Shown here piece after piece: positions 1 to 64,000 of a DNA stretch of 64,000 bases; the stretch's first letter is position 1, and every line of letters begins with the position of its first letter. Source of the DNA: Lama guanicoe. Lineage: Eukaryota. Below the pieces are notes generated by a model. That model saw only the letters and a list, made by a program, of their open reading frames with translations, had not been told where the DNA came from and did no database searches. A program made the translations under genes and the position numbers. Location of the stretch: the NCBI GenBank assembly GCA_013239625.1, contig MU053557.1, positions 5,529,842-5,593,841 of the forward strand, in the 5' to 3' direction.

Positions 1-39
1 AAAAATATCTATGTGTTTTTAAATAGGCAGCCTGTATTT

Positions 40-502
40 TCTGTGTGCAGAATCTGGTGCCCTGCCCAGACCCCCGTTAGTGAGATGGTGCAGCCATCCT
101 GCAGCTGCTAGGGGGCTGGCTATCAGCTCACAGTTGCCCCCCTTCTTTGGAGAACTGTCCACGGCTGATGGAGCCACCTGGCCCGCAAGGTTACCTGCAG
201 CTTTCAGCGGATGACTGACTAACGTGGGGAGGCAGAGTCTGCGAAAAAGGCCCATCTCGTCGCCTTAAGGGGGAGGCAAGATGGGCTTTATGTTCCAGAG
301 GCCTCGCCACTGCACCCTCCACCTGGGGATCAGGTCAGAGTTAGATTTGACCTGAGGTCTCATCTCTGCTCTGTTTCTACTCTTCCTCCATCCTGCTCCA
401 CCCCAGCCCTGACAGGCCTCCGCTGGGAGCACACCTTCAGTAAATCACAAGCACCTGATTCCCTGTCTCGGGCTCTGCTTCTAGGAAACCTGACCTGAGA
501 TA
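40..502 (+). mobile_element. Solo ERVL-class LTR relic (LTR16-like)
   Basis: Ends in ...gctctgcttctaggaaacctgacctgagata, resembling the LTR16-type 3' terminus, with a degenerate polyA-signal region upstream (agtaaa). Subfamily from memory. Confidence 0.55.
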
Positions 503-1499
503 ATATACTTGAGAAGGCACAGACATCAAATATCACACAGAAGCATACAGCATCAGTGTCAGCTCTGGATGCTCAGGTCACAGGAGATGCTTTAAAGAGT
601 ATCTGTCTTCTCATTTATCTACCATAAGCTTGTATTAATAGTGTACCAACGTCAAGTTTTGAAAAAGACCCTTTCCTCCAAGAGGATTCTCAGGGAGCAG
701 ACTCCGGCCTGTCTACCCTGCTCAGGTGTGTGTTTTCAACTCCTCTTTCCTGAGTGTGAGAAGCTGTGAGAAGCCAGGCTACATCCAGAACCATCTCAGA
801 GAGGGCTTTTAGAACTGAGTCAACAGCCTCTAGGGAGAAGCTCCAAGAAGACTGGGGACCCAGAGCCACCCTCTGTCCAGGAGCCTCAGCACCTTTTAGA
901 CAAGGTCCTTAGGGCCCAAAGAAATGGACAGAATTGGCGTGGGGCGTGAGGATGGGGGGCCGTCTCCAGAGCTCACTCTAGCTCAGATGGTACCTTTGTG
1001 CTGATTGTAAAAGGCTGGCCCTCTAAGCAGCCAGTTGAGGGGGATATGGGTTGGATTCCAGCCCCCACCTGCTGACTGGAGTTGGCTTCAATCCCTGAGA
1101 GGTGGTCGAATCACAGATCCGAGCCCCAGAGACAGGAATCCTCCTTTGGGTGCACAAATCATCCCCTCCCATGGATGGAGGCTGCCCTGAAGAAACACTC
1201 AACCCTGAATTCAAGAGGTGCAAGGGCCACGGTCTATGTAACAGTCCCCTCTAATGGTGGAGAGATTGGCGTGCCTGTGCTCATTGACTCACACTGTCAC
1301 TTTTTGACGTTTTAAAATATTGTCACAGAACAAACCAATCTGTAACCTACTTTTCATTTATGTAGTGGGATTCATGAATTTCTGACATCCCTGTCATATT
1401 TCCAACGGTTACCATTTTTCTCTCAGCAACTGAAGGGTCATCCTTGTTCCCCTGGCTGCCGCCCTGCTGACAACACACTCCTGATGTCCACAGGATGGC

Positions 1500-1710
1500 T
1501 CAGAACACGGGCTCAGCAGTCAGACTCACTGGCTTTGTCTTCCAGAGCTTCCACCTCGTAAAAGCTATGTAACTTCGGGCAAATTATGTAACCTCTCTGA
1601 GCCTTGTCTCCTAGTGGCAGTGCTAATACCACTGGACTGCTGTGGGGGATTAACGCAGTGATGCTCGTAAAGCCCCCAGCACAGGGCCTGGCACTAGGAG
1701 GAACTTAATA
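1500..1710 (+). mobile_element. MIR SINE
   Basis: Core-like tgtaacttcgggcaaattatgtaacctctctgagcct and 3' cagcacagggcctggcac. Confidence 0.7.
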
Positions 1711-2419
1711 CACGAAGACATCATTATCTTCATCACCAACCACCCTCACTTCTCCTCCCCAACCTAAATCACCTGCTAAACCGGCAGGTTGTCTCCTTCT
1801 CCCCAGGGTGGCCTTTGGGGAGTCCACCTCAGCAACGTGCTGAGGGTGCAGAGAGCAGGGTACTATCCTCCCCCAAGCAGGATCCAGGAGGTAAATGCTC
1901 ATGCATCGCACAGTTGGACCCACCTGCGCTAAGCCAGGGACCTCCCTGACCTGGTCGCTTTGGGGCTGGGAAGTGACCCCACAAAGGCAGCCGCCAGTAC
2001 CCTTGGCTGGACTTGCCAAGCAGGCTGAACAGGACTCAGTCTGGTTTCTCTAGGCACAGTCTCAGCCCCCAGGTTCTGCATCCACATCTGTACCTCTTTG
2101 AACTTGGGGCAGATTGCAATCTACTTTGAAGTGAGATGCTTGGAGGCTCAGGAAGCAGTATCCTCTGAGGACCCTTTCAGCCCTGACAATAGCTTCAGGA
2201 TCTTCTAAGCATCTTCCTGTTCTGTATCTCAGCTCTGCTCCCCAGTTCCCTGCGCATCAGCCACTCTGCCCCATCCCCCTCCTCATTTCTTCCGCACATC
2301 CTCAGTGACTAGCAGAGGCCTTGGCACATGGTGGGGCCTCAGATGCCCTTGACCTAAAGTGGATGAACAAATGGAGCAAATGACTCAGTGATGATGAAGA
2401 TGATGGCTGCTGCTTCTGA

Positions 2420-2630
2420 GGTTTTGCTACTTGCCAGGCTTGTGTCAAGTGCTTTACTTGCAATATCTCATTTAACCCTCCCAAAAGTTCTAGAAAATGG
2501 GTACCATGATATTCTTCATTGCAGAGAGGAGGATACTGAGTCTGAGAGCATCACAGCCTGTCAAAGCTCAAACACCTAATAAAAGGCACAGCTGGTGTGT
2601 CTGACTGCAAACTCCATTCTCTTAACCGCC
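2420..2630 (-). mobile_element. MIR SINE
   Basis: Reverse-orientation MIR motifs (tgccaggc...gtgctttac...atctcatttaacc...gagga..actgag.ctgagag). Confidence 0.6.
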
Positions 2631-3524
2631 ATATTATATATAATGCTCCAAACTGATGACCCAAAATCCAGATGGCTCAAAGGAATGAGAATTATATGAA
2701 GATTCAGGAAAGAGGATAAGTCTTCAGGTAAGGTTGTTCTGTGGGAGGGTATAGACTGAGAGAAAAGGGGGCAGCTTAATGATAATGAAGCCCTTACTTT
2801 GGGACGTCATGGTGCTACGCTTTATTTAATCATCACAATCCTACAAGGTATATATCATTTCCACTTTTCCAATGAGAAAATTGAGCTTCAGAGTGGTTAC
2901 GCAATATGTCCCAGGTCATACAGCAAGTAAGCAGCAAACCTAGGATTTAAGCTGAAGTCTCCCAGCCCCAGATCCCATAACTTACTGCTCCCCATTATAA
3001 CTGGAGAAGGAGGCACAAATGGGAGAAGGCAGCATTGACCTGAGACAGCTGCAATTGTGGAGCAACACACACACACACACACATATGCTGTCCCCACCTC
3101 CTTCCTCCAGGAATGATGGCATTTGTAAAAACCATGGGATTTTATAGTCAGAGACCACTCACAAACCCTCCATTTATGCTGACCATTTGCACTGGTCAAG
3201 GGGAGGTGGAGGTCCAGGGAGGGTAGAAGCCACCCATGGCCATAAGCAGATCAGGGGCCAGGGTCCAACCAGGGTTGCTCCCCGCCAGCCACCTTGCTGC
3301 CCCTTCTCTGATTCTGGCTCTGGAGCCTCTGGCTGCTGTGTGTGCAGCTCTGCTCCCCTTCCCAGGCACAGGGAAGGGGAGGTGCCTTCTGGGTATAAAT
3401 AGCAGATGAAGATGCTTTTCTTCAGCAGGAGAGTTAACCCTTGGGGCCCTGGACACGGAGAGATGCTTCCCTCCCAAAGGAAAAGACTTGGTGGCTGTCA
3501 GAGTAGGAATATTCCTTACAGAGC

Positions 3525-3670
3525 ACCTAGACCTTGCTCCTCAAGTGTGGGTGGTGAGTCAGCAGCCTTGGCATCAGCTTGGAGAGTGTTAGGAATGTAA
3601 AACCTCAGGTCCCATCCAGACCAACCCACTCAACTAGAATCTACTGTTTAACAAGATGCCCAGCTGGTCC
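3525..3670. mobile_element. MER5A-like hAT-Charlie MITE
   Basis: tcaagtgtgg...agcagccttggcatcagcttggagagtgttaggaatgtaaaacctcaggtcccatccagacc...ttttaacaagat resembles MER5A. Confidence 0.6.
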
Positions 3671-4330
3671 AGACAGCCCTCTCCTTATAAGGATAGGGCA
3701 AAGTGGCTCAGAGAGGGTAGTGCTCCTACGCAAGGTCACATAGCCATTCCCTGACATAACTATATCTAGAATCTGCACTCCTTCCCCCCCATGACTCAGA
3801 ACCCCGACAGGCGGGGATGCAGCCCTCCAGTTGTGCAGGGATGGGGGAGGGGAGGTCAGGCAGTGATGGGCTGTTTCAGTGCCATCCCCGCCGGCCCTGG
3901 GCTCAGCCTCCCCACGCAGCCTGGCCTAGTCCACCCCGGGGCAGGGGCCGCCCTGGGGCTTGCCTAGCACTAGGCAGGGGGCAGGGCGGCGGCGCCGCGC
4001 TGACTCAGCATGGGGGTGGGTTTGGGGAGTGGGCTGCGCTGGTCAAGGCCAAGCTGGGCCTATTTTCGTCTCTCGCAGAGCTTCGGGACTTTTCCTGAAA
4101 CAGCTTTTCTGAAGGAGGCTGCCGGCAGTGTGGGCTGAGAGGAAGGGCCCCTTCTTCACCTTCCCCCCAACCAAGCTGCTCGCTGAGGAGAATGGAAACC
4201 ATTAGCGACACCCCCCTTTCCCACCACTATTGCCGCCGTCCTTGGAAAAGAGAGCAGCTGCCCCAACACCCACCCAGCAGGTTGGGCAGGAGAGGCGGCC
4301 GCCCCCCCCCACCCGCAGCCCCAGCCCCTA

Positions 4331-4353
4331 TTCACGCTCCAGCTTCTGGTGGT
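4331..4353 (-). CDS. CAMK2A: CAMK2A coding exon 3, 5' part only ((D)HQKLERE), truncated by in-frame TAG at 4330-4328
   Basis: Acceptor tgtgtttcag at 4363-4354; phase matches exon 2 (G+AC = Asp53). Reads DHQKLERE as in CaMKII-alpha, then diverges. The expected ARICRLLKHPNIV and GT donor are absent. Confidence 0.85.
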
Positions 4354-5074
4354 CTGAAACACAGGTGCCCAGTGAGCCCAGGTGAGGGAGGCACCTGCAC
4401 CCACCCCACCTCTCCCCCCTCACGGCCTCGGATGACCTCCACCTCCCAGGGCAGCCCCGCCCCTGGAAGAGCTCGCCTTTGGGGCGGAGCCTCTGGGTCC
4501 TCCAGGAAGGCAGCGGGAAGCAACCGGAGAGAGAGAGCCCGGGGCTGCAGTGATTCACAGGTCCCTTCCCCTCTCTGGGCCTCAGTTTCCTGGGCTCTCA
4601 AGTAAGGGGCATCCCCTGCCTGTGTAAGAGCCAAGCTCCGTGCAGCCTGGAACGCCCCCACCGCCGATCAGGCTTCTGCTCCCCTGCTCCAGCCCTGCCC
4701 CTCAGACTACACTCCAGCCGGACTGAACTGCTGAATTTCACCTCTCCCGGCACCCCCTGCTCAGCCCTCTCACTCTGGGGCTTCTCACGTGTGGTTCTCT
4801 GGGCTTGCAATACTCCTTCTTAGCCAACCATCTGTCCTTCACCAGCCATCACTCTCTCCAACCCATCCTTCAATGGCGCCTTCTCCTGGCAGCCTGCCCT
4901 GACTGCCAGGCTAGCAGGGGCTCCTCCCTGCTCTCAGGGTCCCTGGATGGCAAGTCCCACTCTGTCTCATGGATATTGCTATTCTTGAGGGCAAGGACTT
5001 GGTCTCCATTGTCCCCCTGGCATCTACCCAAAGGCCTGGCCTATAGGAGGTGCTCAAGAGATAACTGAATGGTA

Positions 5075-5160
5075 GGGAGGGTGCAGCTCATTGGTAGAGT
5101 GTGTGTTTAACATGCACAAGATCCTGGGTTCAATTCCAAATAACTCCATTTAAAAAAAGA
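5075..5160 (+). mobile_element. tRNA-Ala-derived SINE (camelid Vic-1-like), diverged copy
   Basis: gggagggtgcagctcattggtagagt...gcacaagatcctgggttcaattcc with Pol III A and B boxes and an A-tract; homologous to the copies at 18567, 48980 and 61095. Confidence 0.75.
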
Positions 5161-5634
5161 TATATACTTATCATTTCTTCCGTGTAATATAGTATGAATA
5201 TAACTGGGACATTTAAATGACCCCTTCAACCCATATTGACTCTGTAAACATAAGAATAAAGTTAAAAAAAACACAAAGGAATGAATGAATGAACCTTTCT
5301 AAAGGAGTGGGTATTCTCTATGGGAGAAGGGCTGTATTGATTTGCAGAAGCTGCCTCCCTTGAGAGGACTCAGGACACCTGCTTTCCAGGACTTACGTCC
5401 AAATTCCCTGGACTTCCCCGCCCATCTGGGAGAAAGGCCCAGTTCAGAATCTGCACCTGTGGTCTCTGACTCAGGCTGTTGACCACAATCACCTCCACAC
5501 CTCCCTGGGGTGTGGGCATCACTGTTTTTATGTATTTCTCAATTCCCTTTTTGGTGCTTTTCTCACAACTTGGTAGTTAATACCTTAATTTAAAACAACA
5601 AAATGGAAAAAAAATGGGAGGGGGGAGCCAGGAG

Positions 5635-5870
5635 CAAATGTAGAATATTTACTATGTGCCAGGTGTTATGCAGAGCACTTTAAACACATCTCAAGTCCTC
5701 CCACCAGTCCTCTGAAAGCAGTACTATCACCATGCTGGCTTTACAGAGGAGGCAACAGAGGTTCAGAGAGGTTAAGTACCTGGCCCAAAGTCACACTGTG
5801 GTGAACAGTAGAGCCACACTGTGTACCCAGGCAGTCAGAAACCAAGGCTGAGCTTTAAAACCCCATGCTA
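5635..5870 (-). mobile_element. MIR SINE
   Basis: tactatgtgccagg...ttacagaggaggcaacagaggttcagagaggttaagtacctggcccaaagtcacac. Confidence 0.75.
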
Positions 5871-7039
5871 TCCTGTTCTCCACACCTTGACTCATCACCA
5901 CCACTTCCACCTATCCCCATGCCCCAGTTCCCGACTGGGAAAATTGAGGCTCGCAGGAGGCAGATCCAGGACTAGAACCCCGGCCTCTGGCTCCTCCAGA
6001 GCAGGTGGGCCCCAGGGAGGGCGATGAGGATAGAGAAAGTTCCAGCCCTGTCCCCAGGCAGCTGGTTCCCCTCTCCCCTTCCCTCTCCATTACAGCAATC
6101 ACTGGGCATCCTCTAAGGGCTGCAGAAGCTGAGATCAATACTGAAATGTAGCTTTTCCATCAGCAAAGCAATTAAGTCCAATCCTCTTTCTGTAGAGTGT
6201 AAGCTCCACTCCCCAGCTGAAGGCGGCTGTGGGGGGACGGAGGGGGGCTGGCGCAGGCTGGGGACATCCCTCTGGTTCCCCTCTCTCGCTGCCTCCTTTC
6301 GTATGCTCCAGGGTGGTTCCCCGGGGAAAGGAGGGGGAATCCCCATCCAGGGCTGGCCAAGGGCCCTCAATGACCTGAAGAAGGCTGGATCTTCCCTGCC
6401 TCCACACCCTGTCCCCCACCCCACCCATCCCCAGCAGAACCAGAAACCAGGCAGGTCAAAGTGGGGCCTATCAGAGGGGGCTGGGCTCCTCCTTGCCCAG
6501 GCTACACATTCAGGGGACAAAGGACCTAAATCCAGAATTCTGATGTTTTCTCCAGGTGAGGTCACCCAGGAGCAGTTACACCTGACAGGATTGATGGAAG
6601 AAATGTTGGTCACAGAGCTTCAAACATGGGCCTGGTTACCAGACCTCATAGCTGGAAATGCTGGGAACTAATTGTTTTTATAAATGTTGTAATCATCTGA
6701 TGCATAGTACAATTACATTGCATTGCAACTTTCAGTGCTAAAAGCATTAATTTGTTGAATGTAAACATACACTTTATACAATAATTTTTTTAACTCTGTT
6801 TGAAATGTTTTCACTTTCTCGTATACAGGGAACCTCAAGAAACATAGGGACAGTTTCTCTTGACCTCTGAGGCCTTGCCGCGTTATGTAGATGGGGAAAA
6901 TGAGGCCTAATGATACAGGAGCAGAGTCTTTATCAAAATCAAGGTGGTCGTCAAGGTGGTCAAGCTTTATTACAACTCAGAGCTCTGAGGAACTACTCCT
7001 GAACAGTTCCCACAACCCCTGGACAGCCAAGGACTTCTA

Positions 7040-7540
7040 GTTAAAATATAAATTAAATCTTGTAACTCCCTGACTTCCAACTTTCTAACAGCTTCCTAAT
7101 GTACTTATAATACAATCCAAACTCATCACCACATCCAGCAAGATCCTGCTGGGTCCTGTCTCATCTTCACCTGAAGCTCCAGCCACACTGGGCTCCTTTG
7201 TGGCCTCAGGCACTGCAGTCTCCTTCCTACCGCAGGGCCTTTGCACTGGCTGTGCCCTCTGCCTGGGAGAGTCTTCTCATGGCAGCCTTCTTCACCTCAG
7301 GCAGATCCCAGCAAAATGTCACCTCCTCAGACAGCTTCCTCAGCTGCCTTTTCTGAGAATCCCTCCTGCCCCATCACTTCCCCATTTTCCTGGTTTATTT
7401 TCTTTACAACACTCATCACTACCTGAAATCACCCAGCTTATTTGTGCGTTTAATGTTCTTTTCAGTTCCCCTCCCTAGAAGACAGGTGCAATGAGATCAA
7501 GACCTTGTCTGTCCGTATCTGCCATGTTCCCAGGGCCTAA
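7040..7540 (+). mobile_element. L2 LINE 3' fragment
   Basis: ctccagccacactgg...cagggcctttgcactggctgtgccctctgcctgg...aatgtcacctcctcag, typical of the L2 3' region. Confidence 0.7.
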
Positions 7541-9186
7541 AGCCACTAAGCAGCTTGTTCAAGTTCCCAGAGCCAAGAAATGGCAGAGCTAGGATCTCAG
7601 CCCATGTTCATAATTACTGTACTGTATTGCATTCTCATAACTGATACATACAACCATCCGGCTCAGCAGAGTCCCGTGACAGTGAGATGTCTGAGAGAAG
7701 CGAGTCTTTACCCTCCTGCCTGAGTCCGTGGAAGGGTTGCTCCCAATGCCCATTAGGATGGGTGCTTCTCCCTCCCTCCCTGGGGGCAGGCCTCCAGGGT
7801 GTTGGGGTTAAGGAGGCTGGCCCTGCATAGAGCTTAGCAGGTGGGGGATGGGTGGAGACTCTGGGGCGAGATCCCTGGGCCGGTGCCAGTAGGGCAGGGT
7901 CGGGCAGAGCACAGCCCAGGGAAGAGAGGTCAGGCAGACAGGCAGCGGGATTCTGACTGGAAGTACAGGAACCAAAGGAGAAAACAGACCTCCAAGTCTT
8001 AGAACGGGAAATGCCCCCTCCTTCCACAGGGCCTCAACAGGTCTCCAGATCCTGGGAGGTGGGCGAAATGATCCCACGGACCAAGAGCACCAGGCAGGGG
8101 TGGGGAGGGAATGAGGACGACCGGAAAGACGTGTCTTACTGCTTCCTCACAGGCTCCCTTGCTTGGCCCTGAAGCTCAGGGGCAGCCCCAATGAGCTCAC
8201 ACCATGCTTCCCACCTGCTGTCCTGGCACTGGTCACCAGGGAGCCAAGGAAGAGACTGTCGGCACTCAGGTGGACAGCGGGGCCTGTGAGGATGCTGTAC
8301 CTGAGAGCCAGTCACGTACGGCTGCACCAGCCACATTTGTGCACCCAGCCTGCCCTAAAATGTTGATGAATTCTTCCTGGTGAGACTGTGGCTAGGGAAG
8401 CGTCCAGAGCCCCTGGCAGGGAGTTAGCGCTGAGCGCAGACTGGCTATGGTCACTGCCAGCGGGATTTTTTAAATTCAGCGGCTTGGGTCTCACCTACTG
8501 AATCCCCCACCCTCAGGGGAGGAACTGGGGCAGCTGCATTTTTCAAAAGGCTCCCAAGGGAATTAGGCAGGGATTGGGACAGGAAATTTTTTTTTACCTC
8601 TCATTTCATGTCTTTATGGCTTCTTGGAATTTATACTATGATCATTTTATACAAAAGACTAGTTTAAAAATACACACAAAACCTGTCTCCTGGGTTTGGG
8701 AACCACTCGATAGAAAAGGCTGGCCCTGTGGGGAAGGAAGAGGGGTGGTCAGATGCCCCGGGTGGGCACGACCCCTGCTGGGAGCTGCCAAAGTCACCAG
8801 GGTGTGCTCTCAGGAGAAGCTTAGAGTGTGTTGCCAAATATTCAACATCAAACCGCTCCCACCCCGGGCCCCGTGAGTGGCAAACAAAGAAACCTGCTAA
8901 AAGAAGCTCTGCCCCTCCTCTCCCGCTGGGGAGAAAAGCGTTGGCAGTTGGCAGACTTCTTTGGAAAGGTTCCCCTGAGAGCATCCCCACTCCCACCCTC
9001 ACACTCACCAAGGCCTGGGCATCTTCCTCCCAAGAGGTCAAAGGCGCCACAAATTGCCAGAGACTGGGCTGGGCGGTTACTGCACAGCCCAGAGTCTACA
9101 CTGCCCCAGTAATGCTTAGTCACCAGCCGGCAAATAGGCATTGCCCCTTCCATTCTGCCCATACACATCTGTCTCTTTCTGTCCTA

Positions 9187-9213
9187 TGTGTGTATGTGTG
9201 TGTGTGTGTGTGT
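9187..9213. repeat. (TG)n microsatellite
   Basis: tgtgtgtatgtgtgtgtgtgtgtgtgt seen directly. Confidence 0.85.
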
Positions 9214-10084
9214 GGATGTGGCTCTGAGTGTGCCAGCTTCCAAGGAGGACCTTGGTTCCTGATCGTCATTCATTTTGAGGCAACACAGCCTGTCACCCCA
9301 AGACATCCTGTGCCACCCCACAGGACTGTGGCTCTCGTCCTGCCCCTACCGTATCTCAGGGATGGGGACATCTCTCCATTCCTCACTAGAAACATAAAGC
9401 AGAGAGGGCATTAGATCACCACTAGTCACCCAGCAATGGCAAGGCGAGTCCCAGCATCTGGCCACGAGGCAGCACTCCTGTTAGCCTGCCTGCCCGCCCT
9501 GACTCCCTGCCCCGGCTCCAGCTCTGGCCCTTCCACACCACCGTTCATGCTGACTGTGTGCCACTGCGGGCCCTGCTCATCAGAGAACCACTCTTACCCC
9601 CACCCCAGCCTCCTCTCCCTGCAGGACGCTATCCTCCCTGCTGGGGAGTTCAGTAACTGGGAGAAAGTATTGGGCTCCCAGCAACTCTGAGCCAGAGAGA
9701 TGAAAGGCAGCAGCACACGGTCTGACACGGAGCCTTCTGGGAGGCCCGTGGGAGACAATGTGAACATCCTGTACCAGCCACCGTGAAACCCACACCTGCT
9801 GGGCACCGGCCCAGACACAGCTGCCACTATGCCAGGCAAACACCTGGACGCTGCACCAGCTCCTCACACGATGTCTTCCACACTGCACAGTTCGCACCAG
9901 TACCTGCCTTACCCAACAGAATTCCCATCACCCCTAGGGGTCCCCAAGGCAGCTCAGACCCACCGTTGAGAGTGGGGGATAATAGATATTTGAAGGTAAT
10001 CGTCTCTAACATGCTGACCATGGTCACCACCATTATCAGCCTAACCACATCACATGCTAAGGGCAAGAAGAAAAGCTTCTGAGC

Positions 10085-10365
10085 ATGTGTCCCAAGTTTT
10101 AATGTCAACACGAATCACTGGTGTCTTGTTAAAAATGCAGATTCTGATTCATTACATCTGGAATCATGAATTTGCATTTCTAACAACCTCCTGGTGATGC
10201 CGATATTGCTGGTCTAGGACCACTTCCAAATTAGAATCACCTGGGAATCATTTCCAACACTCAAGTCACAGCCCAGACTAGTTAAATCACAACACTTGGG
10301 GGTGGGATCCAGGCATCAGGGGTGTTTGAAGTGTTCCAGGGATTCCAGGCTTGGTAACTACTGTC
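10085..10365. mobile_element. MER5-like hAT-Charlie MITE(s), probably two adjacent pieces
   Basis: gaatcactgg...cttgttaaaaatgcagattctgattca...tgcatttctaacaa...ggtgatgccgat..gctggtctaggaccac and ttagaatcacctggga. Confidence 0.6.
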
Positions 10366-11076
10366 CTAGGGAGTATTTAGGGACCAGAAGGTGGACTGGT
10401 GTGGCTGAAGCAGGGTACACATGGTGGTCACTGGACACTGGTTCAGCCCTGGATGTGTCAGGTGCTGTCCTAGGTGCTGGGCATTTATAGGGAGTGAGAC
10501 CCATCCCTACCTTCTTGGTGTTTATGGTCAAGAGGGAAGATGGATATTAAACAAGGACCCAAGCCAGTAAGTGGGTTAAATCTAGGTTGGGAGAAAGCCA
10601 CAAAGAAAGTAAACAGTAATGAGAGAGAAAAAATGGGGAAGATCCCCTCAGATTTGGAGGTCAGGGAAACATCTCAAAGGATGTGGCATTGAGCTGAGAC
10701 TCAAAGGTTGAGAAAGAGCCAGCCTTGTAAGGAGCCAGGTAAGGGCATCCAGGCAGAAAGAACGCTAGGGGCAGAGGTCTGGCAGTGAAAACGGAGGCGA
10801 GTGGCAGAAGAACAAGGAAAGGAGGGCCCACCTGGCACCTTAACCTTCATCTGGCTGGGTAGGTGGAGGGCAGGGAGCCTGGCCTGTCAGAGAGGCTGTG
10901 GCCTCCAGCCTAGACCCCTAAGGAAGGAATATGGAGGGGTCTGTTCTCATAACACCCATAGGATGAAGAGCCCCACCTCTGACAGCAGCATATCCCAGGG
11001 GGCAGACCCACGTCCTGGTTCCAACCCAAGCGTTAGAGGGAGGGGTGAAGGGAGGAGATCCCCGGAGGGCGGGTCA

Positions 11077-11226
<150 letters not shown>

Positions 11227-11489
11227 TCAAGGGCTGCATCCTCAGGAGACACCGGAGTTCGTGCAGCAGCACTGTGCTGGGAGGGATCCCCCCTCCAGGG
11301 CTGCTCGAGCTCACAGCGGCTGCCGTAATCCGACTCGGGGACCCAGAAGAACCACTAGTAGTAAATCATTAGGAGCTTGGCCTCATGAGAGATGAGCCTT
11401 CTAGAGTCATAAGTTAGGTTCACCAAGTTCTAAAATATTAGCATCATACAGTGTTAGAATCACAGAATCTAGGTCCCTGGAAGCTTTCA

Positions 11490-12178
11490 GTTTTTTATTC
11501 TTTGAGTATGTAACACACGACATGGTTCAAAGTTCAAAAGACACAAAGATGGAGGTAGTTAAAAGACTCCTTCCCATCCCTGTACCCTAGTCTCCAAAGT
11601 CCCTTCCCCAGAGTTGGCCAGTGCGGCCAGAGCAGCTTTCCACAGATGCTCTCCCCCTCGCAAACGGTCCTGGCCTTTGCGTGCTGTTCTGTACCCTCCT
11701 TTTATTCAGAAATTTGTTTAGAGATCCTCCTTCTATATTATAACATAGAGCTCCCCATTATTTAATTGTACGGCTGTCCTGTAATTTACCTAGCCTGTCC
11801 CCTATTGATGGGCAATTAGGTTAGTTCCAATTCATAGCTATTACAAACAGTGCTGCAATGACTAACCTTATATGTGTGCATTAGAATTACATTTCCCCTG
11901 CGTGCAGGTGTCTGTGGATAAACTTCCAGAGTTGGTATTATTGGTCAAAGGGTAGGTGTTATTTGGTAATATTGACAGATAATGAGAGACTATCCATCTT
12001 AGAGATGAACCTACCAGTATATGAGGGGACCATTTCCTCTGCCCTTAGCACAATGTGTTATCAAACGTTCATATCTTTGCTAGTGAGACAGGTGGAACAT
12101 GGCGACTCAGTGTGGATTTGATTTGGAATTCTCACATTCAGAGTGAAGCTGAGCATCTTTTCATATGGTTTAAGACAC
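11490..12178 (-). mobile_element. Ancient L1 (L1ME-like) 3' fragment
   Basis: ccctattgatgggcaattaggttagttccaa...gctattacaaacagtgctgcaatga...gctgagcatcttttcatatg, hallmark reverse-strand L1M motifs. Confidence 0.7.
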
Positions 12179-15100
12179 TCCTGAGATTTCACCATCAAAG
12201 TATTTGTGGCTGGAAGAACTTGGAGCAAGGGCTGTGAATTTCACTGCTCCCAGGAGACATTGTTGCCGTGTGGAATGTGGCCCATTACCCAGATTGCTTG
12301 ATTTTTTTCAAGAAGAGCCGGAAGTCTGGATATTTATGTGACATTTCCCAATTTTTAAGTACTAGCACTTCATTCCAAAAAAAAAATTAAACATAATATC
12401 TTGCCAAACAAAACTAGTTTGAGGGCTAGATCTGGCATTTAGGTGCCATATTGTCCCAAAGCTCATCGGGTCCAACCCCTGAATATCACAGAGGAGGCCC
12501 CTAAGGGGCCCGACACTAACTGTGGTCGCCACCATTACCGCCCTAAGCACAGGCGAATGGCAAGAAGCAAGTCTCCTGGACAGTCTTCTCCAATTTTAAT
12601 GTGCGTATGAATCACCCAGCATCTTGTTAAAATGTGATTCTGATTCCTTAAGTTTGAAGTGGAGCCTAAGACTTTGAGCTCAGCATAGCTCAGAGTAGAC
12701 TGCTCAAGGTCACACAGCAGGTAACAGGCCGTGCTGCGTCTGGAACTCAGATATCCATACTCCCAGGTTTTTGGCTTCTCCGCCACCCAGTGTGCCTGCC
12801 ACTTCCTGGCCTGCAGGTTCAGCTTCCTGACACAGCCGCATGCCACCATATCCTCCAAACTTTGGTCCCCTCTCCTAAGCACGCTAGCAGCTCCAAGCCA
12901 CAAAGATGAGGCTGATGGGAGCAGGCGCAGACACTGGCAGGCGTTGAGGAGCCTGCAGGCTGGCGGAGATGCCCGCTGCACACATAGCCCTGGGCATAAT
13001 GTCGCTGGCTTCATGTCTGGGCGGCATCAAGGGAGCGGGTGGGAAGTGGCGGAGCAGGATGCGGAAGAAAGTTCTGGGAGAGGGGCTAGAGACCAGGAAA
13101 TATGCCCTCATAGGAAATCCGGAGAAGGCCAGAATTCACAGGCATGGCAACAGACCGTCCTGGGTGGGCAGCCCTGTCTGCTGTTCACCTGGAGGAGAGC
13201 AGCAGACCCGGGTCTCCTTCCCTGAGTTGTCTCGCCATGACAGGGCCCCTTGTTTGTGCTCCTAGAGCCCCCCACTGCTCCCCATCTAGCACGGGACTGT
13301 GGTTGCTCATCCAGCTTGTCTGTCCACCCAACAGAGGGTTCCTGAGGGCCAGGACTTGAACTTTCCTCTTCACACCCCATGCACAGGTACCCCATCTTTG
13401 CTACCAACAGGGCCTCCATAAATGTTACTGTAGGAACAGGAGGGAGATTTCGCTGAGAGGGATGGAAATGAGACAGGGAAGAGGACTTCAGTCAGGGGTG
13501 TTAGGAACAAGAACAGGCATCTGAGTAAGGTGGGCACACTCGTCTTTCAAAGGTGGCCCCCCAACCCAGACAGGGACGTCCAGGTCCCTGTCCAGTGGGA
13601 GTCCCAGGGAAGTCCCAGGGAAGAGAATGTTTCAAGTGGCCACTTCTGGGAAAGATTCTGAGAACTTCAGGGAGAGGAGGGGCAGGGAAGGAAGGAGGTG
13701 GTAAGTTTCTGAGTGCAGGGGCTGGTCTCAGCTCGCTCCCTGGCATCCACCTCATGCTTGGGTCAGAGCTGGACTTTAATTAACATGATATTGATGATAG
13801 AGAGATGGAGGGAGAGAGGGAGGATGGGAGGGAGGGAGAGAGAAAATTTCTCCTTGAGAGAAACAAAACTCCAACCTAGGTAAAGACCTGAGACCAATGG
13901 TTGTCGAGCTGGCTGTTTCAGAATCTCTTGGGGATCTTTTAAAAGTACATATTCCAAGGCCACACCCCGCCCACCAAATCAGAGTCTCTGAGTGTGGGCC
14001 CAGGAATCTGTATTTTCAGTTAACAGGCTGCCCGAGTGATTGTTTCGCAGCCAGCTCGGCACTGTCCTGTCTGCCTTCTGGGGAAGCCCTGTTAGGCGCC
14101 CGGCCTCCTGGAACTCAGCACCGATGGGCCATCACATGGGGCTCTACGAGGAGGGGCTTGACAAGCCCCATGAACCGGGGCTCTGCCCCAGGAGCTGAGG
14201 ACCTAGGAGCCATGTCTGTAAAACGAGAAGACACGCTTGCTGAACTTCTTCCTCATAACACAGAGCCAAGCTTTTGTGTAAATCCCAGATTCCAACTAGG
14301 GGCCCAGGCCATGGGCAGAGAGGCTGCAGGAACCCTTCACCCCCTGAAGGAGATCCTGTGCCTCTGAGTGGAGGTATGTGCTTTTTGTTTTTTTAATTTT
14401 TTTCTGGGGCAAGGATGCATAGCTTTTAGCAGATGCTCAGAGGGAGGAGTTGATCAAAACTAGTTCAGAGCTGCTGATCCAGAGGACATCAGCCTCTCAC
14501 ATACCCAGAATGTGTCCTCCCTTTAAATGCACTTTCACTGCTAAGCTCCCTGTTCCTTCCAGCAACCCTGCAAAGTGGGGATTATGATTCTCCCATTTAA
14601 CAGATCAGGAACCTGAAGCATCAAGTGAGCAGGCATTCTCCTCATGAGGCTGTGAAGAGGATCCAGGTCACCTGCCCTTGGTCTTCTGTCTCCACCAAAG
14701 GCAAGAGTGCAGCCCTCGAAGGCAGGGGCTCTGGTCTCACAAACGCCTGTGGTCTGATCATGACTCAACTTGGCTCTTCCCCTCTCTGTTTCCTCCTGTA
14801 AAGTGGGGGCAATAATAGTATCTAGCTCCTGGGTTTGTTGGGGAAATTAAGTGAGGTAACACATGCAAAACACTGGGCACGGTGCCAGGCACACAGATCA
14901 TCGAATGGGGCGAGGAGAGGGCCTGGACCGAGGAGCCCCTCTCTCTACCTACGCTGCCTCAGGTCTCTGTCCACAAGTGGAAAGGCTCCTCCCCACCTGC
15001 CATGGTGCTGGGGATCGGGGAGCTGAGGGGCAGAGGAGAATCTGTGGCAAAAATAAGAGTGCGGGCAGTAAGCCTGCAGCCTTAACTTGCTCTCTTTTTA

Positions 15101-15733
15101 ATCTTTTGTATAAAAAAGTCATGTTTCTGCATTCTTGTCCTATGTGAGCGAGTGGCCACAGCCCAGCAGCCTTGGCAAGAGGAAGGGCCAGCCCACTCCT
15201 CCCACGGCCCCGAGCTGAGCAGGTGGCCAGCAGGTGGGTGGGCAGGAGCCTGGAAACTGGACAGGGTGGAAGAGGGGAGGAGGCCCAGGTGTGGAGGGCA
15301 GGGTGGGCGAGAGTGACCGGAAGGAAGGGATGAGACCTGCACTGAGGGCCCTGAGTGAGTGGGGGGCGTCCGTGAGTGGGTCCTGGGAGCACCTGTGATA
15401 GCGTTCCTGGGTGCAAAGAGTTCAGGGGGTGTGTCTGCCCACAGGTGTGTGTTGGCAGCCCAACTGCGCCCTTGTGGATGTGACGCCATGAGGCTCTGGG
15501 TGTGTCAAAGTACACGTGCATCACCCTGGGTATGAAGTGTGTACCCGTGTTAGCGAGGGGGTCACAGAATGTGGGCAAGGAGGAGTGTGTGCATGAGACA
15601 GACACTGGAGAGCTCAGCCCTGCTGGGAGGTCTGCCCCAGTGTGGGCCTCAGTTTCTTCATCGGCAACGTGGAGGTTGGGGTTAGCGTGAAGCTAAACAG
15701 TACAGAGGCCTTTCCACCTTCAATATTCCATAT

Positions 15734-15920
15734 CAGGGCTGGCCAACAGAACCCTTTGCAATGATGGAGATAGTCTACGTTGTCCAGTGTGGCAGCCAGT
15801 AGCCTCATATGGTTAGAGAGCGTTTGAAATATGGCCAACAGACTTGAGGAAATGAATTTTTAACTTTACTTCATTTAAATCCTTAGAAGCGGCTAGTGAC
15901 CACCATTTCAGCTGGTGAGG
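15734..15920. mobile_element. MER3-like hAT-Charlie MITE
   Basis: cagggctggccaacagaaccctttgcaatgatgga...gtggcagccagtagcctcatatgg...ttgaaatatggc...gaatttttaa...ggctagtgaccaccat. Confidence 0.65.
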
Positions 15921-15949
15921 TTCTGTGTGAATCTGAACAGGAGCTCCTG

Positions 15950-16160
15950 AACCAGACCACCCAGAGTTCAAATCGTGGCTCAGACTCTTTCAAACAAGTT
16001 GCTTCACCTCAGTAAGCCTGTCTCCTCCTCTGTAAAATGTAGTAAGAAAAATACCCGCTGTGAGCAGCTGTTTCAAGGATTCAGTGAGAGAATATGGTAT
16101 ACGGCGGGTTTAGCTCAGTCTCTGGAATACAGTAAAGGCTCAAGAAACACCACCTTTTAT
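15950..16160 (+). mobile_element. MIR SINE
   Basis: ccagaccacccagagttcaaatc...caagttgcttcacctc...ctgtaaaatg. Confidence 0.65.
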
Positions 16161-18566
16161 TGAGATCATTGTCTCCAAGATGATGAGAACAGCTGGCATT
16201 ATGAGAAGCAAAATGGATCTTGTTTGCCAAGCTCAGGGAAGAAGCAAGCCAGGAGAGGTGCTGGGGGGGCCATGTGAGGGGGACGGGGTGCTCCCTGGGG
16301 CGAGCAGCCTGCCCCTGGGTGTGAGCCGGCAGGGAGGCCGCACCTGCCTCTCCGACAGACGGATGGGGAGGGCAGAGTGATAGTGGGTCCAGCGTGGCTG
16401 AGAATGTGGGAATGTGCTAATGGGCCGTGAAAAGCAAGAGTCACGCTTGGAAATTGCTTTCCAGCTGCCTGGCAGGCACGGTGTCCTGGGAGTGGCTGGC
16501 TGCCGGCCCATAGGGGGCTTATCACCCTCTCTGGTCTCAAACACCCCAAAATGCTGACTTGGCAGCACCAGGAGCATTAGGTTGGGACGCGAAAGACCGG
16601 GGTCCTCACTCAGCTTGGCCGCAGGTTTGCTTATCCTTCCATTTGAAAGATGGAGATGAGGAGCCCCAGCCCGGCTTCCTCCTGGGCCATCGGTGAGGAG
16701 TCTCCACTACATAGGGATGGGAAGAGGTTCCTGGTACCCAAGACTAGTTATTGTCAACTTCTTCTAAAGGGAACCTCCCCAGCTTCCCCCCGGGCCATCC
16801 AGAGCCCAGGGTGTGCCTGTGGGTGTCAGCAGACAAGAGCACTGTGGATGGGGGCATAATCACCAGAGCCCCCCTCCACTCTGCCCTCCTTGAGGGTCTG
16901 ATTGTTGGTCCTGACAACCTTTCAGGTCTTCCCTTCAGTGGCTGCCTCTTCAAACACATCCTGGTCTCCCTCATTCTGGAAAATGAAACAACTATCATTC
17001 CCCTAAACTTAAAAATATTTTAAAGCCAAGAGCCTTTCTCTCGACCCAGCAGCCTGAGCCACTTCCCCTCTTCTTTGCTGCCAAACTTCCAGAACAAGTG
17101 TCCGACATCCGCCGCCTCCTCTTCCCACCTCCCACACGCCCTGAACCCACCACAATCTGGTTCCCACCCCCGGCTCCCTGGAAGAAAAGTTGTGCCAGGC
17201 CCGCCCACCCGATGCCCGTCCCCCCTAGCCCCTGCAGTCCCCACTGGGCCTGGTGTGCCTCGCCTGTCCCACACCAGGTGGCATTTGGCTCCACTGGCCA
17301 CCCAGCTTTGAGACCCGCCTTCCCTCTTGTTTCTGGGTCGCCGCCCTCTCCCTGGTATCCACCCCCCCCAGCAACGACAGCGCTTTCATATCTTCACCCC
17401 CCCTCAACTGGGTTGCTCCCTGTTCTCCCTCCCCCTATTCTCACCACTCCCCCCTCCATTTCTTCCCCCCAGGGCCATTAGCTGGGGTCTCTGGGGAGGC
17501 TCTGGGGGCTCATGAACACACCTAAAATTTTAACAAAATCAGTCTGTGTCTCTGCATTGTTCTGGGCACAGGATGCGTATTTTTCATTAGCTTCACAAAG
17601 GATTCTGTGACCCCTTCCCCAAAATGATGAAAGCCACCGACCATCACCTAAGGCTAACATCCGCTTCTAATGAGCCTCTGCTCTTTTCAGATTCTAGTCC
17701 CAAATTTCCAGCTACTCACCATCTTGCCTGGATGCTCGGTGAAAGGCCCCTCCTAATCAGAGTCCAGACTCCTCCTCTAAATCTCCCCACGCTCAGTTAG
17801 TACCCATAAGCATGCTACCTCTCAGACACAAGCTGGGGTGATTTCAGAAAGTTATCTGTGAGAGTATTAGCATCCAATACCTCTTGATGGTCAGTAATCA
17901 CAGCCCAGGTTAGCTAATCTGATCACTTGGCATGGAGCAAGGCCTGGGAGCATGGAATCCAGAGCAGATGGGGTTTGAATGTCTGGGGGAAGGGATCAAG
18001 TTGGAGTTGGCCACTGAAACCGCTCCACCCGAGAGGCCAGAGTGTGGGCCATAAGTGGCTGCATCAGAGGCTGGTATGCCCAGTAATATTTTGCCATTGA
18101 GGTCCACCCTTTCCCCATTTTACAGATAAAGAAACTGAGGCCAAGACCTTGACCCCAGGACTCCTGATTCATCATCTTTGGTTTTTTCCAGTACCCCTTA
18201 CTCTTGGATCAGGGGGCCCTAACGTGGAGTTGAGACGGGCTTTAGGGTCGGGGGGGTCTGTGGGAAATAATACCCAACATTCTGTAAGTTGGAGTGAGAG
18301 TGTTTCATGAGGGAGAGTGATCGTGGCTCGTATGAAATTCTCCGAGGGCTCCTAGATTCCTCAAACACTTACCAACCTGGGATCAAATTTGTTCAGAAAC
18401 AAAATGAATAACCTGTTTCCGTGATATCCACCTCTATATACTTTAAGCAAATCCCTTCACTTTGGGGGGGCCTCAGTTTACCCATCTGTGAAGTAAACTG
18501 TTGCTCATTTTTAAGGCCTCTCTCTCTTTTTACTTACTTCTTTTTAAGCAAAGTGTCCTTTAGTAA

Positions 18567-18694
18567 GGGGGGAGGGTATAGCTCAAGTGGTAGAGGGCCT
18601 GCTTAGCATGCACGAGGTCCTGGGTTCAATCCCCAGTGCCTCCACTGAAAAACCAAATAAATACATAAATATACCTAACTACCTCCCCCTGCAA

Positions 18695-18724
<30 letters not shown>
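18567..18724 (+). mobile_element. tRNA-Ala-derived SINE (camelid Vic-1-like), full length with A/(TA)n tail
   Basis: Head ggggggagggtatagctcaagtggtagag..gcttagcatgcacgaggtcctgggttcaatccccagtgcctcca, AT-rich linker, acctccccc, then A/(TA)n tail. Direct repeat AGTGTCCTTT at 18552-18561 and 18725-18734 (target-site duplication). Confidence 0.9.
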
Positions 18725-18725
<1 letters not shown>

Positions 18726-20079
18726 GTGTCCTTTCTTAATAACAAACAAAACACAGCGACGCAGGTCCTCAGATGGCAAACAGGGCAGAGGAGATAGGGA
18801 CTGGGAGCTCAGGATCCTCTTTGCTTGGTTTTCTCTCTCTTCCCCTCAGCTCAGCATACCAGTGCTGCCCCAAACTCCTCAGACTGCAGCACTGTTGAGC
18901 CAGAAAATCCGAGGACCTTTTACTGAAACCACACATCTCCCCTCCTCCCCGCCTGGGCTGTACCGCCTACGCGCAGACTCCAGAAGATGCTGCGGGGACA
19001 CTGTGTCTTCGAGCTGTCCCGCATCCCCCAGGCCTGCCCCACGCCAACCCAGCAGAAGTCTCATGGGGGACACAGAAGGCCTGAGAACCGGAAGATTCTG
19101 TTTGCTGCAGGGAACACTGAACCAACAGAAGTTCCAACATATTCCTTGTTTTGGCTGTGCCTGGGTTTTCTTGAATAGGTTACAAAAAGGAAAATTTAAA
19201 AATATATATATCCACAGAGCTTGGTGACAGGATCAGAGCAGGCAAAGCAGGGAAATGCTGAGGGGCTGTTTTCTCCCCCGGCTCAGCTGGCCTTCTGGCC
19301 TGGCTCTGTCCACACACACCCCAAAGACCTTCAGAGGTTGAGCGAGAAAGGCGCCAAGGGTTAAGAAGCCAAGCATTGGGCTGGAAAGTGGCCAGAGTGC
19401 CCAATTCGCATGTGTCAATAGCTTGTGTGACCTCAGACAAGGCTCCGTCCACAAGACAAGAAAGTACTCTTCATCCTCAGTGCGGGACTGAGGATGTTCT
19501 AGCCCCTAAACCATCTCCTGCCTCATGCACGCAGCAAAGCATCTCACCGGATGAGAACAAGGATGCGGGGCAGGAGGGAAATTGAGGCACAGGGGCGAGA
19601 GGAGGGCTGTGGAGTGCGTATCTATCTCTGCTAGCAGAGTGCTGTCTCCCAAGGCCACGTCCATCAAGGGGGTAGAGGAGCGGTTCTGGCCATTAGAAAG
19701 CTCTCCCTTACGCTGAGCTGAAATCCACCTCCCTGTTCCTCTACACATGGGGCCCTGCTCTGCCCTCCAGGGCCGCACAGAGCAGTCTTCTCTCATCATC
19801 TGGGACCCCAAGATGACCCTGCAGAGATGAGGGGAGAGGACACCTCCCCTGCCCGAGGGTCTCTTCTCCCTGCTGAAGTCCTCCAGCTTCTCAGCCCTGT
19901 CTCACTTGATTTGGCTTCCAGACCTTGGCCACCCTGCCTGGCCTCTCTTCTAGACAATCTACAGCTTTTTAATAGCCCTTCTAGCCCCCAGGCATCCAAA
20001 AGTTGGAGGCAGGCTGAGCAGGCCTAAGAAGAATGGAACCCCCCAACCCCCCCAGGGCTGATGTGCTCCATCAAAATGC

Positions 20080-20450
20080 ACACCTCAGAGCCTTTGCCTA
20101 TGCTGTTCCCACTCTGAAGAACACTATTCCACCCTCTTCCCTCTGACTGATTCTTATTAGGCTTCCAGCTCCCCAATGCCACCTCCTCAGGGGAGACTTC
20201 CCTGATACCTCCCTCACCCTAACTAGTTGAAGTCTCTTTACAGCTCATAGCCCCATGTCTGTGCCCATAATCCTTATCCAGTTGCACTTAAATAATAATA
20301 TCTGAAGTGATTTAATTAACCTCAGCTTCCCACTAGACCATGAGCCCCAGGGGGGGCAAAGATGACATAAGTCTGGCATGTGGTACTGCTGGGCTCAGCC
20401 CAGGGCTGGAAACAGAGTATGTGCTCAGGAAACACTCGTTGAGTGGATGC
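20080..20450 (+). mobile_element. L2 LINE 3' fragment
   Basis: cacctcagagcctttgcctatgctgttccc...aatgccacctcctcagg...cttcccactagaccatgagcccc. Confidence 0.6.
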
Positions 20451-20756
20451 AAGAGTCACAGACATGTTCCTCCTTTTATGTGATCCCAGGACACCAAGGA
20501 CCTCAGCCTTCCCCAGCACAGAAAGTCCCACTGGCCTTATAGCCTCACCTGATGCCTTGGTTGGTAGCCAAGCCCTGTGAGGACCTAGATCTAGTGCCCT
20601 GGCTGGGCCTCAGCAGACTCGGACATGCTCTGGGGCCTGTGCCAGGCTGGCCTGGGGTGGAAGGCTGCCTAACGCGCCACAGAGAGGCTCAGAAGGGACT
20701 GTGCCATGGACAGTATGCATGCAGGAGGGGGGTACTTTGGCCAAGGGACCTGCACA

Positions 20757-20912
20757 AGAGAGAGGGGAGCAGAGAGAGAGGAACAGAGACAGAGACCAGA
20801 GAGATACAGGCAAGGAAGAGAGAGAAGGGTTGAGACAGAGAGAGAGAGACAGAGAGACAAAGAGAGACAGAGATGAGAGGAAAGGGAGGAGAGAGACTGA
20901 GACAGAGAGACA
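20757..20912. repeat. GA-rich low-complexity tract (GAGA/GACA)
   Basis: Seen directly. Confidence 0.85.
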
Positions 20913-21017
20913 GCCCAGAAGCCCAGCCAGCATCATCTTGCTCTCCTTGCACTGGGAGGTAGACTCTTGCTCGATGCCCTGTTGGAGCCAGTGTGTGTAT
21001 GCATGTCCAGATGCACC

Positions 21018-21055
21018 CGTGTGTGTGTGTGTGCGTGTGTGTGCGCACGCGTGCA
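21018..21055. repeat. (TG/CG)n alternating purine-pyrimidine tract
   Basis: 38 nt of uninterrupted RY alternation, seen directly. Confidence 0.85.
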
Positions 21056-24000
21056 ATAGCAGCAGGACACGGGCGCTGCATTCCAAGGCTCTGCCCTCAC
21101 CCCACTGCGAGGGCCGGGGCCCAGACTGCAGGGGTGCTGGCAGCAGTCACCGTGTGCTTGAGCAGGGAGGCGGGCAGGCGGGAGGGAGGCTCGGCAGTGT
21201 CAGTGTGTCTCAGCCTGTGTGGGGGTGGCTGCGTGGAGGCGGAGGGCTGCGGCATGCACCAGAACATGTGCGTGCCTTCCGCTCTGGTAGCTTGGAGTGG
21301 GAGGGAGGAAAGGCTGTCCCCTTCCCTTGTCCTACCTGCCCCCCAACGTCCCATCCTTGGCCTCTGGCCCCTGCACATCATCTGGTCCCCTACCCTGGCT
21401 TTGCCACTACCTCTCCCTGTGGCCTTGGGTAAAACATTTCTCCCTGGGTATTGGCTCCACCATCGAGGCTGTGAGGAGACAGTATCTATGGTGCTTCCCG
21501 TTCTGATGTTCTGGGAGCCTGAAATTTCCCACAGGTGCCTTCCCCAGAAGGAAGCTAAAGAGGGTAGCAACTGTAGTGGTGCATTTCAGCATCCGCAGAA
21601 GTATTCTGATCCCCATTTCACAGATGGTAAATCTGAGGTACACAAAGGCCAAGGGATCCACCCAGGGTGACGCAGTAAATTATAGAGGCAAAACCATAAT
21701 TGGAAAATAAGTGACAGCTCAAAGTTCCCTCATCCACAAGGCCAGTGCCCCAATTCCCTGGAAGTTTCCCCCAGACACTGCACCAGGAGTGGTACCTCTC
21801 ATCAACCCTCCTCCCACATGCAGGGTTCTGGAGACCCACAGGCAAGCCGCACTGCCACCAGTCCTCTGAGCTGGTCATTTCACCTTCTCAAGCCTCAGTC
21901 TGCCTATCTGTAAGATGGGTAAGTCAGTCCCCTGCCTTCCTGAGATGAGCTAATGAGTAGAGAAGTGCCTCACTGGCCCCAAAGTGCTGCGAATGTGAGA
22001 GGTTATTAGAAGCAAAATACAAGCACAACACCCATCTTTGGTGCATCAATGCCCAGGTGTTCTCTCCTCCAATATCACACCATCGATCCTTCTCACAGCA
22101 AGGGAAGGATGGGATTACTAAACACATCTTACAGGCATTAGAGCTTGTGTCTCAAGAGGGAGACTAAGCACCCAAGACCTAGGACCCCCCCAGGGCAAGG
22201 AGCTGTCTCTGGGCCCCAGTGTCCCCTACTAATCAGCTCAGCCCAAGCCCCATTCCTGATACAAAAAGGTAGAGGGAAGAGGGGACAGGGGCTCCAGAAC
22301 CAGCTCTCTCCCCTCCCTCTGGCAAACTTGCTGGCCCCTGCAGCCCCTCCCGCAGCCCCAGCACTGCCCATGAGTCAATTTCAGATCTGTTTCTAGAGAG
22401 AAAGGAGTGGGTTGCATGCTCTCTCCAGCCTCCCTCCCTTCCCCCCCTCCCCCTCTCTCGAGTAAAATCTCCTTCGAAGGCTCTTTCTGCACAGCACAGT
22501 GATTACACAGGCTGCAGGGTAATTCTGCCTTCCTAACCTCTCTTGGGAGTGGGATCCAAAGCCCAGAGAATGTCAAATGCTGGAGGAAGCGTCCTCCTTC
22601 TCCACCTCCTGGAACCTGACTCTTTCCCCTGATCTTGGTCTTCGAGAAGGTCGGGTCTGCCTGGAGCTCTGCCCACCAACCCAGGCCCACCCTGACCCTG
22701 GAGCTGGCATCACTGCAGCCTGCTCCTGAACCAGCTTCCGTGCTCCGAAGGTCTGGGCTTCTGTTCCTCTCACCCCTGGGAGGAAGGAGGATTGGGGTCA
22801 AGAGAGGAGGGAGTAAGCTTGTCTCTGGGTCCCAAGAGACAGCACCACTTTAACCCTCTAGGGGACCAGGAATCAAGTTCCCAGCTTATCCTGAATCATA
22901 CGCTGCAGTGGGACCTGCATCCAGTAGCATTAAGAGGCCACAGGGCCCTGATTCCAGCCCACACCCGCTCGGCTGGCTGTCCACCGAGTGGGGGAGGAAC
23001 AGCTCCTCTGACATCCATCGCCAGCCCCACCCGAGCTCCTCGAAGGCCTGCAGTCATGAGCCAGTCCTCACTGGGAAGGGTGCCAGGAAGCCTTCGAGAG
23101 GCACGTGCCCTCCTCTCCAGCTGGGCAGCCAGGGCCCTGCAGAAGGAGGTCCAAAGACCCCCATGTCCCCTTGTAGAGCCAGCCCGGCTGCCTCCGCCGG
23201 TCACCATGCCAGTGATCTGAAGTGGGCTCCCGGAGCGGGGGCTCAGCTTCTGGGAGGTAACTGCAGGGTCCCAGCTGGCAGAGACCTTGGGTCACCAAGT
23301 GAAGTATGGGCTCTGCAGGCATCTTCAGTGCCTCTCTCAACAGGAGTTGTTGAATCGCTGCCATCCCAGGGGCAGGGGGTGGATGGGCAGGGATGTGGGG
23401 GTTAGTCAGCCCCCTCATTGAAGCTGGGCAAACTCTAGATGAAAGGTAAACACGTGGCAGGTCCTAGCCCTCGGCTTCACCCTGCCCAGCCTCTGAGGGC
23501 AACGATGATCCCAGTGTGCCAGGCTTGTCCCTATGTCTTCTAGAGAACCATCGCATTTCATCCTCACAGCCCTTTTATTTTTTTATCTCCAGGTTACATG
23601 TTGGGGAAAAGAGGTGCCCAAACCTCCCCGGTATCACAGTGCTGTGGGTGGGGAGGTACAGGGCCTGTGGCCTGTGCCGGGCACTGCCACTGCGTCCCCA
23701 ACTGGGCGCTTGGACTGAAGCTGCACGCAGAGCAGGAGAGCCCTGCTTCCTCGGTGATGCACCCCAGGCTTTCAAGCCCGGGCATCAGAGGTGTATGGCC
23801 TCATCTCCTTTTTTTCCGATACAAGCACCCTGAACCGCAGGCCCATCCTCAGCCCCCATGATGTCCTGCAAGCTCCTGACATTGCCTGCAACATTTCATA
23901 GGTTTGCACATTTTTCTAGGGAAGGTAGACTTAGACTTTAATCAGATATCTGGAAGAATATGTGACCTAAAAAAGGTTAAGAGCACTGAAGGCTGTGGAA

Positions 24001-26150
24001 AGAAGAGGTCTGAAAGTGATGAGATTAGACCTGGCCATGCCTGCCACCCTTGGTTTTCCTGCCATGGCCACAAAAGGGCTCCGTGTCCCCTGAAATTCTG
24101 CCTGCACCCAGTCCCTCCAAGCGCCCCGGCAGACAGTGGGGCTGAGAAGGCTCATGAAGGCGCTCTCCGCCAAGTCCCACCCACAGCACCCAGTCTGCAT
24201 GATATCCATCTCCTCTTGGGGCAAAACATCACTTTTATTTTCACTTTGAGTGCCTGAGTCACATCTCAACTCCATTTCACTGCACTCTGTGACGCAGTCC
24301 TTCCAGAACCAAGCCTTAGTCGCACCCTGAGAGGCAGCTCCCAGCTGATTAGGGAATCCTTGCCTCCAGCGGGCACCGGAACCCAGAGAAGAGGCAGCAC
24401 ACAGCACATGCCCAGAGCGGCCCTAAACATTTCGTTCCTGCTGTCCCCCCACCCAACCCCCAGCACAAAAATATACTCAGAAAGACAGGAAGCCTGCAGA
24501 CAAGAGTGAGCACACGTCTGCACATGGGAGTGTGTCTATACAAGGGAGCCGGTGTGTGCCTGTAGGTGTCAGGATAGCCCAGTGCGCAAGTGTGTGAGTG
24601 TGTGTGTGCGCGCGGGCAGCCTCCTTGTACACAGGCCCACCTCCCACACATATGTAGACACCAGCCTGAGCTCACACATGCCTTCAGCACCCACACTCCC
24701 ACTCGAGCCCGTGGGGCCAAGCTTCACAGCACACACACAAACCTTTCCGTGGGCATGCCCCCCAGTCCTCACAAATGTGCACGTCCAGACCTCCCAGGAA
24801 CACCAACGAGGCAAAGTCCCACCTGTGCATCCTTACACAGACATATATTTACACACAGCTGATGTGCACACAGCTCTGACCTGCCATAATGGGTATACAC
24901 AGTGACGCATGTGCACACCTTTGCTCCCGTGCAAACCAGCCAACATACCCCTTTGTGCCACTTGCATCCATCCACCCCTGCAGGGCACGCTTGCATTTTC
25001 AGGCCTCACATGAAGCACTTCTCAGCACCTTCCCCTATGCACACACTCGTGAACACTTGCACACCTTTTCAGTGCACACAAGTGTCCTCCAGAGTCAGTC
25101 CTCACACAACTCATGTCAAAATGCACTCCTGTGTGTGCCCATCCAGACCTCACACCAGCACATACATGCTTACAGGGCCCCTGTCCCCTGCATTCCTGCT
25201 GCTCCAGCAGGGACCACTCAGGGCATTGGAGCCGATTTGCCCACAGGGCAAACTCTGCCTCCAAAATGTACCCCTGCCCTGAATCCATCCCCAGATCCAC
25301 CAGGGGACATCCTAGCCCAGGGTATCCAGGAATGCTTCCCAGACACTCCTCAACCTATGAAGCTACCCCAAGCTGCTCTCCTCTCCCCCCATCCTCCCAC
25401 CCTTCTCTCTACACCAGTCATCAGAAACAGGAAATGAGCTCTGGGGCTGGACAACATTGCCAGGGGACCAGAGCTGGTGCACCCTCACTCACATCACTAG
25501 CCCCTGCAACAGCAGTGTCCCCCCTCACAGCTCGCCTGCTTGCCCTTCCCCTCCTCCTAAAACCCAGGATGCTTCACCAATGGCTCAGTTATTAACCTCT
25601 GCTCTACCAATGCACTCACCCCTAGCAGGAGCTGGCAGGGGGAAGGTGGCGAGAGGATGTGCTTACAGGGAGGGAGCAGTTGGCCACGCTACACAGCCTC
25701 TGGAGGTGTCTAAAGTCAGGAGGGACTACCTGGGAGATGGTGAGCTCTCTGTCACCAAAAGTAACCAAGTTGAGGCCAGATGGCCACCTCAAGAGAAACT
25801 CTACAGGGGATTCCAGCCTTGGACTCAGCCGACTGGGAAGATCCCTTTTTAATCCTGAGTTTCTAAGAATCTGTGTGTGCTCAGGTCATGTGCACTTGTG
25901 TGTGCGTGTGCACACACATGCTGCCATCCACTGTCAACCCTTCACCTCTACACACACACTCCCCCAGCTGACCTCAGCACATCTTGGCAAACATGCCCGC
26001 GCCCGGCTCTGGGCACTCTGCACATACAAGGGCCCCCAAACACATGCAGCCTTCCTCCCTGTGTTTGCACTGAAATTACTGCAGGTGCACACCCCCAACC
26101 CATGACACTGACCCCCTTGAGCCTTCCAGGACTCTCTGAGGTGCAACTCA

Positions 26151-26900
<750 letters not shown>

Positions 26901-29342
26901 TCTCTCTCTCAGTGGATGACTATAGTCTCTAACTATCTCTCTGCTCCTGTTTTGGGTTGTTTTTTTTTTTTTGCCTCTGTATCTCTCTTTCTTATTCTGC
27001 TCTCCCTCTCTCTGTTCCCTGCCACCTTGTCCATCATACTGGCACTCTAGCTTGGGGGAGATGTGCAGAGGACTACCAGAATTCTGGAAGGAACACCCTT
27101 AGCTGCCTGCTCACCCCCACCCCCTCAACTATGACAACTGGTCCCCTCCTGAGGTCTCTTCCATAACCGCTTCCCCACCCCAGGCCCCCAGAGGGGCCAA
27201 GGAGATCTGGTCTCCTGGGGCTCATGTCCCAGTTTCTGCTTATGTTTCAAGTCAAGGTGAGAGACGCGGAGGCGGCAGTGGGGAGGGGAGCATGGCCTGG
27301 CTTGGAGGGGAGTGGCCAGAGACTGCCTTGAAATCCTCATTCCCAAATTTTTGTAGGCACTTTCCCTGCCAACTTCAACTCTTCAGGGCCGTAATCACAT
27401 CTATAGCCCCAAGGCGAGCCCCTAGGCCGAGGGGGTTAAGAAGAAAAGGGACTGGCATATAAAGATCTGAGTTCAATTTCCAATCCCAACATACATTAGC
27501 TGTGTCTCCCTGGAAGTCACAGCCCCTCTCTGAGCCTTCAGTCCCTTTTCTACAAAACAGAACTAAGGTGCCACTGCAGAGGAAGGCCACGAAGATGGAG
27601 CAGGCTGAGGGCTGTGGAGGCCTTTGGGAAGTATGTAAACATGAGGCTTCTTTTTAGTTTCTAGAAGAGGAAAAGGAAGGTCTAAAGTGTGACCATGACC
27701 ACCCCCATCACTCTAGCTTGAACTTAGAATCTCAGACCCTTACACCCCACCCTTCCTCCATTCAGGCTCACTTCACAGCCCACCAGGCTGTCTCACACCA
27801 GCACTGGCCGGCAAAGAGCACAGGATAAATGCATCCAGGATCCAAACCCTCTGGGTTTCCAGCCCACCCCTTTGGAACTTTCAGACTGCCTTAGTAGTCA
27901 TCTCACTTGCTGGACATGTTGTCTGTTGTCAGCAGATCCCTGACTCACTATTTTAGGTCCAGGGATCCCTGGAGACATCTGGGTACCCCCCCCCACCAAT
28001 TCTGCCCCTCTTCCTGGGAGCTGGAAGTGGGAGAAGATGATAGGGTTTGGCTCTCTGATGCAGCCACTTCTTCCCAGGAGAGAAACAGGAGGGAGGCAGA
28101 GGGGAAGGAGAGGAGGAGAGCCAGGGAGGAGGGGGTAATGGCTTAGCCACTAATTGCACCATTACCACCTTCAGAAAAAGGAAAAACCACTCAGTTTTGT
28201 TTCTGCGCACAATATGCTTCCCGCTTCTGCCGCCAACGTTGCAATTCACAGGCAGAGAAGAGAGGCCCTTGCTTGGGGGCTGCACAGCCGGTGGGCAGCA
28301 GGCAGGGCACAAAACGCTGCTAGAGGCTAGAGGTAGATTCAGGCAAGCAGGAGAAGGCTGCACTGCCACCTCCCTGCCCCAGAACCTCTAGCCTGCCCCC
28401 GGGAGGGGATGGCTTCCATGCATGAAAGCACAGGAACAGCCCTTAGTGACCACAGAGGCCACCTCGGTCATTGCCCAGGGGAGAGGAGAGGCAGTGTCAT
28501 GCAGTGGTTAGTGAGACTCCATGACCCATAGACTGTGTGATTTGGGATGAATATCCTAACTTTTCTGTGCCTCAATTTCTTAGTCTGCAAAACAGGGTTA
28601 AGCATTGCCCAGCTCCAGGGCTGTTCTAAGCATTAAATGAGGTGAGCACAGTGGCTGATACACTGTAAATGCTCAGCAGGTGGAAAAATTATTCTTATTA
28701 AGGGACTCAAGCCCCTCTCTCGTCACACCGCTGTCTCTGAATCCTGGTAGTATCATCAGTATCATCAAGTGCCAGCACTTTGGGTGCTGTTCTCTGAGTC
28801 CCCACTGGAGTTGAGCTCATGGTTTGAACATTACCTTGCCCAGGACTGGTTTGCAGAATTCCTGTAGAACAAAGGACTGGGGCTAGAGGGCAGGGGTCAC
28901 AAGGCCTCTAGCACATCAGGTGCCAACAAGCAAACGAACAAATTTGAAATTAACAAATAAAACAAAAGGCAAAGGTGCCCTGAGGCTGTATTAATGGAAG
29001 TCTAATGTTCTGAATAAAGGAGGTGATAATCCTGCTTGGTTTAGAGCTGGCCTGATCTGCTCCCCTTCCCCACCTCTTTCTTCCCTCACTTGAACCCTTC
29101 CTTCTCAGGTGTCCCCATCCTTCCTATTCCTTTTCACCCCCTTTCTTGTTTCTATTGCCTTGTTTCCTCCCTTTCTCTCAGTCTCAGTCACTCTCCTCTC
29201 CCTTCCCGTGCTGGCCCGGACCCTGTGCACATGGTAATGGAGGATGGCAGGCTGCAGGATGCTGGTGGTGCAGAGATGGCTGGAGACCACAGAGAGGGAG
29301 GTAGATGTGGAAAAGGAAAAGGTCTCCTTGGCAACTCTCATT

Positions 29343-29370
29343 TACACACACACACACACACACACATACA
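29343..29370. repeat. (CA)n microsatellite
   Basis: Seen directly. Confidence 0.85.
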
Positions 29371-32300
29371 TACTCTCCGAACCCTCGAGAGCCTAGCACA
29401 GGGGTGTGGGCACTGCCTCGGAGGGGCACTTCCATCCTGACTGTAGCTGCCACCCTGCCAAGGAGGCACAACCGCTAATTCACTGCCTCCCCTGTGCCCA
29501 AGAGGCTGGCAGCTGTGCCCGGTGGTGGCTGGCAGCGAGGAGCCAGCCCTGCCTCCATGGCGCTGAGAGAATGAGCTGATGATTGCATCGGGGGACTGTT
29601 CTTGCCAGACTCCCTGCTCCCCAGGGCCGCAGCAGGCAGGAGAGCCAGCGCACGTGCCCCCATCTGCAACTTGCAGTGCGGTACTCAAGAGCAGGCCTGC
29701 CTGCCTCAGGCTGGCGGCCAGGGGTGGGCGCCCTGGAGGGCGCTGAGCACGGCTCTGACACACTCGGAGAGGGAACGGGAATGTGAACACAGGCTGTACC
29801 CCATGTAGCTCCGGAGGGACAAGTGGGGGCCAGGACCAAGTTCCTGGGCCATAGCAGGGGGGCCGACAGCCGACTCAAATCCCACCTTCTTCCACAGCCT
29901 CCGCACGTGCTCACATGCACATGCCCGAGTGCCTCGGGGTCCTGCAGGGCCTGGGCAGGCACCATGGAAAACGTGCCATCCGCACGTTTCCCGCGAGGCC
30001 TGTCCCATTAAGGGCAGTGAGCATGGGGGCAGAATCGGTGGAAAGTGGGCCAAGAGAGAAATGATCCTACAGAGGGTCTAGGTGGAGGGTGATTTGGTTC
30101 ATTAACAGCAGTAAGTAATGCCAGACTGGAATTCAGAAGGGAGAGAAATCAAAGGTCAGAGAGCAGCTCTGTCCCCTGAGATGTCCCACATAGGAGGCAC
30201 TCCTTGCAGAGAAGAGGGGAGCAGGGAGTCAAGGGACTACTGAGGACTCCAGCTGCCGGGCCCACGTCCGCACAGCACGACCTGCAGCTAGAGGGAGGAC
30301 CCAGGTTCAAGTCCTGCCATTGGCTGTGAATGCTTATGGCAGGTCTCTTTCCCAGTGGGGCCTCCATTTCTTCCTGAGAAATGCAAAGACAAGATGTTCC
30401 TTCACTGACTCCAAGGACGTGAAAAATAGTTCTTTCCACTTCTGAGCCAAGCCCTGTGCTAAGCACTTTGCATACTGCACTATTTATACCTCACAACAAA
30501 CGTCCGTGAGATGGGTGCAATCACCGCCTGTTTGCAGAGACACAGTGGGACGTACCCACCTAGGGTCTATGTGACTCCAGCACTCCTGCCCTGGGTTCTT
30601 TAGCCTCCACTAGGTCTGGAAGGGCCCTGAGGGGGCCCATGCCCTTTACAGACATGGGACTCAGGCCCAAAGAGAGGAAGCTGCCCTTCCCACAGTCACA
30701 CAATTCAGGGGCGGAGTCTGGATGACAATCCAGAACTCCTGGCTCCCACAACATGCTCCTTCCCTAACCCTCCTCCGCTCCCCTCTTTCCTGTGCTGAGG
30801 GCTACTTGCCAGTAGGCATCAAGCAAGAAAAGGAAATGATGCCAAGGCCCAGGGCAGAGATCAGAGCCCTGCCTCTCCAGCCAGGTCTGGGATTCTCTCC
30901 TGGCTCCTAGGGAACAGGTCATCCCTGCCACGGACTCCATAGGCAGGACTCAGTTTGGACAGGGCTGCCCCTGGCTCTGACCCATCTGGCTGGCAGTTCT
31001 GCTGACATCTGGCCCAGCCAAGGGGGAAAGAGGGGTCCTGTCTAGCATCTCTGGGCTTCATTCCCCCTTGCAGGCCCAGCTGGCACAGCTGGGTCAAGTA
31101 CCCAAGGGGCCAGAGCTGCTTCTGGTCTGCTCTCCCTTCCATCCCTCCCCACATAGGTGGTGCAAGCATCTGCCTGGTGATGCCACTCAGGGGCCTGACA
31201 GAGTCCAGCCCCAGGTGCCCTGGCTGGGGGGAATGCAGGAGCCACAGGAGGCAGGAGGGGTGGATGGGAGCCACGCGGATTGCTAGGCAGAGCAGAAGCC
31301 ACAGCAAGCAGGCCGAGCTGCTCAGCACAATGTCCTGAGCCCTGAGTTGCTCCTCACCCTGAGAACCTCCACCAATGCCAGGCACTGGCCAGCTGATGGT
31401 ACCCGGATTTGGCAGGCCTGGGGACTGCCAGGTGGTGGACAGGGTTGCAGGCTAAAGCTTGAATGGGGCTCCTGGGCTGTTTGCTGGGTTCTGGGATAGA
31501 CAGGACTCTGAAGCAGGTGAGCTCTAGGCTGGGTTTAAGATTAGATGAAGCCTCCTTCTCAGGGCACCAGGAGCAGGCACCAGCCCCCAACCCTCAACCC
31601 CAGCTGCACTCTCCATGCTTGGGGCCAGGGTGGCCACAGGGGGTAGTTCTTGGTGCCCAGAGAAGAGCAGAAATAGGCCTCTATGGTCCTGCACTTGTGG
31701 CCTCAAAGGGTAGGGACCCAGGAAGAGAAGCAGGGCTGGAGCCGGAGGCTGGGCCACCTTGGGCAGGGTCAACTCAACAAGCACGGGAGAGACCTCCACT
31801 CAGCTGGGTAAACCTGGGGTGTCAGGGGCGCCCTGGCTCCACACCACTCTCTCTGGAAGGGCCCAGCCCGCGCAGCTAGGTCAAGCATCCAGTAGAGCTG
31901 GAATAGCCTGAACAATGGGCAGACCATGGATAACCCATCCCTGGGGTACTCCGGGCCTAGAACTTCTGCAGTTTCCCTCCAGAGCAGGCAGAAGTGCTGG
32001 GGGTGGCTGGATCTCGGAGGCCTCAGCTAGTCCTGGCCCCCGCCCCACCACGACCAAGGCATCGCCGTCTTGGAGACAGAGAAGGGTTCCAGTCGGGGGA
32101 GGCCATAAGAGGTCAAGAGATCAGGGCTGGGAGGAAGGGGCCCAGGACACTGATGGTCACCTCCACTGAGCAGCCCCAAGCCAGACCCTCACAACTGCAC
32201 TCGGCACCTCTGCGGTGGGGATGCAGCTCTGTATCCGACTCTTGAGCCCCCCTCACAGTACGGCACCCGCCCCGCCCGTCCTGCTCATCCACAAGCTGAC

Positions 32301-32789
32301 GAGTCCTAACAGGCCTCCTTTGCCAGCGACAAAAATAACTATTTTCAAAATTCACAGCAGGGCTTTCGCCTACACACGCCGCACCGACTGGAAGCTGAAG
32401 GGAGCCATGCAGAGCGCAGCGTGCGGAAGAAGGTCCTCGGTGCAGCCAGCGAGCCCGGGAACCCCGCACCCCTCCCCGCCATGGCCCAGCCCGTGTCCCC
32501 CAACACACACACCGAGGGCACCCGGAACACCTGGGAGAGCGCTCTGAGCTCATCCACTCTACACAGGAGGGCAGTGAGGCCCACAGAGGGCCGGAGACTT
32601 GCCGGAGGCCACACTGGATCTGCAGCAGGACTGGACCAGAACCCGTATCTTCTGCCTCCTGGCCAGGCCGCCCACCTCCTCGTCCATCCCCTGGGCCAGC
32701 GGTGCACTCACACCTGCCCCCAGGATGCACGTGCACACACCCACATGCTCACAGACAGCACTGCAGTCCTGGCTTCCGTGTTACTGCAT

Positions 32790-32795
32790 TTTAAT
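32790..32795 (-). terminator. ARSI: Candidate ARSI polyadenylation signal (ATTAAA)
   Basis: ATTAAA on the minus strand about 835 nt past the stop codon, followed by GU-rich sequence (32760-32700). Confidence 0.45.
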
Positions 32796-33630
32796 CACGT
32801 CCAGGGCCTCCTCCACAACCATTACCTTGGCCTCCACAGCCCTGTGAGGTAGGCAGAGCCAGGGCTAGCACCCCCATCTGCAGGTGGGGAAATCAAGGCC
32901 CAGAGAAAAGGGATTGGGCCCAAGGTCAGAGCAGAGCCCAGATGTGCTGATTGGTGTAGCGCTCTTTTCACACCTGTTTCCACTACCCTCAATCCTGCAG
33001 CAGCTTTAACAGCCAGGCCCAGTCCTCTGGGCACTGGGGGCAGGAAGGAGAGCTCGCCACCACTGCCCCCACCACCACTCGGGCCCCAGGACTGGCCTAG
33101 GCCACGTGAAGGTGCAGGAAGGTCGCCCCCAGGTCCCTGCACCTCCACCTTCATCACTCAGGGGATCCTTCCAGAGAGCAGCCAGATCACCACTCCTTGG
33201 CTGGGGTCCAGGCCTAGAGTTGCCTCTTTGTGGCTCCTCACCCAAGAGGTACCACAGAGGTCCAGGGCAAGGCCTTAAATGAGCTAGGGGGTGAACAAGG
33301 ATGGTGGGAACTCCATCACGGCCCCAGGCACCAGGCCCACACCACAGAGCCATAAAATCATTAGAGCTTATTTTCCAGATGAGGAAATTGAGGCCTAGGG
33401 AGGTTGTGCAGGTCACCCAAGATCACAGAACAAGTCAATAGAGGCAGGACTGGGACCCAGCCATCCTGTCTGGTTTATTCTCCCCTACCCCCAAGCCAAA
33501 CTCGCCACCCTTCAACTGAGGTGCTCTACGCCCTCCATTTCCTTGCAGACGCGGAAATGAGCTAGGGCCCCCCCATGAAAAGGAGCAGGGCCAGGCTTGA
33601 GTGGGGAAGTATCTCACCTCCCCCACCCCA

Positions 33631-35032
33631 TCAGATCCGGTGGGACATCAGTCTGGTGTTGAGTTTACGGAAAAAGGACCGCAGCTTGCAAATCTTGCAT
33701 TTTTTCTTGCGGCGCCCCCGGGAGAAGCTTCGAGCCCTGCCTTCCTCCTCCTCTTCCTCTTCTTCCTCACTGGCCCAGGGCCCCCAAGCACCCCCATTAA
33801 AGTCAGGATGGGCCCGGGGATTCTCAGCCGGGTAGCGCACGGGGATGGCTGTGCGGTTATAGTCCACCAGGCGGGCCAGCAGGGCTCGGACCACATCTGG
33901 CCGCTGGCCAGCGAGGTCCTCCCGTTCGTAGGGGTCAGCACTGATGTTGAAGAGCCACACAGCCTGGCGAGCACTGGCCATCCGCTCCAGGTTCCACCAG
34001 CTGCCAGGGAAGGCAGCTAGCGTCTGCGGTGGGATCCAATCACCATAGCCGGGGTCTCCTGTCAACAGCTTCCACTCACCTACACGGATGGCGGCCTGCA
34101 CAGCGGTGTTCCAGATGCCAAAGCCACCCTCCAGGGAGCCATGCCGGGCGTGGTTGTAGAGCGGGTCAATGTTGTGCAGGATCTCTGTGCGCGGCGAGGC
34201 CCGGCCCTCGCTGATGGCTGGCCACACGTCATAGCCATCCAGCCCATCGGCCGCCGAGGCGGTGCCACCTGCCAGACCCACCAGGGTTGGGTACCAGTCA
34301 GTGATGTGCACCAGCGCCCGGCTTGTCCGTCGCTTTCTCTTGAGAAGGGGGCTGTGGACGAAGCCCAAGCCCCGCACACCGCCTTCCCAGTACGTGCCCT
34401 TGCGTCCTCGCAGTGGCCAGTTGCTGCCCCCTGAGAAGGTCTGGCCACCATTGTCACTGGAGAAGATGATGACACTGTTGTTATAGAAACCGTAGCGCTT
34501 GAGGGCCCAGGTGATATTGCGCACGGCCTCGTCCATGCAGGTCACCATGGCCGCGTACTTGCGCCGGGCCACGTTGCCCATGGTGCGGTACCGGTACAGG
34601 TACTCACGAGGGGACTGCAGGGGTGTGTGTACCGCCTGGAAGGCCACATAGAGGAAGAGGGGCCGCCGGGGACTTTGGCTGGCTAGGATGTGGCTGACGC
34701 GCTGGGCATAGAGCAGAGTGGAATACTGGCCGCTGAGCCCCCAGGCCACACTCTCGCCCTCGTGCAGGTCAAAGCCACACACCCCTGGGCCGTCGCAGTT
34801 GTCATAGGTGTAGTAGTCCACGTTGCCCGTGAGCGAGCCCAGGAAGGTGTCAAAGCCCCGGCGGGTGGGCAGGCACTCCTTCCGGTAGAAGCCCAGGTGC
34901 CACTTGCCCACCATGTGGGTCGAGTAACCCAGCTCCTGCAGCTTCTGGGGCAGTGTCACCTGGTCCAGGGGCAGGCAGTTGGGCTGCCGAGGGCGGATGA
35001 TGGAGTGCTGAAGTCCTGTATGGATCTGGTAT
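33631..35032 (-). CDS. ARSI: ARSI coding exon 2 (1402 nt including TGA): sulfatase domain and C-terminus
   Basis: Polypyrimidine tract and AG acceptor at 35034-35033; AG+A = Arg, then YQIHTGLQH. Sulfatase motifs [32 protein letters not shown]; ends ...[11 protein letters not shown]. Confidence 0.97.
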
Positions 35033-35149
35033 CTGGTGGGAAGAGGGAAGGACACAGAAGGCACCAGTGAGCTACAAACCACTGCTCTGGCCACCCAGCC
35101 CCCAACACTCACCCTGAGGTGGGCTCTCGCCCCAGGGCGCCCAGCAAGC

Positions 35150-35600
35150 AAAGCAACAGTATGTATTACCAAATGTGTTAAGCACTTCGAATGCATTATC
35201 TCACTGAATCCTCAAAATCTACTGAAGTAGGTATTATCCTCATCTTACAGATGTGGAGGCTGAAGCTCAGAATGGTTAAGTCACTCATACAAGACCACAC
35301 TGCTAAGAAGTTGGGGAGGTAAGAGCTGAACCCAGGCTAATGATGACAACAAGAATAATAATAGCTGACACCACACACTCACTGTTCGCTCACCTGAGCC
35401 CCTTAAATGAATCATCTCACTAAATCCTCACCACAACCTAAAGGGTGCATTTCATTATTATTATTCTCATCTCTCAAATAAGGAAACTAAGGCTCAGAAA
35501 ACTAAATCATTTGCCCAGTGATTCACACAATTAGTAACTGGAGTTGAGATTTGTGTCCCCAGTAATCTGGCTCCAGATTTCAGAGTCCCTACACTCTAAG
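35150..35600 (-). mobile_element. Two tandem MIR SINEs in the ARSI intron
   Basis: cattatctcactgaatcctca...ttacagatgtggaggctgaagctcag, then again atctcactaaatcctcac...aaggaaactaaggctcaga...ttgcccag. Confidence 0.7.
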
Positions 35601-38432
35601 CCACTAACTTGCCATGGGGCCGAGAGCCAGTCCCACTCTCTCAGGAAAACTCCTATTCACTCTTCAAAGCCCAGCCCAAATGTTATCCTCACTATAAACT
35701 TTCTCATAACTCTCTCAAAGCATGAGTCACTTTTGCTTTTGGGTTCCCACAGCATTCAGTGCAAACCTTCATTGTCTAACTTGGCCGTAAGATTCTACTC
35801 AGTTGTATGTACATGCTCTTGGGCCCAATGATATGTACTCATCCTTGTATTCCCAGCACTCAGGTGATGTTTCAAGGACACTCAATTACTTATGAAATGG
35901 AAAAATGAAGAATGACATTCAAAGGATTTTAGAGCCAGAAGGGGCCCAAGTCATTTTCAAGTTTATGTACCTTGACTTAAAAAGAAACTAAGGTCCAGGG
36001 GAGGGGAAAGACCTTGCCCAAGCTCACTCAGTGGTCAGGAGCAGAGCCCAGACTCGAACATAAATCCAATCAGAGTCCAAGCACAGATCCTTTGCTGGCA
36101 AACTAGGCAGCCACTTCTCTTTCCACACAGAGGCCTCAGTTTGCTCATCTGTAGGAGTGAGTTGGTTGGAATGAGACACCTCTAAAAACCTTCCAGTTCT
36201 CAAGTTTTATGAGACCAGTTCCCATGTGCCTGCCCACAAAGTTTATGTGGCCCCTGGATCCCGGTCACTCACACAGGCTAACGCCCCGAGGCAGGAGCAA
36301 GTGGTTAGCAGAACCCTGCATTCCTCATTTATTCATTCATATCCCATTCCTTCTTCTGTGGTCAAGGCACTCATGTGATCTGCTTATGGTGCCCTGCCTT
36401 TACTCAAGTCTTACAAGTCCCAGACTAAATAAGAAGGCTGGAACCTCACACATGTCTTAGAATCCTACTCCTTTTTCTCATGCCCAGGCATCCAAGTTAA
36501 GCGGAGACGTAAATTCTTGACACCTCCAAGCCAGGACCTGGGGTGGGTTTTTCTGTTTTGCTTTTCTTATCTTAAAGCTGTTTGTTGTTAGTTATCACTA
36601 GCTACTACTGCCATTTTTAAATACTATATGTCACATATAGTATTTCATTTAATCTGCATTAAAAACCTACAGAGCCTATTAAACCCATTCTACAGATGAT
36701 GAAACTGAGGCTCCCAAAAGTGCAGCAACGGGCCCAAGTTCAGACAGCTGGCAAGCAGTGGAGCTGATTTTTGAACCCAGGTCTGTGCAACTCATGCTCG
36801 GAATGTCTCAGTCACGCGGCCTCTGCAGACCACAGTCAAGCTAATGAACAATTAGATTTGATATAAGATGTACCCTAGGGCCCCGAGTTGTAATGAGCCT
36901 CTCTTCACAGGGGCTGGGCACCTTGGAATGCTGGTTTGTAAAGTGGGTGGGCCAGGTAAGAGTCACCGAAGCCTGTCTGCAAGTGAGTAACATGGGAAAC
37001 TGGCTCTCTCCAGCTTCACCAAACACGGCTGGATGCACTAACAAACACTAATGAGAGTAGTCAGCATCAGTCAGATGGAGCCAGCTGTAGGGCGCAGAGG
37101 GCAGACGCTGCCCAGCCACACGCAGCTAACTTTGCAGATTGGGGCGGGAGCTGGAATGCTGCCCTGCATGCTGCTCATTCCCCTGCCCAAACCAAAAGTC
37201 ATCTCTGGGGAGAGAAATGCTAACTTGTGCATCGCTCTGGGGAATGCAGATTCCTCTTCCCTCTTCTGGAGATAGGTCAACGTTTCGTCTTTTCCATCTG
37301 CCCCCACCCCCAACACATACATTGATTCCCCTTCCTCTTTCCTGTTCTCTCTCTCTGTTCCTCGATCTAAATGCTGAGCGCCAGATTGAAGGAAGAAAAG
37401 GCACCTACTTGACTCCCAGCTACAGGGCTCCTCTAAGCACTGGCCTCTCAGCCTTCTCTCGTACAGACCTGAAGTTGGGCACAGGCCCAGAATTTGGCCC
37501 TCCCTGACTCCGTGCCTCAGTTTCTCCCATCCAGGAAACAGGGAAACTACACAGCCCTGGTTCCTGAGATCACACCAGTGGCTTTTGAGTGGAACTTGGG
37601 AGAAAGCATGCCTTGGACCCCATCCAAGGAGGATTAGCTTCAGCCTTGCCAAAGGATTTTCTCCTAAGTGGCCAGAGTTTGCCTTCCACACCCCCACCTC
37701 CTGTTTCCCTGCTCTTTTAATCCTGTAATCCTACCACCTTGCCTGGGACAACTCCTTACCAAGAAAGTAGCACGTCTCCTTGGGGCTCCCAGCCAACTTG
37801 GGAGGGTTTCACAGATGAAAAAACAGGCTTGGAGAAATGATGTAACTAGTCTAAGGCTACACAGGTCAAGACACCCTGTGTGTGTTTTTCTCGGCCACCT
37901 ATCAATTCCTTGGTTTCTTCCCAATGTTGTCATCAAACAGTTGGGGGACCCTAATTCCTCCAGCGACATAGAAGCTTCCATTATTGACAGCCAAGTAGGT
38001 TATATGCAACTCGTTCAACCCTCATCACTCCTTTTCAAGATTAAAAACTGTTCTTCACTCCATTTTATGGATAAGAAAACTGAGGCTTAGAGAAGTGAAG
38101 TGATTTGCTCAGGGCCTCAGGGTATGTTAATAAAAGCAGCATTCAAGCTTCAGCGTCTCTTTCACATGTGTGGAGTGTGAATGTCCTAGAACATCAGAGG
38201 GAAAAGACCTCAAGCATGATCCAACCCATTCAGTGTACAGGTAGAGAAATCAAGGCCCAGAAGGGCAAAGGACTTACTAATGATCACACAGCCAACTGGA
38301 GACATAAGACAGAATTAGCCCTGAGCTCTGGTTTCCCAGGTCCCAACGGGGGACTGTCAGTACAGGGGAAACCTACAGCTGGGTTTATTTGGGGCTTGGA
38401 CCACCAGCATCAGCAGCCCGGCCTGTGCCTAC

Positions 38433-38743
38433 CTGCCGGTGAGAAGTTGGCTCCGCGAAGGCGTGCAGATGGGCTGAATATAATAGTTTTCCAATTTGAC
38501 ACCCTCGGCCGCCAGCCGGTCCAGCGTAGGGGTTTCGATATCTGAGCCATGGTAGCCCACGTCGTGGTAGCCCTGGTCGTCGGTGAGGATGAAAATGATG
38601 TGGGGAGGCTGGGATGGGGCGGCCGAGGGCTGCTCGCTGGCCTCCGCGGGTGCGTCGGCCACCAGGCTGGGCTTGGCCCAGTTCCAGGACAGGTAACCGA
38701 AGCTGAGCAGGCTGACCAGAGAGAAGCCGGTGAGGGCGTGCAT
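38433..38743 (-). CDS. ARSI: ARSI coding exon 1 (311 nt): signal peptide, DD metal ligands and formylglycine motif CTPSR
   Basis: [20 protein letters not shown]...[21 protein letters not shown]...[14 protein letters not shown](R); Cys codon at 38467-38465; donor GTAGGC at 38432-38427. With exon 2 gives 1713 nt = 570 aa plus stop. An in-frame ATG also lies 6 nt upstream (38749). Confidence 0.97.
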
Positions 38744-39420
38744 CGCCATGCCGGCCCGTGCGTCCCGGCGCGCAGGGCTCCCAGGGCCTCCCCGCCTCGC
38801 GCGCCCTGGGCGCACGGCCCGCACGCCCGCCAGCCGGCCGGTCCCGACGCTTGGAGAGCGCTCAGCGTTCCCCGAGGGCGGCCCAGCGGCGGGTCCGGGG
38901 CTGGCTGGACGGCGAGGTCGGACCTGTGTGGCCGCAGAGGGGCGCTCCGGGGAGGTCAGGCCCGCGCCGAGCTTCCTCCCGCCGCCTGAGCGCCCGCCCG
39001 GAGCCGCCCTCGCTCCCTCTCCCCCAGTTCAGCCGGGCCAGCCTGAGACTCGGTGTGGAGGCTTCCAAAAAGTGCTCTCCACCATCCTCTGACTCCCCTC
39101 TTCCTTCTAGCCCTCGATTTCTCCCGCCTCCTAATTTCTCTCCCCTCTGCTTTCCCTTTCTCCTCCTCCCGACCCTCCAGACCCCGGGCCGGCCTCTCGC
39201 CCCGCCCGGAGTCCCGAGAACAGTCGGCTCCCCGTAGGGAGGTGGGCAGGACCCCAGCGGGGAAGGGGAGGGAGGCAAGGATTGGGCGGGTCTGTGGGGG
39301 ACACCGCTGGAGAGAATGCGAAAAAGTTGTAACATCTGCCGGACCGAGCCCCAGGTGGAGGGGAGGGGCGTCCAGCGGCGGCTCCGCCCCCGGGCGGGAA
39401 GCCCAGGCCGGCTGGGCCCT
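38440..39420. promoter_or_regulatory. ARSI: ARSI CpG island and promoter, with GC boxes near 39383-39398
   Basis: Very high GC and CpG density over exon 1 and upstream; ctccgccccc and gggcgg GC-box motifs. Confidence 0.8.
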
Positions 39421-41119
39421 CTGGCTCCAGCCTCCGCCCTGGCCAGACTCAGGAAAGGAGGGAGGGGGGCTCCTTGGAATTCGATGGAATAGCTCTGGAA
39501 TGGCCCGGTCAGACATTCCTCGATCATGGAGTCTCAGCTTCTCTGAGTGCCAGTCCTGGAAGGAACATGCAAAAATTTCTATTCCAACCGGGTCATTCTA
39601 CAGCTGGAGAAACTGAGGCTCTGAGATGGCAGGGAACACGTCTATATCACAGAGCAAGATAGTTCTTCCCTGGGCTGCACAATGGTTGTTTGAGTGGCAG
39701 CAGAGACAGCAATGGAGAATAGAGACAACTTTGGCAAGCACCAGGGGCTGGAAATCAGGAAACTAGGTTCTGGTCTTGCCAGCTTCCCTCTCTCCCCAAC
39801 TCCTCCCCCTCCTCATTCTACAATTCACAGCTAGACTCTTAGACTGCCAGTGCTAGAATCCAGAGGGCAGGAGCTGTTGTATACATCTTGTTATGCACAG
39901 GGTCCAGAAGCTCAATCAGTGTATACTGCAGGTATGAATGGATGAATGGGCCTTGAGTGTCACCCAGGCCAACACCCACCCAAGGAAATCTCTGCAACAG
40001 GGAAGGCAAGCTTGGGGCACTCCTGGGCCAGGCAAGTATCATAAATGAGTAAAGAAGGGGACTGCTGTATTGCCAGAGGAAGGCATGGGCTGCATGGAGC
40101 AAAAGGCTGCAGCCTTGTGTCCAGCTAACCATTGTCATGCAAGAATCTGGACTGGTGTTTTCAGATCTTCTGATTTTCCAAGAACGCCCAAATCCAGATT
40201 ATAATGAGAAACATTCCAATTGTTAAGAGCTAATAACTAATTTAAAGCAAATGTAAGCACTATACAGGCCAAATCAAATCTATCTGAGGACTATTTTAGG
40301 CCATTAGGTACCTGTTTGCAACTTCCACCCTGCATCGTTTTCCAGATTTTAACTAGGCTGTATTTTTTAATGGGAAAACTGAATTAAACAAAACCAATTA
40401 GGCTTTTTTTTTTTAACTACTGGGAGTTCAGTCTTTAATATACTGATCTCCAAAAGCAGGCGTTGCTAAAACAGTATTTCCCAATTTTATGTGACCAAGG
40501 ACCCTCTTTTTCACAGAGCTTCTCCAAAAGCCGGTGTTTGGGGAACTTTGAAAAACAAAAACTGCCCAGGTGGGTCTTCTCTCTCAGCATCTTTCCCCTG
40601 CCAATATTCTGCCGTGATCCCTTCCCTTTTCTTTAAAACCACTGCGTGTGGGGAAAGAAACCAGACTTCCAAAATAGCAGCCCAAGTGAATCTGCATTTT
40701 GAAATGAGGGCTGCGTGGGGCTGACCACTCTTGTTTGCTCAGAGCCCCATATTTAGGATGACCAGATTTATCAGAAGGGAAAACTGAGCCTGTTGTTCTG
40801 GCAGAAGAAATGTTGAGGACAGACAGGAAAAATACAGCTTCCTGAGGGAACGCTGCTAAAATGGTGCTTCCGGAGGCTTCAGCCTGAGGCTGTCCAGGGG
40901 GTCAAAGTGAGACAGGTCACAGGAGGTCAGGTGGATTTGGGCTTTGTGTTCTTTGCATTGTCCCAGACTTGAGGCAGGAGGAACTGGAGATATAGAATGA
41001 GGAGGAAACGGCAAGGGGGAAAGGGTGGGGATTCAGCCTAGAAGAACTAGGTCCAAGGAGGCCAGCTCACAGGCTGCCGGCTGCCACAGGGACAAGACCA
41101 GCAGAATTTCTGAACGCTC

Positions 41120-41320
41120 AAGGCTGTGGGTTCTGACATCAGACTACTTGAGTTTAAATCCTGCCACTTATTTGGGGTCAAGCCTTGGGCAAAGTATTTT
41201 GCCTCTCTCAGCCTCAATTTCTTCATCTGAAAATTGGGATGATAATATAAATGAGATATAATACAGTGCTCAGTAAATGCCCAGCCCATGGTAAGCACTC
41301 AGTGAATGTGAATGGTTACG
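41120..41320 (+). mobile_element. MIR SINE
   Basis: tcagactacttgagtttaaatcctgccactta...ccttgggcaaagt...gcctcaatttcttcatctgaaaattgggatgataata. Confidence 0.75.
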
Positions 41321-42374
41321 ATGATTGTTCTCTGGGCTTCTGAGAGAAAAGGCTTAGTCCTGTAGGTGAAAGTTACTGGGAAACAGATTTCAGGCCAATT
41401 TAAGGGATTGCTTTTGTAGGAGATCTGGCAGCTTGCTTAATAAAAGGATGGCAGTGATGGGTGAATCACCATGTGGAGAGGAGTGGGTGGACTCTTGTTC
41501 CCCAATATTCACATTTCTTTTAAGAGTCTTCAGTAATCACTGAAACCCACAGTGGCTTCAGAGGGCTCCATCTCCCCTCTAATGTTCTAGGGAAATAAAC
41601 ACTGACCCTCAACTCTTCCTTCAATGCCATTACACAACTGGGCCAGGCTGCAACACTGAAGCCAGACATTTCCAAAGGCTCAGGGATGACAAGGGGGGAA
41701 ATAAAACACAAAGAGTACTGTGAATCCAGGTCATGTCACTTTCAAGATGTGGCTCACTCATCTTCCCTTTGTGTTCTCTACTGTATGCCAGCTGCCCTCT
41801 TCCCTGGGACAATGTCCATCAGCTCTACCCCCATCCAGGTAGACACTCAAGAACTCCAAGACGTCTCAAGTTCAGGCCCAAGAAGTAAGGCTCAGAGAAA
41901 CAGAAGTTCCCTCTCCAGCTAAACCAGCCTTTGCAGTTTGCATGTCAGGACCATCTGTTTACAAGATGACTGACAACCGGGAAGCCCCGTGCCCCTCATT
42001 CACGTAGGTGCACACTTACCTCGTAACCCCCAAAGGACAGCTGCATCGAAACCCTACAAGAAGCCTAACACCTGCACGCGAAATGCAGATCAGATGTGGC
42101 AGATCTCCATTGATGAAATCAGACTTCAAAAAGCACTGAGCTCCTCATTACTGGAACTGTGCAAGGAGGGGATAAAGTGCCCATCTGTCCAGGAGGTAAT
42201 AGGAGAGATTCTTGAACTAGAGATTCAAAAACTCAAAGACTTTTTGAAAGTTCTTTCCAGCCTGAAAATATTATGAACCTAATTATTTAGCCCCAGAAAA
42301 TTTTTTAGTACACGGAGCTATAAAAGTGAAAAATGGGTGAGTCTTTTTTTGTCACTTTGTCTTTCATTGCTATG

Positions 42375-42450
42375 CGTGGTATGTGTGTGTGTAGGTGTGT
42401 GTGTATTTGTGTAGAGGTGTGTGTGTGTGTGTGTAGGTGTGTATGTATGT
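42375..42450. repeat. Imperfect (TG)n microsatellite
   Basis: Seen directly. Confidence 0.8.
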
Positions 42451-44332
42451 TTAGCCATCTTTGAACTAAAATTATCTTCGTACAGATATTATTTCCTTCT
42501 GACTTAATTGACCTTGGCAAAAATCTTATGCACAGATTATGCATGCTGCCGTCCTCTGGAAGTCAGTTTGCCTAGGCTGGACCAAATCAAGGACCTGAAA
42601 GAAAACATAGACAGTCTCTGGACAGACAAAAATGTTACAGAGTTCAATCTTCTAACTTAGAGGAGAGCTCCTCAGGCCTTCCTCACTCCAAGTCTATTGA
42701 CTCTTCCTCCATACACAATTCTTGCAAGGCTAATGACTTTACTTCCCAGCCCAAGAATGCTGGAAGCAGCTCGGAGGGAATACATAAGAAGGTGGCTTGA
42801 GGGACTTGCCTGTTTATAATAATACAGTTTCATAGTGAAAACATTAGGAAGAAACAAAAGAATAAGCATAAAAATCAGGCTGGTAAATTCCAAAAGCCCA
42901 GGAGTTTGGGGCCATTTGGTGCAGGAGCAAAGAGCCATATCCACCAGAATAGAACCAAGGACATCACCGTATCGCAGCCCAGCATAGAACTGACTGACGG
43001 AATGCCCTCCAGAGTTTAAATCCTGTTCAGTATCCTCTTTTTAAGAAAGCTGGGGAAGACATCAATGATTTTTCCCATCCAAAATGATTACTATGACAAG
43101 TTCATGGTCTAAGCTCAGCTTCAGTTGTAGAACAGCCTAAAGTTGCAGACTCAGGAGGCGGTACCGTCTGCAGTGGTGCCGTGGTGATGAGGATGCTGCA
43201 CTGCTATGATGCTGGAGCTCAGGCTCAGCACCCGTGGGGCACGCTCCCCGGTGGAAGGCCTGGCTCATCTACCTTCTGCCTCCTCTTTGCAGCCCAGCAT
43301 TATGTCTCTGTAGCTTGAAAGGGCGAGTGGTGCTCAGGAAAGCAGCACCCTGAGTGGGAGCATGGGAATACAGACCTCAGCAGGAGGGAGTTCCACAGGT
43401 GCCTTTGTTCACCTCGTCTAGCGATCACTGGTTCTCACTTTAAACCCCATGCTCTCAACCAAATTAAGACTAATTAAGTGCATCATTCATTATAGTCAAT
43501 TAATGATCTATGGTAAGGCCAGGGGTGTTTAATAAAGCCACGGAGAATGTATAGCCTTATGGAGAATGTATCGCCAGGGCCCTAGCTAATGGTACATGAA
43601 AGAAGTCCAGGGAGAGACCAGCCTGCCCAGATGAGCTGGTCTCCACAGTGGGCAGGCTGAGGGGCATCTGAGGCCTGGTTCCTGCTGGATTGTGTTGTAT
43701 TTGGGCAAAATTGTTCTGGGAGGAAAAGTGCTTTCCTCCTTGATGCCGGGGCACCCCCTTTAGCATTTCCGGGGGAGACACACATCCCCCTGACCCTTGC
43801 TTCCGGGCCCTCTTGGTGGTCTCGCTGAGTGCCCCTTGTCTGTCAGGATCCCGTTATCACACATCTGAGCCTGGAGTGGCAAGAGCCTGGGCACCCGAAG
43901 CCCCTTGCCTTTAACCCTTCCCGGGGCCCCGGCCCTGGGCATTTCAATGGCTCCTTTCTCTGGCGCTCAATGAAACATTCTTTCGAGCAGATTATTGAAA
44001 GCAGAGCTCTGGGTACACAATGGGCGCTCTGTGCTCACAGCCGCTGCCCAATCTGTTTGCCCAGTCCGACTGCGGCCTCGCCTCTCCGCACACTCCCCAC
44101 CCTCCACCTACCCGACCCCGGCCCCACCTCGAGGCCAGCTCAAAGGGAGGCCGTATGAAAGGACTTGTTCTCCGCCTTCTCAGAAGTTCCCGCCGTGGCC
44201 TCTGCCAGCCATGGGAGGCATTAGCTGTCCCAGGCCTGCCTCCGGCTCATTCATCCATCCATCTGGGGCTTTGCCCACTTTGATGTCCTGAGGCTTCTGT
44301 CCTCACCGGGCAGCTGAAATCTCTCTCTTTCT

Positions 44333-44408
44333 TACACACACACACACACACGTAGATACGGGTGCACACAAACATACACACACACATACACACACATATA
44401 CACACACA
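44333..44408. repeat. Imperfect (CA)n microsatellite
   Basis: Seen directly. Confidence 0.8.
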
Positions 44409-44594
44409 GATGGGACTTTCAAAGAAAGAGGTGAAGTCTCAGAGAATCAGATGGAGAGTGGGGGCCACTGAGTCCCAGATAAATGGAAGGGCTCCTAAAA
44501 GTAAGGATGGCAGGCTGCCCACAAGCGCCGCTGTCCCCTGCCCCCTGCCCCCAACCCCGAGGCTCCAAGTTCCTTGCAGGTTCAGGGAAGGCAG

Positions 44595-44850
44595 GAGTAT
44601 CCCAGTTAAATGTGAGGCCCCCGGGCCAGATTCCCTGTGTTCCAGCCCAGCTCTGCCATTGGCTTAGTTATCTGTGCTAACCTCACAGTTCCCTAGTTTT
44701 CTTATCTGTAAAGTGCAAATAATAACAGCACCCACCTCATAGGACTGTTGTCAAGATTGTAATAGACAAGGCAAGTGAAACTCAGCACAGAGCCCGGTGC
44801 ATAATAAGCTCTCGTGAACGGACAGCTTTTGTTACTACTGTTACTATACT
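44595..44850 (+). mobile_element. MIR SINE
   Basis: cccagctctgcca...agttttcttatctgtaaagtg..aataataacagcacccacctcataggactgttgt...cagcacagagcccgg. Confidence 0.7.
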
Positions 44851-46884
44851 TAGAGTCTATTCCTACAAGTGTATGGCCTCAGGGGCAAATATCTACATTC
44901 CCCTAATCAAGTCATTCCTCTCCTCCAAAATTTTCAATGGCTACCACCTGCTTGCAGTAAAAAAGAAATTCAGTTCCTTGGCCTGGCACTTAGGGGTAGA
45001 ACTTTGAATTCTTCCTTCATCATAGTCACTGGATACATAGAAGATAAATGGCTCCCACCACTGTATTACAGTTGTCATTGTCATAATTTACTGTACTACT
45101 TGGAAAAACTGGCTTTTCACATAAATATATAAGGAGACCCTGCCTGGGGGGAAAAAGACTCTGAATCAATATCAAATTGAAATTTGAAAATAATAATATA
45201 ATAGCTTACATGCATTGGACATCTACTATGTGCCTGGTACCATTCATAACTCTAGATCTGTTATCTCAAAATTCTCAGGTAGGCCTACGATGTAGGTCAA
45301 ATTACTACCATCATCCACATCTTACAGATGGAGAAACTGAGAATCAAAGAAAGAGTAAGTAAGTGCCCAGGGTCACACATTGGGAAATGCTAGGATTTGA
45401 ACCTAGGTCTAAAATCTAATGACTGCTGTGTTGAATACCACACCATTCTCCCTTCCATTAGAGACATCTGGCCTGCCAAGAGGATCTTTACTTCCACTTT
45501 CCCTTCTGCACTTGAGTGGTTAAATGTCAAGTCTCTCACTGTCCTGAAATGCCCTGGCAGACCCAGGGGCCCCGGGGGGCTCTGAATGGGCTGGAAATGT
45601 CACAGATACAGACTCTGGGAGGCTCCCTTGCACCAGCACCCTGGGTGGGGCTGCCTTTCGCACTGCTTTGCCCCTCAGGCCCCGAGTGAGAATGTAGCAC
45701 CTTGAAAGCCTGCTCTTGGGCCTGTTCCCTGGCCTCAAATCCCTCTCTCTGAGGCCCCACTGCCGACTCCAGTAGCTTTGAGACATCCCAAAGCCCTTCA
45801 AGGCAGAGGCTTCCCCTGGCTGTCTATCTTCTCCGACCCAGATGTCACCTGTCAGCTCTGCTTCCCTGTGAAACAAGAGTCAGCCTCTCAGGGCAGCAAT
45901 CATGCTGGGCTTTTTCTTCTCAGGGACAGCCCAGCCCAGCCCCCGCTGCCTCCTGGCCTTGGCTAGACAGTTCCAAGGCAGGGATGCACACTAATGACAG
46001 GGATGAGGCTTGCCTCTGTTCCCATGGCAACTGCTGCGCTCTACTTAGTCAATCACTTTTTGAAGCTCCTGCTGGTGTGAAAGTTATTTTGCAAAGAAAT
46101 GCTTAACTCTTATCCAGGAACTCTGCTCCGGGTCTTCAGGTCCTTCCAGGTCCCTTACAAAGTTGATTTTCTCTTTCCTCCCTTTACTGAAGTTCTTTCA
46201 TCTTTAAAGCTCCGCTCAAATCCCACCTCTTCGAAGAGACCTTTCCAGATCCCCTCACCCCTCCCCTCCCCATGTGGAGTCGCTCTCTTGCTCCCCACAC
46301 TCCCCTGGGGCATGTTTATGGCTTTATTAGATCACAGTCTGCCTGTTTCACAGTTATTATGTGTCTCCTTCTGAGCCCCTGGTGAGTGATCAGCCCATAG
46401 TAGGTGCTAAACAAACATTTGTTTGAATTTATTTGAATTTCCCTTTCACGGTTTTTAAAAATTACTATTATTAACAGTACAGACCATTACTAATAATCCC
46501 TTATGCTTGTAAAATTATTTACAGTTTATATATAGCTTCATGCTTGAGGGCACGGCTTTAAACCTCAGCTCCACCCTTGCTAGCTGTGTGACAGCATGCA
46601 AGCCTTGTAACTGCTCTCAACCTGCTTCTCATCAGTAAAATGGATTGTTGTAAATATTAAAATAAATGTGTAAATAGTTTACTTAGCACAGGGCCAGATA
46701 TCTAGTGATGCCTCAATAAATGTTAGCTGTTATTAGAACTCGTGGTCTCATTTGAACCCCACAAAAGCTCTGGGATGTGGAGAGGGGCAGAGCTTTCATT
46801 AGTGTCACCATCAATGACACACGAAGAGACAGAGGCTCAGAGAGGGGAAGAGTTGCCCAGATGTTCGGACATCAGTCTAGTGCT

Positions 46885-47340
46885 GTGGGGCACATGCTGT
46901 CTGCTTTGGAGCCATTTCCCCGTTCCTGGGGACAGAACCCAGATTTTCCTTTGCAGAACTCCTCCTCCCCACTGGTGGGTCAACTCCAGGGACAGGCTGG
47001 GACAGTCAGAGCATCAGATATCTCCCGGCCACAGTGATTAGTTCAGGGAAGGACAAATGACCCAAGTCTGTCTAGTGAGACTCGATTCTGAGATTTTTGT
47101 TTGCATTTTTGAGAACAAGATTGTCTCTTTTCTGCTGGACTATCAGCCTGGGCCTGCCTGGGGCTAACCCTAACAGAGAGGAAAGCAGACAGCAGAGGCA
47201 GAGGCAGCTAGATCTGTGATAACATCATCTGAGCATGTGAATCCTGAACCTAGAACCCCCTGGACATCAGCGAAGTAACCAACACAGTCTTTCTTGTGCT
47301 AGTTTGCGTTGCTGTCTATCACTTGCGACTGAATAAGTAC
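46885..47340 (+). mobile_element. Old MaLR LTR (MLT1K/L-like)
   Basis: cccggccacagtgattagttcaggga...tgacccaag and terminal ...ctatcacttgcgactgaa. Confidence 0.55.
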
Positions 47341-48224
47341 CAACTACTGCTCCCCGACACAGAAGCCAAGTATCTATCCGGCTCATTCACTCGACAAATA
47401 CTGAGCACCGTGTGCCGTCCACTCACCTGGACTGAGACCACAGGGGTAGACCAGACAAAGCACCAGGCCCCCTTGGGACTGGTAAGTCTATTGTCATCCC
47501 ACTTCACATACGAAGACACTGAGGCTCAGAGAGAGGAATGCCCCAAAGTACCAGTCCTTCAGATAATACAGAATGCCAAGGTCCTGAGCAAGGCAGGAGC
47601 TGAGGCAGGCAGCTGGGACGGGTCAGCCACTGGCAGGAAGCGCTGAGTTAGGGATTCGTGAGTTTTTGCTCAGCCCAGGTCAAAGCAGGAAGGTTCTGGC
47701 CCAAGGGCTAAAGTTGGATGCAGAGGCTGAGGCTCTAATCCCCTGGGCTCAGAGCTCCAGGGAGGGGACAGTTTCCTGGGAGTAGCATGGCTCTGAGGTC
47801 TGATTTGGGGGATTTGACTCCCATGCTCTTGGCTTAATGGACAACCTCTTCTTTTGAGCTGGAACTCTGGTTTTTAAAAGCTGTCCAGCATCAAGATAAT
47901 CCTGGGGGGATAAATCTAGGAGGAGGCTGCTTCTCCCAGGGGCTTTCACTATATTTCTCAAAGGGAAAGGCCCCATTTTCTAGCCTAAACTGAGGCTAGT
48001 TTTTCTGTTTCATCTGATGACTCACCCTTGGGAAAGCCCAGTCTCTCCAGGGCCGGGCCCCTCTGGGAGGCTGTGATGTCTAGAAGTTGGATTTGCACTC
48101 AGCTTGCTTTATCTGTCTCAGACTCATCCGTGTCTAGCACAGGGTCTGGCATATAGTAGATGAAAAAATTTTTCTCAAACGAATGTTTGTGGGGTTTTTT
48201 AAGATGGAGAGAGGCGCCCATCCT

Positions 48225-48900
48225 GAGGCAGACTGATGCTGAAACGAGTACATCTTAAGCCTCAGGATCCCTCGCTGGCACGAGCCCCTCCCTAACCCCT
48301 GGGAGGGGCCCTAGCAATGTGTTCGCATGGTCATGTGCTTCTGTGAAATTTGCACAAGTCATTTTAACTGCAGTGGGTTGAGATCACTGACTCTTCTCTG
48401 ACCTCCTTCCTCGCTGTCATGTTTTCCTCATGTCGGATGGCTTTAGAATGGCTGTGGCATTTTGGGGTCTGGCTAAGGGGAAGATGAACTGGGGAAACAT
48501 TTAGTTTGCGTATGGTGACTGTGTAAGTTCCACGTCTAGTTAAGTCAGCTGTCTTGTATAGAAATGGCTTACAGGACCCTCTTTCTGTCCACTGAGCCCA
48601 CTCACTTGTACAACGGCCCGGGCTCTGAGCTTTCACACTGATGTGAGTGTGTCCCCCAGCATCTCACAGCAGAACTCCTTGTCTTGGAGAGGACAGACAG
48701 TTTGAAATCTGGGGAGCCAGAAACTAGGCTGTGGAAAATTTTTCCAGTTATCAGGCCTGTCCAATTGTAAGCAGAGGACTTGGTGCTCAGAGGTACTTAG
48801 ACACAATGGAAGTTATTTCCTGCCAGGAATATTCCCTGTAACACAACTGATACAATTATATGCACACCACAACTTTTTTTTCCCCTTTTGATAAGTATCA
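48225..48900. mobile_element. hAT-Tip100 DNA transposon relic (Arthur1-like)
   Basis: cttaagcctcagg...cctgggaggggccctagcaatgtgttcgcatggtcat...ggctaaggggaag...acatttagtttg resembles the Arthur1 consensus as recalled. Confidence 0.6.
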
Positions 48901-48903
48901 TTT

Positions 48904-49523
48904 TGGCAATGGATTAAACTGTGTCCCTCGGAAAAGATATGCTGAAGCCCTAACCTCCACTACCTTAGATTGCGATCTTTCTTTTTTTCTTTTTCTTTTT
49001 GAGGGGGGAGGTAGTTAAGTTTATCCTTTTTTTTTTTTTAAGAGGAGGGACTGGGGATTGAACCCAGGACCTCGTGCACGCTAAGCATGTGTTCTACCAC
49101 TTCAGCTATAGCCTCCCCCTCCTCAGAATGTGATCTTATTTGGGGAAAGCGTCTTTACAGAAGTTCTCAAGTTAAAATTACATCAATAGGGTAGGCCCAA
49201 CCCCTGTGTGACGGATGTCCTTATGAAAAAGGGAAGTTGGACACAGAGACACAAACACAGGGAAGACCCCATGTAAAGATGGAGGCAGCGATCAGGGTGA
49301 TGCATCTACAAGCCAAGGGAAGCTGAAGATTACCAGCAAAGGACCAGAAGCCAGGAGAGAGGCCGGGACAGAGTCCCCCTCACAGCCCTCAGAAGGAACA
49401 GCCCTGCCAACACCTTGACCTTAGACTTCTAGCCTCCCGAAACAGGAGACGGGTAATACATTTCTGGTGTTTAAGCCACCCAGTTTGTGTCCTTTGTTAT
49501 GGCAGCTCTGGTGAACAAATACA
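48904..49523 (+). mobile_element. MaLR solo LTR (MLT1B/C-like), interrupted by a SINE
   Basis: tgtgtccctcggaaaagatatgctgaagccctaacc...gccaacaccttgaccttagacttctagcctcc...tttaagccacccagtttgtg...aaataca. Confidence 0.8.
48980..49120 (-). mobile_element. tRNA-Ala-derived SINE (camelid Vic-1-like) nested in the MLT1 LTR
   Basis: Reverse complement of the SINE head (ctggggattgaacccaggacctcgtgcacgctaagc...ctaccacttcagctata) plus T-tails; degenerate 17-bp direct repeat at 48963-48979 and 49121-49137. Confidence 0.88.
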
Positions 49524-50804
49524 CCTGTGAAATAGAATTTGCTAGAAGACCGGGGTCTGTAGGCCACAGACCTGGAACAGTACCATGGACAGTGAGCACA
49601 CCCTTGTGTGAAGTCCCATGTGCTATGCATTCCAACTACCAGAATTTTTGTAAAAAGGCAACTAACCATGTAAGAGGAAAGAATGGATTACCTTTCTGTT
49701 TTCTCTGTAGGAAATGATTACAAAATCTGTTTCCTACCAAGAGTAAAGCTAAGATGGCACGGGTGGCCTCCCCTCATCCTCCAAATACTACACTACTCCG
49801 GCCATCCAGAACTTTCTCCCATTGTCCACAACTAGGACTCCTCTATTTCCACTCCTGGGACCTTCATCCTGGGCCCGGTGTGTGCTCCCCAGGTCCGGCT
49901 GAGAAAAACCACCAGCTGGGCTCTGTTCCCATGGGCCCAGACAGCAGATTTGAGGTTCTGGAGAATAAAGGGGTCAGAGCAGCCTGGACTCTATCTCCAA
50001 AGCCACTGTTCCTGTCCCTCTCCCCACCCAGAAAACAAAATCAGAGCTATTTCCTCTTAGAACCTGAAGGAACGGTGCCCTCATGTTTGGCCACAGACGT
50101 GCTGTCTCCGTTACCCTGTGAAAGGCCATCTAAACATTGGCGATTCTGCTAGGTTTTTCTTTCCACCTTTTCCTCCTCCTCCCCCCGCCCCCTGCCCCCC
50201 GCCTGGCCTCCAGCCTCCCTTCCATTTTCTCTGCTCCACGGTGTCCTCAGGGGAACCCCTGCCCTCTTCTCCCTTGTAACCCACCTCCTGCCCGTACTTA
50301 CCACCAGCCTCCTTGGCCGACTCTGTCATCAGAGGACCAGCCAGGGTCAAGATTTCCTTAGGGTCTGTCTGAGCTCTTGGCTAAGGACCCAGAGAGCAGT
50401 AGAGGGAACTTTTGGTTGAGTGGTTTGGCTTCAGGGTCCAGGTGGGACACAGTGGTTCCCCAGGTGGAGGGTCGTGTCCGGAGCACCCTCAAACACAACT
50501 TGAGACGTCAAGATTCTGAAGCCATCTCTGAGAAGAGGGTATCCATCAGGATGCTTGGGGGCACAGAAACCCAACCTGCCAGCTTAGGCAAGGAGGGGGA
50601 AGTTTTCCAACTTGTGTAACTATGAGGAAGGAGGTGGGATGGAGGGAAGCTTTGGGAATGACTTGCATTCTCTCCATCTTTTGCCTTTTCCCTTCCAAGA
50701 GTGTCATTTTCATTCTTCCAGACAAGTAGCCCCCAGGCTCACCAGGAAGAAACTCAGGAGTGCTCTTTGTTGGTCCAAGTTAAAAGGTCCTGGAGAACGT
50801 ATAC

Positions 50805-51412
50805 ACTGAGGATGGAAGTGTAAAATGGGACAATCACTGTGAAAAACAGAAAGTTAAACCTAGAATTACCATATGACCCAGCAATTCCACTCCTAGCCAT
50901 GTACCAAAAAAGATTGAAAACAGGGACCCAAATATATATACTTGTACGTGAATGTTCAGAGCAGCACTATTTACAACAGCCTAAAGGTGGAAGCAGCCCA
51001 AATGTCTTTCAAGGGATGAATGAATAAACAAATTGTAGAAAATGCATACAATGAAATAGTACTCAGCCATAGAAAGCATGGAAAGTACTGACAGATGCTA
51101 CAATGTGGATGAACCTCGGAACTAATATACTAAGTGAAAGAAGCTGAACACAAAAGTTCACATATTATATAACTCCATCAAAGTGAAATAACTAGAATAG
51201 GTAAATCCACAGAGACAATGTAGACTGGTACGTTGTCAGGGGAATTGGAAAGGGGTAACTGGAAGCAACTGCTTAACTGATATGAGGTTTCCTTTGGAGC
51301 TGATGAAAAGGTTTTAGAACTCAAGAGAAGTGATGGTTGCGACATTGAATTGAATTGTTCACTTCCTTTTAAAAGGTTAATTGTAGGTTAGGTGAATTTC
51401 ACCACAATAAAA
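50805..51412 (+). mobile_element. L1 (L1MB-like) 3' fragment: ORF2 end plus 3'UTR
   Basis: agaattaccatatgacccagcaattccactcctag (ELPYDPAIPLL), cagcactatttacaacagc, atgaacctcggaac...taagtgaaagaagc, ending caataaaa. Confidence 0.85.
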
Positions 51413-52924
51413 TGTCAAAGTCCCAAAGAAGAGCTCTGACTGGCCTAGCTTGGGTCAGGTGCCAACCCTAGGCAATCAACAGGGACTCAGGGGTAGATCT
51501 GCAAAGAGATGGCAGCTCCCACTGGAGACACATAGTTATAGTCGGAGGAAGTTACATATCCTGGAGAGATGGGAGACAGGGTGCTCATCTGAGAAGATGA
51601 AACTTTAGTTTAATAAATAACAGAACCATTAAACATCAGAGCTCAAAGAGAACTGGAAAGAAGTTCTAATGTCCTTCTGTTTATAAAAGCAACATGCTTA
51701 TTGCATACAACTTAGAAAACCTTGAAAATACTTAGAAAAATAAAATCAGCATAACTTTCGTGACTCACATTATCATGAGACCTTTCTTCTGCGCATTTCC
51801 AATTACAGACACACGTATGGATAAAAATGCCTTTAATACATTTTATTCTGTCTCTTGCTTTTTTCACTTAATCTATTTTGGACTTTTTTTAATGTCATCA
51901 AATGTAGATTCATGCCATCATTTTAATATCTGTGAGAGAAGCAATTTTGAGTGGAAGGCTCTGAAAGACTCCTTTGATGAAGTGGCATTTGAACAGACCC
52001 TTAAAGGATCAAGAGGCAGAGACGGCAGCCAGGGCTTTCTTAGCAGAGGAAGCACTGTGGACGAAAGTCAAGTCAGTGACCATTCACTCTGCCTGCTAGA
52101 AGCCAGCCTTTGATGGATGAGGGAGCCAGAGGGGGAGGTAATTTGACCAAGGTCATACAATGAGTTAGTGTTAAGTGGGGCAACTTGAACCTGAGATTCC
52201 CAATCCCCAGTTTGGGACTTTGGTTTCTTCACACGGCGCTCGAGGCCCTGCATCACCTGGTTCTCATCCTGTTTCCTTATCTTAATCAAAAATGACAGCT
52301 GGTCATGGGTCACACTCTGTCTCTTCTTCATGCCCAGACAGGGAAATCGAGGCCCATTGAGGGAAGGGCTGTCTGAGGCCCCTGAGCAGGAGGGTAACAG
52401 TGGCTCACGTAGAGACAGCCCTCATGGCATGTTAGGTCCCGAGCTGGGGCTTAGCCTGCATTCCACTTAGAGCCCCCTCCCCCTCTCCCCAGGGCTGTGC
52501 CTGTGCCACGCCTGAGTCACAGCGGGCCAGCCAGCCTGCTGTGAGTCAGCAGCATTCTTCAGGGCTGAGAGCACCGCAGTACAGCCACAAGGCCCTCGCC
52601 TGCACCTCTATGAGCCTGGCGCATCCTCCAGCTAGGCTGGACGTCCGAGAGTCAGCCAGATGAGTGGCCTCAGGTCATGGCCTAACAGCCTGGGAGCTGA
52701 ACTGTGGGGGCCTTGGGGATTCGGATGACTCAGAGAAACCTCAGCTACCTCTGGGCTGCCCGGAACCTGGATGTTGACCCCATGTGCTCTTTGTGAAGGA
52801 GCCTGGGGTGGCAGGCCCTGGCAACTGTCTAGGATAGGGGAGGAGGTGGGGGGCAGTGAGAAGGTTCTCCGACAACCCCTCCACCCAAGTCATGCCCCAC
52901 ATCTGGGTGCAGGGCGGGAATATT

Positions 52925-53150
52925 AAGAGCACAGACTTTACCATGAGACAAACCTGGTTTGCAGCTGGAGTCTGCTGCTTATGCATGTGGGAACTTGGCA
53001 AGTTACTTAACTTTTCTCTGAAAATGGGAAAATAGTACCCACCTCAGAGGGCTACGGCAGGACTAAATGAGATAATGTATACACTGCACTCAGCACAGTG
53101 AGTGCAGGGCAGAGAGAAAGCACTTAACAACTGAGTGCTTCTTATTAAGA
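52925..53150 (+). mobile_element. MIR SINE
   Basis: ttaagagcacagactt...cttggcaagttacttaac...aaaatgggaaaatagtacccacctcagaggg...taaatgagataatgtat. Confidence 0.75.
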
Positions 53151-54564
53151 GAACAGTAAATATTGTCCAGTCTCTCTTCTGGCATTCTTCTTTTATTCAT
53201 TCACCCATTCGCTCATTCATTTGCTCACCCAGTATTTACTGAGTACTTACCAGGTGGGGACAGAGCTGAGAACAGGCTTTCTAGAGACTAGAGTTCATCT
53301 AGTTGCTGATGTTCATTGGCTGAGCAGAGAAAGCACAGATATTGATAGCTGCAACCTCCACGATAGTGGAACTTATATCCTGGTGGGGGAAAGTGACATC
53401 GTAAATAGGTAAACGAATAATAAGCAAGAAAATGACAGATATGGTTGAGGGTGTTCAGGGGAGGCCACTTAGATGGTGTGGCCAGAGGCGGCCTCTCTAA
53501 CGGGGTGATGCTTACAATGAGATGCGAGGGTTGAACCGTCAGAGGCCAACCGGGAGGAGCGCTTCAGTCAGGGCAAGGGCAAGCTCCAGCGCCCAGGGAA
53601 GGTCTGCTGCAGAAGGAAGGACAAGGAGGCTCCCAGAGTGGCAGGACTCTTCAGGCTGTGTTAAAACATGTTCATGTCTTTCTCAGTGCAATTCCATGCC
53701 TCTGTGGGCTGGGGTTCCAGGACAAGACCCCTGAACATCTGAATCAGAACTCAGCTGGGAAGAGCTTGACCATTTTCCCAAGGGGGCAGCCTGTGTCCTG
53801 TCCAGGCTGCTGTGACCCTCAGCCCTCCCAGCATTAGCAGGGCCCTTGGAGGCGAGCCGCTCCCTGGAGCAGGGAGACCACAGCAAAGCCACCCAGCGCC
53901 GGCTGCTTCTGGCGGGGGGCCTGCGCCCTCCGGCTGCATTCCTGGAGCAAATCTGCCCAACTAGCCAGACCTGAGGAATGCAGGATCACCCCCTACCCCA
54001 GACACAAGGAGCCTTTTCTCACCTAGGCCCCTGGAGTGAGGCTTTCTGGGGGCTGAATTTCACTGACTTCTGCTGTTTACGGTTAAGGCCTTTGCTGAGC
54101 AGAGAAAACACAGCTGTCAGCCAGAGACCCAGTACAACACCTGCAGGGAGGGACCAGGACCGGGGATGGTCGGGGGACTGCCAGGCTCACTGGGGTCCTC
54201 TCCCTGCCTACAGAGTTCATTCACACTGGCATTCAAGGACCTGCATCTACAGTGACTCTCCTAAGCAAATATGACAGCCTGCTGTAGTAACCTGAACCCA
54301 CTTCAGAGACAGGGAAACTGAGGCCACCAGCTAGATCATAATAATTGCTGATGTTGCAGACTTATTCTGGGTCAGCATTGCGGTAAGAGATTGACCAGCT
54401 TTTCACAAGAATCCTGTAATGTGGTTGCTCATGTTACTGCCATTTTACAGATGGGGAAACTGAGGCTTAGAGAGATTCAATTACATGCCCGATGTCCAGG
54501 AACTATTAAATGGAAGAATCTGGATCTGAACCTAGGCCTTCTGAGTCTAAAGCTCACTCTGGCT

Positions 54565-54920
54565 TTTTCTTTTTTTTTTTTTCTGGTCTTGTTTTATTTA
54601 CTTAAATTAATTTTGCTCTCAAAGGAAACTTCTCATTACAACTATTAATGAAAAACCCATACTGGGCAAAGGTAAAAATAAATGCAATGAAAACCAATTA
54701 ACGTTAGTAAATTCTAACTAAATACTGTTGCTGTTCAAAGGCCTGAACTTGAGAGGGGCTCTCAACTGGTGAAAAAGAGAGATTAACACACCTCGAAAAA
54801 CTGTCTATGACACACGAGTGCCGAACGGAGGCTTTCTCCTTGAAGGAATCCGAAACGAAAATGAGAGTGGAAAGGAAATCAGGTTTTCACCATGCGCTTC
54901 CCAGTCGTTAAAAATGTAGC
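54565..54920. mobile_element. hAT-Charlie transposon relic (Charlie4-like)
   Basis: aaaaataaatgcaatgaaaac...taaattctaactaaatactgttgc...gctttctccttga resembles the recalled Charlie4 consensus. Confidence 0.5.
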
Positions 54921-54924
54921 GCGA

Positions 54925-55311
54925 CTGTGTGGTCCTCATTAGTGCCGTTCACCAAACATCTCTGGTTCTCTGCACCCCGCCCCCCAACCCCAGGCACAAG
55001 GAAGGATGGCACCTCCTGGGCCTTTCGTGGTTGGGTGGGGTCACGTGACCAGCTCTGGTCCCGAATTGTACATTATTTTAGGCTGGAGCATTTAATTGCT
55101 TGTTTGAGGACCTCCAACATTCTCTTTTCTAGAAAGTGGATGCCTCATAGTCTGGCTCCCAGAGTGAGGCCAGTGCCATGGAGGATGAACCCCTCATGGA
55201 GCCACAGTGAATATATAACATGGGCAAGAAATCAGCCCTGTTGTCATAAGCCATTAAAGCTTTCAGGTTGTTTATTTGACACAGCACAACCTGACTATTC
55301 TAACTAATGCA
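54925..55311 (+). mobile_element. MaLR solo LTR (MLT1I/J-like)
   Basis: tgtgtggtc...ttcaccaaacat...gggtggggtcacgtgaccagctctgg...ctggagcatttaattgc...cagcacaacctgactattctaactaatgca. Confidence 0.65.
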
Positions 55312-55937
55312 GCATGTCATCCAGAATCGCACTGAAGTTGAAGCCCTCTCTGCAGAGCCCACGGTCTTAAATGCTGTGTCACACTGAGGCCAAGTCTTTG
55401 TCTTTCTCACCGAATGCTCTTACCTTTATCGGATCCGCTTCCCTGAGTTCACTACCTTGGAGAACAAACTATTTCCCCTAAGTGCCCTTGACACTCCCTT
55501 TCCCGGAGCTTTGCTTGTGCATTTGGTTCTAGCAGGAATGAGACACACCCCCATCTCTGCACCAGCCCAGCGTGGTGGTCAAGAGGCAGAGCGCCTGTGT
55601 CTGGATGCAGGCGCTGCCTGTTGCTAGCTGTGTGATCCTAGACATGTCACTTCACCTCCCTGGGAAACAGTGTCCTCATCTATAACGTGGAGATGGCAGT
55701 ACGACTCTGCTACTCACAGAGCTGTTGTGAGGAGTCAGTGTGTTAATATGGGTAAAGCCCATGGAACCCTGTCTGCTGCTTAGTAAGACATTTGTAAGCA
55801 TTAAACTAAACTGCGATCCCTGCTCATTGGAATCCTGTCTTGGCCTTGCTTCTGGCTGGGGCGTGGGAGGCCTGGGACCCTCGCCCCTTACTCCTTAGAA
55901 TCCCTTGGGATACTAGGTGGAAAGATTGGATACCAAA

Positions 55938-56386
55938 TCTATTAGTTTGCCAGAGGTGCCGAAATAAAGTGCCACAAGCTGAGGTAGCTTAAAACAACAG
56001 AAATTTGTCCTCTCACAGTTCTGGAGGCTACGTGTCCAAAATCAAGGTGTCAGTAGAACCATGTTCCCTTTGAGATTCTGGGTAGAATCCTTGCTCGCCT
56101 CTCCCAACTTCTGGTGGTGGCCATCAATCCTGAGTCGTCCTTCACTTGCAGAAACATCTCTCCAGTCTCTGGCCCTGTCATGTCACATGGCATTCTCTTC
56201 CTGTTTGTCTCTTCTCTTTTTATAAGGTCACCAGTCCTATTGGATTGGCCCTCCCTCCCAGTCCAGTATGACCTCATTTTAACTTGATTTCATCTGCAAG
56301 ACTCTATTTCCAAATCAGGTCACAATCGGGTACTGGGGTTAGGACATCAACATATCTTTTGGAGGGACAAAATTTAACCCAAAACA
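55938..56386 (-). mobile_element. MaLR solo LTR (MLT1B/C-like)
   Basis: attagtttgc...gcttaaaacaacagaaatttgtcctctcacagttctggaggcta...tccagtatgacctcattttaact...gttaggacatcaacatatctttt; inverted homologue of the LTR at 48904. Confidence 0.8.
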
Positions 56387-57569
56387 CCAGGAGTCGGGAG
56401 ACATGGCCCCTTGACCTCTGGCTTCCCCATGGAGGCCATAGAAATTGGGACAGAGGAGGTGAGTGGGGAGCTCTGGCCTGGTCACCAGGACACCTGGACA
56501 CGGCCTTCAGCTCTCAGGGTGACCCTGGGTGCTCCCCTTTCTGGCCTCATTCTTCTTCATGGTAAGAAGAGGAAAAGCATCCCCCACTGCCACCCCCAAC
56601 CAGGTTCTTGTGAGACCCAAACAAGGTGGGGCTTTGCCACCTGAAACCCTGAGCACAGATCCAAAGACTTGCTCTGAGCCCTTGACCTCTCTCTCATCCT
56701 CTCACTTGAGCTGGGAAGTTACTGCAATGGCAGTTTCCCTACTGATCCTGCTGATTAAACATGCCCGAGGCTGAACGCTCAGCCCACCACCCTCTCCATC
56801 CCTTCCCTTGTGAACTCATCCTTTCTCCTGGCTTCCTTAGTTCGGTTCCTTGGCTCTCCAAGTCTTCATTTCCTTCTCTGTAAAGTAGGAAGATTGGCTG
56901 CCACCCCATATGCTTGTTGGGAGGATTAAATTTAGAGGCAGTGCAGTTAAGTCAGCACAGTGCCTGACACATGGTACATTTGAATAAATATTCATTAATA
57001 TTGATTCGATCATCACCACAGGGAAATAGCACGTACAACATATGGACAGACAGTGCGTTGGAGCCATTGCATCTCCCCTTAGCTCTGGGCCTTCATTCAT
57101 GCCTTCATCCAGCAGCCTTTGATTCAGCCCCCTACTCAGTGCCTTGCCAGGCTTCAAAGAGGACGGATCTGGTTGGTTTATAAATCGCACTGGCTAGGCT
57201 TGCTGTGTGGCTTGGGGAACGGTGTCCTTTCTCTGATCCTCCGTCTTCTTGTCTGCACAATGAGACCATGAGGCTGGGCAATCTCTGGGAGTTCCACCAG
57301 CTTTCCTGTTGTGTGATTCTAGCCTGGGGTGATCCTTTAGGGCACTTCTGGCCCCGACCAGGAGGAGCTGAGGGCACAGTGGCAGGAGCTCAAAGGCCAG
57401 GGCTCCTGGCTCTGCTTCCTGCTCTGCCACTGACATGCTTGGGCAATTCCTTCCCCTCTTTGGGATCTTTCCTCCTTTATCACAGAAGAGGCTGGCTGGG
57501 ATGAAAGGCCAGTCTCCTGTCCTCCAGTTGAACAACCAGCCACCCTTTGAAACATGTCAAGTTTACCCT

Positions 57570-57915
57570 CACCACCCGCCCTTAACCCCTGCTGTGCCCT
57601 CCGCCAGGAGCACCGTTCCTCCATGTGCGCGGTACACTGCTTCACTTCATTCAGGTCTTTGAAATTCAGCAAAGCCTTCCCGTCCCACCCTACCTGAAAC
57701 CACATGGGTATACACAGCCCTGATACTGTTTTTCCTTAAAACATTTCTCATTGCCTGACATCACACTGTACACTTATTTGTAGCTTATTGCATCCCAGGC
57801 TCCCCAACTAGCACATAAGCCCTGTAATGATGGGGACCTTCTCCATCCTATTCAACACAGCATCTCAGTGCTTAACATAGGATCAGGCACATAGTAGGTG
57901 CTTGATATATTGTGG
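57570..57915 (+). mobile_element. L2 LINE 3' end
   Basis: tgctgtgccctccgccagg...cttcattcaggtct...ggcacatagtaggtgcttgatatatt. Confidence 0.65.
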
Positions 57916-57937
57916 AAGGAAGCAAAGGAGGGAGAGA

Positions 57938-58005
57938 GGAAGGAAGGAAGGAAGGAAGGAAGGAAGGAAGGAAGGAAGGAAGGAAGGAAGGAAGGAAAGA
58001 AGGAA
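57938..58005. repeat. (GGAA)n tetranucleotide microsatellite, 15 perfect units at 57938-57997
   Basis: Seen directly; lies just after the L2 3' end. Confidence 0.9.
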
Positions 58006-59429
58006 GGGAGTGTTCCCTACATCCATGAATTTAGCCAAGATCACCTACGAAGCCTTTTCTTTCTCACCATCGCGGTTGCTAAGCAATGTCTTTTTAGCTT
58101 GTATTTATCAATCAACCAATATTTACTGCCCACTGGCCCTAACCCAGGCATGGAGCTGAGCCTAGGGGATATGGAAGTAAACTTGGAGCTCCAGGCTGTC
58201 TCCTCTCAGATCTTACAGCCTCTGAGGAAGAGTCAAATAATAAACCAGGCTTGTGGTCAGTGCAATCACGGAGAACAGGGCACCATGTGACAAATAGGAC
58301 TGAGAGCAGGCTGGGAGGCAGGGAGGAGTTAGAGGAAAGCTTCTCAGAGTAAGCGACAGGGGACCTGAGTGGTCACTCACAGGAAGGGGAGGGAGGTTGG
58401 GTGACCAGGTGCCTGGTGGGGACCGTGGCAGTCAGTCCAGGGGCAGTGCTGAGCCATCCTGGCCTGAGCCTCCTCTACCTGTTTCCCTGGGAACCCTTTC
58501 TCCCTAGCTGCCTGGTTAGACCTTCCCACCCTCAGCCAAGCAAGGCCCTCTGTCTACTCTGCACATGAGGTGGCAGGTCCTTTCTCTCTGAGCTGTCCTT
58601 GTCTTCTGGTGGACTGGCGGCTGCCTAACCCCCCACCATGGAGCATGCCCGCCCTCCCTCCCACTGTGGCACACACACTGGGATAGGGCTCTGGACACCC
58701 CTCACCCCCAATCTCTACTGTGCTGCAGCTTCCAGACTGGGCTCCTGTCTCTCCAGCCTCACTTCCAGCGCATCGCCGCTCTGATTCCTTCTACTTTTTC
58801 TCCCTACCCATCTTTTCCCTTCCCCTGAGGCTTGGGTGCAACCCTGTGTTTCCTCCTAGAGTCAGGCCCTGGTCAGCCCCGGGTGATGTTGGAAGATGGG
58901 CAGGGAGGCCCTTTGCAGGCAGACTCTACTGAGGAGGGAGAAGACGATGACGAAGATGAAGAAGAAGTAGACAGAGAGGAATGAGGAGGAGGAAGAGAAG
59001 GAGCAGGGCTCCCCTGAACCACGCCCTTTACAAGCCTCATCTCATTGCATCCACACAAGGACTCTCTTGTTAGTCCCATTTTACAGATGAAGGCCTACAA
59101 CACTTGCCTTGCCTTAGTAGGTGTTCGAGCAGGGGCTCTAAGCCAGGGCGCCAGCACCAAAGCCCTCTGCGCCATCTCCCCCTCCACCCACTTTGGAAAA
59201 GCAGAGCATGCAGAGCCCACCAGCTCCACACCCCTATGGTGGTGCTTGCCTGGGCCACCGAGTGAGCCAACAGTCTGCTCCTGCTCCAGGGAATTCAGCA
59301 GTTTCCCCTGATGAGGGAGTGGGATAGGGTTGGGAAACGATCAGAATTATAGATCTTTTCAAGTTTGGGCAAAACCTTGGGGAAAAGAATTAGGTAGCCA
59401 TCCTGCCCTCTAGACAACTTCATAAATAA

Positions 59430-59650
59430 TAATTATTACAACAAATTACCACTTATGTAGTGCTTACTGTGTGCCAGGTCCTGCTCTAGGCCATTACGCA
59501 TGCATCAACTGGCTTGAGCTTCACAAAAACAATTGCCCCCACTTTACCGATGAGGAGACTGAGGCAAGGAAAAGTTATATCCACACAGCTGCTAAGTGAC
59601 TGTGCTGTAATTGAAGCCAGTGGGCTGCAAAGTCAAGCTCTTAAGCTCAA
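59430..59650 (-). mobile_element. MIR SINE
   Basis: gtgcttactgtgtgccagg...tttaccgatgaggagactgaggc. Confidence 0.7.
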
Positions 59651-61094
59651 CTGATAAAGCATTTCGAAGGCACCAACATAGCTCTTGTACAGAGACCCAG
59701 GCTCACCCCGCCCCATGTTGGAACACACAAGGGCAAAGGGAACGGTCATCACAGCCCACATACACCCCCCAGCCCTTGTCCTCAACCTCCTGAACTTTTG
59801 TCCTCCAGACCAGAAGCCATTTTCTCAGTGATGGGACTGGATGCCTCTTGGAAAGAAAATACAATTTTCTTTTCCATTCAACAAGCCCGTGTTTCTCTCC
59901 CCTACCTCCAACCCCAAGTATTTACTTCGGCAAGGAAATGGCCTTTGAAGTCGTCACTTCTTGAAAGCTGAGAGAGAGGGGGAGGCACTACAAACATTTA
60001 CAAGCATGTCCACATTTTGGTTGGAACATGGAATTTTTTAAAGGATTAATAACAGTTTTTGGAATCCACAGACCCTGCTGCACTTTCAAGGTGAAAAAAA
60101 TAACCTCTTGGCTATCACAGCTTTCAGGGTCTGGGGGAATAGCCTGCTGGGCCAGAGAGCAGTGCCAAGGGGCTCCTTAAGGCAGAACTAGGCAGAGTCT
60201 GATGAGGAACAGCTCCAAATCTGGTCCAAATGGAAGACTTCATAGCTCTGTAGCAAAGTGAAAGTGCGAACATTGCAGTTTTTCCTAAAGCTTCATTCGC
60301 TCAGCTTAAAAAATGGTCTTTTGTTCAGGAGTTATACCCTTCCTGCTTTATTTGATATCCAAATTTCTTTCTTTAAGGTAATCATCACTATATTGAACAA
60401 TAGTCTTTAAAAAAACGTATTTAGCAAAAGAAAGTAGTTGGCAATCCAATCTCAGTCTCCCAGTTTTTGATTTAAAAAAAAGCTTTGAAATGTGTGTGGT
60501 CTATGAAATCCCAGATCTGAGTGTACAGTTGAGGAGGAAGAAGCATCTGGACACAAGATATCACAGTCCAAAGTAGAAACAGTGGTAAGACGTCGGCCAA
60601 AGTGCCGAAGAGGTTCAGGGGAGGTCTCTCCACGTAGATCCTGGGGAAGGCCTCTCAGGGAAGGGGGCACTGGTCCAGGCCAGGAAGGGCAGGGACCACT
60701 GCACACTCAGGGCCAAGGGACTGCTCCATGGTGGGGTGTGGGAGGGAGCAAAGCGGAGGAGGAATACACAGCACAGCCTTGAGTGGATACCTGCCTGCCC
60801 ACAGGCTCCCCCCAGTAGCTGGTCTCATGTGCTTCCCAAGTCAACCCTGCAAAAAAAGTCTTCTTCAATTATCCCCATCTGACCTCCCAGGAAATGAAAG
60901 CCCAACAAAGTTAAAGCCATGTGCAAGGTGGCCCAAGAGTCTAAGCTCTTTCCTTTCTATGTCGCCGCTTTCCATTCAATGGTGAAGTTAATTTCAACAG
61001 AGAAAGCAGATCTACAACATACCAAACTGTTCATCCGTAGCTATTTGGGAAGATGAGACCAGAGGTGAATTTTTTTCTACTTTTCTGTATAACT

Positions 61095-61220
61095 CATTGC
61101 TGGGGGTGGGGCAGCTAATTAAGTTCTTATTTATTTATTTAATGGAGATACTGGGGATTGAACCCAGAACCTTGTGCATGCTAAGCACTCACTCTACCAC
61201 TGAGCTACACCCTTCCCCCC
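61095..61220 (-). mobile_element. tRNA-Ala-derived SINE (camelid Vic-1-like)
   Basis: (ttta)n linker then tggagatactggggattgaacccagaaccttgtgcatgctaagc...ctaccactgagctacaccc; GTATAAC direct repeat on both flanks. Confidence 0.88.
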
Positions 61221-61859
61221 ACCGTATAACATTTTAAATTTAAGTGTGAAATTCTTTAAAATAGAAAAGAGGCGGGTGCATGGATTCATTGTTTTAGTGG
61301 TTTTTACCTGTAGGACAAGAAGATTTATGGAGTTTCCTGGCCATTCTCCAAGCTTCCCTTCTAGGGCCACTTGCTTTCTCTTTGTCTGTCATTCCCTCTG
61401 GCTCTAGACTCTAGCCCACCCCCTTTCAGGGCCCCAGCCTGGCCCTAACCTATGGCTAACTGTCAGGACCAGACTGTGTTGTGATAAACCAGAGCATGTG
61501 GACCAGTGGCAAGACCATGGGCCTGGGAGAGAAAGTAGGTCTACTCCCTGCTCTGCCATGAACGCACTGTGTGGCCTTGGGCAAGACCCTCTCCCTCTCT
61601 GGGCCTGATGGTACAGTAGGGCCCTTTCATACAGCATGGTCTACAGTTGAATTACTGTAATGGCCAAGGAGGCAACCCCACCCATCAGATCCCTTCTTGG
61701 GTTTCCTCCTTATCCACAAAGAGCAGAGAGGGAGTGAGGCAGGGCAGCCTGGGGAGAGAGGCCTGTGGTACAGCGGAAAGAACGCTGGGCTTGACTTCTG
61801 GCATTCTAAGTTGAGTCTCTAGATAGGCAATATGTGCCCCTCTTGGGACCTCTGTCCCT

Positions 61860-62370
61860 TCTACTCCAAACTCTGTGGCTTCCAGCTGCCCTGAGAATAA
61901 ATCCTAAATTCCTTGTCGTGATCCTACACGATCCATCTCACTGGTCTCCTGTCCTCACATCCCTGCCTCTTGCTCATGTCCTTCCTGCCACACTAGCCCC
62001 CTGCCTTCCCTCCAAGCTCCTGTACCCTCAGGGCCTTTGCACTGGCTGTTCCCTCTGCCTGGAACTCTCTTCTTTAGATCTTTACATGGCTGCCTCCTTC
62101 CTGAATCTGGAGCCCCAGCTGAAATATCACTTCTCAGAGAGGTTTCCCCAACTGCCCACGAGCTTGTGTCAGCATCTCACAGCCTCGTCACCATTTGAAC
62201 ATGTCCTGTTTGTTTGTTCTCTTTATTGTCTGTGTGCACGCCCACCCCGCCTTGTCTTTGCCTCCCTGAAACAATCAGCATCATGCCAGCTGGGACCTTC
62301 TGTCTTCTCCCTACTGTGACCTCAGTGCTTAGACAGTCAATAAATATTTGACGAACAGGTGGATGAATGT
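61860..62370 (+). mobile_element. L2 LINE 3' fragment
   Basis: agaataaatcctaaattcctt...cctcagggcctttgcactggctgttccctctgcctggaac...tcaataaatatttgacgaa. Confidence 0.75.
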
Positions 62371-64000
62371 CTAGAATCGGTCTCAATTTGCCTATCAACA
62401 CAACGAGAGGGGAGGTATAACTCGGGCGCTCAGGGCACAGATAGCTTTCCAAATGAAATACAGTTTAGGGAACCTCTCACCAAGGGCACAGACACACATT
62501 TTGCATACAGTTTGGGGAGGGGGGTCCAGCCCCTTTGTAACCTACCCTAGGCTCCCTGGTCTTGCTGAGGTTTTCTGATTTGGGAACAGAAAACACGAAG
62601 ATCAAATGCATGTTCCTTTGGTTGCAAAAGGTGCTCAGGATTTGGCATTCCCCTTTTGTGGAGTTTACATTTCCTCCTTTGGAGGCAAAAGTGCCCCTTG
62701 ATGCCACCTCTCACTCCTGCTTCTACCTCCCAGTGATATGGGCTCATTACTCTTGCTCGTTGGTTGGCCTCCCCGTTCCCTCTGGCCCTCTCCCCTTCTC
62801 TTCCTGCTGCTAGGATCTTAAGACAGCAGACTCAGTGCCCCCCTCCACCCGGAGAAATGGTCTCCCTAACACCAACATGGTCTCCCATCTATAAAACCTT
62901 TCAACTTCATAAACTCGTAACTGCAGAAATCTGTCCAAACATTCTGGGGCGGTTGTAACTATTGGTGTTGGCTTGCAGACCTGAGCTGAGCTGCCAGGCC
63001 TTTAATGAGGAAATACTTAACAGTCCCAGCCCAGAGTAACGGCCAGGGAGGGCGGGGATCCCGCCGATGGGTGCCAAGGAGCCTGAGCTGGCCTCCACGG
63101 CACAGTGGACAAGACAGACTGCAGAGCGTTTTCTCAGCAGAGTGAAATTGACTTAATCCTGTTACCTTTTACGGGTGTGGCTGGAAGAGGCCGAGATGGG
63201 TCAGAGACAGCGAGACAGCTGTCAAGAGCGAGAGCTTGGCTGGAGCTGAACTTTTGTGTTGAGACCCATATAGCCAGACAGATGAAAAAGGCGCTTTCTC
63301 CCTCCCAGGCTGGGGCATGCTGTCTTTTCCATGATTAATGTAGGGAGAATGGCTTAGATGCTTCCGAGGGCCGGCGGCGAGGAGAAGTGGTCCTTTTTTT
63401 CCTCCTCCTCAGGCGCCTGTCTGGAGGACGGTGGGCCGGGAAGGGTCAGTCATGTCGGTGGGAGCTGCTGCTGGGCCACCTGGAACTTGCACAGGAATCC
63501 ACATCACTGAACACCTAGGGCCCCTGGCACCGGGGAGGTGGGCTGCGGGCCACCTCAGGAAAAGGGGGTTGCTGCGGCCCCAGCCAGGCAGCTACAGAGA
63601 AGCAACTACCCATGGCATTTCCCCTCCCAAAAGCCACATGAAACAGTTCTTGGGGGAGAGGGAGAGAGAACACACTTCAGAAGTGGGTGTGAAAATTTGG
63701 GCCTGGCAGAAGAGGTGCCCCTATGAGAAGGGGGCAACTCTGTGGCCCTGGATCTCCAGGATAATTAATCTGAAGGAGTTCCCTTAGGACTGGTCATCAG
63801 CAGAAAGGGCTCATTGCCTGTGCGGTTGGAGGAAACTGCTACTCCCGTGACCCCTGGCAGAGGCGTCCTCTCCCTACAGTGTAAAGAAGGCCTGGGACCT
63901 GGATGGGGCCACACTTTGTGCCTGTGGCCTGGTGGGCAGTTCTAAAAGCTGGGTACCCAGAGGCATTAAGTTGGAACAGCACACCCGACCTCCCTGCATG

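What the first reader, a model, noticed from the sequence alone, without database searches (positions are those of the whole stretch)
4290..4363. CAMK2A exon 3 is broken: in-frame stop after Glu60 and no splice donor
Seen: after a good acceptor the minus strand reads AC CAC CAG AAG CTG GAG CGT GAA TAG, so spliced exons 1-2-3 give a 60-aa peptide ending ...DHQKLERE*. Known: CaMKII-alpha continues ARICRLLKHPNIV in an exon I recall as 60 nt, which would end at 4294, where there is no GT. I did not find the missing coding part (about 37 nt) elsewhere in the window. Exons 1-2 and the promoter are intact, which argues against an old pseudogene. Inference: either a local assembly collapse in a very G-rich stretch (more likely) or a real recent deletion allele that would abolish the kinase.
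Basis: partly seen in the sequence, partly recalled or inferred. Interest (0 to 1): 0.72.

Follow-up and report, generated by a model that had tools for sequence, protein, structure and literature searches.

The report
CAMK2A exon gap, probably assembly error
About 40-50 bases that hold the end of exon 3 of the brain kinase gene CAMK2A are missing from this genome sequence, right beside a very G-rich stretch; this is most likely an assembly error rather than a real gene loss, but it could not be checked against reads.

Summary
In detail: exon 3 of CAMK2A (minus strand) stops after 23 of 60 nt, TAG follows at 4330-4328, and the native donor is absent. New here: antisense reading frames from intact orthologous DNA of unnamed non-camelid genomes (2 clusters) match the window on both sides of 4330/4331 and hold the missing exon tail and donor between. 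17 of 17 that reach exon 3 show one gap there, 36-51 nt. So it is a clean small deletion, not a rearrangement. The junction abuts one of the 8 most G-rich 30-mers of the window, with a second on the exon's other side. The rest is unblemished: exons 1-2 are 52/52 identical to mouse, and ARSI is intact. No camelid read or contig across the site was seen, so artefact versus real allele is undecided; I put artefact at 0.72, a rare real deletion at 0.24, a common or fixed loss at 0.04. One correction: a 60-aa peptide is only one outcome; skipping the 60-nt exon keeps the frame.

The parts
26152..26213 (-). CAMK2A coding exon 1 (62 nt from ATG), donor GTGAGT intact
   Evidence: residues 1-52 identical to mouse entry P0049 at 52 of 52
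11097..11191 (-). CAMK2A exon 2 (95 nt), acceptor and donor intact; encodes Lys42
   Evidence: (31/31 to PDB CaMKII-alpha)
4354..4375 (-). acceptor region of exon 3, ends TTTCAG
4331..4353 (-). remnant of exon 3: 23 of 60 nt, up to Glu60
4330..4331 (.). junction: 37 exon nt, the donor and a few intron nt are absent (best estimates 43-51 nt in all)
4328..4330 (-). in-frame TAG; by alignment these bases are intron 3 sequence brought next to the exon
4302..4328 (-). four G-runs ending in G9 (G-quadruplex-type motif) directly after the junction
   Evidence: motif scan; 21 of 30 bases in 4301-4330. Folding into a quadruplex is not shown
4392..4429 (-). second very G-rich cluster, upstream of the exon 3 acceptor
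4334..4335 (-). weak cryptic donor GT (AGC|GTGAAT), before the stop; would give an in-frame 18-nt exon, 14 residues short
   Evidence: (5.0 of 9 on a crude U1 match, against 6.5 and 7.5 for the native donors of exons 1 and 2); use not shown
4272..4312 (-). two further GT sites (4312, 4273), 6.5 of 9; either would include the TAG
   Evidence: use not shown
33631..38743 (-). ARSI-type sulfatase gene, two exons, open 570-aa frame: local control for assembly quality
   Evidence: Pfam Sulfatase in both exons; the name ARSI rests on recalled synteny

Best explanation
A local assembly or consensus error. About 43-51 bases (37 of exon 3, the donor and a few intron bases) were dropped where a short exon sits between two extreme G-rich tracts, and the flanks were joined without a gap. 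The animal's CAMK2A is then intact. Shown: the gap, its place, its rough size and its G-rich setting. Inferred: that the cause is technical, and how (thin or error-prone coverage at a G-run and quadruplex-type motif).
For: Junction at the edge of one of 8 clusters with 21 or more G (or C) in 30 nt; 0.57% of window positions lie within 5 nt of such a cluster, 0.16% have one on both sides (3.1% and 1.3% at threshold 19; threshold taken from the locus, so post hoc). No sign of decay: 52/52 identity to mouse over exons 1-2, splice sites intact. Human CAMK2A is intolerant of loss-of-function variants (PMC10379032, passages), and biallelic loss gives severe disease (PMC5963920, passages), so real null alleles should be rare. 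CAMK2A is expressed in dromedary hypothalamus (PMC9508118, passages). False gene losses affected 26-60% of genes in older assemblies, missing exons among the commonest, scaling with GC (PMC9516821, passages). Deletion errors are raised at G-quadruplex motifs in Illumina, HiFi and ONT data (PMC10519405, abstract).
Against: No camelid read or contig across the site was seen, so nothing shows an intact camelid allele. The window has no N and the GC-rich ARSI gene is intact, which points to a good assembly, where a 45-nt false deletion is uncommon (my judgement). The error rates in PMC10519405 may concern single bases; I read only the abstract and opening text. The figures in PMC9516821 are for older assemblies, and the type of this one is unknown. 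G-rich motifs also promote real deletions (recalled). Homozygous null mice are viable (PMC5963920), so a carrier animal is not impossible.
Confidence: 0.72

Rival explanations
1. A real, rare deletion in the sequenced material (a heterozygous germ-line allele, or a somatic or cell-culture clone) that the haploid assembly happened to keep, formed by a replication or end-joining error next to the G-rich motif. Transcripts would skip exon 3 (in frame, 20 residues lost, Glu60 included, kinase-dead but with the hub domain), use the weak GT at 4335 (14 residues lost), or include the TAG and be degraded.
For: Clean join without N in an otherwise faultless window. A single sharp gap with collinear flanks. 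Absence of decay in exons 1-2 fits a recent event as well as an artefact. Heterozygous frameshift alleles occur in living people (Gly22Glufs*10 in the table of PMC10379032).
Against: Strong constraint on the gene makes such alleles rare. No microhomology is evident from the comparators, though their third codon positions are unknown. No independent sequence with the junction was found, but the look-ups had no power: 0 of 10 window frames, 9 controls included, were in the protein collection.
Confidence: 0.24
2. A common or fixed loss of full-length CaMKII-alpha in this camelid lineage.
For: Not excluded: no camelid sequence across exon 3 was obtained (all blank). Null mice are viable. An earlier unchecked note reports another broken gene, EEPD1, in this genome.
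Against: No amino-acid change in exons 1-2 against mouse, so any loss is recent. The gene is expressed in dromedary brain and Bactrian mammary gland (PMC10277799, passages), though these are other camelids and expression does not prove an intact exon 3. No paper on such a loss in searches.
Confidence: 0.04

Closest known systems
False gene losses in genome assemblies (Kim et al., PMC9516821; passages read)
   Same: Part of a coding exon is missing in GC-rich sequence, giving an apparent premature stop and splice-junction disruption in a conserved gene.
   Different: Their classes are defined by comparison with a better assembly and by read mapping, which I could not do; here there is no N at the site.
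Human CAMK2A loss-of-function alleles, e.g. Gly22Glufs*10 and c.817-1G>A (as tabulated in PMC10379032; passages read); Camk2a null mice (as summarised in PMC5963920; passages read)
   Same: If real, this allele would also remove kinase activity from one copy.
   Different: A deletion across the exon 3 donor, whose skip product is in frame, is not among the rows I saw; no camelid allele turned up in searches.
Database CaMKII models that lack exon 3 (P0044 bird; P0051, P0067, P0083, P0091 fish)
   Same: 5 of 35 models holding both the exon 2 end and the exon 4 start have no exon 3 sequence, so this small exon is often lost from gene models.
   Different: Other lineages, some possibly paralogues; whether the cause is assembly or annotation was not examined, so this is weak support.

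Membership tests
CAMK2A (CaMKII-alpha) gene | Coding exons match CaMKII-alpha better than beta, gamma or delta | tested here: met
   Exon 2: 31/31 identical, 50-52 bits to alpha chains against 40-45 for delta, beta, gamma; 52/52 to mouse alpha entry
CAMK2A (CaMKII-alpha) gene | 60-nt exon 3 followed by a GT donor | tested here: not met
   23 nt present, no GT at 4293; 12 of 12 comparison loci have 60 nt + GT
Assembly artefact (false gene loss) | Reads of the same individual contradict the assembly | not tested
   No read or contig data on the site were obtained (one search gave no data)
Assembly artefact (false gene loss) | Site lies in GC-rich or non-B-motif sequence | tested here: met
   GC 0.72 in 4231-4330, top 1.2% of 100-nt windows; G-cluster counts; not specific to artefacts
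Assembly artefact (false gene loss) | Gap characters or other errors nearby | tested here: not met
   No N in 64,000 bases; ARSI frame open
Real deletion allele | Junction present in reads or in independent animals | tested here: inconclusive
   Exact look-up of the junction-spanning frame blank, but so were 9 of 9 controls; word-level run search cannot resolve about 30 of 9,701 positions
Old unitary pseudogene | Further lesions and amino-acid drift in other exons | tested here: not met
   52/52 and 38/39 identity, intact splice sites; only exons 1-3 lie in the window
Repeat collapse or microhomology-mediated deletion | Direct repeat or microhomology at the two breakpoints | tested here: inconclusive
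   None evident from non-camelid comparators known only as protein; the camelid intron start is unknown

The most novel reading that the evidence does not exclude
The deletion is common or fixed in South American camelids, which would then live without catalytically active CaMKII-alpha, or with an in-frame exon-3-skipped, kinase-dead subunit that still carries the hub domain: a natural mammalian test of the kinase's catalytic versus structural roles in memory.
Probability: 0.04. Interest if true: 0.88.

Novelty: not a real feature. Interest (0 to 1): 0.15.

Why it matters
If it is an artefact, it is a small fix to a reference genome and a warning for gene-loss screens and for read mapping at this exon. 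If it is a rare real allele, it is a carrier of a null allele in a gene for human intellectual disability, worth genotyping in herds (interest about 0.45). Only a common or fixed loss would surprise specialists, and that is unlikely.

Tried and rejected
No whole genome is held. Laying public contigs on the site gave no data, so the decisive test is open. Run search: 15 of 24 listed runs, from 5 studies and 3 organism labels, hold 0.91-0.93 of 1,010 sampled words of 1800-11500; this shows the locus is ordinary shared DNA but cannot resolve the junction; the 9 rows with shares of 0.19 or less are no evidence. Exact exon-start pattern in JGI metagenomes: 0 matches. Protein searches with window frames at the site: no candidate; 16 candidates, none scoring. 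Exact look-up of 10 window frames: 0 of 10, so no power. Of the 4 hits, P0121 and P0122 were dropped as repeat-rich chance matches. P0125 was dropped because it ends before exon 3. My idea that the GT at 4335 is the native donor, left by a 42-nt loss between two short repeats, was rejected: the comparators place the donor inside the gap, with the window's TAG region aligning to intron sequence just after it; a camelid-specific intron start is not excluded. No unusual hairpin at the site (z 0.49); no tandem repeat. The missing coding part is not elsewhere in the window (the fuzzy scan gave only scattered chance hits). VicPac3.1 supplements: no hit for CAMK2A, KCC2A or ARSI in 10 of 10 files. 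Paper searches for the Lys42-Glu60 pair found nothing, so that role is recalled. Kury et al. 2017 is not held and is known to me only as cited. PMC6318768 and PMC10298453 (passages) gave no constraint score for CAMK2A. One search gave two listings, not read. bioRxiv supplements were not seen; none is known to bear on the claims.

Full report
Observation. The minus strand carries the first three coding exons of CAMK2A: exon 1 at 26213-26152, exon 2 at 11191-11097 and the start of exon 3 at 4353, each with a canonical splice site on the sides that are present. Exon 2 is 31/31 identical to CaMKII-alpha chains in the PDB and scores lower against the other isoforms. Joined by coordinates the three give 60 residues, then TAG at 4330-4328. 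Database CaMKII proteins continue for 13 more residues before the exon 4 sequence: 29 of 35 models that hold both anchors have a 21-residue stretch there, 1 has it extended, 5 lack it. At DNA level, 12 of 12 CaMKII loci fetched from metagenome contigs have a 60-nt exon followed by GT; they were picked by a pattern for the exon's first 23 nt and are not shown to be alpha orthologues. The window has only 23 nt, no GT at 4293, and no trace of the missing residues elsewhere.

What is missing. No genome is held and no reads were laid on the site (one search gave no data). I therefore used the plus-strand open frame that spans the site as a probe. Among 1.84 billion proteins it gave 4 hits; two were repeat-rich chance matches, and two (P0123, P0124) are frames called on unnamed genomic contigs, antisense to an intact exon 3. 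P0123 matches window 3700-4314 and P0124 matches about 4200-4900, so they come from the orthologous locus; their low identity (47% and 39% in the best tblastn pieces) shows they are not from this species. Their clusters have 3 and 16 members, 18 listed. Aligned as base profiles, 17 of the 17 that reach exon 3 show one large gap at 4325-4333: 51 nt (12), 49 (1), 44 (2), 36 (2, low-scoring and below the 39 nt that the exon tail plus GT need). Ungapped anchors gave 44 or 38 for P0124 (tied) and 31 or 43 for P0123. These are two clusters, not 17 independent witnesses. The bases after the junction align with intron 3 a few bases past the donor. So the lesion is a clean deletion of roughly 43-51 nt with collinear flanks; the exact size and any microhomology need camelid DNA.

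Setting. A four-run G motif ending in G9 begins at the junction (4328-4302). The 30 bases 4301-4330 hold 21 G on the minus strand; only 8 such clusters occur in the window, and another (4392-4429) lies just upstream of the exon. 0.57% of positions lie within 5 nt of such a cluster and 0.16% have one on both sides; at a threshold of 19 the figures are 3.1% and 1.3%. The threshold was taken from the locus, so these numbers are descriptive. No hairpin excess and no tandem repeat were found. The rest of the window looks sound: no N, an open 570-aa two-exon sulfatase gene, and 52/52 identity of exons 1-2 to mouse. Fifteen of 24 listed public runs, from 5 studies and 3 organism labels, hold 91-93% of sampled words of 1800-11500; this cannot resolve the junction.

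How it most likely arose. Best reading (0.72): bases were dropped during assembly or consensus calling where a short exon sits between two extreme G tracts. For: the setting; the lack of any other decay; the constraint on the gene (gnomAD intolerance as stated in PMC10379032, passages; recessive disease and mouse deficits in PMC5963920, passages); expression in dromedary brain (PMC9508118, passages); the frequency of false exon losses in GC-rich DNA (PMC9516821, passages); raised deletion errors at G-quadruplex motifs in all three technologies (PMC10519405, abstract and opening text). Against: no N and an otherwise clean window; those papers do not show 45-nt deletions in modern assemblies; G motifs also cause real deletions (recalled); null mice are viable. 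A rare real deletion kept by the haploid assembly gets 0.24, a common or fixed loss 0.04. All attempts to find camelid sequence across the site were blank and weak (in one search all 9 controls were blank too).

If it is real, what would be made. Loss of a donor more often causes exon skipping (established knowledge, recalled). The exon is 60 nt, so the skip keeps the frame, as database model P0091 shows, and removes 20 residues including Glu60. That Glu60 is the helix-C partner of Lys42 is recalled; a search for it found nothing. A weak GT at 4335 would give an in-frame loss of 14 residues; GTs at 4312 and 4273 would include the stop (crude U1 match only). All products should lack kinase activity; the in-frame ones would keep the hub domain (inference; the later exons lie outside the window).

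Comparison and novelty. The gene is CAMK2A by test. The lesion works like a false gene loss but lacks the defining test (reads contradicting the assembly). It fails the test for an old pseudogene. No paper on a camelid CAMK2A loss appeared in searches (0 papers; 4 of 5 listed; 20 of 22 listed) or 58 (6 of 7 listed), judged from titles and abstract starts; most subscription journals are not covered. PMC6598621 and PMC13751797 (passages) show that several alpaca assemblies of different types exist; which type this window comes from is unknown, and that matters for the odds.

Verdict. Real in the sequence, probably not in the animal, unproven either way. Interest 0.15; one read-mapping step would settle it.

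Noticed in passing
window 38743-33631 (-): Two-exon sulfatase gene (ARSI by recalled synteny), open 570-aa frame with donor at 38432 and acceptor at 35032; ordinary.
   Followed up: yes
   Followed up: no
P0044, P0051, P0067, P0083, P0091: Five of 35 database CaMKII models lack exon 3, most with intron-like sequence in its place; likely assembly or annotation faults.
   Followed up: no
window 5075-5170, 18570-18667, 49033-49117, 61134-61216: Four related copies of a short interspersed repeat, 73-83% alike to the first.
   Followed up: no
window 26381-26214 (-): The exon 1 frame is open for 56 codons upstream of the ATG, without another ATG; probably chance.
   Followed up: no
P0049: A mouse database entry for CaMKII-alpha (108 aa) leaves the usual sequence right after exon 2.
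   Followed up: no
window 27986-27994: The only other run of nine C (G on the minus strand) in the window, upstream of CAMK2A exon 1.
   Followed up: no
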